64,000 bases of DNA, taken from positions 10,576 through 74,575 of the forward strand of contig JAZOLG010000051.1 of NCBI GenBank assembly GCA_045652765.1. Reading direction: 5' to 3'. A program made the translations under genes and the position numbers. The notes under the pieces were generated by a model. That model saw only the letters and a list, made by a program, of their open reading frames with translations. It had not been told where the DNA came from and did not search any database. Positions 1-64,000 of this stretch are shown here, piece after piece. Each line of letters opens with the position of its first letter. Positions within the stretch are counted from its first letter, which is position 1. Origin of the DNA: Bacilli bacterium (GTDB lineage Bacteria > Bacillota_I > Bacilli_A > ML615J-28 > CAG-313).

Positions 1-2
1 AT

Positions 3-401
3 AGATTACAAACCCTATATGATGTTGGACTTGGATATATTAAACTTGGCCAATCATCAACTACTTTATCTGGTGGTGAAGCTCAAAGAGTAAAACTTGC
101 TAGCGAACTTTATAAAAAGGTTACTGAAGGAAGCGTTTATATTTTGGATGAACCTACAACAGGGCTTCATACTGCTGACATTGCTAGATTAGTTGATGTA
201 TTAAATCGTTTAGTTGATGGTGGCGCAACCATCATTGTTATTGAACATAATTTAGATATTATTAAAATATCTGACTATATTATTGACTTAGGACCAGAAG
301 GCGGCGATTTTGGTGGTACCTTAGTTGCAGTTGGAACACCAGAAGACGTAGCACAAAACGATAAATCTTATACCGGGCACTTTTTGAAAAAAGTATTATA
401 G
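3..401 (+). CDS. uvrA: Excinuclease ABC subunit A, C-terminal part (runs off window start)
   Basis: Open frame from nt 3 reads [32 protein letters not shown]...[10 protein letters not shown]...IEHNLDII...[11 protein letters not shown], the UvrA second ABC domain. Confidence 0.97.
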
Positions 402-437
402 TAATTTAAATAAACCAGAAAGTGTGGTATAATAAAA

Positions 438-1001
438 ATGAAATACAAGTTTTTAAAAGAAATGATTATAATACTTATCATTCTGCTATTAAGTATATTA
501 TTAAACTATACAAAAATAAATAATGTTATTACAATCTATTTTTGTTATTTTGATTCTTTTGTTTATATATTTATAACGTTACTTGTATTTTATTATTTTA
601 TTATAACGATTATTGATAAAAATCATTTAACAAAATTAATAATCGTATATAGTATTTTTATAATTATTATATTGTTTTTTAGAAAACAAAGTTTCACAAA
701 TATTCAAAAAGACTTTTATCTAATAAAGTGGTTAAAATTACTTTTTACTAACCGAACAGTTTTTATTAATGTATTTGGTAATATTTTAATATTTTTACCA
801 TTAGGTTTTATTTTAAAATGTTTATTAAAAAATATCTATTTAGTTTTATTGTTTGTCTTATTAATAATTATAATATTAGAGTTTATTCAATTTAAAACAT
901 TATTAGGTATTTTTGATATTGTAGATATAATCCTAAATTATGTGGGTGCATTAATTGGAATAATAGGAGAAAGGAGGGCGTATGAACGAAGAACAAAATA
1001 A
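438..1001 (+). CDS. VanZ-like family membrane protein
   Basis: Hydrophobic; motifs NVFGNILIFLPLG, LEFIQF, FDIVDIILNYVGALIG. Confidence 0.75.
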   Translation: MKYKFLKEMIIILIILLLSILLNYTKINNVITIYFCYFDSFVYIFITLLVFYYFIITIIDKNHLTKLIIVYSIFIIIILFFRKQSFTNIQKDFYLIKWLKLLFTNRTVFINVFGNILIFLPLGFILKCLLKNIYLVLLFVLLIIIILEFIQFKTLLGIFDIVDIILNYVGALIGIIGERRAYERRTK

Positions 1002-1512
1002 AAACCAGGAAAGTGTAGATTCAAATGAAGAGCAAACTAATCAGATTCCAGTATTTGATTCAGAAGATTTTTTGAAAGTATTGGAACATATTGAAAAAGA
1101 ACTTAAAAATGAAAAAGTTTTTCGTACTAGCTATTGGTGGTATATTAGTTTGTTTATTCAACTTATGTTTTATTATGGCATAGGCATAAGTTTATTAACT
1201 TTATTTCAACCTTTTAAGCTTGCGAATAATTATATTGTATATATATATTTGGGTCTTTCTACTCTACTTTGCGGTTGTGTTAAGGTTTATACGCATATAT
1301 CCAATAAGCCTATAATTAAAATGATTGATAGTTATATTAATTATGGAATATCTTTAATTTTAAGCGTTGTAGCCGCAAGATATCTTCCAGGTATATTAGA
1401 TATTGATTATGTACTCTTAATTATATATATATTAGTAATGCTTGTTTTTAGCGAGAATATTGCAAGATTTGTAAAAAAATTCATTCGAGGTAGTTATGAA
1501 AAAATTAAGTAA
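982..1512 (+). CDS. Hypothetical membrane protein (about 4 TM helices)
   Basis: RBS AGGAGG upstream, acidic N-terminus, four hydrophobic segments, overlaps both neighbours. Confidence 0.65.
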   Translation: MNEEQNKNQESVDSNEEQTNQIPVFDSEDFLKVLEHIEKELKNEKVFRTSYWWYISLFIQLMFYYGIGISLLTLFQPFKLANNYIVYIYLGLSTLLCGCVKVYTHISNKPIIKMIDSYINYGISLILSVVAARYLPGILDIDYVLLIIYILVMLVFSENIARFVKKFIRGSYEKIK

Positions 1513-3277
1513 AAAACAAACTATGTTATGCGGCATATTGTTAGTGGCCGTTTTATTAGTGGTTTATATAATATGCTCTTTGTTATATAAATACCCATAT
1601 ATCGATCACCTAAAACCTACTATTTTAGATCCATATATATTCGAAATGAAAAATTTTGAAATTCGTTGGTATGCTATTTGTGTAGTTGGTGGTGCATGTT
1701 TAGTAGCATTATATGGTTATTATGGTTTTGGTAAAAAAGTTGGTTTGGACTCAGATACAACTTTGACCGGTGTTACTATTGGTATTGTATCTGGTGTTTT
1801 AGGCGCTAGAATATATTATGTAATCTTTGAACATGAAATGATTTCATTTGATAATGGAATTATTAGAGGATTGATTGATATTATTAATCCTGCAGGTGGT
1901 GGTCTAGCAATTCATGGTGGTATATACGCGGCCGCAATCTTTGTAGGTATTTATTGTATAGTTAAAAAAATAAAATTTTTAGAATTAATTGAAATTGTTT
2001 TACCACTTTTAATGCTTGGTCAAGTGATTGGAAGATGGGGAAATTTCTTCAATCAAGAAGCATATGGTCCGCTTGTTAATGGTTATCCAGGTCATGCTTT
2101 AACAGCAAGTGAACTGATTGCTCAAAGGGAAACATTAAGACACTTATTAGTTCCTAATTTTGTTATCGATCAAATGTATTTAACTAGTAAAGTTGCAATC
2201 GATGGTGGATATGCATATGTAACTGGTTATTATCATCCTACTTTCTTTTATGAGTCTGTAGCTAATTTCTTTGGAGCTTTTACTTATATTTTTATTAGAA
2301 AACACTCTAAAAAAGTTTATGTAGGTGATGGTATTTGTTTTTATTTAACATGGTACGGATTTGTTCGCTTCTTTATCGAACTATTACGTCAAGATCCACT
2401 TATTTTAAGATTATTTGGTATTGATTTCAAGGTTGCAATTTTAACATCTATTTTATTCTTTGTTGCCGGTATTACATTATTTATTTTAAGAAGAGTATTT
2501 AAATTCTATTTAGTATCAACTAGGGAATTTTATTATGAAGGTGGCGTAATTTGGAAAGATGGTTATAGTGGACCAGTAGTCGAAAAAGCCAAAGAAGAAG
2601 CAGAGAAAAAATATAATGATGTAGTAATATTTGATTGTGATGGTACACTTCTTGATACTTATGGTTTGATAATGTATATTACACGTAAAGTTTTAGAAGA
2701 GAAGTTTCCTGAACGAACATTTTCTGAAGAAGAAGTTCATGCATTCTTTGGACCATTACTTGATGAGTCTTTCGCAAAATATGCAAGAAATGAAGAAGAA
2801 CTACAAGATTGTATAAACTTATATCGCAAATATAATGTTGAATATCACCCTGATTATGTTCACGCATATGATGGAATTAAAGAGTTATTAGAAAATTTAA
2901 GAATGCTTGGTTTTAAATCTGTAATTGTTTCTAATAAAATTACAAAGGCCGTTAAAATGGGCTTGAAAATAGCTGGTATTGATAAGTATATTGACGAAAT
3001 TTATGGGGCAGAATTGTTAGCACGTCCTAAACCAGATCCAGATGGAATAATGCAAGTTATTAATAAATATCAACTTGATAAAGTATTATTTGTAGGTGAT
3101 ACAGCATTTGACATTGAATGTGGAAAAAATGTTAAAGAACTTCATCCAAATTTAAGAACAGTTGGTGTTACTTGGTGTCAAACATCACGTCAAGAGTTCG
3201 AACAATTAGGTGCTGATTATGTTGTTGATCAAGCACATGAAATATTGGAAGTGTTAGATAAATATGCAAAATTATAA
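1496..3277 (+). CDS. lgt: Prolipoprotein diacylglyceryl transferase fused to a C-terminal HAD hydrolase (PpaX-like)
   Basis: Lgt motifs IRWYA, GARIYYV, GGLAIHGG, GRWGNFFNQEAYG, HPTFFYES, RFFIELLR; then HAD motifs FDCDGTLLDT, VSNK, KPDPDGI, FVGDTAFDI in the same frame. Confidence 0.92.
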   Translation: MKKLSKKQTMLCGILLVAVLLVVYIICSLLYKYPYIDHLKPTILDPYIFEMKNFEIRWYAICVVGGACLVALYGYYGFGKKVGLDSDTTLTGVTIGIVSGVLGARIYYVIFEHEMISFDNGIIRGLIDIINPAGGGLAIHGGIYAAAIFVGIYCIVKKIKFLELIEIVLPLLMLGQVIGRWGNFFNQEAYGPLVNGYPGHALTASELIAQRETLRHLLVPNFVIDQMYLTSKVAIDGGYAYVTGYYHPTFFYESVANFFGAFTYIFIRKHSKKVYVGDGICFYLTWYGFVRFFIELLRQDPLILRLFGIDFKVAILTSILFFVAGITLFILRRVFKFYLVSTREFYYEGGVIWKDGYSGPVVEKAKEEAEKKYNDVVIFDCDGTLLDTYGLIMYITRKVLEEKFPERTFSEEEVHAFFGPLLDESFAKYARNEEELQDCINLYRKYNVEYHPDYVHAYDGIKELLENLRMLGFKSVIVSNKITKAVKMGLKIAGIDKYIDEIYGAELLARPKPDPDGIMQVINKYQLDKVLFVGDTAFDIECGKNVKELHPNLRTVGVTWCQTSRQEFEQLGADYVVDQAHEILEVLDKYAKL

Positions 3278-4133
3278 TGTAATTATAATTGGTGCAGGTC
3301 CAGCAGGTATGGCTACAGCCCTTTATCTTGGACGTTCCAATTTAAAAACTTTGTTAATAGAAAAATCTACACCTGGTGGTAGAATGTTACAAGCAACAGA
3401 AATCGCTAATTTTTCTGGTGTTTTGACTGATAGCGGAATGAATATTGCGGTTAAAATGTTTTCTCAAATAGATTTTAATAATGTTGTATTTGTACAAGAA
3501 GAAGTTTTAGAAGTTACAAAAGATGAACAAATTAAAGTAAAAACTAATTTAAATGAATATACTTGTGATAAATTAGTTATTGCAACTGGGTTTGTTAATA
3601 AGCCACTTAATGTTATAAATGAAGATAAGTTTGTTGGCCGTGGAATAAGCTTTTGTGCATTATGTGACGCAGCTTTAACTAAAGATAAAGATGTTTTAAT
3701 GTATGCATCTACATTAAAATCACTTGAAGAAGCAAGTTATCTTGCGACGATCGCTAAAAAAGTATATATTATTTGTAACGAAAAACTTTTAAACTTTATA
3801 ACTCTTAAAGATAATATGGAAGTATTATCGAATGCATCAATTGTATCGTTTAATGGAATGTTTAAATTAACGTCTGTTACAATTAAACAAAATGATGTAG
3901 AATCTACACTACCTGTTGATTTTGCTTTTATTTATAATGGTTATACTCCAAGTAGTAAATTTATTAAAAACCAAGATTTTACCGATAAAATTGGACAAAT
4001 AATTGTTAATGAAAACTATGAAACAAAAATAAAAAATATTTATGCCATTGGAGATATAATTAATCGACCAGTTAAGCAAGTCGCTACTGCAGTTGGTGAT
4101 GGATCATTTGTTGGAAGTATTTTAGTAAAATAG
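3264..4133 (+). CDS. trxB: Thioredoxin reductase-like flavoprotein with atypical NADPH domain
   Basis: IIIGAGPAG, VIATG, GISFCALCD, IYAIGD, QVATAVGDG; usual position between lgt/ppaX and whiA. Confidence 0.8.
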   Translation: MQNYNVIIIGAGPAGMATALYLGRSNLKTLLIEKSTPGGRMLQATEIANFSGVLTDSGMNIAVKMFSQIDFNNVVFVQEEVLEVTKDEQIKVKTNLNEYTCDKLVIATGFVNKPLNVINEDKFVGRGISFCALCDAALTKDKDVLMYASTLKSLEEASYLATIAKKVYIICNEKLLNFITLKDNMEVLSNASIVSFNGMFKLTSVTIKQNDVESTLPVDFAFIYNGYTPSSKFIKNQDFTDKIGQIIVNENYETKIKNIYAIGDIINRPVKQVATAVGDGSFVGSILVK

Positions 4134-4142
4134 GAGGATAAA

Positions 4143-5096
4143 ATGTCTTTTGCATCAGAAGTAAAAAAAGAATTGTTATCGCTTGAAGTAGAATCCTGCT
4201 GCAAAGACGCAATAGTTGCTGGAATCCTTCAAGGAAATAGTGAAATTGTCCTTGCTAACTTAAATGTTAAAGTGTTAGTAAAAAGTCCTCTTTCGGGAGT
4301 TTTACGATATATTTCACCAGTTTTAAAAAAGAAATACGAAGTATCCACTCAAATTAGTTATTTAGAAAAAACTAATATTAATAAAAATAGAATTTACTGT
4401 TTAGAAATATTAGATAAAGCTAAAGAAATAGTTGATGATTATCATTTGTTTCCATTTGATACAATAACATTTAATGATAAATTACTAACAAATGATTGTT
4501 GTAAAATAGCATTTGTAAGGGGACTATTTATTTCTAAAGGATCAATTAGTGATCCTAGAAAAAGTAACTATCATTTAGAAATAGTTTTTAAAAAACCAGA
4601 AATAGCAGTCATGGTTCAACAAATTGTTGGCGAATTTGGTATACCAATGACTTTAACAGCTAGACGTAATCAAAGCATGCTTTATATTAAAAAATCTGAA
4701 TTAATTAGTGAATTCTTGGCATTTTTAGGAGCTAATTCGGGTGTATTACAATTTGAGGATTTAAGAATCATGCGTGATCTTCAAAATTCAGTAAATCGTG
4801 TTATGAATTGTGATATCGCTAATTCACAAAAATCTTTACAATATTGTGGAGAACAAATTGAAGCAATTAATTATCTAAAGGAAAAAGGACTCTACAATAA
4901 ATTAACATTAAGATTGCAAGACGCAATAAGATTAAGAGAAGAATATCCCGACGCAACATTATCTGAACTTAGTGATTATTCCAGTAATATTATAGGTAAA
5001 CATTTATCCAAATCAGGTATTAGTCATTGTTTAAGAGAAATAATGAAAATATATGATGGATATAAAAATTACAAAAAAGACAAGCTAGATAATTAG
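4143..5096 (+). CDS. whiA: DNA-binding protein WhiA
   Basis: MSFASEVKKEL, AFVRGLFISKGSISDP..YHLEI, NSVNRVMNCDIAN, LSKSGISHCL. Confidence 0.93.
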   Translation: MSFASEVKKELLSLEVESCCKDAIVAGILQGNSEIVLANLNVKVLVKSPLSGVLRYISPVLKKKYEVSTQISYLEKTNINKNRIYCLEILDKAKEIVDDYHLFPFDTITFNDKLLTNDCCKIAFVRGLFISKGSISDPRKSNYHLEIVFKKPEIAVMVQQIVGEFGIPMTLTARRNQSMLYIKKSELISEFLAFLGANSGVLQFEDLRIMRDLQNSVNRVMNCDIANSQKSLQYCGEQIEAINYLKEKGLYNKLTLRLQDAIRLREEYPDATLSELSDYSSNIIGKHLSKSGISHCLREIMKIYDGYKNYKKDKLDN

Positions 5097-5106
5097 CTTG
5101 TCTTTT
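5075..5106. terminator. Bidirectional intrinsic terminator between whiA and the DUF378 gene
   Basis: AAAAGACAAGCTA-gataat-TAGCTTGTCTTTT inverted repeat between convergent genes. Confidence 0.8.
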
Positions 5107-5311
5107 AATATGCTTCTTTTAAATCAAAAAGCTCAGATACAATTAAGTATACCCCCGAAATACCTACAAGTGAATAAATAATTCGAGATATTGTAACGGA
5201 TAAATTGTCAAAAATAAAACTTACTAAATTGAAGTTAAACAATCCGACAAGTAACCAGTTAATTGCACCTATAATTACCAAAGTTTTACAAATTCTTCTA
5301 ATTAAAGTCAT
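5105..5311 (-). CDS. DUF378 (YuzA-like) small membrane protein
   Basis: LVIIGAINWLLVGLFNFNLV...SRIIYSLVGISG signature; RBS GGAGG upstream. Confidence 0.85.
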   Translation of the reverse strand: MTLIRRICKTLVIIGAINWLLVGLFNFNLVSFIFDNLSVTISRIIYSLVGISGVYLIVSELFDLKEAY

Positions 5312-5405
5312 ATATGCCTCCTATAATAATATTATTAGTAAATATATATTTTTTATGCATAAATTTATTTAAAAAAACATATAGTTTACTGATTGAGGTG
5401 ACAAA

Positions 5406-6398
5406 GTGTTTAAAAAACAAATTTTATTAATTTTATTGTTGTTTTGTATATTGTTAATTACCGGTTGTAAAGATAGTCCTAAAAAAATTAAAGATTTTCC
5501 AGAAATTGTAAATAATTTAGAAAGTTATAAAGTTACAGGAAAACTTTATTCAATGTTTCCAACAGGAACTAAAGAAAGTTTAATAACAGTTTATTATCAA
5601 AAGCCTGAAAAATACCGCGTAGAAATTGATAACTCAACTAATGGAGATAAGCAAATAATTTTAAAAAATAACGAAGATGTTCATATTTTATTGCCTTCTG
5701 TAAATAAGAGTTTCAAGTTAAGAAGTGGATGGCCTATTAATTCTTCATATCCATATCTATTACAATCACTTACTAAAGATTATGTCAATGATGATAATAA
5801 ACTAATTACAAAAGAAGATAAAACTACATCAGTAGAAATGAAAACCAAAATGTTTGATAATGCTGCTGTATCAAAAGAAAAAGTTATTTTTAATAATGAA
5901 ACAGGATTACCAGAAGAAGTACAAGTCTTTGATGAAATGAACAATTTAGTTTCTAGATTTGTATATATGAAGATAGAAGAAAATATAAAACTAGATGAAA
6001 CTTTATTTATAAAAAATGAAACAATGACTTCAAGTTTTGAAACATATGGAACAATTGAATATCAAAGAGAAAAAACATATCCCACATATTACCCACTAGA
6101 TACGACTTTATCGCAGGAAAAAGTAATTGTTAATAATAATGAAAGAACATACATAATGACTTTTAATGGTGATACTAATTATACTATTATTGAACAAGAA
6201 GTAATTAAAAAAGAACTTGAAACAATTCAATATGTAGATGGTGATATATATATATTAGGTGATGCAGCAGCGATTTTAAGCAACTCAATAATAACTTTTT
6301 TTCAAAGTGGAATGGAATACACAGTTGCATCTAATGATGTAAAAACATTAGAGATGTTAAAGATGGCTTATTCATTAATTACATATCAAGAAAAATAA
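5406..6398 (+). CDS. LolA-fold lipoprotein resembling Bacillus sporulation protein YdcC (SsdC)
   Basis: Lipobox LITGC; YRVEI...QIILKN...LLPSVNKSFKLRSGWPINSSYPYLLQSL resembles the YdcC core as recalled. Confidence 0.7.
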   Translation: MFKKQILLILLLFCILLITGCKDSPKKIKDFPEIVNNLESYKVTGKLYSMFPTGTKESLITVYYQKPEKYRVEIDNSTNGDKQIILKNNEDVHILLPSVNKSFKLRSGWPINSSYPYLLQSLTKDYVNDDNKLITKEDKTTSVEMKTKMFDNAAVSKEKVIFNNETGLPEEVQVFDEMNNLVSRFVYMKIEENIKLDETLFIKNETMTSSFETYGTIEYQREKTYPTYYPLDTTLSQEKVIVNNNERTYIMTFNGDTNYTIIEQEVIKKELETIQYVDGDIYILGDAAAILSNSIITFFQSGMEYTVASNDVKTLEMLKMAYSLITYQEK

Positions 6399-6399
6399 A

Positions 6400-6459
6400 G
6401 GTTAGGAAACTCCTAACCTATTTTCAGAAATTTGGTTAGGAAACTCCTAACCTATTTTC
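6400..6459 (+). repeat. Tandem duplication of a 26-bp terminator hairpin
   Basis: GGTTAGGAAACTCCTAACCTATTTTC at 6400-6425 and 6434-6459; each folds GGTTAGGA/TCCTAACC followed by a T-tract. Confidence 0.9.
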
Positions 6460-6510
6460 TTGATATTATGAACGAATTATGTTATAATTATTCTAAGTTG
6501 GTGAACAATA

Positions 6511-6960
6511 ATGAAAACAGTTAAAATAATTTTATTTTTAATAATAATGCCACTTTTATTTATGACATTAACTAGTTGTAAGGTTGAAGATTACGAGGAT
6601 ATGAAACATATATATCATGAAGAAATCTTAACTCAAAAAGAAACAGAATATTATGTATATGTTTACCGATACAACTGTGCAGTATGTGAAAGAATTAAAG
6701 AAGATGTTATATATTATTATAATAATTATAAAAAACATGATTTACCAAGACTTTATGTGTTAAATAAAGGTGATACAGAAAAAAATCAAGGTATTAATTC
6801 GGATGTAGAGAAAGAAATTGATTTTTTATGGACGCGAGACTATCGTGACATTCAAACTGCTTACTCACCATGCCTAATAAAGGTTCGTGATGGACAAGTT
6901 GTTGCCGCATACGATATGAAAACACAAATATTAGAAAAGTTAACAATTGAAGACAAATAA
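6511..6960 (+). CDS. Thioredoxin-fold lipoprotein
   Basis: Lipobox LTSC; YYVYVYRYNCAVC (CxxC); SPCLIKVRDGQV cis-Pro-like strand. Confidence 0.65.
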   Translation: MKTVKIILFLIIMPLLFMTLTSCKVEDYEDMKHIYHEEILTQKETEYYVYVYRYNCAVCERIKEDVIYYYNNYKKHDLPRLYVLNKGDTEKNQGINSDVEKEIDFLWTRDYRDIQTAYSPCLIKVRDGQVVAAYDMKTQILEKLTIEDK

Positions 6961-6971
6961 AGGAGTATCCC

Positions 6972-7490
6972 ATGAAAACAAATCAAGTAGAAAATAAAGT
7001 AACTAAATTGACATATTTTTATGTATTTAGTTTTGTTGCTATTTTTGTAGCATTAGTTTTATTTTTAGCATTATATTTTATTAAACCTTTTGCTTATAAG
7101 AAAATTGAAGATTTACCACAAATTGAAGCATCTGAAGTTGCTACTAAACATATCAATGAAGCTGGTACTCAAACATCTTATTATGTATTAATTTACAATA
7201 AAAACAATCCTGTAAATGAATTAATTGAAGAAACTGTTTTAGAATATGCAAATCTAGTACGTAAACAAGATAAAGATGGTAAATTAGCTAAAATTTATTT
7301 ATTAGAATATACTGCCGAAAATGAAACACTTATTAAAGCATTAGACTCAAAAATTGTTAATATAGATACATGCCCAGTTTTAGTAAAAATTTCTAATCAA
7401 AAAGTTGCTAGTGGTGGATTAGATTTGACAGTATCTGATATTAATGATTGTCTTGGTGATTTAATCTACGATAATACAAAAGAAAAATAA
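6972..7490 (+). CDS. Membrane-anchored thioredoxin-like paralog lacking CxxC
   Basis: N-terminal TM helix; YYVLIYNKNNPVN and CPVLVKISNQKV align by eye with the upstream protein. Confidence 0.5.
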   Translation: MKTNQVENKVTKLTYFYVFSFVAIFVALVLFLALYFIKPFAYKKIEDLPQIEASEVATKHINEAGTQTSYYVLIYNKNNPVNELIEETVLEYANLVRKQDKDGKLAKIYLLEYTAENETLIKALDSKIVNIDTCPVLVKISNQKVASGGLDLTVSDINDCLGDLIYDNTKEK

Positions 7491-7511
7491 ACCTGCAATG
7501 CAGGTTTTTTT
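7488..7511. terminator. Bidirectional intrinsic terminator
   Basis: AAACCTGCA-a-TGCAGGTTT followed by T-tract, between convergent genes. Confidence 0.75.
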
Positions 7512-7854
7512 ATTTATCGATACACTCAAATGTTTTACACATAGATTCATGATGTGGTTTAGCACCTGGTCTATTGTGTGTTTCTTTTATTTCAATCTTA
7601 TCAGCATGGCATTCAGAATCTTTTTGAAATACACAGTTTTCTACATCACAATAAACATTTGTCTCACGTTTTGGATATTCTTCTAAATCACCAATTTCGA
7701 AAAAAAAGTTAGAATGATTTTTTGGCACGTAACTTCGGCACAATGTTTCTGATTTTGAAAAAGAATGTGGTCCATCAACACTAATTGCTTTTCTTGAACA
7801 CAGTGATCCACAATTATAATGACATTTAGTTACATCACAATTTAGTTTTGGCAT
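7510..7854 (-). CDS. DUF1540 domain protein (two Cys-rich repeats)
   Basis: Start moved to MPKLNC after RBS GGAGGA; repeats CDVTKCHYN..C...I.V and CDVENCVFQ..C.A..IEI, ending CKTF. Confidence 0.8.
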   Translation of the reverse strand: MPKLNCDVTKCHYNCGSLCSRKAISVDGPHSFSKSETLCRSYVPKNHSNFFFEIGDLEEYPKRETNVYCDVENCVFQKDSECHADKIEIKETHNRPGAKPHHESMCKTFECIDK

Positions 7855-7931
7855 ATTAATTCCTCCTATATTTGCTATTTTTATTATATCCAATATTTGC
7901 AAGCTTATACAAAAATAAAAAACTATATTAG

Positions 7932-7960
7932 TTGACAATTTAATAAAAATAGTGTAGAAT
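7932..7960 (+). promoter_or_regulatory. Sigma-A promoter of the tRNA pair
   Basis: TTGACA (7932-7937), 17 bp spacer, TAGAAT (7955-7960). Confidence 0.8.
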
Positions 7961-7971
7961 AATAAGGCAAT

Positions 7972-8062
7972 GGAGTAGTACTCAAGAGGCTGAAGAGGTG
8001 CCCCTGCTAAGGGTATAGGTCGGGAAACTGGCGCAAGGGTTCAAATCCCTTCTACTCCGCCA
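7972..8062 (+). tRNA. tRNA-Ser(GCT)
   Basis: GGAGTAG/CTACTCC acceptor stem, anticodon loop CT-GCT-AA, long variable arm, GGTTCAAATCC, encoded CCA. Confidence 0.97.
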
Positions 8063-8065
8063 ATT

Positions 8066-8142
8066 GGTCCGTTGGAGAAGCGGCTTAACTCACATGCCTT
8101 TCACGCATGCATTCACGGGTTCGAATCCCGTACGGATCACCA
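8066..8142 (+). tRNA. tRNA-Glu(TTC)
   Basis: GGTCCGT/ACGGATC acceptor stem, CATGC-CT-TTC-AC-GCATG anticodon arm, GGTTCGAATCC, encoded CCA. Confidence 0.97.
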
Positions 8143-8440
8143 TTTTATGAAATCTGTAAGTCTTCTGATTGAAGGCTTATTTTTTTAATTATATAGGCTA
8201 TTTTGCTTGAAATATAGTGAAATAGTCTATTTTTTATACATTTATGAAATATTTAGATTTAAAGACTAATAGTTGTATTTACAACTATTGGAGACTGACC
8301 ACGGACTCGAACCATTAACTTACGGGATTCAAATTTTAGGTTCTGATGGGACTCGAACCTAAAAGAGATAATGGTGGAAATTAAATTAGCTTTAGTGTAT
8401 AATATAAGTGAAAGATAAATTAGAATTTGTTGGTGAGATA
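8141..8440 (+). repeat. Structured non-coding element, copy 1 (tRNA-Glu 3' end to GNAT start codon)
   Basis: Collinear similarity to 9681-9952, e.g. TTTTTATACATTTATGAAAyATTTAGATTTAAA, AACTATTGGAGACTGA, TCGAACCATTAAC, GAGATAATG, GTATAATA, AGAATTTGT. Confidence 0.9.
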
Positions 8441-8890
8441 ATGAACGAATTAACATATAAGAGAATTGTGAGTCAAGAAGATAAAGACATTTTTTTGATT
8501 AATGAAATTCATTCAAAACCTGAAATAAAAAAATATATTAGTATTGGAGATAATTATTTTAATTATGTGACTACCACTGAAAATGTATTTTTTTACAAAG
8601 TTTATAAAGAACGAAATTTAGTTGGAACAATTCATCTCGAAAAAAATGATAATATAATATATATGGATATTTTAATTTTTCCTGAATTTCAAAAGTATGG
8701 TTTAGGTACTAAAGTTATTAATGATATTAAGAATGATATCTTCAATCTTAGTTTTAAAAAAATTGAAGTTTCTATTGATGAGAATAATATCCCTTCATTA
8801 AGACTTTTTGAAAAAATGGGTTTTAAATTTGTGTCACAAGAAGATGAATTGAAAAACTATGAGTATTTGAAAACAATAAGGAACAAGTAA
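8441..8890 (+). CDS. GNAT family N-acetyltransferase (RimJ/RimL-like)
   Basis: IFPEFQKYGLGTKV acetyl-CoA motif; NIPSLRLFEKMGF; start placed at ATG 8441 after GGTGAG. Confidence 0.85.
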   Translation: MNELTYKRIVSQEDKDIFLINEIHSKPEIKKYISIGDNYFNYVTTTENVFFYKVYKERNLVGTIHLEKNDNIIYMDILIFPEFQKYGLGTKVINDIKNDIFNLSFKKIEVSIDENNIPSLRLFEKMGFKFVSQEDELKNYEYLKTIRNK

Positions 8891-9091
8891 AGAAAAAATA
8901 AGGAACAAATAAGGAACGAAATTATTGACTTTTGTTCCATATTTGGAGCAATTTTTTTATTTTCTATGGATATTTTAGTTTTTATTCAATTAAAGGGATT
9001 TGAATTCTTTTTTATTTAAAATAGTTGATAATTTAATTTAGGTATGATAAAATATAGTAGGAAAGTAGGAATTTCCAACAAGGAGGATATT

Positions 9092-9358
9092 ATGATTATT
9101 GAATTAAGAAAGAAATCACAAATCACGTTGCCAAAGGAAATTGTAAAAAATTTAAATTTACAAGAAGGAGATAAATTTGAAGTATCAATTGAAAATGGTA
9201 GTATTAAACTTGAACCTGTCGCTGTATACCCTAAAGAATATATATTAAAATTAGCAGAAGAAATCCAAGTATTGAGGGAGGATGTAAAATTCGAATATAA
9301 TACATTTAACAATGTAGATGATTTGTTAAAGAGCCTTAAAGATGATAGTAAGGAGTAG
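9092..9358 (+). CDS. AbrB/MazE-family antitoxin
   Basis: LRKKSQITLPKEIVKNLNLQEGDKFEV swapped-hairpin motif; RBS AGGAGG before ATG 9092. Confidence 0.85.
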   Translation: MIIELRKKSQITLPKEIVKNLNLQEGDKFEVSIENGSIKLEPVAVYPKEYILKLAEEIQVLREDVKFEYNTFNNVDDLLKSLKDDSKE

Positions 9359-9361
9359 CTT

Positions 9362-9625
9362 ATGTATAAATTAGCATACACTGAAAGATTTAAAAAAGCT
9401 TTTAATGATCTTACTAATAATGAACAAATTCAGTTTCAAAATAAAATGAAGCTGTTTGTGGAAAATATATTACATCCATCATTAAGAACAAAAAAGATAA
9501 AAGGCCAAAAAGATCTGTACGAAAGTAGTATAAATATGGATATAAGAATAATATGGTATTTCGAAAATGAAGAATTAATTATTTTAGTTGATATCGGCCA
9601 CCATGATATACTTAAGAAATTTTAA
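9362..9625 (+). CDS. RelE/YafQ-superfamily mRNA interferase toxin
   Basis: YTERFKKAF...HPSLRTKKIKG...SINMDIRII...DIGHHD; directly downstream of the antitoxin. Confidence 0.82.
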   Translation: MYKLAYTERFKKAFNDLTNNEQIQFQNKMKLFVENILHPSLRTKKIKGQKDLYESSINMDIRIIWYFENEELIILVDIGHHDILKKF

Positions 9626-9680
9626 AAAAGACTTATCGTCCCATACACCTTTTAAAAAGATAGATATCGTAGCAGTTAGG

Positions 9681-9952
9681 CATTTTTTGAAATCTATAGG
9701 TCTTCTTAAAAAGAGGATTTATTTTTTATTTTTGTAGGGTATTTTAGCCTATCATGGTTAGAATACCTTATTTTTTATACATTTATGAAACATTTAGATT
9801 TAAACACAATAGTTGAATATAACTATTGGAGACTGAGCATCGATTCGAACCATTAACGTACGGGACTTGAACCTATAGGAGATAATGTTGGAGAAAAAAT
9901 TGGTATTGTGGTATAATAGTTGTAACATAAATAAGAATTTGTAGGAGTATAT
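9681..9952 (+). repeat. Structured non-coding element, copy 2 (ends at methyltransferase start codon)
   Basis: Begins CATTTTTTGAAATCTATAGGTCTTC versus CATTTTATGAAATCTGTAAGTCTTC at the tRNA 3' end; same hairpin order as copy 1; about 27 bp shorter in the T-loop-motif region. Confidence 0.9.
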
Positions 9953-10738
9953 ATGAATCGCGTAAATAAAACACTATACATTCCCTTATACGGTAAGTCC
10001 TACGTAAGTAAAAAGGGATTGTTTCTTGAAGACAAAAAAGCTGAAGAAATATGGGATAAAGAAAGGTTTGAACTAAAGAAAAAATCTAAATCTAAATGGC
10101 TTGCCTATTATATGGGAATACGCTCTGCCGTGTTTGATGAATGGCTTAATCAAAAAATGATTGATTTACAAGATGCTGTAATTATACATATTGGTTGCGG
10201 AATGGATAGTCGCGTTTTAAGAATTGGAACAAGTAATCACAAGTGGTATGATGTTGATTTTGCTGAGGTTATTACAGAAAGAAGAAGATACTATTTTGAG
10301 TCTGAGTACTATCAAATGATTGCAGGTGATGCAAGAGATTTTGCATGGCTCACAAAGATTAAGGAAAACGAGTCTGCCATCATCGTTATGGAAGGTGTAA
10401 GTATGTACTTGACCGTAGAGGAAATGCAAAAATTAGTAGATAGACTTTGTTCTCATTTCAAAAGTATTAACCTTTTAGTAGATTGCTATACTTCTTTAGC
10501 CGCTAGAATATCAAAGCATAGAAATCCGATAAATGATGTGGGAGTAACTGATGTTTATGGATTAGACAATCCACAAGTCTATCAGAATGATAAACTTACT
10601 TTTATAAAAGAACATACAATGATACCTAAAAAATATATTGATGAATTAAAAGGGTTTGAAAGGTTCGTTTTTGCAAAGCTTTATGCAGGAAGTTTCTCAA
10701 AAAAGTTGTATCGTTTATTTGAATATGAAAAGAATTAA
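9953..10738 (+). CDS. Class I SAM-dependent methyltransferase, LCM/TcmP-like
   Basis: TLYIPLYGK, IHIGCGMDSR, WYDVDFAEVI, IVMEGVSMYL. Confidence 0.85.
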   Translation: MNRVNKTLYIPLYGKSYVSKKGLFLEDKKAEEIWDKERFELKKKSKSKWLAYYMGIRSAVFDEWLNQKMIDLQDAVIIHIGCGMDSRVLRIGTSNHKWYDVDFAEVITERRRYYFESEYYQMIAGDARDFAWLTKIKENESAIIVMEGVSMYLTVEEMQKLVDRLCSHFKSINLLVDCYTSLAARISKHRNPINDVGVTDVYGLDNPQVYQNDKLTFIKEHTMIPKKYIDELKGFERFVFAKLYAGSFSKKLYRLFEYEKN

Positions 10739-10769
10739 AAGACAAAATCTAATTTAAAAAAGGTGAAGT

Positions 10770-11411
10770 ATGAATAAAGTAATAGAAAATGCAAAAGAAT
10801 ATGTATTTAAGTTCTTTCAAAATCAAGAAGGAAGTCATGATTATGATCATACAATGCGCGTATATAAGATGGCGAAATATATAGCATCTTTTGAAAATGC
10901 TAATATGGAAATTGTAATACTAGCTGCATTACTACATGATGTTGATGATTACAAAGTTTCACCAGAAACTTATCATAATATGACTAATGCGAAACAATTT
11001 TTATATGATAATAGTGTTGATGAAAACACCGTACGATTAATTTGCGATATTATTAAAGATGTAGCATTTAAGGGAAAAGATACTAAAACTCCAAGTACTA
11101 TTGAAGGCAAAATAGTGCAAGATGCCGATCGGTTAGATGCTCTTGGTGCAGTAGGTATCGCAAGAGCGTTTACTTATGGAGGTAATAAAAATAGAATATT
11201 ATATGATAAAGATATTTTACCTAATCTTGATATGAAAGAAGAAGAATATCGTAATCATGTTTCTACTACTATAAATCATTTTTATGAAAAGTTATTCAAA
11301 TTAAAAGATCTCATGAATACTTTAACTGCCAAAAAACTTGCGGAAAGTCGTGATAAATATATGAGAGAATATATTGATAGATTTAAAAAAGAGTGGGAAG
11401 GATTGATTTAA
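10770..11411 (+). CDS. HD-domain phosphohydrolase (YedJ-like)
   Basis: HDYDHTMRV, AALLHDVDD, VQDADRLDALGAVGIARAF, HFYEKLFKL. Confidence 0.9.
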   Translation: MNKVIENAKEYVFKFFQNQEGSHDYDHTMRVYKMAKYIASFENANMEIVILAALLHDVDDYKVSPETYHNMTNAKQFLYDNSVDENTVRLICDIIKDVAFKGKDTKTPSTIEGKIVQDADRLDALGAVGIARAFTYGGNKNRILYDKDILPNLDMKEEEYRNHVSTTINHFYEKLFKLKDLMNTLTAKKLAESRDKYMREYIDRFKKEWEGLI

Positions 11412-11426
11412 CAAGTTTATTTATTT

Positions 11427-11455
11427 TTGACAAGTCGTTAATTTTATGATATAAT
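11427..11455 (+). promoter_or_regulatory. Consensus sigma-A promoter for the symporter gene
   Basis: TTGACA, 17 bp spacer, TGnTATAAT. Confidence 0.8.
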
Positions 11456-11530
11456 TTTGTTATTAATTTAATTAATTGCATGTAATATTCTGTTTTTCAA
11501 TAGAAATTTAAGAAAAAGGAGATTCACTTT

Positions 11531-12994
11531 ATGATGAATTTTATTAAAATTGGTATGATTTTAGCAAATGGAGATTGGGATTTTACTTTAGCTAATTATG
11601 GACCAGTTTGGTCATTTATGGTTCAATTTGGCCTTTTATTAATTTTTTTAGTTTTGGGTAATGTTTTAAGAAGAACTATACCTTTATTTAGAAAATTATT
11701 AGTACCATCAGCTCTATTAGGTGGGGCGTTATTATTAATTACTAACTTTATATTTAAACAATTTGATCGTGGTTTTGTTGATAACAGATTAATGCAAGTA
11801 ATTACTTATCATTGCTTAGCAATTGGATTTGCGGCTATGTCGCTTAAAACAGAAAAAAGCAAACACAAAACAAATAAAGCTCAGGTGTTAGAATATGGCG
11901 CTTTACAAGGTGGCACATATATGTTACAAGCATTTATTGGGCTATTAATTACAATTGTATTATTTTTAATTACAAGATATGGTGATCAAATAGTGTCATA
12001 TGTTTGTGGTGTTATTTTGCCGCTTGGATTTGGTCAAGGTCCAGGAAATGCTTTAACTTGGGATGTAAATTATACTAATATACCTGCTGCACAATTTGCC
12101 GGTAATGGGAGCTTCGGTTTATCACTAGCTTCTATTGGTTTTGTTGTTGCATCTGTGTTTGGCGTTTTATATATTAACATTCATAAAAAACGTGGTACAT
12201 TAAAAATCAGAGAAGCTAATCAATATGCGCGTGAATTAGAAGAACTAGAAGCAAGTATCGTTGAAATTCCTGATAATGAATCAGTTGATAAATTTACAAT
12301 CCAACTTGGTTTTGTTGCGATTGCGTATGCTTTATCATTTGGACTTATGTATTTGCTTGGTATTTTATCAGATTTTACTAATAGTATTGCTTGGGGATTT
12401 AACTTCTTGTGGGCATCACTTGCTGCTATGTTAATTAAGTTTGTTGTAAAACATTTACGTAAACGTAATATTATGCACCGACAATATATTAATAATTATC
12501 AAATGGATCGTATATCAGGATTCTCATTTGATTTAATGATTGTTGCAGGTGTTGCGGCAATTGAAATTAATGATATTAAAAACTATATTATTCCGATTAT
12601 ATTATTAACTATTGCTGGTATGATCGTAACATTAATATACATTCGTAAAGTAGCCAAAGAATGTTTTAAAGGATTTGAACATGAATTTTTCCTAATGAGT
12701 TTTGGTACGTTAACAGGTACTGCATCAAATGGTATGATTCTTATGAAGGAAGCTGATCCAGAATTAAAAACTCCTACTTCAAGTTTATATATTCTTTCAA
12801 ACTTCCCAGCTATGGTAATGATTGCACCATTACTATTCTTACTAGGCTTTGCTGGCAAATCGTTCCAAAATGCTATAATCGCATGTGGTATATTCTTTGT
12901 ATTATGGATTGCGTACAGTATCTTCTTATTTAGAAGAAGAATTTTCAAGAAACGTTACAAAGATAAACCAGTAATTGAATGGAAAGAAGAATAA
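11531..12994 (+). CDS. Sodium/glutamate symporter (GltS-like) family transporter
   Basis: About 12 TM helices; LLVPSALLGG, LGFGQGPGNA, FGTLTGTASNGMIL...DP. Confidence 0.75.
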   Translation: MMNFIKIGMILANGDWDFTLANYGPVWSFMVQFGLLLIFLVLGNVLRRTIPLFRKLLVPSALLGGALLLITNFIFKQFDRGFVDNRLMQVITYHCLAIGFAAMSLKTEKSKHKTNKAQVLEYGALQGGTYMLQAFIGLLITIVLFLITRYGDQIVSYVCGVILPLGFGQGPGNALTWDVNYTNIPAAQFAGNGSFGLSLASIGFVVASVFGVLYINIHKKRGTLKIREANQYARELEELEASIVEIPDNESVDKFTIQLGFVAIAYALSFGLMYLLGILSDFTNSIAWGFNFLWASLAAMLIKFVVKHLRKRNIMHRQYINNYQMDRISGFSFDLMIVAGVAAIEINDIKNYIIPIILLTIAGMIVTLIYIRKVAKECFKGFEHEFFLMSFGTLTGTASNGMILMKEADPELKTPTSSLYILSNFPAMVMIAPLLFLLGFAGKSFQNAIIACGIFFVLWIAYSIFLFRRRIFKKRYKDKPVIEWKEE

Positions 12995-13028
12995 AAAAAC
13001 TTCTTATGGGTAACCATAAGAAGTTTTT
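12995..13028. terminator. Bidirectional intrinsic terminator
   Basis: AAAAACTTCTTATGG-gtaa-CCATAAGAAGTTTTT. Confidence 0.85.
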
Positions 13029-13031
13029 ATT

Positions 13032-13715
13032 TTATCGATTTAAAATTAATGATGTTAATTTTACTGGATCAACAATTTGGCCATCTTTGTAAACACGCAT
13101 ATTACCTGAGGCGATTTCATCAATTAAGATTACTTCACCATTATTGTATCCAAATTCAAATTTAATATCCCATAAGTCTAAACCAATAGATTTTAAATCA
13201 TCAGCAATTAGTTTAGTAATTTTTAAAGTTTGTTCTTTCATACTATCAAATAATTCAGCGCTCATGACATTTAATGCAACTAAACCTTCTTTAGTAACAA
13301 GAGGATCGCCTTTTTCATCATTTTTAAATGTACATTCAACGTATCCACCATCAAGTACTGTTCCATTTTCAATATATTCTCCATAACGACGGATGAAACT
13401 TCCAGTTGCAACTAGACGACAAATTACTTCAAGACCGTGACCAAATACTTTACCAGGTAAAACCTCCATTGAAGCTTCGTCGATATTAGCATTGACATAG
13501 TGTGTTTTGATGCCAGATTGTTTTAATAGTTCAAAATAATAGATTGAAGTTTTTAAATTTTCTTTTCCAATTCCTTCAATTGTTAGTCCTACAGTGTTTT
13601 CTCCCGGATCGAATACACCATCTTTGCCAGTACAATCATCTTTAAATTTTAATAAAACATTACCATTTTCTAATTCATAAACATCTTTTGTTTTTCCAGT
13701 ATATAATTTTTTCAT
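13032..13715 (-). CDS. purC: SAICAR synthetase
   Basis: [47 protein letters not shown]. Confidence 0.95.
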
Positions 13716-13787
13716 TAGCTTTAGTCTGTCTCCTTTAGCATAAAGTACGATTTATTCTAGCATAATGCGAAAATTTATTCACTAAAT

Positions 13788-13816
13788 TTGCAAATTTATT
13801 TTTTTAATGATATAAT
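13788..13816 (+). promoter_or_regulatory. Sigma-A promoter of the pur operon
   Basis: TTGCAA, 17 bp spacer, TGnTATAAT, just upstream of the riboswitch. Confidence 0.8.
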
Positions 13817-13821
13817 AATGT

Positions 13822-13892
13822 TAGTTATACAACTGACGGAAGTGGAGAATACCACATGGGAGTATAATGTATCGAAGTCGACCGTCTGGGCA
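13822..13892 (+). ncRNA. ZMP/ZTP (pfl) riboswitch aptamer
   Basis: TTATAC-AACTGACGGAA-GTGG..CCAC-ATGGGA-GTATAA, linker, GTCGACCGTCTGGGCA: matches the pfl consensus with pseudoknot GACGG/CCGTC; upstream of purine genes. Confidence 0.93.
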
Positions 13893-13927
13893 TATTATCT
13901 TTAATAGGGGATAGTATGCCTTTTTTT
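13889..13927 (+). terminator. Riboswitch expression-platform terminator
   Basis: GGCATATTATCT...GGATAGTATGCC plus T7, overlapping the 3' end of the aptamer (ON-switch layout). Confidence 0.88.
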
Positions 13928-13952
13928 GATTTTTTACAATATGGAGGTAATT

Positions 13953-14438
13953 ATGAAAGTATCAGTTATTATGGGTTCAAAAAGTGATTTACCAATCGTT
14001 GAACCTGCTGTTAAAATTTTAAAAGAATTTGATGTATCAGTTGAAGTGAGATGCTTATCTGCACATCGATTACACAATGAATTAATGTCATATGTTGGGG
14101 AGTGTAATTCTAATGGTACTGAAGTAATTATTGCGGCGGCTGGAATGGCTGCAGCCTTACCAGGTGTAATAGCATCTGCAACAATTATTCCTGTAATTGG
14201 TGTTCCAGTAAAAAATGATACATTAGGTGGTATTGATGCTTTGCTTTCAATAGTACAAATGCCAACTGGTGTTCCGGTAGCAACCGTAGCTATAAATGGA
14301 AGTAAAAATGCTGCTTATTTAGCATTACAAATATTGGCTATTAAATATCAAAACATAAAAAATAAACTATTAGATGCTAAAGAAAAAATGCAAAAAGATG
14401 CACTAATAGCAAACCAAGAAATAATAGAAAAATATTAA
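13953..14438 (+). CDS. purE: N5-CAIR mutase / AIR carboxylase
   Basis: VIMGSKSDLP, SAHR, AGMAAALPG, PVIGVP, SIVQMPTGVPVATV. Confidence 0.96.
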   Translation: MKVSVIMGSKSDLPIVEPAVKILKEFDVSVEVRCLSAHRLHNELMSYVGECNSNGTEVIIAAAGMAAALPGVIASATIIPVIGVPVKNDTLGGIDALLSIVQMPTGVPVATVAINGSKNAAYLALQILAIKYQNIKNKLLDAKEKMQKDALIANQEIIEKY

Positions 14439-14450
14439 TTGGAGGTTCTT

Positions 14451-15482
14451 ATGAGTAACAAATATCGTGAAGCTGGTGTAGATTTAGAAGCTGGTTATGA
14501 ATCAGTAAGATTAATTAAATCACATGTTGCAAGAACAAAAATTAAAGGCGCAGTAGATTCTATTGGGTCTTTTGGTGGCATGTTTGATTTAAGTTTATTT
14601 AATATGAAGGAACCTGTTCTGGTTTCGGGAACAGATGGCGTTGGTACAAAACTGATGATTGCTTTCGCATGTGACAAACACGATACAATAGGTATCGATG
14701 CAGTTGCTATGTGTGTTAACGATGTATTAGTTCAAGGTGCAATGCCAATTTTCTTTTTAGACTACTTAGCAGTAGGAAAAAATCATCCAACAAAAATTGA
14801 ACAATTAGTCAAAGGTGTTGCGGATGGATGTGTTCAAAGTGAGTGCGCATTGATTGGCGGAGAGACTGCTGAGATGCCTGATATGTATGATGTTGATCAT
14901 TATGACATTGCAGGTTTTTGTGTTGGTGTAGTTGAAAAATCAAAACTTTTAGATGGCCAAAAAATTGAAGTTGGTAATGTTTTAATTGGTTTACCTTCAA
15001 CTGGGTGTCACTCAAATGGATATTCACTTGTTCGTAAAGTTTTATTAAAGGATGGTAAGTTAGATGTTAAAAAATATTATCCTGAGTTTGGAAAAACTTT
15101 AGGTGAAGAATTGCTTACGCCGACTAAAATATATGTTAAAACTATTAAACATCTATTAAACAAAAATGTTGATATTTTGGGGATGTGCCATATTACTGGT
15201 GGTGGTTTCTTTGAAAATGTTCCTAGAATGTTAAAGGCAGGACAAGGCGTTGAAATAGATGTTAAATCATTTCCACGACCAGAAATTTTTAACTTAATTC
15301 AAAAAGTTGGAGACATTCCAGAAAAGGAAATGTATAATGTCTTCAATATGGGAATTGGTTTTATACTAGCCGTTAATGAAAAAGATGTTGAATCAACAAT
15401 GAATTTACTAAAAGAAATCAATGAACCTGCTTATGTAATTGGTAAAGTAACAAATAGTGGAGAAGTAGATTTAAAATGGTAA
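14451..15482 (+). CDS. purM: AIR synthetase
   Basis: YREAGVD, GTDGVGTK, GGETAEMP, HSNGYSL, HITGGG, FNMGIG. Confidence 0.97.
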   Translation: MSNKYREAGVDLEAGYESVRLIKSHVARTKIKGAVDSIGSFGGMFDLSLFNMKEPVLVSGTDGVGTKLMIAFACDKHDTIGIDAVAMCVNDVLVQGAMPIFFLDYLAVGKNHPTKIEQLVKGVADGCVQSECALIGGETAEMPDMYDVDHYDIAGFCVGVVEKSKLLDGQKIEVGNVLIGLPSTGCHSNGYSLVRKVLLKDGKLDVKKYYPEFGKTLGEELLTPTKIYVKTIKHLLNKNVDILGMCHITGGGFFENVPRMLKAGQGVEIDVKSFPRPEIFNLIQKVGDIPEKEMYNVFNMGIGFILAVNEKDVESTMNLLKEINEPAYVIGKVTNSGEVDLKW

Positions 15483-16069
15483 ATATTGCAGTATTAATAT
15501 CAGGTAGTGGAACTAATTTACAATCCATTATTGATGCTTGGAACAATAAAGAAATCAATGGAAATTTGAAATTGGTAGTCTCTAATAGAAAAAATGCATA
15601 TGGACTAGAACGAGCAAGAATAGCTGGAATTGAAGCAATTCATATCAAAGATGAAGAAAAACTGATAAAGACATTACTTGATAATGAAATTGATTTAATT
15701 GTATTAGCAGGCTATCTTGCAATAGTATCTGATAAGTTAATTGATAAATTTCCAAATAAAATTATAAATATTCATCCATCATTAATTCCATCTTTTTGTG
15801 GACCAGGCTTTTATGGTATTCATGTCCATGAAGCAGCGTATAAAAGAGGTGTAAAAGTTTCAGGTGCAACAGTTCATTTTGTATCAAGTGTAGTTGATGG
15901 TGGACCGATTATTTTACAAAGAACAATTGATATAAGCGATTGTAAATCACCTGAAGAAATTCAATCAAAAATTTTATTAAATATCGAACATAAGTTAATT
16001 GTAGAAGCTGTTAAATTATATTGTGACGGCAAACTACAAGTAAATAATGAAAGGGTAGAAATAATATGA
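15476..16069 (+). CDS. purN: GAR formyltransferase
   Basis: LISGSGTNLQ, VLAGY, NIHPSL, GATVHFV, DGGPII. Confidence 0.97.
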   Translation: MVNIAVLISGSGTNLQSIIDAWNNKEINGNLKLVVSNRKNAYGLERARIAGIEAIHIKDEEKLIKTLLDNEIDLIVLAGYLAIVSDKLIDKFPNKIINIHPSLIPSFCGPGFYGIHVHEAAYKRGVKVSGATVHFVSSVVDGGPIILQRTIDISDCKSPEEIQSKILLNIEHKLIVEAVKLYCDGKLQVNNERVEII

Positions 16070-17589
16070 AAAGAGCATTAGTTAGTGTAACAAATAAAGA
16101 AAAGATTACTGAATTTTGTCAAGGCCTAGTTGATTTAGGCTTTGAAATTGTTTCAACTGGTGGAACACTTAAGAAATTAACTGATGAAGGGATTAACGCA
16201 ATTCCAATTGACGATGTTACAGGTTTTCCTGAAATGTTAGATGGAAGAGTTAAAACACTTCACCCAATGGTACATGGTGGATTATTATATCGTAGAGATT
16301 TAGAATCACATGTTGAAACAATTAAGGAACATGGTATTAAACCAATTGATTTAGTATGTGTAAATCTTTATGAATTTGAAAAAGCTCTAAGAGCTGGTAA
16401 AGAACTTCCAGATATGATTGAAAACATTGATATCGGTGGACCTTCAATGATTAGAAGTGCTGCAAAAAACTTTAAAGATGTTTTAATTGTTACTAACCCT
16501 GAAGATTATGAAAGTGTATTAGAAGCATTAAAAAATAATCAAGATGATTATAATTTCCGTTTAAATTTAGCATATAAAGCTTTCGCAAGAACAGCAGCAT
16601 ATGATTCAATTATTTCAAGATATTTTGCGGATGTATGTGGTGATCATTTCCCAGACACATTAAACATGACATTTAAAAAAGTCGAACATTTAAGATATGG
16701 TGAAAATTCACAACAACAAGCTAATAAATATGTTGATTCATATGTTGAAAAATCTTTACTTGACTATGAACAATTACATGGTAAAGAAATTTCATTCAAT
16801 AATTTGAATGATTTATATGGTGCAGTAGCATTAGTCAGAGAATTTGAAAATCAAACTGTCACTGCAGCTATTAAACATTCAACTCCATGTGGTGTAGCAA
16901 TCGCTGGAACTGGATATGATTCATATATGAAAGCATACGAAGCTGATCCACAATCTATCTTTGGTGGAATAGTAGCTTGTAATTACAAAGTTGATAAAGC
17001 AACAGCAACTGAAATGAATAAGATTTTCTTAGAAATTGTTGCTGCTCCTGATTTTGATCAAGATGCTTTAGAAGTACTTAAAAAGAAGAAAAACTTAAGA
17101 ATTTTAAAATTAAATAATTTACATGTAAAAGAAGCTAAGTATGATATTAAATATTTAGAAGGACAAGTATTGGTACAAGATATTAATCGTAAAATGATTG
17201 ATGAAATGAAAGTTGTAACTAATGCTATGCCAACAGAAGCACAACTTTCTGACATGGAATTTGGTATGAAAGTTGTTAAATATGTTAAATCAAATGCTAT
17301 ATGTATCGTTAAAAATGGCGTAACACTTGCAATAGGTGGAGGTCAAACATCAAGAATCTGGGCTTTAGAAAATGCAATTCATAATAATCCAGATAAAGAC
17401 TTTAATGGTGCGGTTTTAGCAAGTGATGCTTTCTTTCCATTTAATGACTGTGTACAAGTTGCGGCCAACGCTAACATTGCAGCAATCATTCAACCTGGCG
17501 GAAGCATCAAAGACCAAGACTCAATTGATTTATGTAATGAATTAAATATCCCAATGGTATTTACAGGATTCCGTCACTTTAGACATTAG
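16066..17589 (+). CDS. purH: Bifunctional AICAR transformylase / IMP cyclohydrolase
   Basis: STGGT, GRVKTLHP, IDIGGPSMIRSAAKN, LRYGEN, ASDAFFPF, GFRHFRH. Confidence 0.97.
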   Translation: MKRALVSVTNKEKITEFCQGLVDLGFEIVSTGGTLKKLTDEGINAIPIDDVTGFPEMLDGRVKTLHPMVHGGLLYRRDLESHVETIKEHGIKPIDLVCVNLYEFEKALRAGKELPDMIENIDIGGPSMIRSAAKNFKDVLIVTNPEDYESVLEALKNNQDDYNFRLNLAYKAFARTAAYDSIISRYFADVCGDHFPDTLNMTFKKVEHLRYGENSQQQANKYVDSYVEKSLLDYEQLHGKEISFNNLNDLYGAVALVREFENQTVTAAIKHSTPCGVAIAGTGYDSYMKAYEADPQSIFGGIVACNYKVDKATATEMNKIFLEIVAAPDFDQDALEVLKKKKNLRILKLNNLHVKEAKYDIKYLEGQVLVQDINRKMIDEMKVVTNAMPTEAQLSDMEFGMKVVKYVKSNAICIVKNGVTLAIGGGQTSRIWALENAIHNNPDKDFNGAVLASDAFFPFNDCVQVAANANIAAIIQPGGSIKDQDSIDLCNELNIPMVFTGFRHFRH

Positions 17590-17600
17590 GAGTCATATAT

Positions 17601-18854
17601 ATGAAAGTACTAATTATTGGTAGTGGTGGTAGAGAACATGCAATTTGTTATGCACTTTCAAAAAGTAAGAAAGTAAGTGAAATTCACGCAATTCCTGGTA
17701 ATCCAGGAATCGCTGAACTTGGTACTTGCCACCCTGGAAGTGTTGAAGATTTAGATGGGATTTTAAAGTTTGTCGAAGAAAATAAAATTGATATGACTAT
17801 AATTGGTCCAGAAGTTCCCCTTTGTTTAGGACTTACAGATTTATTAGAAGATCATAATCATTTAGTTTTTGGACCAAGAAAACTTGCAGCTACTTTTGAA
17901 GGTAGTAAAGCATTTTCTAAACACTTTATGAAAAAACATCATATTCCAACTGCTAATTATGAAGAAGTATCATCAATGGAAGATGCTTTAGAAAAATTAG
18001 AAAAATTTGACTATCCAGTTGTTGTAAAAGCAGATGGCCTTGCAGCTGGAAAAGGTGTTGTTATTTGTCAAACAAAAGCAGAAGCTGTACAAACTTTAGA
18101 AGATATGCTTGTTCACGGTGCTTTATCAGGCGCAGGTAAAACTGTTGTTTTAGAAGAGTTCTTGACAGGATTTGAATGTTCACTTCTATGCTTTGTTGAT
18201 GGTGAAACAATTATTCCAATGGTTTCTTCAAAAGATCATAAACAAATTTTTGACAATAATTTAGGTCCAAATACTGGAGGGATGGGTACAATTTCCCCTA
18301 ATCCTTTTATAGAAGATGGTATGGAAGAAGTCTTCAAAGAGGAAATATTAAATCCATTTATGCAAGGACTACAAAGTGAAGGAATTGATTACCGTGGTGT
18401 AATATTTATTGGTTTAATGGTTAAAGATAATCACGCTAAAGTTTTAGAATTTAATGTACGTTTCGGTGATCCTGAAACTCAAGTTATTCTGCTTAGATTA
18501 GAAAGTGATTTATATGACATAATGTATGCAACCGCAACTAAAACGTTAAAAGATGTTCAAGTTAAATGGAAAAAAGAACATGCTGGTTGTGTTGTTTTAG
18601 CAAGTGGAGGATATCCTAATGCTTATGAAAAAGGTAAAAAAATTACTGGAATAGACAAACTATCTAGTGAAATTATTATCTTCCATGCTGGAACGAAACT
18701 TGTAAATAATGAATTATTAACTAATGGAGGAAGAGTATTAAATGTATGTGCTCTTGGAAATTCATTAGAAGATATTAGAAATAAAATTTATCAAGAAATT
18801 GATAAAATAGAATTTGAAAAAAAATATTATCGTAAAGATATTGGAATAAACTAG
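17601..18854 (+). CDS. purD: Phosphoribosylamine-glycine ligase
   Basis: GSGGREHA, KADGLAAGKGV, GPNTGGMG, EFNVRFGDPE. Confidence 0.97.
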   Translation: MKVLIIGSGGREHAICYALSKSKKVSEIHAIPGNPGIAELGTCHPGSVEDLDGILKFVEENKIDMTIIGPEVPLCLGLTDLLEDHNHLVFGPRKLAATFEGSKAFSKHFMKKHHIPTANYEEVSSMEDALEKLEKFDYPVVVKADGLAAGKGVVICQTKAEAVQTLEDMLVHGALSGAGKTVVLEEFLTGFECSLLCFVDGETIIPMVSSKDHKQIFDNNLGPNTGGMGTISPNPFIEDGMEEVFKEEILNPFMQGLQSEGIDYRGVIFIGLMVKDNHAKVLEFNVRFGDPETQVILLRLESDLYDIMYATATKTLKDVQVKWKKEHAGCVVLASGGYPNAYEKGKKITGIDKLSSEIIIFHAGTKLVNNELLTNGGRVLNVCALGNSLEDIRNKIYQEIDKIEFEKKYYRKDIGIN

Positions 18855-18862
18855 GAGGTAAT

Positions 18863-21800
18863 ATGGCTAAAGTACATCGAATTTATGTAGAGAAAAGAAT
18901 GGAGTTTGCCGTTGAATCAGTAGAACTTTTACACAATTTAACTCATCAATTAAAGATTAAATCAATTGAAAAAATAAAAGTTGTAAATCGATATGATGTT
19001 CAAGGTGTTAGTGATGATGTTTTAAAAGAAGGTGTATCGATTATTTTAAGTGAACCAATGGTCGATGACGTTGTTATTGAAGACTATCCATTTGAACAAT
19101 TTGATGTAGTGTTTGGCATAGAGTACTTACCAGGTCAATATGATCAAAGAGCTGATGCATGCGAACAATGTTTTCAACTTTTAACTGGTGAAAAAAATGT
19201 TCGTGTTAAATGTGCTAAAATTATTGCGATAAGTGGAAAATTATCAGAAAATGAAATTGAAAGAATAAAAAAATATTTAATCAATCCAGTAGACCAAAGA
19301 TTAGCCAGTCTTGACAAAATTACAGATTTAAGTGATGAAGAAGTTGAAATTCAACAAGTACCAGTAATTAAAGGTTTTATTGACTTTTCTAAAGAAGAAT
19401 TGATTCATTACTTAAAAGTAAATGGAATGGCGATGAATTACGATGATTTGAAAGTTACTCAAGATTACTTTAAAAATGAAGAACATCGTGATCCAACTGA
19501 AACAGAACTAAAAGTTTTAGACACTTATTGGTCTGACCATTGTCGCCATACAACTTTTTCGACAATTATTACTGATTTAAAAATTGATGAAGGTTCATTT
19601 AAAGAAATTCTTGTAAAAGATATTAATGATTATAAAACATCAAGACATATGGTATATGGATTTGAAACAAAAAGACCTATTACTTTAATGGATCTTGCGA
19701 CTATTTCAATGAAGGAACTTCGTAAAAATGGATATTTAGATGATTTAGAAGTTTCTGAAGAAATTAATGCATGCTCTATTGAGATTAAAATAAAAACACC
19801 ACATGGTGATGAAGATTGGTTATTGATGTTTAAAAATGAAACACACAATCACCCAACTGAAATTGGACCATTTGGTGGTGCTGCAACTTGTTTAGGTGGT
19901 GCCATTCGTGACCCATTGTCAGGTCGTGCATATGTTTATCAATCAATGCGTATAACAGGTGCCGGAGATCCTAGACAAAAATTAGAAGATACTTTAAAAG
20001 GTAAACTTCCACAAAGAAAAATATGTAAAGAAGCTGCTCATGGATTCTCAAGCTATGGTAATCAAATCGGTTTAACAACAGGATATGTACATGAGTTGTA
20101 TCATCCAGGGTATGTAGCAAAAAGAATGGAAATTGGGGCAGTAGTTGCTGCTGCACCAAAGGAACAAGTTAAAAGACTTGAACCATTAAAAGATCAAATA
20201 GTATTATTAATTGGTGGTAGAACTGGACGTGACGGAATTGGTGGCGCAACAGGTTCATCAAAATCTCATGAATTAAAAACTACAACAACAGCAGGTGCTG
20301 AAGTACAAAAAGGTAATCCAATTGAAGAACGTAAAATCCAAAGACTATTTAGAAACAAGGAAGTATCAGAAAAGATTATACGTTGTAATGATTTTGGTGC
20401 AGGCGGTGTTTGTGTTGCAGTTGGTGAACTTGCACCTGGACTTACAATTGATCTTGACAAAGTACTAAAAAAATATGAAGGTTTAAATGGTACTGAACTT
20501 GCGATTTCCGAATCGCAAGAAAGAATGGCTATTGTTATAGCTAAAGAAAATGAAGAAATTATTAAAAAGGCGTGTTATAAAGAAAATTTAGAAGTTGTTA
20601 ATATTGCAACTGTAACAGATAATAACCGTCTTGTAATGACATATAAAAATCAAACAATTGTTAATATTGATCGTGCATTCCTCGATAAGAATGGAGCATC
20701 AAGAATACAAAATGTTGAGATTAAATTACCAGATTTTAATAGCACACCATTTGATGCAAAAGAATATGAATCATTTGCATGTGCGACAAATGAAGTGTTA
20801 AGTCGTTTATCTGTATGTAGTCAAAAAGGTTTAGTAGAAATGTTTGACTCATCAATTGGAAATGGGACTGTATTATCACCATATGGTGGTAAAACATTAA
20901 GAACAGAAACAGAAGGAATGGCGGCTTTAATTCCAACACTTGGATATGATACAACAACATGTTCAGTAATGAGCTATGGATTTAATCCAAACATTTCTAG
21001 TTGGTCACCATATCATGGCGCAGTTTATGCGATTGTTGAGTCAATATCAAAAATTGTTTCAATGGGAGGAGATTATAAAACAATTCGTTTTTCCTTCCAA
21101 GAATATTTTGAAAAATTACTAGATAATCCAACAAAGTGGGGTAAACCTTTTGCGGCTTTACTTGGTGCATATCGTGTCCAAAAAGAATTAAATTTACCTT
21201 CAATTGGTGGTAAAGATTCAATGTCTGGATCATTTGAAGATTTAGATGTTCCACCAACACTTGTTTCTTTTGCAATCACATCAGCAGATGTTTCAGATAT
21301 TGTTACACCTGAGTTAAAAGAAAATGGACATGTTCTAGTTGAAGTAACTTTAGAAAAAGATAATTATCATTTATTCAACTTTAACCATCTTCAAAAACAA
21401 TATGATGCAGTACAAAAGTTGATTAAAGATAAAAAAGTATTTAGTGCTTATACTGTTAAAGATGGCGGTGTATTAGAAGCTGTTTATAAAATGGCTTTTG
21501 GTAATAACATTGGTGTTAATTTGAATGAAAACTTGTTTTTAGCATCTTTAACTAATCGAGATTATGGTAATATTATTTTAGAATTAGCTGATGAGTCAAA
21601 ATTAGAAAATTTAAATTATCGAGTAATTGGTTATACTAATAATTCAAATACTATTACATATAAGGATGAATCAGTTTTACTAGAAGATGCTTACAAAATA
21701 AATGCAAGTGTTTTAGAAGATGTATATCCAACAAGTGAGGTTGCACCGACAACTGATTTACAAGTTGGTAATTATAATAAGCGCAGTACTTTAAAAGCAA

Positions 21801-22618
21801 AAGTATTATATGACGAAGTTAATGTAGTAATCCCAGTGTTCCCAGGAACTAACTGTGAATATGATTCCAAACGAGCATTTGAAAAAGCTGGTGCTAAAGT
21901 TGAATTAGTTGTTATTCGTAACAAAACTGAACAAGATATTCAAGATTCTATTCATGATTTAGAAAAAGCAATTAGAAAAGCTCAAATCATGATGCTTCCA
22001 GGTGGATTTAGTGCTGGTGATGAACCAGAAGGATCAGGTAAATTTATTGCAACATTCTTAAGAAACGAAGTGCTTAAATCAGCAATAACTGATTTACTTG
22101 AAAATAGAGATGGTTTAATGATTGGTATTTGTAATGGATTCCAAGCATTAATTAAACTTGGCTTATTACCTTATGGTAAGATTATGCCACTAACAGATAA
22201 AGACGCAACATTAACTTTTAATACAATTGGTCGACATGTATCACAAATGGTTAATACTAGAATTGCAAGTGTAAATTCTCCTTGGCTTTCAAAAGTAGAA
22301 GTTGGAGATATTCATACTATTCCTGTAAGCCATGGTGAGGGTAGATTTGTTGCACCAAAAGATGTATTAGATGATTTATTCAACAATGGACAAGTATTTA
22401 CACAATACGTAGATGAAAATAATGAACCTACAATGTTGTCGCCATTTAATCCAAATGGATCAATGATGGCAATTGAAGGTATTGTATCAAAAGATGGGCG
22501 TGTTTTAGGTAAAATGGGTCACAGTGAGCGTCAAGGTGACAATAGATTTATTAACATTTATGGTGAAATGGATCAACTTTTATTTGAAGCAGGCGTGAAT
22601 TATTTTAAGAAAAAATAA
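18863..22618 (+). CDS. purL: FGAM synthase, large single-chain form with C-terminal glutaminase domain
   Basis: YWSDHCRH, ETHNHP, DFGAGG, SESQERM; glutaminase motifs PGGFSAGD, GICNGFQ, MGHSER intact. Confidence 0.96.
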   Translation: MAKVHRIYVEKRMEFAVESVELLHNLTHQLKIKSIEKIKVVNRYDVQGVSDDVLKEGVSIILSEPMVDDVVIEDYPFEQFDVVFGIEYLPGQYDQRADACEQCFQLLTGEKNVRVKCAKIIAISGKLSENEIERIKKYLINPVDQRLASLDKITDLSDEEVEIQQVPVIKGFIDFSKEELIHYLKVNGMAMNYDDLKVTQDYFKNEEHRDPTETELKVLDTYWSDHCRHTTFSTIITDLKIDEGSFKEILVKDINDYKTSRHMVYGFETKRPITLMDLATISMKELRKNGYLDDLEVSEEINACSIEIKIKTPHGDEDWLLMFKNETHNHPTEIGPFGGAATCLGGAIRDPLSGRAYVYQSMRITGAGDPRQKLEDTLKGKLPQRKICKEAAHGFSSYGNQIGLTTGYVHELYHPGYVAKRMEIGAVVAAAPKEQVKRLEPLKDQIVLLIGGRTGRDGIGGATGSSKSHELKTTTTAGAEVQKGNPIEERKIQRLFRNKEVSEKIIRCNDFGAGGVCVAVGELAPGLTIDLDKVLKKYEGLNGTELAISESQERMAIVIAKENEEIIKKACYKENLEVVNIATVTDNNRLVMTYKNQTIVNIDRAFLDKNGASRIQNVEIKLPDFNSTPFDAKEYESFACATNEVLSRLSVCSQKGLVEMFDSSIGNGTVLSPYGGKTLRTETEGMAALIPTLGYDTTTCSVMSYGFNPNISSWSPYHGAVYAIVESISKIVSMGGDYKTIRFSFQEYFEKLLDNPTKWGKPFAALLGAYRVQKELNLPSIGGKDSMSGSFEDLDVPPTLVSFAITSADVSDIVTPELKENGHVLVEVTLEKDNYHLFNFNHLQKQYDAVQKLIKDKKVFSAYTVKDGGVLEAVYKMAFGNNIGVNLNENLFLASLTNRDYGNIILELADESKLENLNYRVIGYTNNSNTITYKDESVLLEDAYKINASVLEDVYPTSEVAPTTDLQVGNYNKRSTLKAKVLYDEVNVVIPVFPGTNCEYDSKRAFEKAGAKVELVVIRNKTEQDIQDSIHDLEKAIRKAQIMMLPGGFSAGDEPEGSGKFIATFLRNEVLKSAITDLLENRDGLMIGICNGFQALIKLGLLPYGKIMPLTDKDATLTFNTIGRHVSQMVNTRIASVNSPWLSKVEVGDIHTIPVSHGEGRFVAPKDVLDDLFNNGQVFTQYVDENNEPTMLSPFNPNGSMMAIEGIVSKDGRVLGKMGHSERQGDNRFINIYGEMDQLLFEAGVNYFKKK

Positions 22619-22632
22619 TAAGAGGTAATTAT

Positions 22633-24042
22633 ATGGGCGGTTTTTTTGGAATTGCATCTAAATCAGATTGCATAATGAATTTGTTTTTTGGTGTTGATTA
22701 TCATTCTCATTTAGGTACTAAAAAAGGCGGTTTAGCTGTATATGGCGAAGAAGGATTTAAAAGATCTATTCATAACATTCAAAATTCACCATTTAGAACT
22801 AAATTCGAAAATGATATTAATGAATTACATGGTAATATTGGTATTGGTTGCATTTCAGATTATGAAGCTCAACCATTACTTGTTAATTCACCTTTAGGTT
22901 CTTACGCAATTACAACAGTTGGAAAAATTAATAATATTGAAGAACTTCGTGATGAGTGTTTTAAAAATGGTAAGATTCAATTTCTTGAAATGAATAAAGG
23001 TGAAATTAATCCAACTGAACTGATAGCGACTTTGATTTGTCAACAACCAACTATTGTTGATGGAATTAAATATGCACAAGAAAAAATCAAAGGTTCAATG
23101 AGCATTTTATTAATGTTTCCAGATAAGATTTATGCAGCTCGTGATAAATATGGCAGAACACCAATCATTATTGGTAAAACTAAAAATGCTATTTGTGCAA
23201 CTTTTGAAAGTTTTGCTTTTCAAAATTTAGGTTTTAAATTTTATAAAGAATTAGGCCCAGGTGAAATCGTATCGTTTAATGCATCAGATGTAATTGTTGA
23301 AAAAGAACAAAATGATAACTTGAAAATTTGTTCATTCTTATGGACATATTATGGTTATGCTACATCAACTTATGAAGGAATTAATGTAGAAGAGATGCGT
23401 TACCGTTGTGGTAAATTATTAAAACAAAATGATTCAGTTGAGGCAGATGCTGTAACTGGTGTTCCAGACTCTGGTATTGCCCACGCAATTGGATATGCAA
23501 ATGAGGCCCATATTCCGTATATAAGACCATTAATTAAATATACTCCAACATGGCCACGTTCATTTACGCCAACTAATCAAGCTCAAAGAAACTTAATTGC
23601 TAAGATGAAGTTAATTGCAATACCTGAGCTTATTAAAAATAAAAAATTAGTAATTATTGATGATTCAATTGTTCGCGGAACTCAATTAAAAGAAACGGCA
23701 AATTATTTATATGGAGAAGGTGTTAAAGAAGTGCATGTAAGACCGGCATGTCCACCAATCTTTTATTCATGTAAGTATTTAAACTTTGCTAGAACAACAT
23801 CAGAAATGGATTTAATAACTAGAAAAGTAATTGCAGAAATCGAAGGTATTGAACAAGTTAACAATGAATTAGTACAAAAATATTTAGATCCTCAATCAGA
23901 AAATTATAAATTAATGATTGAAGGAATTAGAAAGAAAATGAAATTTGATTCGCTAATGTATCATAATATAAATGATTTAGTTGAATCAATTGGTTTAGAT
24001 GCATGTAAATTATGCACGTACTGTTTTAATGGAAAAGAATAA
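22633..24042 (+). CDS. purF: Amidophosphoribosyltransferase, variant without N-terminal Cys
   Basis: PRPP motif IIDDSIVRGT, VPDSG, Fe-S cysteines (CSF, CPP..YSC, CTYCF); N-terminus MGGFFG. Confidence 0.93.
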   Translation: MGGFFGIASKSDCIMNLFFGVDYHSHLGTKKGGLAVYGEEGFKRSIHNIQNSPFRTKFENDINELHGNIGIGCISDYEAQPLLVNSPLGSYAITTVGKINNIEELRDECFKNGKIQFLEMNKGEINPTELIATLICQQPTIVDGIKYAQEKIKGSMSILLMFPDKIYAARDKYGRTPIIIGKTKNAICATFESFAFQNLGFKFYKELGPGEIVSFNASDVIVEKEQNDNLKICSFLWTYYGYATSTYEGINVEEMRYRCGKLLKQNDSVEADAVTGVPDSGIAHAIGYANEAHIPYIRPLIKYTPTWPRSFTPTNQAQRNLIAKMKLIAIPELIKNKKLVIIDDSIVRGTQLKETANYLYGEGVKEVHVRPACPPIFYSCKYLNFARTTSEMDLITRKVIAEIEGIEQVNNELVQKYLDPQSENYKLMIEGIRKKMKFDSLMYHNINDLVESIGLDACKLCTYCFNGKE

Positions 24043-24054
24043 AGGAGAAAAAAT

Positions 24055-25554
24055 ATGGCATTTTATTTTAAAGAACCGTCTAGAACTTTTAGTGAATATT
24101 TGTTAGTACCTGGTTATTCAGATTCTAATTGTCAACCTAAAAATGTTTGTTTAAAAACACCACTAGTGAAATTTAAGAAAAATGAACAACCAACAATATC
24201 TTTGAATATTCCAATGGCTTCAGCCATAATGCAGTCTGTATCTAATGATACTTTAGCAATTGCTCTTGCTAAAGAAGGTGGTATATCTTTTATTTATGGA
24301 TCACAAAGTATTGAAGACCAAGCGGAAATGGTTAGAAAAGTAAAATCGCATAAAGCTGGATTTGTTGTATCAAATTCAAATCTTACTCCAGATAATACGC
24401 TTGGGGATATTGTAAATCTAAAAGAAAAAACAGGCCATTCAACAGTTGCTGTAACTGATGATGGCACTTGTCATGGTAAATTATTAGGAATTGTTACTAG
24501 TCGTGATTACCGCGTTTCAAGAATGAGTCTTGATGTAAAAGTTAAAGAATTTATGACACCACTTGAAAAATTAGTTACGGCAAAAGTTGGAATTACTCTA
24601 ACTGAAGCAAATGACATCATTTGGGATCAAAAATTAAATTCTTTACCAATATTAGATGAAAAAGGACATTTAGATTCATTTGTATTTAGAAAAGATTATG
24701 AGTCAAATAAAGAAAATCCTAATGAATTATTAGACGATAAAAAACGTTTAATAGTTGGTGCTGGTATTAATACTAGAGATTATAAAGAAAGAGTACCTGC
24801 TTTAGTAAATGCTGGGGTTGATGTAATTTGTATAGATTCATCAGAAGGCTTTAGCGAATGGCAAAAGTTAACTTTAGAATGGATTAGAAGTCAATATGGT
24901 GATAAAGTTAAAGTTGGTGCTGGTAATGTAGTTGATGCAGAAGGATTTAGATTCTTAGCAGATTGTGGTGCTGATTTTATTAAAGTTGGAATTGGCGGTG
25001 GATCAATTTGTATTACAAGAGAAACTAAAGGAATTGGTCGTGGTCAAGCAACAGCAACAATCGAAGTTGCTAAAGCAAGAGATGAGTATTTCGAAGAAAC
25101 TGGTATATACATACCTATTTGTTCGGATGGCGGTATTGTTCATGATTACCATATTACATTAGCTTTAGCTATGGGTGCTGATTTTGTAATGCTAGGAAGA
25201 TATTTTTCTCGTTTTGATGAATCCCCAACAAATAAAATTATAATCAATGGACAATATGTAAAAGAATATTGGGGCGAAGGTAGCGCTCGTGCAAGAAATT
25301 GGCAAAGATATGATTTAGGTGGAGATAAGAAACTTTCTTTTGAAGAAGGTGTTGACTCATACGTTCCATATGCTGGACCTTTAAAAGATAATGTGGCAAT
25401 TTCTCTTGCAAAAGTAAAATCAACAATGTGTAATTGTGGTGCTCTTACTATTAATGAATTACAACAAAAAGCTAAGCTTACAGTTGTATCTTCAACAAGT
25501 ATTGTTGAAGGAGGAGCACATGATGTTATTCTAAAAGATAAATCTAATTCATAA
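24055..25554 (+). CDS. guaB: IMP dehydrogenase
   Basis: [28 protein letters not shown]; CBS pair. Confidence 0.96.
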
Positions 25555-25565
25555 GAGGTAACTTT

Positions 25566-27647
25566 ATGGATATGAAAAAAATTATAGAAAATTTTGGTTG
25601 TTATACTTTCAATGATGAAGTAATGAAAGAAAGACTACCTAAAGAAACATATGAAGAATTTAAAAAATCTTTGAGTGCATCAGAACCTTTATCTAAAAAA
25701 TGTGCAGATGTAATTGCTGAAAAAATGAAAGAATGGGCAATTGAAAAAGGTGCAACACACTTTACACACTGGTTCGCACCTCTTACAGGTCTTACAGCCG
25801 AAAAACACGATTCTTTCTTAGAATTAAGTGATGATCAAGCTTATTTATCGTTTACTGGTAAGCTTTTAAGAAAAGGTGAAACAGATGCTTCAAGCTTCCC
25901 ATCTGGTGGGCTTCGTGCTACTTTTGAAGCAAGAGGTTATACAGCATGGGATTGCACATCACATGCATTTGTTAAAGATGGATCACTTTATATTCCAACA
26001 TTATTTTGTGCATACACTGGTGAGGCTTTAGATAATAAAACACCTTTATTAAAATCATGTGATGCTTTAAATAAAGAGGCCGTTCGTTTATTTAATTTAT
26101 TAGGTATGAAAGAAATTACGAAAGTTGAATCATATGTTGGTAGTGAACAAGAATATTTCTTAGTGCCTGAAGAATATTTTGAAAAACGTTTAGATTTAAA
26201 ATTAACAGGCCGTACTCTTTTTGGTGCTAATCCACCAAAAGGTCAAGACTTAGAAGGTCATTACTACGGATATTTAAACAATAAAGTTGCCAATTTTATG
26301 AAAGATTTAGATGCTGAGCTTTGGAAGTATGGAATCCCTGCCAAAACAAAGCATAATGAAGCTGCACCTGCACAACATGAAATTGCTTGTATTTATCGTA
26401 AAGTAAATATTACTACAGATAACAATCATTTATTAATGCAATTAATGCAAGACATTGCGAAAAAATATGGTTTAAAATGTTTATTACACGAAAAACCTTT
26501 TGCCGGAGTAAATGGTTCTGGTAAACATAACAACTGGTCAGTTGTTACAAACACTAAACTTAATTTATTTACACCAGGTAGCGATCCAGTAAATAATGAA
26601 CCATTTATTGTAACATTAGCTTGTTTAGTTAAAGCAGTTGATAAATATGCGGATTTATTAAGATTAAGTATTGCTACTCCAGGAAATGATCATCGTTTAG
26701 GTGGAAATGAAGCACCACCTGCTACAATTTCAATGTTCTTAGGTGATCCAATTAATCAAGTAATTGATGCATATTTAAATGATTTAAAAATTAAAGAACA
26801 AGATGCAAAACGATTCCAAACAGGTGTATCAGTTATTCCTGATTTTAAAAAGGATAGTACAGATCGTAATCGTACATCACCTTTCGCATTTACTGGTAAT
26901 AAGTTTGAGTTTAGAGGTGTTGGTTCATCTCAATCAATTGCTATTGCTAATACAATGTTAAATACTATTTTGGCTTATTCTATGAAAGAAATGGCTGATG
27001 AAATAGAAAAAGGGAAAAATAAAACTGAAATTATTAAAGAATACTTTAAAAAACACCGACGTGTAATTTTTGAAGGTGATGGTTATTCTAACGAATGGGA
27101 TAATGAAATTAAAAATCGTCAACTTTCTAATAGAAAAAATACTGTTGAGGCAATTGAAGTTTTAAAAGATACAGAATTAATCAAACCTTTAGTTGAACTT
27201 GGTATTTTAACTAATAATGAAGTTGAGTCTCGTTATGAAATTATGTTAGATAGTTATTGTAAAACAGTTCAAGTTGAAGCAGCAACTGCATTGAAGATGG
27301 CTAAAAATCAAATTTTTCCAGCATGCTTAGATTATTTGAATCAAGTAGCTTTAGTAGCTTTAAATGTTGGTAAGAATAACATTGAAAATAATTACTTAAC
27401 TAATGAAGTTAAAGAATTATCTAAATTAGTTGAAACAATGCAACAAGCGATTAAAGTCTTAGATGCTTCACTTGCAAAAACATTAACTATAAAAGAAAAT
27501 ATATATGAGAAAGCTCAAGTCTTAAAAAATGAAGTACTTGAGGCGATGAAAAATTTAAGAATAATAGTTGATACTTTAGAAATTAAAGTTGATAGTAAAT
27601 ATTGGCCGATGCCAACTTATACTGAAATATTGTTCGGTGTAAATTAG
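25566..27647 (+). CDS. glnA: Glutamine synthetase type III
   Basis: [62 protein letters not shown]. Confidence 0.95.
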
Positions 27648-27657
27648 AGGAGGAAAT

Positions 27658-29325
27658 ATGTTGACAGATTTAGAAATTGCTCAACAAGCGAAAATAGAAA
27701 AAATAATTGATATCGCGAAAAAAATAAATTTAACAGAAGATGATTTAGAATTATATGGGAATTATAAAGCTAAGATTCATCTTGATAAATTACAATCAAA
27801 TAAAAAAGATGCTAAATTAATTTTAGTAACAGCAATTAATCCAACACCAGCAGGTGAAGGAAAATCAACTACAACAATTGGATTAGCTGATGCGATGAAT
27901 AAAATTGGTAAAAATACAGTTGTTGCATTAAGAGAACCAAGTTTTGGGCCGGTTTTAGGTGTAAAAGGAGGAGCAGCAGGTGGAGGTTATGCACAAGTCA
28001 TTCCAATGGAAGATATTAACCTACATTTTACTGGTGACTTACATGCTATAACTACAGCTAATAATGCTATTTGTGCAATGTTAGATAATCATATTCAACA
28101 AGGAAACGAATTAAATATTGATCCAACAAGAATTATTATTCATCGTTGTTTAGATATGAATGATCGTGCATTACGTAATGTTGTAATTGGTCTTGGTGGT
28201 AGTGCAAATGGCGTACCAAGAGAAGACCACTTTGATATTACTGTTGCATCTGAAGTTATGGCAATTCTTTGTTTATCAAATTCCTTAGATGATTTCAAAG
28301 AAAGAATTGGTAGAATGGTTGTGGCTTATACATATGATAGAAAACCTGTAACTGTTAACGATTTAAAAGCAACTGGTGCTATTACTTTAATTATGAAAGA
28401 TGCATTAATGCCTAACCTTGTTCAAACATTAGAACATACGCCAACACTTATTCATGGCGGTCCATTTGCTAATATCGCTCATGGTTGTAACTCTGTAATT
28501 GCAACTAAAACAGCTTTAAAAATGGCAGATTATGTTGTAACTGAAGCAGGTTTTGGTGCAGATTTAGGTGCAGAGAAATTCCTAGATATTAAATGTCGTA
28601 TGGCTGATTTACACCCTTCTTGTGTTGTTATTGTTGCAACAATAAGAGCATTAAAAATGCATGGTGGTGTTGATAAAAAAGATCTATCACAAGAAAATGT
28701 TGAAGCATTACTTGCAGGTATAAAAAATTTAGAAAAACATATTGAAAATATTGGTAAATATAATTTACCATATGTAGTAGCAATTAATCGTTTTGGAACA
28801 GATACAGAAAATGAAATTGAAGCTTTAGCAAATTGGGCAAAAGAAAATAACCATCCAGTAGCACTTTCAGAAGTTTTTGCAAAAGGTGGCCTAGGTGGTA
28901 TTGAACTTGCAGAAAAAGTAGTTCGTGAAATTGAATTACATGATGGATCAGATTCATTCAAACCAATATATGATGTTAATCTAACAATCAAAGAAAAAAT
29001 TACTGCTATTTGTAAAGAAATTTATGGAGCTAAAAATGTTGAATTTTCAACTAATGCTAAAAATCAAATGGCTGCATTAAAACGTAATGGTTGGGATAAA
29101 TTACCTATTTGTATCGCTAAAACACAATATTCACTATCAGATAATCCAAAACTACTAGCACGACCTACAGACTTTACAGTAACAATTCGTGAATTAAAAC
29201 CATCAATTGGTGCAGGCTTTATTGTCGCATTAGCTGGTGACATTATGACAATGCCAGGTTTACCAAAAGAACCAGCAGCAAATAAAATGGATGTTGTTGA
29301 TGGTAAAGCAATTGGTTTATTCTAA
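27658..29325 (+). CDS. fhs: Formate-tetrahydrofolate ligase
   Basis: [44 protein letters not shown]. Confidence 0.97.
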
Positions 29326-29345
29326 AATGTAGATAAGGACTAAAT

Positions 29346-30323
29346 ATGAAAGATTTAAGAGATCCAAATTTTATTAGAATTACAAACAAAGAACTTGCGT
29401 TATCATTTATTGAAAAATCAATTAATGAGTTAAGAGAACAAATTAAAGATGATAAAGTTATTTTAGCTTTATCAGGCGGTGTTGATTCGAATGTTGTTGC
29501 AGCGTTGTTACATAAAGCTATCGGTAAGAACTTATATTGTATTCATGTAAATCATGGATTACTTCGTAAAAATGAAAGTGCAGAAGTATTACATGTATTT
29601 AAAACACAAATGAATTTAAATCTTATTTATTTAGATGTTGAAGATTATTTTTTAGATAAACTTACAAATATAAGTGATCCGGAAGAAAAAAGAAAAATTA
29701 TTGGTAATGAGTTTATTAATTGTTTTGTTGAGGAAGCAAAAAAATTAAATGGAATAAAATATTTAGCACAAGGCACAATATATCCAGACATTACGGAAAG
29801 TAAGGGTATTAAAGCTCACCACAATGTTGGAGGACTTCCAAGTCATTTAAATTTTGAACTTATTGAGCCGTTAAGACTTTTATATAAAGATGAAGTAAGA
29901 CAAATCGGAAAAGCATTAGGTTTATCTGATGAACTTGTATATCGTCAACCTTTCCCAGGCCCTGGTTTAGCAGTGCGTTGCCCAGGTGCAATTACCAAAG
30001 AGCGATTAGAAATTGTTCGTGAAACTGATGCGATTTTACGTGATGAATTTAAAAAGTGTGGATTAAGTGATAAAGTATGGCAATACTTTACCGTGGTTCC
30101 AGAATACAAATCAGTTGGTGTAAAAGATAACAAAAGAACGTATTTATATTTCGTTGTAATTAGAGCAGTTAATTCTATTGACGCAACTACTGCAACTGTT
30201 GAAGAAATTCCATATGATATTTTATTTAAAATTAGAGATCGTATGTTAAATGAAGTAGAAGGAATTAACCGAGTATTAGTTGATATAACACCAAAGCCAA
30301 CTGGCACAATTGAATGGGAATAA
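29346..30323 (+). CDS. guaA: GMP synthase, ATP-pyrophosphatase and dimerisation domains only (no glutaminase domain)
   Basis: LSGGVDS PP-loop, QGTIYPD, KAHHNVGG, RQPFPGPGLAVR, KPTGTIEWE; only 325 aa. Confidence 0.92.
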   Translation: MKDLRDPNFIRITNKELALSFIEKSINELREQIKDDKVILALSGGVDSNVVAALLHKAIGKNLYCIHVNHGLLRKNESAEVLHVFKTQMNLNLIYLDVEDYFLDKLTNISDPEEKRKIIGNEFINCFVEEAKKLNGIKYLAQGTIYPDITESKGIKAHHNVGGLPSHLNFELIEPLRLLYKDEVRQIGKALGLSDELVYRQPFPGPGLAVRCPGAITKERLEIVRETDAILRDEFKKCGLSDKVWQYFTVVPEYKSVGVKDNKRTYLYFVVIRAVNSIDATTATVEEIPYDILFKIRDRMLNEVEGINRVLVDITPKPTGTIEWE

Positions 30324-30332
30324 TATTTATAT

Positions 30333-30399
30333 AAAAAATAAAAAGAACAAATAAAGATATTTAATAAAATATCTTAAAGAATTTGTTCTTTTTTTATTT
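30333..30399 (+). terminator. Terminator ending the pur operon
   Basis: AAAAAGAACAAAT...ATTTGTTCTTTTT long interrupted hairpin with T-tract. Confidence 0.65.
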
Positions 30400-30467
30400 A
30401 AATAAATTGTTTACAAATAATCATAAATAAAGTATAATAATATTATATTTTAGTAAAGAGGAATAAT

Positions 30468-32021
30468 ATGAAAAAATTTAATATCAAATCTGTTGATGAA
30501 ATGACGATTGAAGAATTAGTTGGTCAAGTTATAATGGTAGGATTACCATCAATTTATTTAGATGAACAATATAAAGAATTTATCAAAAAGTATAGTATTG
30601 GTAATTATATTTTATTTGCTAGAAACTATGATAATACTAACCAAATGAAAAGTTTTATGCAAGATTTATATAACTACACTGAATCTATTACGGGCTCATT
30701 TCCACTTGTTTCAATCGATCAAGAAGGTGGAATGGTTGTTAGATTATTTAAAGATGTAACTTTTCCTGCAAGCCCTTTAACAACATCAGCAACAAGTATT
30801 AAAGATGCGCCATATAAGACGGGTTATATTATTGGTAAAGATATGTTAAGTCTTGGAATTAATTTAAACTTAGCACCATGCCTCGAAATTAATGAAGATT
30901 TACTTAATCCTTTAGTGAATGTGCGTGGTTATGGAAAAACGAAAGAATTTGTTTTAACTCAAGCTAAAGCTTTTGTTCATGGAATTCAAGATAGTGGAGC
31001 ATTAAGTTGTATCAAACATTTCCCAGGCGCTGGATCTAGCACCAAAGATTCACATTTAGAACTTCCAATTATCGAAGATTCTAAAGAAGATTTACTAAAT
31101 TATAATATGTACCCATTTGTCAATTTAACAGAAAGTGATGCTTTAATGACTAGTCACTGTTTATATAAATCTTTTGATGAGCTTCCATCAACTCTTTCAC
31201 ATGTTTTATTAACTGATGTATTAAGAAAAGAAATTGGATTTCAGGGCTTAATTATTTCTGATGGAATGGAAATGAAAGCCATATCTGACGTATACGGCAT
31301 TGGAAAAGGTTCAGTAATGGCTTTAAATGCTGGTTGTGATATTTTGTTATTGTGTCATGATTATGATGAACAAAAAGCTTCATTTGATGCAGTATTAGAT
31401 GCAGTTAGAAATGGTGATATAGATATAGCATTATTAAAAGAAAAAGTTCAAAGAATTAATCTTGCAAAAGAAAAAATATTAAATTATTTAAACAAATATT
31501 TTACTGATGAAGATTATATTATTAACAATGAAGAACATCAATTAATGGAATCAATTGTAGATAATTCTTTTACTTTAATAAGCGGTGAAGAACCAAAACT
31601 AGATTCCAACACTTTAATTATTTCAAGTAATGCGAAAGTTGGAAGTATAGTTGAAGATGAGTTTGACGAAAGAAATTTGACTAATGCTTTAAAACATAAT
31701 TTTCCAAATAATTTAGTTCTTAAATTTAGATCAGATTTAGAATTTATTGATGAAGCTTTAAATATATCAGAAAAATATAATAACATTGTGATTTATTCGT
31801 ACGATGCATATAAGGATGAAGTACAAAAAGAAGTTATTAATAAATTATTAGAAACAGATAAAAATATATATGTGGTATCTATTAAAGGTCCAATTGATCG
31901 AGTACATTTTAATAATTTAAAAAACTATTCATGTTTATATGAATATACACCAAATAGTATAAAGACTATTGTTAAACAATTAAAAAAAGAAATATCATTA
32001 AATGGTAAAATACCAATGTAA
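30468..32021 (+). CDS. nagZ: GH3 beta-N-acetylhexosaminidase
   Basis: ILFARN, IDQEGGMVVR, KHFPGAG...DSH, ISDGMEMKA. Confidence 0.8.
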   Translation: MKKFNIKSVDEMTIEELVGQVIMVGLPSIYLDEQYKEFIKKYSIGNYILFARNYDNTNQMKSFMQDLYNYTESITGSFPLVSIDQEGGMVVRLFKDVTFPASPLTTSATSIKDAPYKTGYIIGKDMLSLGINLNLAPCLEINEDLLNPLVNVRGYGKTKEFVLTQAKAFVHGIQDSGALSCIKHFPGAGSSTKDSHLELPIIEDSKEDLLNYNMYPFVNLTESDALMTSHCLYKSFDELPSTLSHVLLTDVLRKEIGFQGLIISDGMEMKAISDVYGIGKGSVMALNAGCDILLLCHDYDEQKASFDAVLDAVRNGDIDIALLKEKVQRINLAKEKILNYLNKYFTDEDYIINNEEHQLMESIVDNSFTLISGEEPKLDSNTLIISSNAKVGSIVEDEFDERNLTNALKHNFPNNLVLKFRSDLEFIDEALNISEKYNNIVIYSYDAYKDEVQKEVINKLLETDKNIYVVSIKGPIDRVHFNNLKNYSCLYEYTPNSIKTIVKQLKKEISLNGKIPM

Positions 32022-32045
32022 TAATATATAAGTGAGGATTCAAAA

Positions 32046-32843
32046 ATGAAAGTATTTATTAGTGCAGATATTGAAGGAGTTAACAATATTGTAAGTTGGG
32101 ATGAAACAGAATTAAATCATCCAGAGTATCAGTATTTTAGACGTCAGATGACTGAAGAAGTAAGAAGAGCATGTGTTGCATGCTATAAAGCAGGTGCAAC
32201 AGAGATTTTTATCAAAGATGCACATGATTCAGCCAAAAACTTAATTTTAACTGAACTTCCAGATTATGTTAAACTTCATCGTGGTTGGGAAGGGTGTCCA
32301 TGCAGTATGATGGCAAGTCTTGATGAATCATTCGATGCTGTTATTTTTATTGGCTATCACAGCCCAGCATCAAGTGATGGTAACCCACTTTCTCATACAA
32401 TGAATTTAAGAAACCAATATGTTAAAATTAATGGTATACTTGCAAGTGAATTTCACATTAATGCTTTATACGCAAACTATTTAGGGGTACCGGTTGCTTT
32501 TTTGAGTGGAGATGAAAACTTAACAAAAATAGTTAAAGAATTTAATCCAAACATTGAAACTGTATCAACTAAAACAGGTGTTCATGGTGCAGTAGTTAGC
32601 AGACATCCTAATGTTACAAATCAAGAAATTGAAAATACTGTTGAACTTGCATTAAAAAAAGATTTAAAAAATAATTTAATTGAAATGCCTAAACATTTTG
32701 AAATAGAAATTCAATATAAAAAATTTAATGATGCATTTAATGCTTCATTCTATCCTGGTTGTAAACTAGTAAATAGTAATACAATTTTATTTGAATCAGA
32801 TGATTATTATGAAGTTGTAAGAGCATTTAAATTTATTTTATAA
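32046..32843 (+). CDS. dppA: M55 family D-aminopeptidase
   Basis: FISADIEG, DAHD, FIGYH, LSHT, LSGD. Confidence 0.88.
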   Translation: MKVFISADIEGVNNIVSWDETELNHPEYQYFRRQMTEEVRRACVACYKAGATEIFIKDAHDSAKNLILTELPDYVKLHRGWEGCPCSMMASLDESFDAVIFIGYHSPASSDGNPLSHTMNLRNQYVKINGILASEFHINALYANYLGVPVAFLSGDENLTKIVKEFNPNIETVSTKTGVHGAVVSRHPNVTNQEIENTVELALKKDLKNNLIEMPKHFEIEIQYKKFNDAFNASFYPGCKLVNSNTILFESDDYYEVVRAFKFIL

Positions 32844-32861
32844 TTGAAATTGAATAAATAA

Positions 32862-32898
32862 AAAAAAAGTGTAATTTATAAATAATTACACTTTTTTT
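32862..32898 (+). terminator. Intrinsic terminator
   Basis: AAAAAAAGTGTAATT...AATTACACTTTTTTT. Confidence 0.75.
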
Positions 32899-33039
32899 GT
32901 TAGAAATATGATAAAAATTAAATTATTTAAACGATTAAAGAAATATTATAATATTTGATGAAGAAATATATATAAATCTATTGACAAAAACACAGCATTA
33001 ATGATTTAATATGATTAATAAAAAAGAAGGAGAAAGCAT

Positions 33040-34449
33040 ATGGAAAAAGTTAAAAAGCAGTATGGTCTATGGACTGGTATGGCAATGGTTATTGGAATCG
33101 TTATTGGTTCTGGTGTATTCTTAAAAGCAGGTGGTGTATTACAACTATCAGGTGGTGATTTAAAGATGTCCCTTCTTGCCTGGTTAGTTGGTGGATTAAT
33201 CATGATTGCTTCTGGATTTTGTTTTGCGGTTTTCGCAACTCGTATTACAAAGTATAATGGTGTTATTGACTATGTAGAAACAGCTACTAATAAACGTATA
33301 GGATATCATCTTGCATGGCTAGTAACAACATTCTATTATCCAATTGTTGCATCTATTGTTTCATTATTTGCGGGAAGTTATTTTTTCAAACTTGTTGGTT
33401 TGAATATTGGTTTAACAGATTGGCAAAATTTCTTATTTGCTTTCGTTATATTAATATTATTTGTTGCATTAAATTATTTATCACCAATGTTATCATCTAA
33501 ATTTCAAGTTTCTGCAACTGTTATTAAGTTAATTCCTATTGGAATAATTGCAGTAGCTGGTTTATTTGCATCATTAATTGTTGGTGGAAATTTTGGTATT
33601 ATTAATGCAATTAAAGATCCAGCTGTTGGATTTCAATTAAACTTTGGTGAAGCAGTTAAGAAAACTGCGTTTGCATATGAAGGTTGGGTTTGTGCTACGG
33701 CTATTAATGCTGAACTTAAAGATTCAAAGAAAAATTTACCTAAAGCTTTAGTATTTGGTACTATTGCAATTTTAGTATTTTATATTATTTACTATATTGG
33801 CTTATCTGCATTCTTAGGTAATGGTGGAACTATTCTTCAAGATGCTAATGCTCCGATTGCTGTATTCGAATCATTAATGGGAAAAATTGGTGGTGCGTTC
33901 TTTACATTCTTTATTATGATTTCATGTTTAGGAACTGTTAATGGTGTAGCAATTAGTTGTTGTCGTGGAATGTATACTATGAGTTGTCGTGGACAAGGTA
34001 TTATGCCAGAACAATTTTCAAAACTAGGTAAAAATCAAAGTGTTTCTTTATTATCATGTTTATATGGTTTATTCTGCATGATTTTAATGCTTGGTGTTTG
34101 GTATCTTGCAATGCATGGAGTTTGGCTATTTAAATATCTTGGTAGTATGGATGAAATAGTTTGTGCAATCATCTATGGTGTTTATATTACAATGTATGTT
34201 TATATTATTCGTAACTTTAAATATGAAAGTACATTAAAACGATATGTTATGCCAATTATTGCAATTATTGGATCATTATTCTTTGTAATTTGTGGTACTG
34301 GTATTTATCAATTAGTATTTACAGGTAGTATGGAAAGTTTAAAAGCATTTGGTGTATTTATGATTTTATTTGCTATTTTAATGGCTCCATCACTATTATT
34401 TTATAATCCAAATGGTAAAGAAATTATTACTGGTGAATTTGAGGTTTAG
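33040..34449 (+). CDS. APC-family amino acid permease
   Basis: GIVIGSGVF, FAYEGW, ELKDSKKNLP; about 12 TM helices. Confidence 0.9.
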   Translation: MEKVKKQYGLWTGMAMVIGIVIGSGVFLKAGGVLQLSGGDLKMSLLAWLVGGLIMIASGFCFAVFATRITKYNGVIDYVETATNKRIGYHLAWLVTTFYYPIVASIVSLFAGSYFFKLVGLNIGLTDWQNFLFAFVILILFVALNYLSPMLSSKFQVSATVIKLIPIGIIAVAGLFASLIVGGNFGIINAIKDPAVGFQLNFGEAVKKTAFAYEGWVCATAINAELKDSKKNLPKALVFGTIAILVFYIIYYIGLSAFLGNGGTILQDANAPIAVFESLMGKIGGAFFTFFIMISCLGTVNGVAISCCRGMYTMSCRGQGIMPEQFSKLGKNQSVSLLSCLYGLFCMILMLGVWYLAMHGVWLFKYLGSMDEIVCAIIYGVYITMYVYIIRNFKYESTLKRYVMPIIAIIGSLFFVICGTGIYQLVFTGSMESLKAFGVFMILFAILMAPSLLFYNPNGKEIITGEFEV

Positions 34450-34470
34450 ACTTTTGTCTAAACCTTTTTT
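34442..34470 (+). terminator. Intrinsic terminator
   Basis: AGGTTTAGAC-tttt-GTCTAAACCT plus T-tract. Confidence 0.8.
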
Positions 34471-34553
34471 ATATAATTAGACATTTTTCGAAAAAAGTGA
34501 TATAATAAAAGCAATGTATGTTATAGTGATTTATATTAATTTTTGGAGGGTTT

Positions 34554-36272
34554 ATGACATTATACATTATTGAAACAATACTATTTATGATTGCTGCTAT
34601 TGGAGCATTATTGATTGGTTTTGAAATGTTAAGTAATGGTATTACAATGATTTTCCATACACAACTAAAAAAACTTTTTAATAAAACTTCAAATAGTCCA
34701 ATAATTGGTGTTTTAATAGGTGCTGCAGCAACTGCAATTGTTCAGTCATCTGGCGCTACAACAATCATGGTTGTAGGTTTTGTTAATACTGGAATAATGA
34801 ATCTTTTCCAAGCAACAGCAATGATTATGGGTGCAAACATTGGTACAACAATTACAGCACAAATTGCATCACTTAGTGGTGGAGCTGGTTTTGACTTTGG
34901 AGCAATGGCTCTGGGATTAACTGGTATAGGTGCTTTAATTACAATGTTTACAAAAAACGAGAAGGTAAAATCAATTGGTAATTTACTTGCTGGCCTTGGA
35001 CTTTTATTCTTAGGTTTAGAATGTATGTCTATTGCAATAGGCAAAACTTATAATGGTAATCCGGTTATTAAAGATGCTATTAAAAATATTTTGGCAAGCC
35101 CATTTGTAAGTGAAGGATTCTTTGCTCCTATCATTTTATTTGTCCTTGGTATTGTACTTACAGGTATTACTCAATCTTCCTCACTTATCACATCAATTGT
35201 TATTACGTTTGTTGCGAATGGTATTTATATTGGTGCCGGTAAAGATGCAACATCTCTAAATAATAATGTATTATTCTTAATTTTAGGTTCTAATATTGGA
35301 TCATGTGTAACAGCACTTTTATCTTCAATGGGTGCATCAAAGAATGCTAAACGTGCAAGTATAATTCATATTTTATTTAATACTTTTGGTTCAATCTTAT
35401 TCATGATCATATTATTATTAATTCCAAACCTAATGGAAAAGACACTTGTTAAATGGTTTGCTTCTCCTGGTTCACAAATAGCGATGTTCCATACATTCTT
35501 TAATACATTATGTACAATTTTATTCTTACCATTTATCAAAGTATTTGTTAAACTTGCAACTATGCTTGTTAAAGAAAAAGAAGAAGTAAATGAAGGTCCA
35601 TCACTAGTATTTGTCGATGAACGTATTTTATCTACACCATCAGTTGCGGTTCATCAAGTAAGAAAAGAACTTGGACTTATGTATTCTAAAGCAATGAACA
35701 TTTTAAATATGTCACTTGATGGTTTCCTAAATAAAGATGTTTCTTTAAGGGCTGAAGTCGACAAAGTTAATGAAGAACTAGAAGTAACTAATAAACTTGT
35801 TATCGAGTATATTGTTAAACTTACTTCTCAACAACTAGCACTTGAAGATGAATCAACAATTACATCATTCCATAGAACACTTAACGATATCTTACGTATT
35901 GGTGAAATTGCTGAAAACATTTGTAAGTATACTAAACAAACAATTACAAATGAATTGGTATTTTCACCGAATGTAATGTTACATATTGGTTTTATGAAAA
36001 ATAAAGTTAATGCTTTATATGAAAAATCAGATGAAGTATTCTTAACTAAAAATATTGATAAGATTAAAGAAGCAGATGTTATTGAAGAAGAAATTGACTT
36101 GATGCGTAAACAATTAATCGAAGATCATATGGATCGTTTAAAGAAAAATGAATGTAGTCCACAAAATAGTGGAGTCTATGTTAACTTAGTTAACAATATG
36201 GAAAGAGCTGCTGACCATATGGTTTATATTGCATATTCTGTTAAAGAAGCAAAAGAACAATTTCATAAGTAA
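34554..36272 (+). CDS. Na/Pi cotransporter with C-terminal PhoU domains
   Basis: Two QSS motifs, GANIGTTITA, GSNIGSC; helical C-terminus with ERAADH. Confidence 0.92.
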   Translation: MTLYIIETILFMIAAIGALLIGFEMLSNGITMIFHTQLKKLFNKTSNSPIIGVLIGAAATAIVQSSGATTIMVVGFVNTGIMNLFQATAMIMGANIGTTITAQIASLSGGAGFDFGAMALGLTGIGALITMFTKNEKVKSIGNLLAGLGLLFLGLECMSIAIGKTYNGNPVIKDAIKNILASPFVSEGFFAPIILFVLGIVLTGITQSSSLITSIVITFVANGIYIGAGKDATSLNNNVLFLILGSNIGSCVTALLSSMGASKNAKRASIIHILFNTFGSILFMIILLLIPNLMEKTLVKWFASPGSQIAMFHTFFNTLCTILFLPFIKVFVKLATMLVKEKEEVNEGPSLVFVDERILSTPSVAVHQVRKELGLMYSKAMNILNMSLDGFLNKDVSLRAEVDKVNEELEVTNKLVIEYIVKLTSQQLALEDESTITSFHRTLNDILRIGEIAENICKYTKQTITNELVFSPNVMLHIGFMKNKVNALYEKSDEVFLTKNIDKIKEADVIEEEIDLMRKQLIEDHMDRLKKNECSPQNSGVYVNLVNNMERAADHMVYIAYSVKEAKEQFHK

Positions 36273-36277
36273 AAAAT

Positions 36278-36310
36278 AAACTACTGATTAAAAAAAATCA
36301 GTAGTTTTTT
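36278..36310 (+). terminator. Intrinsic terminator
   Basis: AAACTACTGATT...AATCAGTAGTTT plus T-tract. Confidence 0.75.
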
Positions 36311-36375
36311 ATTTCTATTTGTATAATTAGAAAGATTGTGATATAATAATTGTAAAGTAACATATGAGGTATATT

Positions 36376-37461
36376 ATGAACAATAATTTTGAGGAAATAT
36401 TAATAAAAGCTAAAGAACTAGAAAAAATTGAAGATTTTGAAGTAGCAGTAAATTATCGTGATTTTGAAATGGCTATTACATCAATTGCTAGTAGTTATAA
36501 AATTGATGAAGAATTACAATTAAATTTAATAAATGAAATTGAAAAAACACTTGAAGAAAACGATAAATTAGCATTTATTTTATTTTTTGTTTTATTTACA
36601 ATGGCAAGACGTCAAAACTTTGGTAATATATATGATTTAGTTAATCAATATGAAAAATACTTTACAAAGTATGAAATTATTAATCATATTAGATTAATGG
36701 CTGCACTTGTCAAACTTACTAATACAAAAAAGATTTATCGTGAAATTTTAAAGGCAAAAATACTTTTAGAAAAGAAATCACCTAATTCTAATTTTGCAAA
36801 TCATGTTGGTTTCTTAAATGCTTTTTGTAGTTTAATTTGTAAATATTTTGAATATGAACTGGACGAAAGAAAAGATCAAGATAATAAAAAACTATTAGAA
36901 CTTAGTTTAATATGTATTAATAAGGCAATCAAACTAGAAACAAGTGAAAAAGGCATTGATAATGTTTATAATAAATTTTATTTAAACCGTGGCCGCGTAT
37001 TAATTTTACTTGGGCAATACGCAAAAGGTGAAGATGATATTTTAAAATCAATTGAACTTTTACCATATTCAGTTGATCGTGATTCTAAGATCAATGAATA
37101 TAATCAATATCTTGTAAAATCTTCAATCATTCATGCATATGATTTAAACGAAACAAAAGTTGAAGACTTAGATAGAATAAAGGTAAGTAACTATAAATCA
37201 ATTGCGTTAATGACAACTTTACTGGGATTTTTATTAGGTACTATTAATATTTTTACAACAATAACTGATCGTTTTACATTACTTGCTTTAATGCTTGGTT
37301 ATTGTGGTTTATTATTAGTTTTAGTGGGAACCATTCTTTTAGGTTTTTCGTTAAACTTTAAAGAACATAAAAAACGTTTATATATATATGATGTTTTAAT
37401 TATTTTATTAGGTGCTTTGATTTTTGTTGGGACAATGATTTTAATTAATTGGGGAAGATAA
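36376..37461 (+). CDS. Hypothetical protein with TPR-like helices and about 3 C-terminal TM helices
   Basis: FYLNRGRVLILLGQYAKGEDDILKSIEL is TPR-like; hydrophobic C-terminus; start placed after GAGGT. Confidence 0.6.
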   Translation: MNNNFEEILIKAKELEKIEDFEVAVNYRDFEMAITSIASSYKIDEELQLNLINEIEKTLEENDKLAFILFFVLFTMARRQNFGNIYDLVNQYEKYFTKYEIINHIRLMAALVKLTNTKKIYREILKAKILLEKKSPNSNFANHVGFLNAFCSLICKYFEYELDERKDQDNKKLLELSLICINKAIKLETSEKGIDNVYNKFYLNRGRVLILLGQYAKGEDDILKSIELLPYSVDRDSKINEYNQYLVKSSIIHAYDLNETKVEDLDRIKVSNYKSIALMTTLLGFLLGTINIFTTITDRFTLLALMLGYCGLLLVLVGTILLGFSLNFKEHKKRLYIYDVLIILLGALIFVGTMILINWGR

Positions 37462-37462
37462 T

Positions 37463-38266
37463 ATGAAAATAACTGCTAAAACAAGAAAATCTCATTATTG
37501 GAATGAAGATCGATTTGTCTTAGGAAAAGATTACTTTATGGTAATCGATGGCGCAACGCCACTTATTAAAACTAATAATTTTAATGAAGCTTGTTGGCTT
37601 GTTAATTTTATTAAACAAAATATTAATGAATTAGATGGTTCGATAAAAGAACGTTTAAATGTTTTATCGCGTGAAGGATTTAATAAACTTCCAGTTAAAA
37701 TTAAGGAAGAAGATTATCTTCCATCCGCAAGCCTTTCGTATGTTGAAATTAAAGATGACAAATTTGTTGCTTATACTCTAGGTGATTGTGAAGTTACATT
37801 TGTTTTAAAAGATGGTAAAATTATAAGATGCTTTGAAACAGATCTTCAAAAACTTGATGATGTTTCAATAAAAGAATTAGTTTATCATGCGAAAGAAAAA
37901 AATATTCATGTTGTTGAGGCAAGACCTTATATTAAAGAGACATTATTAAAACACCGCAAGATGATTAATAAACCCAATGGTTATAGAGCTTTTTCTTTAA
38001 CATATGAACCAAAAATTGAACCATACGTTTATGAAATAAGAAAAGATGATGTAAAAGAAATATATATATATTCAGATGGTTTTTCTCAAAGTTTTGAACA
38101 TTTAAATATTTATAGTAGTCATAAAGAAATGTTTTCTAAAAGTCTTAATTTAGATGAAGAAATTAAAAAAATTAAAGAACAAGCTTTTATGGATAAATAT
38201 TGTGATAAATATCCAAGACTTAAAAAAATCGATGATATTACAGTTATTAAAATTGAAATTGAATAA
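37463..38266 (+). CDS. PP2C-like phosphatase domain protein
   Basis: NEDRF, VIDGAT, LGDC, YSDGF, DDITV metal-binding motifs. Confidence 0.8.
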   Translation: MKITAKTRKSHYWNEDRFVLGKDYFMVIDGATPLIKTNNFNEACWLVNFIKQNINELDGSIKERLNVLSREGFNKLPVKIKEEDYLPSASLSYVEIKDDKFVAYTLGDCEVTFVLKDGKIIRCFETDLQKLDDVSIKELVYHAKEKNIHVVEARPYIKETLLKHRKMINKPNGYRAFSLTYEPKIEPYVYEIRKDDVKEIYIYSDGFSQSFEHLNIYSSHKEMFSKSLNLDEEIKKIKEQAFMDKYCDKYPRLKKIDDITVIKIEIE

Positions 38267-38277
38267 AGGAGGTATAT

Positions 38278-38808
38278 ATGAATATTTGGCACGATTTAGA
38301 TTTAAAAAGAATAACACCAGAAGAATTTATAGTTTGTATTGAAATATCTAAGAATAGTAAAATGAAATATGAACTTGATAAAGAAACTGGTAGACTCATT
38401 CTTGATAGAGTGCTTTTTACTTCAACTCATTATCCTGCAAATTATGGTTTTATACCAAAAACTTATGCCGGCGATGATGATCCACTTGATGTGTTAGTGC
38501 TTTGCCAAGCAGAAATTATTCCACTTTGTCTTGTAAAATGTCGACCAATTGGTGTAATTAAAATGATTGATAATGATCAAGTAGATGAAAAAGTTATTGC
38601 TGTACCTGTTGGTGATCCATCATGGAATAGTTACAAAAACATTGATGAATTACCTGAACACATTTTAGATGAAATGCGACATTTCTTTGGTGTATATAAA
38701 CAACTAGAGGGAAAAACGACATCAATTGTCGAAACTAGAGGACCAATTGAGGCCGAAAGAATTATTTCATCAGCAATTCAAAGATATCAAGAAACATTTA
38801 GAAAATAG
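38278..38808 (+). CDS. ppa: Family I inorganic pyrophosphatase
   Basis: KYELDK, LDRVL, YPANYGFIP, DDDPLDVLV, DEKVIAV. Confidence 0.96.
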   Translation: MNIWHDLDLKRITPEEFIVCIEISKNSKMKYELDKETGRLILDRVLFTSTHYPANYGFIPKTYAGDDDPLDVLVLCQAEIIPLCLVKCRPIGVIKMIDNDQVDEKVIAVPVGDPSWNSYKNIDELPEHILDEMRHFFGVYKQLEGKTTSIVETRGPIEAERIISSAIQRYQETFRK

Positions 38809-38816
38809 GAGTTTTT

Positions 38817-40823
38817 ATGAAACACATATGGAAATTTATTGTAATTAGTTTGTTTTACTTCTTATTAACCTGCTGTAATCAACCAAAACAAGATGTTTAC
38901 TACAAAGTATATTTAAATATACAAGAACCACAATTATTTGAATCTTATGCCTTCCAAGAATATTACGAAGTTAAAGAAGATGAAAGCTTTATTTTGCCTG
39001 TTTTAAATAGTTCTGATATTGTAAACTTATATCAAGAAACTTCTAGTGAAAATATTAAGGAATTAATTCAAACTACGTATATGATTAATTATAGTGGATG
39101 GTTTGATGAACAAAATAATCTATTAAATAATGAAGTGGTTATTACTGAAGATACACAAATAACTTTAGGATATTCTTATACAACAGAAACAAAAAAAGTT
39201 AAGTTTAATTTAAATGACGGTTTACTTAATGAACTTCCAAGTATCAATGACGGTAAATTAGTTTTACCTGATGCTGTAAAAGAAAATAGTATTTTCCAAG
39301 GCTGGTATACTAATGCAAGTTTTATTAGTGATAAACAAGTAGAAATTGATTTTAATGAATTTGATAAACAATTAAATTTATATGCGAAATTTACGATTGA
39401 TCCAGAATATGTTATTAATTTAATAAGTCAATTACCTGATAGTCCAATGATTGATGATATCGAACAAATTAAACTAGTTCAAAGAGAATACAATCGTCTA
39501 GGATTAAGTGACCGAGAAAAAATTACTAATTATGCTAAATTAAAAGGTTTATATCAAAAATTAAGTGATTTAGAACTTGCGAAAGAGTTTTACGATAAAA
39601 TTAATGATTTATATGCTCAAGAAGTAACTGTTAACTTAAGAGATGATATTGAAGAAATAGAGGAATTATTAACTCAAATAACTGATGAACATTATTTGTT
39701 AATGCCACAAATTGATTTAAATCGATTCTACGAAATTATCGAAGAAATTGAGGCAATATTAGTTATATATCAAGAAGATGCTAAAGCTTTTGATAAAGCA
39801 GTTATTAGTATTCCAATTTTTATGGAACAATACTATGAACAAGAAATCAAAATCTTATATGAAAATTATCAAACATTTGATGATACTTTAAAAGCTATTA
39901 TTACTTCAACCCATAAGTTAAATCGTTTATATCAAAATTTATTAGAAATGGAAGCAAGTGATGAAACTATTTATTATTTAAATCCAGAAACTACTAAAGT
40001 TGCATATTTATCGAAAGAACAATTATGTGAAGGATTCTTTACTGATTTCTATTATTATATTGTTTCATATCATGGCACAAGTCATCTTGAAAAAAATAAT
40101 TTATATGATGTTTACGACTTTGTTGAATTATCGCAAGATTTTACTGGTGCAGGTGCAAACAATTTATATGGTATTGGTAATATTGCGGGTAGATATTTAT
40201 TAGAAAAAGATATTAATGGTATTTTAGAAAATCAAACTGATAATGCCTTCTTTGGTTTTTGTTATCAAAATGGAATGTATAAAGATGTTTTGCCATTCTT
40301 TATTAATTTCTTTGCATATTGGCGTATAGACGAAAAATATGCAAATACTTCAAATTATGGTGCTGATATATTTGCTGAAAGTTGGGCACCAACTGTAGAT
40401 ATTGCTAAATTCTTCTATTATAATGAAGAAACTTCATATGTAAAAACAGAACGTATGATTGATTGTTTAACTAATACAGCATCAGTTGTTTATGGATTAG
40501 AAGATGACATTTTAAATATTAGAATGCGTGGATATAAATTTATGGGTTGGTATGATAATCCAGAGTTTAGTGGTAGTCCAATTACTGATTTATCAAAATA
40601 TTCAAAAGTATATGCTAAGTGGGAAATTGATGAACAACAACAAGCCCAAGATGCCGCAAACTTAGTTGATGTTTATATTTATAATCTTACAACTAAAAAG
40701 GCCGTAGTTAATGTAACAACTGTTACTTATGTTAAAAATATGTATAATAATTTAACAGAATATGGCAAATCGCTTGTTAAAAACTATTCAACTTTACAAG
40801 AATATATTAGAAATAACCAATAA
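38817..40823 (+). CDS. Lipoprotein with InlB B-repeat-like domains and helical repeats
   Basis: Lipobox LLTC; FQGWY...LYAKF and FMGWY...VYAKW repeats; YNRL...ITNYAKL and YNNL...VKNYSTL repeats. Confidence 0.65.
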   Translation: MKHIWKFIVISLFYFLLTCCNQPKQDVYYKVYLNIQEPQLFESYAFQEYYEVKEDESFILPVLNSSDIVNLYQETSSENIKELIQTTYMINYSGWFDEQNNLLNNEVVITEDTQITLGYSYTTETKKVKFNLNDGLLNELPSINDGKLVLPDAVKENSIFQGWYTNASFISDKQVEIDFNEFDKQLNLYAKFTIDPEYVINLISQLPDSPMIDDIEQIKLVQREYNRLGLSDREKITNYAKLKGLYQKLSDLELAKEFYDKINDLYAQEVTVNLRDDIEEIEELLTQITDEHYLLMPQIDLNRFYEIIEEIEAILVIYQEDAKAFDKAVISIPIFMEQYYEQEIKILYENYQTFDDTLKAIITSTHKLNRLYQNLLEMEASDETIYYLNPETTKVAYLSKEQLCEGFFTDFYYYIVSYHGTSHLEKNNLYDVYDFVELSQDFTGAGANNLYGIGNIAGRYLLEKDINGILENQTDNAFFGFCYQNGMYKDVLPFFINFFAYWRIDEKYANTSNYGADIFAESWAPTVDIAKFFYYNEETSYVKTERMIDCLTNTASVVYGLEDDILNIRMRGYKFMGWYDNPEFSGSPITDLSKYSKVYAKWEIDEQQQAQDAANLVDVYIYNLTTKKAVVNVTTVTYVKNMYNNLTEYGKSLVKNYSTLQEYIRNNQ

Positions 40824-40864
40824 AATTTGATAAAATATCGTTATCTTAATCAAGAGGTGATATA

Positions 40865-41407
40865 ATGAAAAAGCTATTTTTATTAATGCTATTATTTGTT
40901 CTAACAGGTTGTTTTAAGAGTACACCATATGACCCTTGGGGCGAAGTATATGTTAAATCAAGTCCTTCAGTAGGTGATGCTGGTGTTGGCGAAGTTGTTG
41001 ATTTTGAAACAAAATATAAACAATATGACCTCAGTCAAAACCGAAGTATTCCAGCAACTATTGGAACAGGATATAAATATGGTGACCCTATTGGACCTTA
41101 TTCTTCATTATATATTGCAGTTGTATCTAATGAAGAAGAATTAAAAACTTATTCATATGAATATTACAATTTCAATAGTGTTATTTATGAATCAACAGTA
41201 GCACATGATGATTCTTTTTTAGTTATTCCTTTTTATGATGACTTTTACCCTAAATATCATGAAGAACTAGAAATAGAAATTCCCGAGGATATTGCTAATG
41301 GTTACATATTAGTTCAACAACGTTGGGATCTAGAACGTCCAAATGGTATTCATATAAAAGTATATTTTGAAATCATTGATAACATTTTATATTTTAAAAC
41401 AGAATAA
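40865..41407 (+). CDS. Hypothetical lipoprotein
   Basis: MKK, hydrophobic stretch, LTGC lipobox. Confidence 0.7.
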   Translation: MKKLFLLMLLFVLTGCFKSTPYDPWGEVYVKSSPSVGDAGVGEVVDFETKYKQYDLSQNRSIPATIGTGYKYGDPIGPYSSLYIAVVSNEEELKTYSYEYYNFNSVIYESTVAHDDSFLVIPFYDDFYPKYHEELEIEIPEDIANGYILVQQRWDLERPNGIHIKVYFEIIDNILYFKTE

Positions 41408-41432
41408 GACGCTTTTGAAAAAGCGTCTTTTT
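41406..41432 (+). terminator. Intrinsic terminator
   Basis: AAGACGCTTTT-ga-AAAAGCGTCTT plus T-tract. Confidence 0.8.
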
Positions 41433-41476
41433 ACATTTAAATATAATATTATGTTATAATAAACTGAGGTGTTAAA

Positions 41477-42457
41477 ATGACAACATTTGAAAGATTAACC
41501 AAAAATATTATTGTTCATAAAGACCAAGGATATGCACTATATTATTATAACAATGGTGAAATACTAGAAAAAGTAAATGGTAAAGTAACTTGCGATAAAA
41601 GTTCTAACATTACCTTTGAAACTAATTTTCGCTTAGCTTCTGTTTCTAAACAGTTTATTGCTTTTAGTATTATTAATTTAATTAAAGATAATAAAATTAG
41701 CTATGATACTAATATCTTAAGTTTATATCCCGATTTACCAAATTATTTTAATAAAATAACAATAAAAAATTTACTTAATCATACATCAGGTATTTATGAT
41801 TATGAAGATATGGATCATAAAGATGATGACCCACAAGTACAAGATAAAGATATCTTAGACTTTTTAAAATCAACCAAGGAAACTTATTTCGAAGTAGGCA
41901 CAAAATACAAATACAGTAATACTGCATATATTTTACTTGGCTTAATTGTGGAATTAGTAAGCGGTGTCAATATAAATAATTATATTGAAACAGAAGTATT
42001 TAATAAAGCTAATATGCTAGCTTCAAAAGTAAATATTGAGGGAATAACAAAAATTGAAAATCGAGCGTATGGTCATTTACTGGATAAAAATAATAATTTG
42101 TTTGTAAAAGATCAATATTGGTGTAGCGCAACAATTGGTGATGGTGGTTTATATTCATCAGTTAATGATTTAAAAAAATGGTGTAAATATTTAGTATCAA
42201 CATCTAATTTTCAAGACATGAAAATACCTAATTATATAAACGAAACAGAATATAATTTTTATGGATTGGGTATTAGAACAATAGATGTGGAAGGTAATTT
42301 AATACATTATCATTGTGGAGATACGATTGGTACTAATACATTACTTCTTTTTTCTGAAGATTTGAATTTATGTTTAATTTTCTTAACTAATTTAGGCAAT
42401 ATTAATACAGAGATTATGAAAAATAATTTAGTAGAAATAATAAAAGACAAGAGTTAA
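41477..42457 (+). CDS. Serine hydrolase, beta-lactamase/AmpC-like family (cytoplasmic)
   Basis: LASVSKQF (SxxK), LLNHTSG, YKYSN (YxN), GGLYSS, HCG; no signal peptide. Confidence 0.85.
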   Translation: MTTFERLTKNIIVHKDQGYALYYYNNGEILEKVNGKVTCDKSSNITFETNFRLASVSKQFIAFSIINLIKDNKISYDTNILSLYPDLPNYFNKITIKNLLNHTSGIYDYEDMDHKDDDPQVQDKDILDFLKSTKETYFEVGTKYKYSNTAYILLGLIVELVSGVNINNYIETEVFNKANMLASKVNIEGITKIENRAYGHLLDKNNNLFVKDQYWCSATIGDGGLYSSVNDLKKWCKYLVSTSNFQDMKIPNYINETEYNFYGLGIRTIDVEGNLIHYHCGDTIGTNTLLLFSEDLNLCLIFLTNLGNINTEIMKNNLVEIIKDKS

Positions 42458-42470
42458 TCTTGTCTTTTAT
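42440..42470. terminator. Bidirectional intrinsic terminator
   Basis: ATAAAAGACAAGA-gttaa-TCTTGTCTTTTAT between convergent genes. Confidence 0.8.
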
Positions 42471-42886
42471 TCTTTACTAATTAATTTTTTATTTAATTTA
42501 TTAGTTTTTATTTTTTCAGTAAAATATATAATTAACCAAATTAATAAGTAACCAATAACAAATACGATACTAAAAATTATAATTCCATCATTATTTAACC
42601 AATCATTAAGTAAATAGGTTATTAAATAACACAAATATAAAAATAGCCCGTGAATAATAATTTGAAAACCTATACCTATTTTTTCTATTTGCCAAATAAC
42701 TGAAGAAGCCGCAATTAAAAAAGCCATAAGAGATGTAGATATAATACCTTTAAATAGATTAATTCCATCAATAGATTTTTCAACATTGCATAAGTATAGA
42801 ATTAATATAATAATACTATAAACAATTGGTCCAAATCCCATACATAGAAGTCCCCTCATTAAGAACTCTTTAACTATTTTTTTCAT
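42467..42886 (-). CDS. DUF3021 membrane protein (LytTR-system inhibitor type)
   Basis: Four TM helices, QIIIHG, LLNDW, YLLIWLIIY..KLNKKL; translationally coupled to the LytTR gene. Confidence 0.8.
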   Translation of the reverse strand: MKKIVKEFLMRGLLCMGFGPIVYSIIILILYLCNVEKSIDGINLFKGIISTSLMAFLIAASSVIWQIEKIGIGFQIIIHGLFLYLCYLITYLLNDWLNNDGIIIFSIVFVIGYLLIWLIIYFTEKIKTNKLNKKLISKE

Positions 42887-43314
42887 TACTTAATACCAAT
42901 CCTTTCTTTAACTTGTTTTAACATTCTTCTTGAAACATAGTCTTTAAAACCTGATTTTAATACTACAAGTAAACTTACACCAATTGTTACTTCAAAGTGA
43001 TCTATATAATTAATATTCACAATACAACTTTGATTAATATAAATAAAGTTATCATTTAGTATTTCTTTTATTTCATAAAGTCTTTTTTTCACGTGATATT
43101 TAATGCCTGAATTTAGGGCATACACTTTATCACCTTCGGTATAAAAACATTCAATTTCTAAAGGATTTAGGCCTTTAATTTGATTTTGTTTATAACCTAT
43201 AATATTTATATTATCCGTTAGACACATTGTTTCAATTATATTAAAAAGCTCATTTTTTTCTTTGCCATAGGCTATAATTTCATATGTATCTGATTTTATA
43301 AAACGAAACTTCAT
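42886..43314 (-). CDS. Stand-alone LytTR transcriptional regulator
   Basis: KKRLYEI...FIYINQSCIVNINYI...DYVSRR; no receiver domain. Confidence 0.88.
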   Translation of the reverse strand: MKFRFIKSDTYEIIAYGKEKNELFNIIETMCLTDNINIIGYKQNQIKGLNPLEIECFYTEGDKVYALNSGIKYHVKKRLYEIKEILNDNFIYINQSCIVNINYIDHFEVTIGVSLLVVLKSGFKDYVSRRMLKQVKERIGIK

Positions 43315-43334
43315 ATTAGTCCTCCATGTATAAT

Positions 43335-43403
43335 ATTATATCTTATTTTCATAAACGATTCAAGTATAAATAAGTATTAGGTAATTTTTTGAAAACATTC
43401 GGT
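43335..43403 (-). promoter_or_regulatory. LytTR operon promoter with imperfect 9-bp direct repeats
   Basis: Minus strand: ACCGAATGT-12 bp-ACCTAATAC, then 10 bp, TTGAAT, 17 bp, TATAAT. Confidence 0.55.
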
Positions 43404-43478
43404 ATGTTAAAACTATTATTGCAAAAAAATTGACAATATTTTATTTATTTAATAAGATATTATTAGGAAGGTATATAT

Positions 43479-44258
43479 ATGATAGAAATTATATTTAGTG
43501 TAGTAATACCATTTATCGGAACAATTCTAGGCGCATCACTTGTTTTCTTTGTTAAAGGCAAAATGAGTAGTAATGTCCAAAAAGCATTTAGTGGTTTTGC
43601 GGCAGGAGTGATGATTGCTGCAGCTTTTTGGAGTTTAATTATTCCTTCATTTGATGCTGCAAGTAATATGGGTAAACTTTCATTTATACCAGTCGTTGTT
43701 GGACTTTGGTTAGGGTTTATGTTTTTAATGTTACTTGATAAAGTAATTCCACATATTCATATTGATAGTGGTGAAAAAGAAGGACCAAGTTGTAATTTAA
43801 AAAAATCAACAATGACCGCCTTAGCTGTTGCTCTTCATAATTTACCAGAAGGTATTGCGGTTGGTGTTGTGCTAGCATCTGCTACATCAAGTAACAGTAC
43901 TGTTTCAATTTCAATGGCTATTGCATTAGCAATTGGAATAGCTGTACAAAATTTTCCAGAAGGGGCGATTATTTCCCTACCGCTTGCTAATTGTGGTGTC
44001 AAAAAGTCTAAAACTTTTACTCTTGGAGTTTTGAGTGGAATCGTCGAACCACTTGGTGCACTTCTTACAATGTTACTAGCGAGTTTTATTACACCGGCAC
44101 TACCATATCTTTTAAGTTTTGCAGCTGGTGCGATGATTTATGTTGTTATAGAAGAGTTGATTCCTGAAATGACTGAAGGAAAGCATTCTCATATAGGTAC
44201 AATTTTTTTCGCACTTGGATTTTCTTTGATGATGATATTAGATGTTATATTAGGCTAG
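43479..44258 (+). CDS. ZIP family metal transporter (ZupT/GufA-like)
   Basis: FAAGVM, PHIH, LHNLPEG, QNFPEG, AAGAMIYVVIEELIPE. Confidence 0.92.
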   Translation: MIEIIFSVVIPFIGTILGASLVFFVKGKMSSNVQKAFSGFAAGVMIAAAFWSLIIPSFDAASNMGKLSFIPVVVGLWLGFMFLMLLDKVIPHIHIDSGEKEGPSCNLKKSTMTALAVALHNLPEGIAVGVVLASATSSNSTVSISMAIALAIGIAVQNFPEGAIISLPLANCGVKKSKTFTLGVLSGIVEPLGALLTMLLASFITPALPYLLSFAAGAMIYVVIEELIPEMTEGKHSHIGTIFFALGFSLMMILDVILG

Positions 44259-44279
44259 ATATTCTAGCCTATTTTTTTT
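44250..44279 (+). terminator. Intrinsic terminator
   Basis: TAGGCTAGA-tat-TCTAGCCTA plus T8. Confidence 0.8.
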
Positions 44280-44304
44280 AAAAAAAATAAATAGGTATAA
44301 TACC

Positions 44305-44333
44305 TTGAATAAAAACGAAATTCGTGATATAAT
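44305..44333 (+). promoter_or_regulatory. Sigma-A promoter of the pyr operon
   Basis: TTGAAT, 17 bp spacer, TGnTATAAT. Confidence 0.75.
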
Positions 44334-44354
44334 ACTAAAAAAATAAAAAATATC

Positions 44355-44465
44355 AGTTGTTTTGTCAAAAAAGTATATTTAGTTCAATTTTGAAACTAAG
44401 AACAACTTAAATTAAAATTGGAATTCTTAGTTTTCAAGTCTTTTTGATTTGAAGACTATTTTTTT
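44355..44465 (+). promoter_or_regulatory. pyr leader attenuator (anti-antiterminator / antiterminator / terminator)
   Basis: Terminator TAGTTTTCAAGTC/GATTTGAAGACTA plus T7 (44428-44465); TTGAAACTAAGAA can pair with TTCTTAGTTTTCAA or with upstream TTTAGTTCAA. Confidence 0.7.
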
Positions 44466-44477
44466 AAGAGGTGTATT

Positions 44478-45350
44478 ATGAAAGGCTTATTAACACTTAA
44501 AGAATTAGAAACAAATAAAATCATGGAATTAATAGAGTATGCAATTAAACTAAAAAATGGATATGTTGTTAAATATCCTGATAAGAAAGTTGCTACTCTT
44601 TTTTTTGAAAATTCGACTAGAACGCATTATTCTTTTCAAACAGCTTTAATTAATTTAGGTATCAATGTATTAAGCTGTGATGTTCGTAACTCAAGTGTAG
44701 CAAAAGGTGAAACACTGTATGATACAGTTAGAACATTTGAAGCTTTAGGTGTTGATGGTGTTGTTATTAGATCATCACAAGATGAATACTTTAAAGAACT
44801 TGAAAATATTAATATTCCAATATTTAATGGTGGTGATGGCAAAAGTAATCATCCAACGCAATCTTTATTAGACTTAATGACAATATATGAAGAATTTGGA
44901 AAGTTTGAAGGTTTAAAATGTTGTATTGTTGGAGACATCCTACATTCAAGAGTAGCGCATACTAATATTGAAGTTATGGAAAGACTTGGAATGGATGTTT
45001 ATATTTCTGGACCAAGTGAATATAATGATAATTCAGCTAAATATATTCCATTTGAAGAAGCTGTTAAAACAATGGATGTAATTATGTTGCTTCGAGTACA
45101 ATTTGAAAGACATTCTGAATCTATGAGTATGAGCGTTGAAGAATATCATAAGCAATATGGATTATCCATGGATAAAGTTAATGAGATGTTACCACACGCT
45201 ATTATTATGCATCCAGCGCCAGTAAATAGAGGTGTTGAAATTGCTGATGATGTTGTGGAATGTGCAAAATCTAGAATATATAAGCAAATGACCAACGGGG
45301 TATACATTCGTATGGCCGCAATCTCATTTGCGATGGAAGGTAAACTATGA
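44478..45350 (+). CDS. pyrB: Aspartate carbamoyltransferase
   Basis: FFENSTRT, HPTQSLLD, GDILHSRV, MHPAPVNRG. Confidence 0.97.
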   Translation: MKGLLTLKELETNKIMELIEYAIKLKNGYVVKYPDKKVATLFFENSTRTHYSFQTALINLGINVLSCDVRNSSVAKGETLYDTVRTFEALGVDGVVIRSSQDEYFKELENINIPIFNGGDGKSNHPTQSLLDLMTIYEEFGKFEGLKCCIVGDILHSRVAHTNIEVMERLGMDVYISGPSEYNDNSAKYIPFEEAVKTMDVIMLLRVQFERHSESMSMSVEEYHKQYGLSMDKVNEMLPHAIIMHPAPVNRGVEIADDVVECAKSRIYKQMTNGVYIRMAAISFAMEGKL

Positions 45351-46546
45351 TACTAATTAAGAATGGCAAAGTAATTGAAAATAATCAACTCATTAAAAAA
45401 GATATTTTAATTGACAATAATTTAATTGTTCAAATAGATTCTGAGGTTGTATGTGATTGTGAAACAATTGACGCATCCAATATGCTTGTTATGCCTGGCG
45501 CAGTAGATGTACATGTTCATTTAAGAGAACCTGGTTTTGAAAATAAAGAAACGATAAAAACAGGAACAATGTCATGTGCTAAAGGTGGATTAACTTCAAT
45601 TATGTCAATGCCAAACTTAAATCCGTGTCCAGATAATTTAGAACATTTAAATAAACAAATTGATATTATTAAGAAAGATGCCATTATTAATGTTTATCCA
45701 TTTGGTACTATTACAATTAATGAACAAGATAAAGAACTTGCAAAAATTGAAGAATTTAAAGATTTAGTTTATGGCATAACAGATGATGGAAGAGGCGTAA
45801 ATAATTTAACTATTTTAGAACAAGCAATGCAACTTGCAAAAAAATATGATCTAACTATTGCATCTCACGCTGAAGATAATGTTTATAAAACATTACCCGA
45901 AGGAGAATACATTGCTGTAAAACGTGAAATAGAACTGGCTAAAAAAATAGGTTGTAAATATCATTTCTGTCATATGTCAACTAAAGAATCATTTGACGCA
46001 ATCAGAATTGCTCAAAAAGAGGGTTATCCGATCACATGTGAAGTTGCACCACATCATTTAATTCTAAATAGCGATATGATTAAAGATGCAAACTGGAAAA
46101 TGAATCCTCCGCTTAGAAGTGAAATTGATCGACTTGCAACAGTAGAAGCATTACTTGATGGTACAGCTTGTATGATAGCATCTGATCATGCTCCACATAC
46201 GGAAATAGAAAAATCACAAGAATATGATTTATGTCCAAATGGTATAATAGGTGCAGAAACAATGTTGCCAATAATTTATACACATTTTGTTAAAAATGGC
46301 TTAATTAGTTTAGATCGATTTTTAGATATTTTAGTTTATAATCCAATTAAAGTATTTAACTTACCTAAAAGAGATTTAAGGGTTGGAAGTGTTGCAGATA
46401 TCACAATATTAGATATTGAAAACAAACACACTTATACCAAAGAAGAAATATTATCGATGGGAAAAAATTCACCATTTATTGGCATGAGTTTTTATGGCTT
46501 CCCAAAATATACAATAGTTAATGGAAAAATAGTTTTCCAAAAGTAA
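45347..46546 (+). CDS. pyrC: Dihydroorotase
   Basis: DVHVHLREPG, MPN, EVAPHHL, KMNPPLR, SDHAPH. Confidence 0.96.
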   Translation: MILIKNGKVIENNQLIKKDILIDNNLIVQIDSEVVCDCETIDASNMLVMPGAVDVHVHLREPGFENKETIKTGTMSCAKGGLTSIMSMPNLNPCPDNLEHLNKQIDIIKKDAIINVYPFGTITINEQDKELAKIEEFKDLVYGITDDGRGVNNLTILEQAMQLAKKYDLTIASHAEDNVYKTLPEGEYIAVKREIELAKKIGCKYHFCHMSTKESFDAIRIAQKEGYPITCEVAPHHLILNSDMIKDANWKMNPPLRSEIDRLATVEALLDGTACMIASDHAPHTEIEKSQEYDLCPNGIIGAETMLPIIYTHFVKNGLISLDRFLDILVYNPIKVFNLPKRDLRVGSVADITILDIENKHTYTKEEILSMGKNSPFIGMSFYGFPKYTIVNGKIVFQK

Positions 46547-46561
46547 AGGAGACGAACTTAT

Positions 46562-47653
46562 ATGAATAATCGTAAATTAGTATTAGAAAATGGTCAAGTA
46601 TTTGAAGGTATTGGTTTTGGTAGTTTAAACGAAACTGTTGCTGAAATTATTTGTAACACTGCTGTTGTTGGTTATCAAGAAATTATTTCAGATCCAACAA
46701 ATACTGCTAAAATTGTTTGTATGACATATCCTTTAATTGGGAACTATGGACTTACAGATGAAGACTATGAGTCAAAACATATATGTACAAAAGGTTTAAT
46801 TGTTCGTGAATATAATGAAATTCCATCCAACTTTCGTTATACAAGAACGTTAGAAGAAGTAATGGAAGAAAATAATGTTTGTGGTATTCAAGGTATCGAT
46901 ACAAGAGAATTAATGAAAACTATTCAAGAACAAGGAACAATGAAAGCATTAATTTGTGATATTGAAAAACCATTTGATGAGTGTATGACATTATTAAACG
47001 AATATAGTGAACCTTTAAATTTAGTTCAAAGTGTTACATCAAAGAAAGTTTGGTATTCAAGAACACCAAACCCAATGTATAATGTGGCAGTTATAGATTT
47101 AGGAACAAAACTAAATTTAATAAAAGGCTTAAATAATGCTGGCTGTAATGTTATTAGTTTTCCATATAATACGACTAAAGAAGAAATCTTAAAATACAAA
47201 CCTAATGGATTATTCATTTCATCAGGACCAGGAAATCCAACTAATTTAAAAGATGTAGTAGAAGTTATCAAAAGTTTTATTGGCATACTTCCGATTTTTG
47301 GTGTAGGTCTTGGCCATCAATTAATTGGACTTGCGTATGATGCAACTACTTGCAAAATGAAAACTGGTCATCATGGATGTAATTATCCTGTTAAAAATTT
47401 GAAAACAGGTAAAGTGGAAATCTCTGTTCAAAACCATTTATATACAATTGATCGTCAAAGTTTAAAAGGAACAAGTTTAAAAGTAACTCATGAAAATGTT
47501 ATAACTAATGAAGTAGAAGGCTTTGAAGATTCAAAAAATAAAGTTATGAGTATTGAATTTGAACCATTTACAATAATTGACCAAAATACAGAAGATGTAT
47601 ATCAAAAATTCATTACTTTAATGAAGAAACATGGAGGTCGTAAAAATGCCTAA
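46562..47653 (+). CDS. carA: Carbamoyl-phosphate synthase small subunit (catalytic triad degenerate)
   Basis: GYQEIISDP, TYPLIGNYG, SSGPGNP, GHHGCNYPV; has GVGLGHQ and SIEFEP where GICLGHQ and SVQxHPE are expected. Confidence 0.93.
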   Translation: MNNRKLVLENGQVFEGIGFGSLNETVAEIICNTAVVGYQEIISDPTNTAKIVCMTYPLIGNYGLTDEDYESKHICTKGLIVREYNEIPSNFRYTRTLEEVMEENNVCGIQGIDTRELMKTIQEQGTMKALICDIEKPFDECMTLLNEYSEPLNLVQSVTSKKVWYSRTPNPMYNVAVIDLGTKLNLIKGLNNAGCNVISFPYNTTKEEILKYKPNGLFISSGPGNPTNLKDVVEVIKSFIGILPIFGVGLGHQLIGLAYDATTCKMKTGHHGCNYPVKNLKTGKVEISVQNHLYTIDRQSLKGTSLKVTHENVITNEVEGFEDSKNKVMSIEFEPFTIIDQNTEDVYQKFITLMKKHGGRKNA

Positions 47654-50600
47654 ACGTACAGATTTAAAAAAGATAATGGTTATTGGTTCTGGACCAATTG
47701 TTATTGGTCAAGGAGCTGAATTTGACTATGCTGGAACACAAGCTTGTTTAGCATTAAAAGAAGAAGGGTATGAAGTTATATTAGTTAACTCAAATCCAGC
47801 TACAATTATGACTGATCCAAATATTGCTGATAAAGTTTATATGGAACCACTTGATCTAGAAAATGTGGCGAAAATTATTCGTTATGAAAGACCAGATGGT
47901 TTACTTTGTTCAATTGGTGGACAAACAGGATTAAACCTTGGAATGCAACTTGCAAGAAAAGGGGTCTTAGATGAATGTCGCGTTGAGCTTTTAGGAACAA
48001 AAGCTGAAACAATTGAAAAAGCGGAAGACCGTGAACTTTTTAAACAACTTTGTATTGATTTAGGAGAGCCAATTATTGAATCAGAAATCGCAACTACGAT
48101 GGATGAAGTCTTAGCTGCAGTTGAAAAAATTGGTTATCCAGTAATTTTAAGACCAGCTTTCACATTAGGTGGAACAGGTGGTGGATTTGCAGAAAATGAA
48201 GATGAACTTATTCCACTTGCTAAAAATGCTTTAAAGATTTCTCCCGTATCACAAGTATTAGTAGAAAAATCGATAAAAGGATTTAAAGAAATTGAATTTG
48301 AAGTAATGCGTGATAAAAACAATACTTCAATAGTTATATGTTCAATGGAAAATGTTGACCCAGTTGGTATTCATACAGGTGACTCAATTGTTGTTGCGCC
48401 TGCGCAAACTTTAACTAATAAAGAATTTTCGATGCTTAGAAAATCAGCTTTAAAAATTATTAGAGGTTTAGAAATTGAAGGCGGATGTAACGTACAATTT
48501 GCGCTTGACCCATATTCTTTTAAATATTATTTAATCGAAGTAAATCCTAGAGTATCTCGTTCATCTGCTTTAGCATCAAAAGCATCAGGCTTTCCAATTG
48601 CTAGAGTTTCGGCTAAAATCGCTTGTGGTTTAACACTTGATGAAATCGATATAGCTGCGACTCCGGCATCATTTGAACCAACAATTGACTATGTTGTTAC
48701 AAAATTTCCACGTTTCCCATTTGATAAGTTTACAACAGCAAACAGAAGTTTAGCTACTCAAATGAAGGCAACTGGGGAAGTAATGAGTATTGGTAGAACT
48801 TTTGAAGAGTCACTATTAAAATCAATTAGATCACTTGAAAATAAAGTTAATCATTTAGAATTAAAATCACTAAAAGATAAAACTTTAGAAGAATTAATGA
48901 GTTTTATTGATCTACACACAGATGAAAGAATTTTCGCAATAGGTGAAGCATTTAGAAAAGGTGCATCTGTTGATGATATATATATGTTAACTAAGATCGA
49001 TAGATTCTTCTTAGAAAAATTAGTTAATATTATTAAATTTGAAGAAACATTAACAAATAATAAATTAGATATTAAAACTTTACACCAAGCTAAAAGAATG
49101 GGCTTTGCAGATTCTTATATTGGAAATGTTTGGGATTTAACTGAAATCGAAATTTATAATTTAAGAAAAGAAAACAATATTTATCCAGTTTACAAAATTA
49201 TTGATACATGTGCAGCTGAGTATGGTGCATACGTACCTTATTTTTATTCAACATATGAATCAATGAATGAATCAATTGTAACTGATAAAAAGAAAATTAT
49301 TGTTTTAGGTTCAGGTCCAATTAGAATTGGTCAAGGTGTGGAATTCGACTATACAACTGTTCACGCTATTTGGGCTATTAGAGAAGCAGGATATGAAGCA
49401 ATTATTATTAATAATAATCCAGAAACAGTATCTACTGATTATACAGTATCAGATAAATTGTATTTTGAACCATTAACATTTGAAGATGTTATGAATATTA
49501 TTGATTATGAAAAACCTGTTGGTGTCGTTGTTGCGCTTGGTGGTCAAACTCCAATTAATCTAGCGTCTCGTTTAGATAAAGCTGGTGTTAAAATTTTTGG
49601 ATCTAGTGCTAAAAGTATTGATCTAGCTGAAGATAGAGAATTATTCGAAAAAGCAATGGAAGAAATTAATATTCCAATGCCAAAAGGTTTTGGGGTATAC
49701 ACTATTGAAGAAGCAATTAACGCAGCAAATGAAATAGGATATCCAGTACTTGTTCGTCCATCATTTGTATTAGGTGGAAGAATGATGCACATTGTTTATG
49801 ATGAGGCTGTATTAGTTGAAAAAGTAAAAGAAGCTGTTTTATTTGATAATGAACACCCAGTACTTGTTGATAAATATGTAGTGGGTCAAGAATGCGAAGT
49901 AGACGCAATTTGTGATGGAACTGATGTCTTTATTCCAGGTATTATGGAACACATTGAAAGAACTGGTGTTCATAGTGGAGATAGTATGTCAGTTTATCCA
50001 CCATATTCATTAACTGATGAAGTAAAACAAATAATTATTGATTATACAACAAGAATTGGTGTTAAACTAAATATGATTGGTTTATACAATATTCAATTTA
50101 TTGTAGATAAAGAAAATAAAGTTTATATTATTGAAGTAAATCCAAGATCAAGTAGAACTGTTCCTTTCCTTGCAAAATCAACTGGAATTCCAGTTGCGAA
50201 AATTGCAACAAAAGTTATGCTTGGAACTTCACTAAAAGAACTTGGATATGTTGGTGTTGCGAAAAACAGAAAACGTTGGTACGTTAAAACTCCAACATTC
50301 TCATTCACAAAAATTGCCGGACTTGATGCCGTATTATCACCAGAAATGAAATCTACGGGTGAGGCAATTGGTTATGATTATTCGCTTAACCGTGCTCTTT
50401 ATAAATCATTAAAAGCTGCAGGTACAAGAGTAGCAAACTATGGAACTGTACTCGCAACTATTAGCGATCAAGATAAACCAGCAACACTTCCATTAATCAG
50501 AAGATTTTATAATTTAGGTTTTAATATTGAAGCAACATCTGGAACAGCAAAATTCTTAAAAGAACATGGTATCAAAACACGTGTTCGTGGTAAGATTTCT

Positions 50601-50822
50601 GATGGTAGTGAAGAAATATTAGACTCAATTAAAAAAGGTTATGTAACTTATGTAATTAATACACAATCTGAAGAACCAGGTTCTTCTAATGATGGTAGTT
50701 ACATCAGACGTGCAGCGATCGATAATAATGTTGCAGTATTTACTTGTCTAGATACTGTTAAAGTATTATTAGACGTTTTAGAAGAAATCACAATGGGTAT
50801 ATCAGTAATTGATAAGGAGTAG
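47646..50822 (+). CDS. carB: Carbamoyl-phosphate synthase large subunit
   Basis: MPKRTD start, GSGPIVIGQGAEFDY, two ATP-grasp halves, EVNPRVSRSS. Confidence 0.97.
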   Translation: MPKRTDLKKIMVIGSGPIVIGQGAEFDYAGTQACLALKEEGYEVILVNSNPATIMTDPNIADKVYMEPLDLENVAKIIRYERPDGLLCSIGGQTGLNLGMQLARKGVLDECRVELLGTKAETIEKAEDRELFKQLCIDLGEPIIESEIATTMDEVLAAVEKIGYPVILRPAFTLGGTGGGFAENEDELIPLAKNALKISPVSQVLVEKSIKGFKEIEFEVMRDKNNTSIVICSMENVDPVGIHTGDSIVVAPAQTLTNKEFSMLRKSALKIIRGLEIEGGCNVQFALDPYSFKYYLIEVNPRVSRSSALASKASGFPIARVSAKIACGLTLDEIDIAATPASFEPTIDYVVTKFPRFPFDKFTTANRSLATQMKATGEVMSIGRTFEESLLKSIRSLENKVNHLELKSLKDKTLEELMSFIDLHTDERIFAIGEAFRKGASVDDIYMLTKIDRFFLEKLVNIIKFEETLTNNKLDIKTLHQAKRMGFADSYIGNVWDLTEIEIYNLRKENNIYPVYKIIDTCAAEYGAYVPYFYSTYESMNESIVTDKKKIIVLGSGPIRIGQGVEFDYTTVHAIWAIREAGYEAIIINNNPETVSTDYTVSDKLYFEPLTFEDVMNIIDYEKPVGVVVALGGQTPINLASRLDKAGVKIFGSSAKSIDLAEDRELFEKAMEEINIPMPKGFGVYTIEEAINAANEIGYPVLVRPSFVLGGRMMHIVYDEAVLVEKVKEAVLFDNEHPVLVDKYVVGQECEVDAICDGTDVFIPGIMEHIERTGVHSGDSMSVYPPYSLTDEVKQIIIDYTTRIGVKLNMIGLYNIQFIVDKENKVYIIEVNPRSSRTVPFLAKSTGIPVAKIATKVMLGTSLKELGYVGVAKNRKRWYVKTPTFSFTKIAGLDAVLSPEMKSTGEAIGYDYSLNRALYKSLKAAGTRVANYGTVLATISDQDKPATLPLIRRFYNLGFNIEATSGTAKFLKEHGIKTRVRGKISDGSEEILDSIKKGYVTYVINTQSEEPGSSNDGSYIRRAAIDNNVAVFTCLDTVKVLLDVLEEITMGISVIDKE

Positions 50823-50824
50823 CC

Positions 50825-51553
50825 ATGAAAGATTTAAAATTAAAAATTGAAAAAAATATCCAAGTTGGTTATGACACTTATTTAATGACTTTAACTGGTG
50901 ATTTATCGGAAATTAAAAATCCAGGGGAATTTATTAATATCACAATTCCTGGATATTATTTAAGAAGACCAATATCAGTATGTGATTATAGTTCTAAACA
51001 TGTTGATATTTTATATAAAGTATTAGGTCGTGGAACAAAAGATTTGTCTTGTTTTGAAGATGGAATCTATCTTGATTGTTTAGTAGGCCTTGGTAATGGT
51101 TTTACTGTTAAAGAAAATATTAAACCATTATTAGTTGCCGGAGGAATTGGTATTGCACCACTTGTTGGACTTGCTAAAGCTTTTAATAAAATTGGTATTA
51201 AACCAACTTTAGTTTATGGTGCAAAATCTCATCAAGATATTGTCTTAAAAGAAGAACTTGAAAAGCTAACTGATTTGTATATATGTACAGATGATGGATC
51301 CCTTGGTTTTAAAGGAAATGTCATTGAATGTATTAAACATCATAACTTTGAATTTGATTATTACTATTCTTGTGGACCACAAGTTATGCTTAAATATTTA
51401 AGTTTGGCTTATCCAAATGGGTGTGTAAGTTTAGAAGCAAGAATGGGTTGTGGATTTGGTGCTTGTATGGGATGTTCTATTGAAACAACAAATGGTCCTA
51501 AAAGAGTATGTAAAGAAGGTCCAGTATTTGAAGCTAGTGAGGTGTTATTTTAA
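50825..51553 (+). CDS. pyrK: Dihydroorotate dehydrogenase electron transfer subunit
   Basis: LRRPIS, AGGIGIAP, MGCGFGACMGC...VCKEGPVF. Confidence 0.94.
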   Translation: MKDLKLKIEKNIQVGYDTYLMTLTGDLSEIKNPGEFINITIPGYYLRRPISVCDYSSKHVDILYKVLGRGTKDLSCFEDGIYLDCLVGLGNGFTVKENIKPLLVAGGIGIAPLVGLAKAFNKIGIKPTLVYGAKSHQDIVLKEELEKLTDLYICTDDGSLGFKGNVIECIKHHNFEFDYYYSCGPQVMLKYLSLAYPNGCVSLEARMGCGFGACMGCSIETTNGPKRVCKEGPVFEASEVLF

Positions 51554-52464
51554 TGGATAAATTAAAGGTAACATTTTTAGGTAAACAATTTAAAAATCCA
51601 ATTATACCAGCTAGTGGAACATTTGGATTTGGGTATGAATTTAGTGATTTATATGATATAAATATCTTAGGTAGTATTTCTATTAAAGGTACAACTCTAG
51701 AACCAAGATATGGGAATAAATTACCAAGAATTGCAGAATGTCCATCAGGTCTTATTAATGCAATTGGACTTCAAAATCCGGGTGTTGATAAAGTTGTTAA
51801 TGAAGAACTTGTTAAACTTGATGAAGTTTATAACGATCAAATCATCGCTAATGTTGGTGGACATAGTGTTTATGAATATACAGAAACAGTTAAGAAATTT
51901 AATGAATCTGATAAAGTTTTCGCAATCGAACTTAATATTTCTTGTCCAAATGTGACAGGTGGTGGCATGGCTTTTGGAGTGGATCCAGAAACAGCTCACA
52001 ACCTAGTAAAAGAAGTAAAGAAAGTATCAAACAAACCAGTTATTGTAAAACTAAGTCCAAACGTTACGGATGTTGTTCAAATGGCTAAAGCTGTAGAAGC
52101 GGCTGGTGCCGATGCTATTTCACTTATTAATACACTTGTTGGTATGCGTATTAACTTAAAAACAGGTAAACCAATTATCGCTAATGTCAAAGGTGGTTAT
52201 AGTGGACCTGGAATTTTCCCAGTAGCTCTTAGAATGGTTTACGAAGTTAGTCATGCTGTAAATATTCCGATTATTGGAATGGGTGGAATAAGTGATGCAT
52301 ATGACGTTTTAGAAATGATGTATGCAGGTGCATCTTTAGTAATGGTTGGTGCACAAAACTTAGTTGATCCATATGCATGCAAAAAAATCATCGAAGACTT
52401 ACCAAAAGTCATGGAAGAATATAATATTGAAAGCTTAGAAGAATTAATTAGGAGGGTAAAATAA
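51553..52464 (+). CDS. pyrD: Dihydroorotate dehydrogenase class 1B
   Basis: ASGTFG, NAIGLQNPG, ELNISCPN, VKLSPN, INT. Confidence 0.96.
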   Translation: MDKLKVTFLGKQFKNPIIPASGTFGFGYEFSDLYDINILGSISIKGTTLEPRYGNKLPRIAECPSGLINAIGLQNPGVDKVVNEELVKLDEVYNDQIIANVGGHSVYEYTETVKKFNESDKVFAIELNISCPNVTGGGMAFGVDPETAHNLVKEVKKVSNKPVIVKLSPNVTDVVQMAKAVEAAGADAISLINTLVGMRINLKTGKPIIANVKGGYSGPGIFPVALRMVYEVSHAVNIPIIGMGGISDAYDVLEMMYAGASLVMVGAQNLVDPYACKKIIEDLPKVMEEYNIESLEELIRRVK

Positions 52465-53150
52465 TGCGTGATGTAATTATCGCTTGTGATTTTAGTAATA
52501 GAGAAACATTACTTGAATTCTTAAAACCATTTGAAGGTTTAAATCCATATCTTAAACTTGGTATGGAAATTATTTACAAAGAAGGACCACAGCTTGTTAC
52601 TGAACTTCATAATGCAGGTTTTAAAATTTTCTTAGATTTAAAACTACATGATATTCCAAACACAGTTGAAAAAGCAATGAGAAATATTGCGAAACTTGGT
52701 GTTGAAATTACAAACTGTCATGCCGCTGGTGGAATCGAAATGATGAAAGCAGCTAGACGTGGACTAGACTCAACAGAAATGGGAAAGAAAACAGAACTTA
52801 TTGCGGTTACTCAACTTACATCTACATCACAAGAAGTTTTAGAAAAAGAATTATTAATTGAAAAACCTCTTAATGAAGTTGTAAAACAATATGCTCTTAA
52901 TGCTAAAGCAGCTGGACTTCAAGGCGTTGTATGTTCACCACTTGAAGCATCAATTATTAAAGAAATGGGATTAATTTCAGTAACACCTGGAATTAGATTT
53001 GCAGATGATGCAGCTAATGACCAAAAACGTATCGCAACTCCAGCTTTTGCTAAAGAAAATGGTTCAACATATATTGTTGTTGGAAGAAGTATTACAGGAG
53101 CTCAAGATCCAGTTGCGGCTTATCAAAAATGTGTAAAGGAGTTTTGTTAA
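52464..53150 (+). CDS. pyrF: Orotidine-5'-phosphate decarboxylase
   Basis: [30 protein letters not shown]. Confidence 0.97.
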
Positions 53151-53151
53151 T

Positions 53152-53796
53152 ATGAGTAAAAATCTTGCTAAAGAAGTAGCATCAAACCTTTTAAAAATTA
53201 AAGCAGTGTTCTTAAAACCAAATGATCCATTTACTTGGGCATCTGGTATTAAATCACCAATTTATTGTGATAACCGTTTAACTTTATCTTATCCTGAAAC
53301 TAGAAAAGTTGTCGAAGATGGATTAGCTGAAGTTATTAAAGAATACTTCCCAACATGTGAAGTAGTAATGGGAACATCAACAGCAGGTATTCCACATGCT
53401 GCATACGTATCTGAAATCTTAAATTTGCCAATGGGATACGTTAGAGGTGGAGCAAAAGATCACGGACGTGGAAACCAAATTGAAGGTGTTGTGCCAGTTG
53501 GAAAAAATGTTGTTGTTATTGAAGACTTAATTTCAACAGCTGGATCTTCAATCGAGGTTGTTGAAGTGTTAAGAGAAGCAGGATGTAATGTGCTTGGTAT
53601 TGCATCAATCTTCACATATAATTTAAAGAAAGGGATTGACAGATTAGCTCAAGCTAATGTTATTAATCATTCTCTTTCTAACTTCGAAACTTTAGTAGAA
53701 GTTGCTGCAGAACTTAACTATATTAGTGAATCTGATATTAAGAAAGTTTTAAAATTCCAACAAAATCCAAGTGATCCATCTTGGATGGAAGAATAA
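53152..53796 (+). CDS. pyrE: Orotate phosphoribosyltransferase
   Basis: [26 protein letters not shown]. Confidence 0.96.
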
Positions 53797-53804
53797 TAAG
53801 ATAT

Positions 53805-53831
53805 TGCCTATGATTGTGTCATAGGCATTTT
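53805..53831 (+). terminator. Terminator of the pyr operon
   Basis: TGCCTATGA-ttgtg-TCATAGGCA plus T-tract. Confidence 0.8.
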
Positions 53832-53951
53832 ATTTATAATACACTAGTATTGAAACAAAATCATATAAATTATTGTGTTATAATTTCTTATTAATTGAAT
53901 TATTAGGAAAATAATGTTATAATAATAACAATTAATAAATGGAGGATATTT

Positions 53952-54422
53952 ATGAAACGTAAAAATAAGAAAAAAATATTAATAATTGTTGCTTTATCAA
54001 TTGTGCTTGTTGTAGGCGTTATTTTAACAATTGGCTTTACAAGTGAATCAGCTAGACAAAAACGTGTTCTAAATAATGTAGATACATATTTAAAAAGTAA
54101 AGCATACTATGGTAAAGAAGCTGGTACAGAATATGCTATGACACTTACATTTCATAATACAGAAGAAGATAATTTGACAATTAACTTTGCGAAAGAAAAT
54201 AGTGGTTCTTATTATTTAACTTTTAAGGGATCATATCGTTTATATTTTGATGGTGACAAATTAAAAATGGAAGTTTCATACTCAGTCGATGAATTAGATG
54301 AATTAAAATTTAAAAAAGAATTATTTAATGTTAATTATAATAGAAAAGGCGAAATTACATCTTTAACTAATGTAGATGATAAAGGTCAAACTTCAGTATT
54401 AACTTTAAATGTTGAAAAGTAA
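53952..54422 (+). CDS. Hypothetical membrane-anchored protein
   Basis: Basic N-terminus, one TM helix, RBS GGAGG. Confidence 0.65.
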   Translation: MKRKNKKKILIIVALSIVLVVGVILTIGFTSESARQKRVLNNVDTYLKSKAYYGKEAGTEYAMTLTFHNTEEDNLTINFAKENSGSYYLTFKGSYRLYFDGDKLKMEVSYSVDELDELKFKKELFNVNYNRKGEITSLTNVDDKGQTSVLTLNVEK

Positions 54423-54423
54423 T

Positions 54424-54864
54424 ATGAAAAAAACATTAATTATTTTGATTTTACCAATGATTCTTTTACTTGCTAGTTGCCAAGTAAAAGATTTAAATGG
54501 TCCGGACAATTATGAACTTGCAACCTATACATTAGAAGATATTAAATCAAAAAAAATTGATTCTAACTCTAGTATTGGTAGAGTTGAATCGGGATTTCTT
54601 GATCATGGTTTTTTGAAAGTCAAAAAGTTTTCTGGTCAAAGAACTTTAGTAAAACGAAATGTTGATTTAGGTTGTAAAGTAAAAATAACATCTAATATTG
54701 AATCTGGTAATCTAGCAATATATGTTAAATGTGGTGATAATTATTATAAGATACCACTAAATACAGAATATACATATATTTATGATGATTATGAAGGATC
54801 TACATCAATTATAGTGGTTGGTGAAAGTGCTAAATTTAGAGTTGATTATAATTTTGAAAAGTAG
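54424..54864 (+). CDS. Hypothetical lipoprotein
   Basis: MKKTLII...LASC lipobox; start placed at ATG 54424. Confidence 0.65.
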   Translation: MKKTLIILILPMILLLASCQVKDLNGPDNYELATYTLEDIKSKKIDSNSSIGRVESGFLDHGFLKVKKFSGQRTLVKRNVDLGCKVKITSNIESGNLAIYVKCGDNYYKIPLNTEYTYIYDDYEGSTSIIVVGESAKFRVDYNFEK

Positions 54865-54874
54865 TGAGGCAATT

Positions 54875-55921
54875 ATGGATTTAAAATTATTAGAAAAACT
54901 ATTAACAACTCCATCAGTTTCAGGATTTGAAATTAGCATTCAAAAGATGCTAATTGCAGAGTTAAAAGATATTGATGATGAAGTTTATACACATCATAGT
55001 TATAATGTAGTACATGTTGTTAATCCAAATTCACAAGTTAAAGTAATGTTACTTGCACATATTGATGAGATTGGATTAATGATTGAACAAGTATTAGATA
55101 ATGGCATTTGTAAACTAACCAATGTCGGATCTGTTAAACCGGAAATGTATATGGGACAAAAAGTCAATGTTGTACGTTATAATTTAGATGGTACATATTC
55201 ATATGTTCCAGGTGTTATTGGATATACACCTAATTATAATAAGGGAAATGTTGAAGTCGAAGATTTAAATTTAGATTTAGGTACATCATCGAAAGAAGAA
55301 ACATTAAAACTTGTATCAATGGGAGATGTTGTAGTTCAACAAGACAGTTTCCAATTATTAGAAAATAATTTAGTATCAAGCCGAGCACTTGATGATAAGA
55401 TTGCGACATTCATCTGCACAGAAGTTTTAAAACGCATAAAAAAAGAATCAACTAATGGTGTATATTTTGCATCAACTGTTGGAGAAGAAACAACGAAACG
55501 TGGTGCAATCTTCTCTTGTTGTGATGTAACACCGACATGCGCAATCGCTCTTGATGTTGGTTCTAGTTCTGATGTGAAATATCGTGCAAGTTTTACAAGA
55601 GATGTAAAACTAGGTTCAGGACCAATGTTTACTATTTCAGCTTTTGGAAATAAAATACTTTCACAAATGTTAATTGATACGGCAATTAAACATAATATCC
55701 CATATCAACAAGTCGTAGAAGTTTCTAAAACTTGGACAGATTTTGACGAAGTATACAAATTAAACGGAGGAATCCCTTCAGATTTAATTAGTATTCCGCT
55801 TCGCTATATGCATTCATCTGTTGAAGTTGGAAGCTTAGATGATGTTCAATATATTGTGGATGTATTAGTAGAGTTTATTAAATCATTAGATTCTAATACA
55901 TCATTTGATCCATTTAAATAA
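54875..55921 (+). CDS. M42 family aminopeptidase
   Basis: PSVSGFE, AHIDEIG, RALDDK, TVGEE, IALDV, IPLRYMHS. Confidence 0.92.
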   Translation: MDLKLLEKLLTTPSVSGFEISIQKMLIAELKDIDDEVYTHHSYNVVHVVNPNSQVKVMLLAHIDEIGLMIEQVLDNGICKLTNVGSVKPEMYMGQKVNVVRYNLDGTYSYVPGVIGYTPNYNKGNVEVEDLNLDLGTSSKEETLKLVSMGDVVVQQDSFQLLENNLVSSRALDDKIATFICTEVLKRIKKESTNGVYFASTVGEETTKRGAIFSCCDVTPTCAIALDVGSSSDVKYRASFTRDVKLGSGPMFTISAFGNKILSQMLIDTAIKHNIPYQQVVEVSKTWTDFDEVYKLNGGIPSDLISIPLRYMHSSVEVGSLDDVQYIVDVLVEFIKSLDSNTSFDPFK

Positions 55922-55930
55922 TATAAAATA

Positions 55931-55971
55931 AAAGGGACTTGAATTAATTGATTTATTCAGATCCCTTTTTT
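55931..55971 (+). terminator. Intrinsic terminator
   Basis: AAAGGGA..TGAAT...ATTCAGATCCCTTT plus T-tract. Confidence 0.6.
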
Positions 55972-56049
55972 ATTTATAATTTATTAATATGTTTTATAAT
56001 TTTGCTAAAATATGATACAATATATAAGAAATAAATTAGGAGAATAAGT

Positions 56050-57636
56050 ATGAATCAGTTTAAAAAGATAATATTCACATTAATACTATTATTTTTACTT
56101 GTTGGTTGTACTCAAACAGTTGTTCCTGTTGAAATTACAAATGGTGAAAGAATAGAGCTTCATGTGGGCGAAGAAATAGATTTAGACTATGAAACTTCTG
56201 ATACTGTTACCGGAGTACCTGTATGGGTATCATCCAATGTATCTTGTATCGTTGATGATGAAGGCGTCGTAACTGGTAGAGTTCCGGGTGAGTCTATAAT
56301 TACAGTATCAGTTGGAGGATACAAAGACACTATTATTATAATTGTTTTACCAATTGATCAAGAGGAAGTAAAAGTTACTTTAAAACTTTCTGAAAATAAG
56401 ATAAAAGTAGGTGAAGTAACAGAATTAATTCCAACTGTAAATCCATCAGAATATCTTAATGAAATTGAATATGTTATTACATCTGGAAGCGAATTTGTTA
56501 CTTTAGAAAATAACTTAATTAAAGCTATTAAAGCAGGCGTGGTTGTTATTCACGCCAAAGTTAATAATTTTACAAGTACAAGTGTTCTTCTGGAAATTGA
56601 AGAAATACATCATCATCAATTTATTAATGGTGTTTGTAGTTGTGGAGAAAAAGATCCATTTTATGTAGAACATACTCACATTTATGTATATGGTATATGT
56701 TCTTGTGGAGAGGTTGATCCAAACTTTAAAGAAGATTATTTTGATGATCCATATGTAAATGTAAATAAAGAAGAGTTTTACGCGAATTATTTTCCTGCAA
56801 TGAGTTACCTAGATTCTTATTATAGAACTTTACATGGCCTAATGAGTGGTTCGATTGAAGATCAAGATCAAGAACCAACTATATCAGATGTTAGACCAAT
56901 GGAAAATGGAATGTATGTTAGAAATACAAGTTGTCTATATTCTAGTGATGGAAATACTTATTATGTTCTAGATTATAAAGGTGAAATTGTTAATAAAATT
57001 TATAAAGGTGGCGCTTATGTTGTATTAGAAGAAGTTGCGGCATATGTATTTGCCTTTGGTGATATTCCGGCTAATCACTCTGCATCGAAAAAAACGAAAC
57101 CAACAAGCTCAATTTGGGGTGAATACTTAAGAGTTAACCATACTAAATTTAGTGGTGATACAAGTAAATATCCATATGAACCAGCTTTACCAAATATTAG
57201 TGGTATCGGTGGTGATTTACAATATTACGAAATGGACATTGGAACAACAGGAACTGACTGTGATCCATCATATCCAGTAGTAAAATACAACAATGGTTAT
57301 TCGATTGAGCGTGGGGCCGCAAGAATAGTTTACGCAAGATTTGATAAAAATGGTGATTCAATTATTGATCCTAATGAAAGATACGTATTCTATACTTATA
57401 ATCATTATAATGATTTCCAAGAATATTTAAACTATGAAGGTGGATGGGGAGAAATGTTTGGAAATATTACTGGTGGTGGCACTATTTCTAGTAAATACGA
57501 TTATAACCCAACATCATATGTTCCAGTTGTTTATAAAGAATTTAATAATAAAAAGAATTTAAATGTTAATCAATTAGAAGATGAACATATATATATTTAT
57601 TTACCACTTGAAGATAAAAAATACATGTGGTGTTAG
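56050..57636 (+). CDS. Lipoprotein with Ig-like domains, Cys/His repeats and a C-terminal barnase-like ribonuclease domain
   Basis: Lipobox LVGC; Big_2-like WVSSN..VDDEGVVTG; EEVAAYVFAFGDIPANH, YYEMDI, RGAARIVY, FYTYNHYNDF match the microbial RNase pattern. Confidence 0.7.
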   Translation: MNQFKKIIFTLILLFLLVGCTQTVVPVEITNGERIELHVGEEIDLDYETSDTVTGVPVWVSSNVSCIVDDEGVVTGRVPGESIITVSVGGYKDTIIIIVLPIDQEEVKVTLKLSENKIKVGEVTELIPTVNPSEYLNEIEYVITSGSEFVTLENNLIKAIKAGVVVIHAKVNNFTSTSVLLEIEEIHHHQFINGVCSCGEKDPFYVEHTHIYVYGICSCGEVDPNFKEDYFDDPYVNVNKEEFYANYFPAMSYLDSYYRTLHGLMSGSIEDQDQEPTISDVRPMENGMYVRNTSCLYSSDGNTYYVLDYKGEIVNKIYKGGAYVVLEEVAAYVFAFGDIPANHSASKKTKPTSSIWGEYLRVNHTKFSGDTSKYPYEPALPNISGIGGDLQYYEMDIGTTGTDCDPSYPVVKYNNGYSIERGAARIVYARFDKNGDSIIDPNERYVFYTYNHYNDFQEYLNYEGGWGEMFGNITGGGTISSKYDYNPTSYVPVVYKEFNNKKNLNVNQLEDEHIYIYLPLEDKKYMWC

Positions 57637-57645
57637 GAGAAAAAA

Positions 57646-58671
57646 ATGATTAATTTAAAAAATGATTATTCAGCGATTGCGCATCCCAAAGTATTATCAA
57701 AACTAGTCGAATTAAATGATTTGACTTTTGTTGGCTATGGACTTGATGAATATACAAAACAAGCAACAAACTTAATTAAAGAAGTTATCCAATGTGAAAA
57801 TGTTGATGTTCATTTTTTAGCAGGCGGAACAATTTCTAATAAAGTTGTGATATCACATATTCTAAAACCATATGAAGCCGTAATAAGTTGTGATACAGGT
57901 CACATTAATGTTCATGAAACAGGAACAATTGAAGAATCTGGTCATAAAGTAATAACTGTGCCTAATGTTCTTGGTAAAATTCAAGTTAAGGATTTAATGA
58001 AAGTATTAAAAAGTCATACTGATGAACACATGGTAAAACCTAAAATGGTTTATATTTCTAATTCAACTGAACTTGGTACTATTTATAAATACAATGAATT
58101 AGTAGAATTATATTCTTTTTGTAAAGAAAATGGTTTGTATTTATTCATGGATGGCGCAAGACTAGGTTCAGCTTTAGCCTCAAAAGAATGTGATTACAAA
58201 ATAAAAGATCTTCCAAATTTAGTAGATGCTTTTTATATTGGTGGAACTAAAAATGGTTTAACGCATGGAGAAGCAATTGTGCTTATCAATAATGAATTAA
58301 AAACAGAATTTAGATATTCAATCAAACATTTTGGTGGAATGATTGCGAAAGGGTTCATTCTTGGTATTGAATTCTTAACATTATTTGAAGATAACTTATT
58401 TATTAAGATTGCAGAAGAAGAAAATAAACATGCTGAACATCTTCAAAAAGAATTAAAAAAATTAGGTATTTCAATGTTAATGGAATCATCAACTAATCAA
58501 ATCTTCCCGATCTTTAAAAAAGATGTGGTTGAAAAGCTAAAAGAAGAAATCTTATTTGAAACTTGGGAAGAAAGAGATGAAGATATGGTTATTCGTTTTG
58601 TAACAAGTTTTAAAACAACTAAAGAAGATGTAGATTACACATTAGATATTATAAAAAAATTAATTAAATAA
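57646..58671 (+). CDS. ltaE: Low-specificity threonine aldolase
   Basis: NDY, GGTISN, HINVHETG, TELGTIY, MDGARL, GGTKNG. Confidence 0.88.
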   Translation: MINLKNDYSAIAHPKVLSKLVELNDLTFVGYGLDEYTKQATNLIKEVIQCENVDVHFLAGGTISNKVVISHILKPYEAVISCDTGHINVHETGTIEESGHKVITVPNVLGKIQVKDLMKVLKSHTDEHMVKPKMVYISNSTELGTIYKYNELVELYSFCKENGLYLFMDGARLGSALASKECDYKIKDLPNLVDAFYIGGTKNGLTHGEAIVLINNELKTEFRYSIKHFGGMIAKGFILGIEFLTLFEDNLFIKIAEEENKHAEHLQKELKKLGISMLMESSTNQIFPIFKKDVVEKLKEEILFETWEERDEDMVIRFVTSFKTTKEDVDYTLDIIKKLIK

Positions 58672-58697
58672 ATAGAACCATTTAGGTTCTATTTTTT
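58668..58697 (+). terminator. Intrinsic terminator
   Basis: AAATAGAACC-attta-GGTTCTATTT plus T-tract. Confidence 0.8.
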
Positions 58698-58756
58698 ATT
58701 TTAAAAATTCCAATAAAAAATGAATATTATACGTTATATAAGTAGAGGTGATGAAA

Positions 58757-60271
58757 ATGAGAAAAATTTATTCAATATTTTTAGTACTAATATTTGTCTT
58801 TGTATTAGCTGGATGTGCAAGCGCAAAAGGTGATGTGTTTTACAATCCAGAGTATTCAATGTCTCCATCAATTGGTATGGACGAGTTCGTTGATGAAACA
58901 GGTGGAGAGGGTTACAATGAAATAAAAGAATTCCCATTTGTATCGACAAATGAACAAAATAATACTTTTTTTAGACTAGATTCAAATACTGGAAGTTATT
59001 CTAACTTAAGACGTTATATTGAACAAAATCAAAAAATTAATGGTAATATTATTAAAACAGATGAATTAATCAATTATTTTAGTTATGATTTAGAAGAACC
59101 AAAAGATGGTGAAGATTTCAGTATAACATCAAGTATGATGCCAACTCCTTGGAATCCATCAACTAAATTAATTACAATCGGTGTAAAATCTAAAACAGTT
59201 GAACTAGATCAAAACATTAGAAATAACTTAGTGTTTTTAATTGATGTATCTGGTTCTATGACAGCAGATAACAAACTTGGTTTAATTAAGCAAGCTTTCC
59301 CATTAATGCTTGATGGACTTAATCAAGATGATGTGATTTCGATTGTTACATATGCAAGTGGTGTTAGAACTTTACTAGCCGGATGTCCAGTATCTAATAG
59401 ACAAACAATCATTAATGTTATTAATGGACTTAAAGCTGGTGGCTCTACATCTGGTTCATCTGGACTTCAAATGGCTTATGATGTTGCGAAAAGTAATTTC
59501 ATTCAAGGTGGAAATAATCGTATTATACTTGCAACTGATGGTGATTTTAATGTTGGACCATCATCAAATGATGAGTTAAAAGAACAAGTAAAACAACAAT
59601 TAAATAGTGGTATCTATTTATCAGTCTTAGGCGTTGGTATGGGTAATTATCAAGACGATATGGTTGAAACACTTGCAATGCACGGGAATGGAAATTATGC
59701 ATATATTGATTCATTGATTGAGGCAAGAAAAGTATTAACAGAAGATCTTGCAACTACACTTTTGACAGTCGCAAAAGATGTAAAAGTAAAAGTAGAATTC
59801 AATCCACAAGTTATTAGTGAGTATAGAGTAATTGGATATGAAAACAAACAATTAACAGAAGATGAATTTAATGATCAAAAGGCTGATTCAGGTGAAGTTG
59901 GAACTGGACATACAACAGTTGTAACATATGAAGTAACATTAAATGAAGATTTTATTAAAATGTCTGATGAAAAAATTTTAGATATCACAATTAATTATAA
60001 AGATCCAAATACTGATGTTTCCAAAACAATATCTGATGTATTTACATTTAATGATATTGAAGTAATACCATCAGAAGATTTTGTGTTTGTTGGATGTTTA
60101 GTTGAATTTTCATTAATTCTTAGAAACTCTGAATATAAAGCAAATGCAAATCTTGCAAATGTTATAAATAGACTTGAAAGTTTAACAACAATTGGTAATG
60201 ATTTATATAAACAAGAATTTATACAACTTGTTAAAAAAGTCTATAGTCAAAGTTTAATTGATCAACAATAG
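58757..60271 (+). CDS. YfbK-like von Willebrand factor A lipoprotein
   Basis: Lipobox LAGC; ELINYF, FLIDVSGSM MIDAS, LATDGDFNVG, YRVIGYENK; start could be 58748, 58751 or 58757. Confidence 0.88.
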   Translation: MRKIYSIFLVLIFVFVLAGCASAKGDVFYNPEYSMSPSIGMDEFVDETGGEGYNEIKEFPFVSTNEQNNTFFRLDSNTGSYSNLRRYIEQNQKINGNIIKTDELINYFSYDLEEPKDGEDFSITSSMMPTPWNPSTKLITIGVKSKTVELDQNIRNNLVFLIDVSGSMTADNKLGLIKQAFPLMLDGLNQDDVISIVTYASGVRTLLAGCPVSNRQTIINVINGLKAGGSTSGSSGLQMAYDVAKSNFIQGGNNRIILATDGDFNVGPSSNDELKEQVKQQLNSGIYLSVLGVGMGNYQDDMVETLAMHGNGNYAYIDSLIEARKVLTEDLATTLLTVAKDVKVKVEFNPQVISEYRVIGYENKQLTEDEFNDQKADSGEVGTGHTTVVTYEVTLNEDFIKMSDEKILDITINYKDPNTDVSKTISDVFTFNDIEVIPSEDFVFVGCLVEFSLILRNSEYKANANLANVINRLESLTTIGNDLYKQEFIQLVKKVYSQSLIDQQ

Positions 60272-60292
60272 TTATATATATATTCTTACGTG

Positions 60293-60318
60293 GCAACTCC
60301 AATTGGAGTTGCTTTTTT
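60293..60318 (+). terminator. Intrinsic terminator
   Basis: GCAACTCC-aatt-GGAGTTGC plus T6. Confidence 0.85.
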
Positions 60319-60404
60319 ATCGTATTTATCTTGTAAAAAATTAACTTATAGTTTATAATAGAGTTATATAATGAAATAGTAAATTTCGAAAAAAGGAGTA
60401 TAAT

Positions 60405-61583
60405 ATGGACTCTATTAAAAACATTTATAAAATTGGTCATGGACCATCCAGCTCACATACGATGGGGCCTGCTCTTGCGGCTGAGATATTTAAGAATAAA
60501 TATAAAGATGCTGATTCATTTGTTGTTGAACTTTTTGGTTCATTAGCATTAACGGGTAAAGGTCACTTAACTGATAAAGTTTTGGTGGATGTTTTAGGAG
60601 AAAACACTAAGGTATTATTTAATTACAAAAAAGTTTTTGAATATCATCCAAATGCTTTATGTTTACATGCTTTTAAAAAAGGTTTAGAAATTGGTGATTG
60701 GTTAGTATTTAGTGTTGGTGGTGGATTCCTAAGTGAATTAGATCAAGATAGACAAGTTGTGGAAGACGCAATCTATCAAGAAAAAAATATGGATGAAATA
60801 CTAACAACATGTAAAAGAAAAGGATTATCACTTCTTGAATATATTAATAACATAGAAAAAAATATTGATGAACATTTGTTAAATGCATGGCATCGAATGG
60901 AAGAAACTATTGAAGTAGGCCTTAAGAAAACTGAAAAACTACCTGGTCGATTAAACGTTCAAAGAAAAGCTAATAGCTTTTATCAACAATATTTAAAAGA
61001 TGAAAATAAAACAACTTATTTATTCGCTGCTGCTCTTTCAACAGCTGAAGAAAATGGTGGTGGAGGAATTGTAGTAACTGCACCAACTTGTGGATCAAGT
61101 GGAGTACTACCTGCAGTTTTAAAATATGCAAAATTATTTAGACACAAAACTGATCAAGATATTGTTGATGCGATGAAAATAGCCGGACTAATTGGAAACA
61201 TTTGTAAATTTAATGCATCTATTAGTGGTGCAGAAGTGGGATGTCAAGGTGAAATTGGTGTTGCTTGTGCAATGGCTAGTGCAGCATACGCCTTCTTACA
61301 AGGTGCAACCAATGAACAAATTGAATATGCAGCAGAGATTGCTTTAGAACATCACCTAGGTCTTACTTGTGATCCTGTTGATGGACAAGTACAAATACCT
61401 TGTATTGAACGTAATGCAATTGCGGCAATTAAATCAATTGATGCCGCAAAATATGCTCTTTTAACTGATGGTATGCATTATGTTAGTTTAGATCATGCCA
61501 TTGACACAATGAAACAAACAGGACTAGATTTATCATATAAATATAAAGAAACTTCTATTGGTGGTTTAGCTCGTAAAAGATAG
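60405..61583 (+). CDS. sdaA: Fe-S L-serine dehydratase, single chain
   Basis: GPSSSHTMGP, GSLALTGKGH, TAPTCGS, SGAEVGCQGE, GLTCDP, PCIERN. Confidence 0.94.
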   Translation: MDSIKNIYKIGHGPSSSHTMGPALAAEIFKNKYKDADSFVVELFGSLALTGKGHLTDKVLVDVLGENTKVLFNYKKVFEYHPNALCLHAFKKGLEIGDWLVFSVGGGFLSELDQDRQVVEDAIYQEKNMDEILTTCKRKGLSLLEYINNIEKNIDEHLLNAWHRMEETIEVGLKKTEKLPGRLNVQRKANSFYQQYLKDENKTTYLFAAALSTAEENGGGGIVVTAPTCGSSGVLPAVLKYAKLFRHKTDQDIVDAMKIAGLIGNICKFNASISGAEVGCQGEIGVACAMASAAYAFLQGATNEQIEYAAEIALEHHLGLTCDPVDGQVQIPCIERNAIAAIKSIDAAKYALLTDGMHYVSLDHAIDTMKQTGLDLSYKYKETSIGGLARKR

Positions 61584-61591
61584 GTGACAAG

Positions 61592-63121
61592 ATGAAGTTT
61601 TTAAAAAGATTATTTAGTCGATTTGTTATTACAAGTATTTTCATTTTAGTTCAGATTTTTCTTGCTATTTATTTTTTTAACGAACTTGCAGAAAAATATA
61701 TTTATGTATACTTTGCAGCAAACATATTAAGTTATATTTTATTATTATTTATACTTAATAAAAGTGGTAGTCCATCATATAAAATACCATGGATCATATT
61801 TATACTAATAATGCCAATACCAGGTTTATTATCTTATATTATGTTTGCCAAACCAATTATCACAAAAAAATATCGCAAGAAGTTTATTGCTATAATCGAG
61901 GCTACTAACCAAAAATATAAAATTAATAAACAAGATATTAAAGAATTAAAAACATTATCACAAATAGCTTATAATCAATCTAAATACATTTATAAAACAT
62001 CACTAATGCATACAACAAAAAATACCAAAACGACTTATTTTAAAGATGGCGAAACGATGTTTCAAGAAATGTTAGAGAAAATTAAAACAGCCAAAAAATA
62101 TGTTTTTATAGAAACGTTTATAATGTCGCCTGGATTTATGCTTGATACACTTATTGATTTATTAGAACAAAAGGTAAAAGAGGGAATTGAAGTTAGAATA
62201 CTTTATGATGACATTGGTTCGATGAAACATCTTCCAAGAAAATATCATAAAACACTTATTAAAAAAGGAATAAAATGTACAGTATTTAATAAATATAATC
62301 CAGTTATAACTGTTGTACATAACAATCGTGACCACCGAAAATTGTTAATTGTTGATGGTGAGTATGGTTTCATTGGTGGAATTAATATTGCTGATGAATA
62401 TATTAATAAAATTCAACCATTTGGCCATTGGAAAGATAACGGCATTATGTTACAAGGATCTGGTGTTAAAAATATGATTGTTTTATTTTTAGAAATGTGG
62501 AATGTATTTTCTAAAGATAAAAGTGAATTGTTTGAAGATTATATAAATGAATCGTATTATGAATCGAATGGCTACGTTCAAGTGTTTGGGGATGGACCAT
62601 TACCATTATATAGTGACCATGTTGGCGAAAACACTTATTTAAATTTGATTAACCAAGCAAATAAATATTTATATATAACTACACCGTATTTGATTGTTGA
62701 TTACAATATGATACATAGTTTAGTACTTGCATCAAAACGTGGAGTAGATGTGAAAATAATTGTTCCACATATCCCTGATAAAAAAATAATATCTTGGATT
62801 ACAAAATCAAACTACAAAATATTAATCGAAGCAGGTGTAGAAATATACGAATATTTACCAGGATTTATTCATTCTAAAACAATTCTGACTGATGATGATA
62901 AAGCAATTATTGGAACCATTAATCTGGATTATCGAAGTTTTGTACATCACTTTGAATGTGCATGTTGGATGTATAAACCTGATTGTTATAACGATATGTT
63001 AGTAGACTTTATTGAGACTACTAATAAATCAAAATGTATTAAAATGGAGGATGTGCCAAAACAAAGATTAATAAAACGTTTAATCGTTTCATTAATAAAA
63101 TTATTTTCACCATTATTATAG
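61592..63121 (+). CDS. cls: Cardiolipin synthase
   Basis: N-terminal TM helices; two HKD motifs (HRKLLIVD, HSKTILTD). Confidence 0.92.
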   Translation: MKFLKRLFSRFVITSIFILVQIFLAIYFFNELAEKYIYVYFAANILSYILLLFILNKSGSPSYKIPWIIFILIMPIPGLLSYIMFAKPIITKKYRKKFIAIIEATNQKYKINKQDIKELKTLSQIAYNQSKYIYKTSLMHTTKNTKTTYFKDGETMFQEMLEKIKTAKKYVFIETFIMSPGFMLDTLIDLLEQKVKEGIEVRILYDDIGSMKHLPRKYHKTLIKKGIKCTVFNKYNPVITVVHNNRDHRKLLIVDGEYGFIGGINIADEYINKIQPFGHWKDNGIMLQGSGVKNMIVLFLEMWNVFSKDKSELFEDYINESYYESNGYVQVFGDGPLPLYSDHVGENTYLNLINQANKYLYITTPYLIVDYNMIHSLVLASKRGVDVKIIVPHIPDKKIISWITKSNYKILIEAGVEIYEYLPGFIHSKTILTDDDKAIIGTINLDYRSFVHHFECACWMYKPDCYNDMLVDFIETTNKSKCIKMEDVPKQRLIKRLIVSLIKLFSPLL

Positions 63122-63141
63122 AAAGGGGATACAAAAATACA

Positions 63142-63825
63142 ATGGATGAATTATTAAAAAAACAAGAAAAAGGATTAATTAATTTTACAAAAAGTTTAAT
63201 ACCAGGATTAAAAGAAGAAGTGATTGGTTGTAGAACTCCTGATATCAAAGAACTTGCGAGAAAGATGATTAAGGAAGATACATATTCCACTTTCTTAAAG
63301 CAATTACCGCATAAATATCATGAAGAAAATTTACTTCATGCATATATTCTTGCAAGGATCAAAGTTTCTCAAGAAGAACTTATTAATCTAATTAATGAAT
63401 TTTTACCTTATGTTTCTAATTGGTCAGTATGTGATTCAGTCGCAAAAAGATCTAAAGTGTTAACAAGTAATCTTTCGATACTTTTTGATGAAATAAAGAA
63501 ATGGATTTCAACGGGAAAAACTTATTATGTTAGATTTGGTGTAACTACATTAATGAGTTATTTTTTAAAAGATGAATACGTTGAAGATGTCTTGAAGCTT
63601 ACGTCAAATATTCAAACTGAGGACTATTATATTAATATGTCTTTATCATGGCTATATGCAACTCTTTTAATTAATTACTTCGATGAAACAGTAAAACTAC
63701 TAGAAGAACAAAAATTAAATACTTTCGTTCATAATAAAACAATCCAAAAAGCCAACGAGAGTTACCGTATTACAAAAACAAAAAAAGAATATTTAAAGAC
63801 ATTAAAGATTAAAAAGAAAGGATAA
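63142..63825 (+). CDS. DNA alkylation repair protein (AlkD-like)
   Basis: GCRTP, LPHKYHEE, NWSVCD, YYINMSLSW, HNKTIQKANESYR. Confidence 0.82.
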   Translation: MDELLKKQEKGLINFTKSLIPGLKEEVIGCRTPDIKELARKMIKEDTYSTFLKQLPHKYHEENLLHAYILARIKVSQEELINLINEFLPYVSNWSVCDSVAKRSKVLTSNLSILFDEIKKWISTGKTYYVRFGVTTLMSYFLKDEYVEDVLKLTSNIQTEDYYINMSLSWLYATLLINYFDETVKLLEEQKLNTFVHNKTIQKANESYRITKTKKEYLKTLKIKKKG

Positions 63826-63827
63826 TT

Positions 63828-64000
63828 ATGAACATTTTATTTTTCCTAAAACCCAAAGCAACTGTTGAGTATATAGAGGAAAATTATACTTTGAGACAAG
63901 CAATGGAAAAGATGGAGGTACATAGATATACATCTATTCCAGTCATCTCAAAAAATGGTGAGTATATTGGTACATTATCAGAAGGAGATATTTTATGGTA
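63828..64000 (+). CDS. CBS-domain protein (YkuL/DarB-like), runs off window end
   Basis: MNILFFLKPKATVEYIEENYTLRQAMEKMEVHRYTSIPVISKNGEYIGTLSEGDILW; not in the ORF track. Confidence 0.8.
   Translation, partial: MNILFFLKPKATVEYIEENYTLRQAMEKMEVHRYTSIPVISKNGEYIGTLSEGDILW

Follow-up and report, generated by a model that had tools for sequence, protein, structure and literature searches.

The window, a 64,000-nucleotide stretch of DNA, carries a pair of tRNA genes, tRNA-Ser(GCT) (7972–8062; 50.9 bits to the Rfam tRNA family) and tRNA-Glu(TTC) (8066–8142), both called by ARAGORN and Rfam. These genes and all features described below lie on the + strand. tRNA-Glu is the anchor, and its terminal CA (8141–8142) is the junction core at which a non-coding leader begins. 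Leader copy 1, matched by BLAST in the own genome and relatives, spans 8143–8440, with the ATG of the first cargo gene following at 8441. The copy contains terminators A (8156–8187) and B (8193–8237), a conserved box 1 (8236–8263), an optional palindromic insert (8268–8289) and three T-arm-like direct repeats (8303–8313, 8324–8334 and 8349–8359). The boundary between its left and right modules lies at approximately 8349–8378. A promoter-like site (8375–8403, with the −10 at 8398–8403), a conserved 5′UTR motif (8415–8430) and an SD lead to the ATG of a GNAT acetyltransferase gene (8441–8890; Pfam Acetyltransf_1, E = 1.9e-11).

The next cassette opens with a truncated variant leader of the E2 type (8920–9091), which is without the left ~70 nt including the junction and retains a terminator (8932–8951), a T-arm-like box (8995–9004), a promoter-like site (9025–9053) and an SD. 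According to Pfam its cargo is a toxin-antitoxin pair, with a MazE/AbrB-type antitoxin (9092–9358) and a YafQ/ParE-type toxin (9362–9625). A conserved 57-nt cassette right end, class 2 (9626–9682), follows and is closed by CA at 9681–9682. Leader copy 2 (9683–9952) starts after this CA and runs up to a methyltransferase ATG. It contains terminators A (9696–9728) and B (9734–9777), box 1 (9777–9804), a palindromic insert (9808–9827), a single T-arm-like box (9863–9873) owing to a 24-nt deletion relative to copy 1, a promoter-like site (9889–9917) and the 5′UTR motif (9927–9942). Pfam assigns its cargo to an LCM-type methyltransferase (9953–10738) and an HD-domain hydrolase (10770–11411). No cassette-end module was found downstream of this cargo, which ends at 11411. 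The next gene (11531–12994) is conserved within the genus and has 84.9% identity to its counterpart in genome G001.

The sequence-only reading had described a leader at 8141–8441 that recurs at 9681–9952 with its parts in the same order. Both the repeat and the order were borne out; the two copies are 83% identical over aligned columns, and a BLAST search of the own genome with copy 1 returned copy 2 at E = 3e-37. The truncated leader at 8920–9091 and the cassette end at 9626–9682 had been missed. Since the former is a third leader, the window holds three cassettes. An Rfam search of 7000–12500 (E ≤ 1) returned the two tRNAs and one sub-threshold sRNA match on a terminator and nothing else. 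As had been noted earlier, no recombinase gene lies in the window, and none was found on its contig; the Resolvase and Phage_integrase matches of this genome are all on other contigs.

The leader is a 270–300 nt non-coding element composed of two modules. The junction, with homology beginning just after CA, belongs to the left module, as do a pair of Rho-independent terminators, a box of high conservation and three direct repeats whose sequence reads as a tRNA T-arm in reverse complement. The right module has the sequence features of an extended −10 promoter and a conserved 5′UTR/RBS reaching the cargo start codon. In 41 aligned copies, hairpin A folds with a U-run in 38/41 and hairpin B in 37/41, and 6 of the 13 consensus pairs of hairpin B show compensatory changes. 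Positions 7800–11600 contain 4 terminator-like sites compared with 0.8 ± 0.9 in shuffles; 3 are in copies 1 and 2 and 1 is in the truncated leader. Hairpin C, previously listed as a regular part beside the terminator-like A and B, is an optional palindromic insert of 20–22 nt present in 9/41 copies. The −10 hexamer varies little or not at all among the 41 copies, and in many it is preceded by TG. This anatomy suggests that the terminators protect each cassette against transcription running on from the tRNA or from the cassette before it, and that the promoter/UTR may express the cargo.

Several other identities for the leader were considered and rejected. A minus-strand tRNA or pseudo-tRNA was called by neither ARAGORN nor Rfam, and T-stem pairing is not kept in variants as judged by alignment inspection. 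No Rfam family fits the leader, nor does one account for a GC-rich stretch on contig C45 of the same genome. Base-pairing between the two ends of the leader was judged unconvincing by eye.

A BLAST search of the own genome found four full leader copies, two of them outside the window. Among 61 relatives the leader is present in 41 (30/36 in family f1 and 10/24 in family f2). In a class-wide sample it was found in 16/18 genomes of f1, 3/16 of f2 and 0/265 genomes of 27 other families. The range of the leader is therefore two families of one order only, whose members are low-GC bacteria with small genomes (1.0–2.5 Mb). Relatives that are leader-negative have a plain terminator downstream of tRNA-Glu. 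Plasmid and phage collections gave no match to the leader.

tRNA ends and cassette junctions are the only places where leaders were found, and their orientation relative to the cargo is constant. The leader directly abuts a tRNA gene in 16 of 20 fetched regions; the remaining 4 have no tRNA-abutting leader in the fetched stretch. Upstream features were tabulated for 80 distinct junctions, of which 26 abut a tRNA gene, representing 9 tRNA species, and these leaders begin exactly at the tRNA CCA end. Most of the other junctions are preceded by a conserved cassette-end module whose last bases are CA. The class 2 right end occurs at 6/80 junctions, linked to the upstream cargo and unlinked to the following leader. 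A tRNA-Gly 3′ remnant precedes 6/80 junctions, including some whose array has a different tRNA as its anchor; other classes are without a tRNA remnant.

Within the 20 fetched regions leaders are spaced 1.2–11 kb apart. Each is followed by 1–10 co-oriented, unrelated accessory genes, often several, contrary to the single-gene cassettes first envisaged. Of the 84 ORFs between leaders, 77 run in the leader's direction; the 7 that oppose it include 4 serine recombinase genes. The 90 array proteins match 80 Pfam families, most commonly HTH_3 (11), GNAT (5), DUF4143 ATPases (4), Resolvase (4, the only such domains among the 90), methyltransferases (3) and Fic (3). The units are bounded by repeated att-type junctions and mostly have no integrase or transfer genes. 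These observations agree with the initial proposal of a tRNA-anchored cassette array whose modular leader has putative insulating terminators and a putative promoter of its own.

Cargo at the tRNA-Ser/Glu locus differs between genera. Cargo blocks have 86–98% identity across genera and across the two families. For EF-P genes the figure is 74–81% between genera, and the native neighbor gene is 85% identical within the genus. The higher identity of cargo than of housekeeping genes indicates that cassettes move horizontally. The toxin-antitoxin cassette of the window is an example. It is 92.6% identical in G002 in another context, stands behind the recombinase of an integrative conjugative element in G033, and is preceded by a full E2 leader at locus L093. 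The proposed capture platform thus stands as far as horizontal exchange of cargo is concerned; capture by dedicated machinery is the part that we infer. A native terminator/promoter region downstream of a tRNA, doubled once in this genome, might leave two copies 1.5 kb apart as seen here. This local duplication is refuted by the 9 tRNA species, the 41/61 genomes, the unrelated cargo and the cross-genus cargo identity, and retains virtually no probability. None of the three outcomes that would have refuted the cassette idea holds: the leader is not confined to this locus, cargo and order are not invariant among relatives, and one old local duplication does not explain the two copies.

Homology between loci breaks sharply at the CA|TT junction. 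Pairs sharing upstream content have 85.5% identity over the final 160 nt ahead of the junction, vs a background of 40.6%, and the leader left module just past the junction is at background (70.6 vs 70.5). The step occurs exactly at CA|TT in independent pairs, namely a conjugative element, the toxin-antitoxin cassette and a Fic cassette. Breakpoints also cluster at a second point, within the leader and close to the third T-arm-like box. The promoter/UTR part co-travels with the cargo, and the left module is linked to neither its upstream nor its downstream neighbor in linkage tests of few pairs (8 and 17), which are not independent of one another. The earlier claim that similarity stops at the ATG, with genes swapped at the start codon, was not upheld; cargo-linked similarity starts inside the leader, and the breakpoints are those at CA|TT and at the hot spot within it. 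Across copies, the types of hairpins A and B combine in mosaic fashion. Frequent homologous recombination would equally give an unlinked left module and mixed hairpin types. Because every genome is a draft assembly, frequently interrupted at leaders, some joins may be artefacts of assembly.

Tandem ~30-nt repeats precede many junctions, and a copy of the motif is also found in box 1. These repeats resemble accessory or arm-type sites of other recombinase classes.

The left module behaves as an independent unit in the linkage tests, and it alone might be mobile. It would then be a non-autonomous element, MITE-like or a 'non-coding cassette' with two cores, homing to CCA and cassette ends, and the genes would be ordinary island genes. 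At many loci truncated copies end directly after the third T-arm-like box (HMM ends 223–240), and right modules also occur with a different left half, that of the variant leader. Furthermore, the first bases of the leader pair with an inverted partner in box 1, 88 nt on, in 3/4 copies examined. However, this pairing is lost where copies carry an alternative box 1, no target duplication was seen for the left module, and the module never occurs away from tRNA ends and cassette junctions or in a second orientation relative to cargo. Independent mobility of the left module is thus quite improbable. A MITE in the strict sense was rejected, as the sites are not scattered, have one orientation and possess just a weak internal inverted pair.

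In relatives, serine recombinases are found right next to the junction. A conjugative element of ~29.7 kb encodes a coupling protein, a VirB4-like ATPase and a 599-aa recombinase with a zinc ribbon. In G016 and G026 the element terminates at the 599-aa recombinase gene, after which come CA and the leader; in G002, G008, G015 and G033 this end adjoins the variant leader instead. CA is also present at the left ends, seen in G016 and G026 only. With the recombinase gene at its end and the same dinucleotide at both junctions, the conjugative element fits integration by a large serine recombinase. No unoccupied attB for it was found among the relatives' loci compared. Junctions of the large-serine-recombinase type would, by extension, also serve the small cassettes. 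Large serine recombinases require about 50 bp, not 300.

A second enzyme of 323 aa has Resolvase and Recombinase domains without the zinc ribbon. Its gene is divergent and lies ~70 nt from the junction in G003, in G016 and on contig C16 of the own genome, where it is intact and adjoined by another E2 leader. A 2-kb mini-element carrying this gene ends at the same CA core, and in G021 the region upstream of the gene is joined to mid-leader. The protein is 98% identical between the own genome and G003, and 86–94% identical to those of other genera. Close copies were found in only 9/61 genomes, compared with 41 for the leader; 3 are intact and the rest are fragments or have stop codons. In G009, a near-complete genome with arrays, the 323-aa recombinase was unmatched at E ≤ 1e-10; G009 does encode two Resolvase-domain proteins of 546–550 aa and two of ~200 aa. 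A ~200-aa serine recombinase is present in 37/61 relatives, often after a truncated leader. It was rejected as the array recombinase and looks like the invertase of a local switch, because its own pair of inverted sites lies ~150 bp apart beside its gene.

Two further explanations were considered. In the first there is no dedicated recombinase, and the leader is portable homology for RecA-dependent exchange, with Campbell-type insertion of one-leader circles. The 9/61 genomes with close copies of the 323-aa enzyme, the unlinked left module and the mosaic hairpins agree with this, as does the L060/L068 pair, in which identity climbs from 88–92% to ~100% within the leader. Exchange by homology is less easily reconciled with the stepwise drop exactly at CA|TT in independent pairs, with recombinase-bearing elements that terminate at the same dinucleotide, or with a first copy that always starts exactly at the tRNA CCA end. 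Mean leader-leader identity is ~70%, a poor RecA substrate. We consider homology as the sole agent unlikely.

In the second, the responsible enzyme belongs to another class; it might be a tyrosine recombinase that uses arm-type sites, or host Xer, or something unknown. The ~30-nt repeats and the box 1 copy would be its accessory sites, one motif being directly repeated on both junction sides as in attP arms, and the serine recombinases, which are patchy, would be mere tenants of a hot spot. Only 3 genes of the own genome encode a Phage_integrase domain (on C41, C49 and C65), none beside an array, and Phage_integrase is not one of the 25 most frequent families of the 90 array proteins, nor is any other tyrosine-recombinase family. 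No dif-like 11-6-11 site was seen at the junction by eye. No match to PF01797, the Y1 (HUH) transposase, was obtained in the own genome, which is 90% complete; an IS200/IS605-like insertion was rejected on this ground. A different enzyme class is thus very doubtful.

We favor, as somewhat better than an even prospect, a model in which cassettes, most of them without a recombinase, accrete in tandem at tRNA ends, with serine recombinases acting in trans and reshuffling within the leader. The ~300-nt leader would be the non-coding head of small accessory-gene cassettes that pile up one after another directly downstream of tRNA CCA ends. Site-specific recombination at the CA core would add or exchange units of leader, cargo and right end, catalyzed by serine recombinases acting mostly in trans. 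The short 323-aa enzyme may form an autonomous 2-kb mini-cassette, and the large serine recombinases of the conjugative element may act on the same CA core. The second hot spot, at the third T-arm-like box, would uncouple the left module from both neighbors and reshuffle arrays, to which general homologous recombination between leaders probably adds.

The loci compared yielded neither a circular form nor an excision scar or empty site, and we therefore infer this mechanism from comparisons. Metagenome runs X1, X5, X6 and X10, among those described below, have skips and 'goes back' joints between copies 1 and 2 and a much higher summed leader depth. These were rejected as signs of circles, excision or copy number, the leader being a multi-copy repeat on short contigs with ambiguous joints.

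A bolder proposal is a serine-recombinase counterpart of the integron. Here the 323-aa enzyme, without a zinc-ribbon/coiled-coil domain, would treat every 'X-CA|leader' junction as equivalent, so that cassettes with their own promoter and insulating terminators could be inserted, excised and reshuffled behind almost any tRNA CCA end. The left half would be a gene-less 'insulator cassette' between two cores, and the T-arm-like repeats would mimic the tRNA target. We offer it as a speculative and rather unlikely extension. Like integrons, leader arrays combine small, co-oriented, unrelated cassettes (GNAT, toxin-antitoxin, methyltransferases) with a repeated structured separator and a recombinase outside the cassettes. 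Integron cassettes are promoterless and are read from Pc, whereas each leader cassette is predicted to be insulated with its own promoter. Leader arrays also differ in the tRNA-end anchor and in being without IntI, attI and attC. The repeat had been judged unlike attC from the outset; Rfam found none, and the repeat is 270–300 nt with terminators. A true integron was rejected, as no IntI-type recombinase lies by the array, no attC lies between cassettes, and each leader has a promoter-like site (8375–8403, 9025–9053 and 9889–9917). How integron cassettes arise is, to our knowledge, still open. The pdif modules of Acinetobacter plasmids use Xer sites; they are small recombinase-less modules with short recombination sites and enzymes in trans. 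Leader units are likewise small and recombinase-less and differ in that no dif-like site was seen at their junction.

The favored mechanism belongs to a known kind, accretion of cis-mobilizable elements (CIMEs), SCCmec-like or tycheposon-like, of which leader arrays are a variant. In CIME accretion, units without integration or transfer genes keep att-type ends and stack at tRNA 3′ ends in Firmicutes; newer elements integrate into a resident element's att site, and units are mobilized in trans or in cis (PMC5704250). Leader arrays also stack beside tRNA genes as units with att-type ends without such genes. The CIME repeat is a duplicated tRNA end of 15–50 bp, whereas here it is a 270–300 nt module with two terminators and a promoter. 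Leader arrays use at least 9 tRNA species, most units have 1–3 genes, and a possible duplicated tRNA end, the tRNA-Gly remnant, is seen at only 6/80 junctions.

The Dehalococcoides ssrA islands and staphylococcal SCCmec composites involve CcrB-type serine recombinases, one target gene, a 20-bp repeat and islands of 10–60 kb (PMC3146451). Shared features are serine recombinases, tandem islands behind one RNA or housekeeping gene, many of them integrase-less, and a repeated junction sequence. Leader cassettes differ in being kb-sized with many tRNA targets, and the 323-aa recombinase has no zinc ribbon; its likeness to Ccr is known from common domains alone. Among Prochlorococcus tycheposons 910/937 carry tyrosine recombinases, often with replication genes and partial-tRNA flanks (bioRxiv 10.1101/2020.12.28.424599). 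Tycheposons resemble leader arrays in their tRNA anchor, in growth through successive integrations at one site that displace older elements inward, in their remnants and pieces with cargo only, and in a minority with large serine recombinases; the passages compared describe no conserved terminator/promoter leader.

If the favored mechanism is true, an order of uncultured gut bacteria stores much of its flexible gene pool in a standardized format, an insulated, promoter-bearing cassette docked behind tRNA genes and exchanged across genera. The pool includes regulators, acetyltransferases, methyltransferases, toxin-antitoxin pairs, Fic proteins and lipoproteins. This would be a little-known route to collect, insulate and express swapped-in genes. 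The 25-nt junction, the 323-aa recombinase and the 2-kb autonomous mini-element provide a testable system for making and moving recombinase-less cassettes. The leader, which also explains the assembly breaks there, is a practical marker for accessory genes in fragmented metagenome assemblies. Parts of positions 7900–11600 are present in 20 public runs labelled bovine or gut metagenome, at a share of at most 0.46.

The non-coding stretch between the last bases of tRNA-Glu (8066–8142) and the start codon of the GNAT gene (8441–8890) is repeated at 9681–9952. BLAST against the own genome and alignment confirmed this element, which the sequence-only reading had placed at the tRNA-Glu end and before a methyltransferase gene. 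The two leaders (8143–8440 and 9683–9952) are 83% identical over aligned columns with a single 24-nt deletion, and the parts named by that reading were found in the same order in both. tRNA-Glu and the preceding tRNA-Ser (7972–8062) were called by ARAGORN and Rfam. Copy 2 stops at the start codon of the LCM-type methyltransferase gene (9953–10738), which is followed by an HD hydrolase gene (10770–11411). A consensus scan of 7800–11600 found 4 terminator-like sites, where shuffles gave 0.8 ± 0.9. Copy 1 has two of them, copy 2 has one, and the last (8932–8951) is in a truncated variant leader, E2 (8920–9091), that precedes genes for a MazE-type antitoxin (9092–9358) and a YafQ/ParE-type toxin (9362–9625). 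Because of this third leader the window has three cassettes rather than two. The earlier observation itself holds; its interpretation, a modular platform into which single genes are swapped, is supported in part.

BLAST located two further full copies in the own assembly (1.45 Mb, 65 contigs, 28.5% G+C, about 90% complete), one directly behind a cluster of five tRNA genes (contig C31) and one directly behind a second tRNA-Glu, ahead of a GrpB gene (C7). Fragments lie on C45 and C65. A match was present in 41/61 relatives (30/36 in family f1 and 10/24 in family f2 of the same order), many of which have multiple matches spaced 1.2–11 kb. When the class was sampled evenly, leaders were found in 16/18 genomes of f1, 3/16 of f2 and 0/265 from 27 other families. 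Plasmid and phage collections gave no match, Rfam has no family for the leader, and no description of such a leader was found in open-access main texts. The leader is lineage-restricted and modular. Contigs of relatives often terminate within or beside leaders, so the repeat breaks up assemblies and leader copy numbers are underestimated. A tRNA-His gene lies at the extreme end of C7 (24174–24249), which stops just past CCA and a T-run.

Leader anatomy was drawn from 41 to 60 copies. The first ~12 bases after the junction CA are conserved. Hairpins A and B, each with a U-run, fold in 38/41 and 37/41 copies, respectively; hairpin A has several compensated variants, and 6 of the 13 consensus pairs of hairpin B have changes on both sides. 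The terminator structure is supported by this covariation, and plus-strand G-U pairs argue for RNA terminators that would be read in the cargo direction. Box 1, the most conserved block, contains an 18-mer that is exact in 45/60 copies; the block resembles ~30-nt repeats found ahead of many junctions. It is followed by three direct repeats, 22–24 nt apart, with the appearance of a reverse-complemented tRNA T-arm, the second repeating 13 nt of the tRNA-Glu T-arm in inverted orientation. As tRNAs these repeats were rejected, since ARAGORN and Rfam call nothing and variants, in alignments read by eye, do not preserve T-stem pairing. A nearly invariant −10 hexamer, with TG upstream in many copies, leads to a 5′UTR motif with the RBS at the 3′ end. 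What the earlier reading called hairpin C is an optional palindrome, perfect or nearly so: this 20–22 nt insert occupies the same position (window 8268–8289 and 9808–9827) in only 9/41 aligned copies. A small insertion event of its own may account for it.

Arrays were mapped in 20 regions from 15 relatives with an nhmmer profile built from the four copies of the own genome, together with tRNAs and ORFs. The recurring layout is a leader at the CCA end of a tRNA gene, 1–10 genes, the next leader, and so on. Between consecutive leaders 77/84 ORFs are co-oriented with the leader, and 4 of the 7 on the opposite strand are serine recombinase genes. All sequence collected yielded 80 distinct junctions. 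The left flank is a tRNA gene at 26 (Gly-TCC 8, Glu 7, His 3, Leu-GAG 3, and Ala, Lys, Arg, Leu-CAA and Ser-CGA 1 each), a conserved module of 2–4 tandem ~30-nt repeats at 22, the "class 2" end that precedes window copy 2 at 6, a remnant of the tRNA-Gly 3′ end at 6, a conjugative element end at 2, an end beside a 323-aa recombinase at 2, variants at 15, and a contig end at 1. CA closes nearly all left flanks; across the 41 aligned copies the A never varies and at least 90% retain the C. Relatives without the leader have an ordinary terminator after tRNA-Glu.

The 90 array proteins match 80 Pfam families, most commonly XRE-type HTH (11), GNAT (5), DUF4143/AAA_14 ATPases (4), Resolvase (4), sigma-70 region 4 (4), methyltransferases (3), Fic (3) and YafQ toxins (2). 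At the tRNA-Ser/Glu locus the cargo differs among the own genome and relatives G016, G009 and G035, which have the upstream DUF1540-like gene in common. Cargo blocks are 86–98% identical across genera and across f1 and f2, for example 94.2% over 3.3 kb between G003 and G015, 98.3% between the own genome and G016, and 93.7% between f1 and f2. These values exceed the identity of EF-P genes of these genomes (74–81%) and of the native gene that follows the window's array (84.9% within the genus), and therefore the cassettes move horizontally. The arrays are tRNA-anchored and consist of co-oriented, unrelated, horizontally exchanged cassettes.

Pairs of junctions were compared to locate breakpoints; the pairs are few (17 and 8) and related, and come from draft assemblies. 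Among 17 pairs from different genomes with shared upstream sequence, identity over the last 160 nt ahead of the junction is 85.5% vs a background of 40.6%, and over the leader's left 175 nt it sits at the background level (70.6 vs 70.5). Identity is lost in a step exactly at CA|TT. In the 8 of 781 pairs that share downstream cargo, the right module (promoter and UTR) is 83.5% identical vs 67.7%, with the left module again at background (69.9 vs 70.1). High identity begins at the third T-arm-like repeat in three pairs, many truncated leaders stop just past it, and E2 has sequence in common with the standard leader only from it onward. These results indicate two breakpoint hot spots, CA|TT and the third T-arm-like repeat, and a left module inherited independently of both neighbors. 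The main rival explanation is homologous recombination alone, which the mosaic left modules favor and the step-like junction disfavors.

Nine Resolvase-domain matches and three Phage_integrase-domain genes were counted in the own genome, all outside the window's contig, in agreement with the earlier statement that the window lacks a recombinase; the genome has no Y1 transposase. The co-occurring recombinases that were looked for are found in relatives, where two kinds of serine recombinase adjoin the junction. The first, of 323 aa, has Resolvase and Recombinase domains without a zinc ribbon; its best solved relative is 3g13, the catalytic domain of a putative conjugative-transposon recombinase. 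The gene is divergent and ~70 nt from the junction in G003, in G016 (a pseudogene) and on own contig C16 (1456–2424), where it is intact, 98% identical to the G003 copy and beside an E2 leader. G003 has a 2-kb unit of leader, GNAT, 323-aa recombinase and junction, and in G021 the upstream region of the gene is joined to mid-leader. Close copies occur in 9/61 genomes, 3 intact and the others fragments or with stop codons. The ~320-aa family at large is common in Firmicutes metagenomes, and the closest cluster has 233 members, mostly from 1–2 kb contigs.

The second kind, a 599-aa large serine recombinase with a zinc ribbon, is encoded with a coupling protein and a VirB4-like ATPase by a ~29.7-kb element (G016:C32:65360–95077 and G026:C178:6987–36703; fetched regions L091, L092, L098–L100). 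The two copies of this conjugative element are 95–96% identical in different genera, indicating recent transfer. In each copy, CA and next a leader follow the recombinase gene at the end of the element, and the left junctions are also CA. The recombinase end is joined to an E2 leader in G002, G008, G015 and G033, and in G033 the window's toxin-antitoxin cassette lies behind the recombinase. In G029 a prophage with two large serine recombinases is upstream of a leader. A sharp CA junction is common to leaders and serine-recombinase-carrying elements.

We suggest that serine recombinases, mostly working in trans, would insert cassettes at the CA core, and that recombination within leaders may then reshuffle them. 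No circular or excised form or empty site was seen at the loci examined or in public runs, whose contigs are short and whose joints between repeats are ambiguous. Such growth would be tandem accretion, which is described for cis-mobilizable elements (PMC5704250), Dehalococcoides ssrA islands with CcrB-like recombinases (PMC3146451) and tycheposons (10.1101/2020.12.28.424599).

A ~200-aa serine recombinase with only a Resolvase domain is present in 37/61 relatives, often convergent and right behind a truncated leader (own C54:388–993; fetched regions L101 (G003:C19) 522–1500, L102 (G007:C88) 1591–2400, L105 (G009:C3) 4121–4711 and L074 371–961). Beside it are two inverted copies of a 14–16 nt palindrome-like site, ~150 bp apart, ahead of the next gene. 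From this arrangement the locus looks like an invertase-controlled promoter switch.

Own contig C45 holds several other joints. At 4227–6030, GNAT, P-loop kinase-like and DinB-like genes lie head to tail, linked only by the leader's ~20-nt 5′UTR motif. The G016 counterparts of the latter two genes (98% and 94% identical, respectively) each have a full leader. The C45 joints could reflect either leader loss by deletion or an additional joining site. Upstream of the GNAT gene, a G+C-rich stretch (4040–4190; fetched region L007, about 1320–1480) in this 28% G+C genome is possibly a structured RNA; it had no Rfam match at E≤0.1. Another, second type of array occupies C45:800–6100 and C47:~1100. 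Here cassettes that contain antitoxin-like, RhuM-like and Fic genes are divided by three copies of a 12-nt sequence that resembles a tRNA 3′ end, finishes with CCA and has a terminator behind it in every case; the own assembly, which is incomplete, gave no matching tRNA. A leader fragment at C45:7412–7488, 96% identical to positions 102–178 of copy 1, stops at the CCA-like end of the first T-arm-like repeat. The sequence attached at this point is one that, on C47, comes after the tRNA-end-like repeat of the second array type, a hint that internal CCA-like positions of the leader could also act as junctions.
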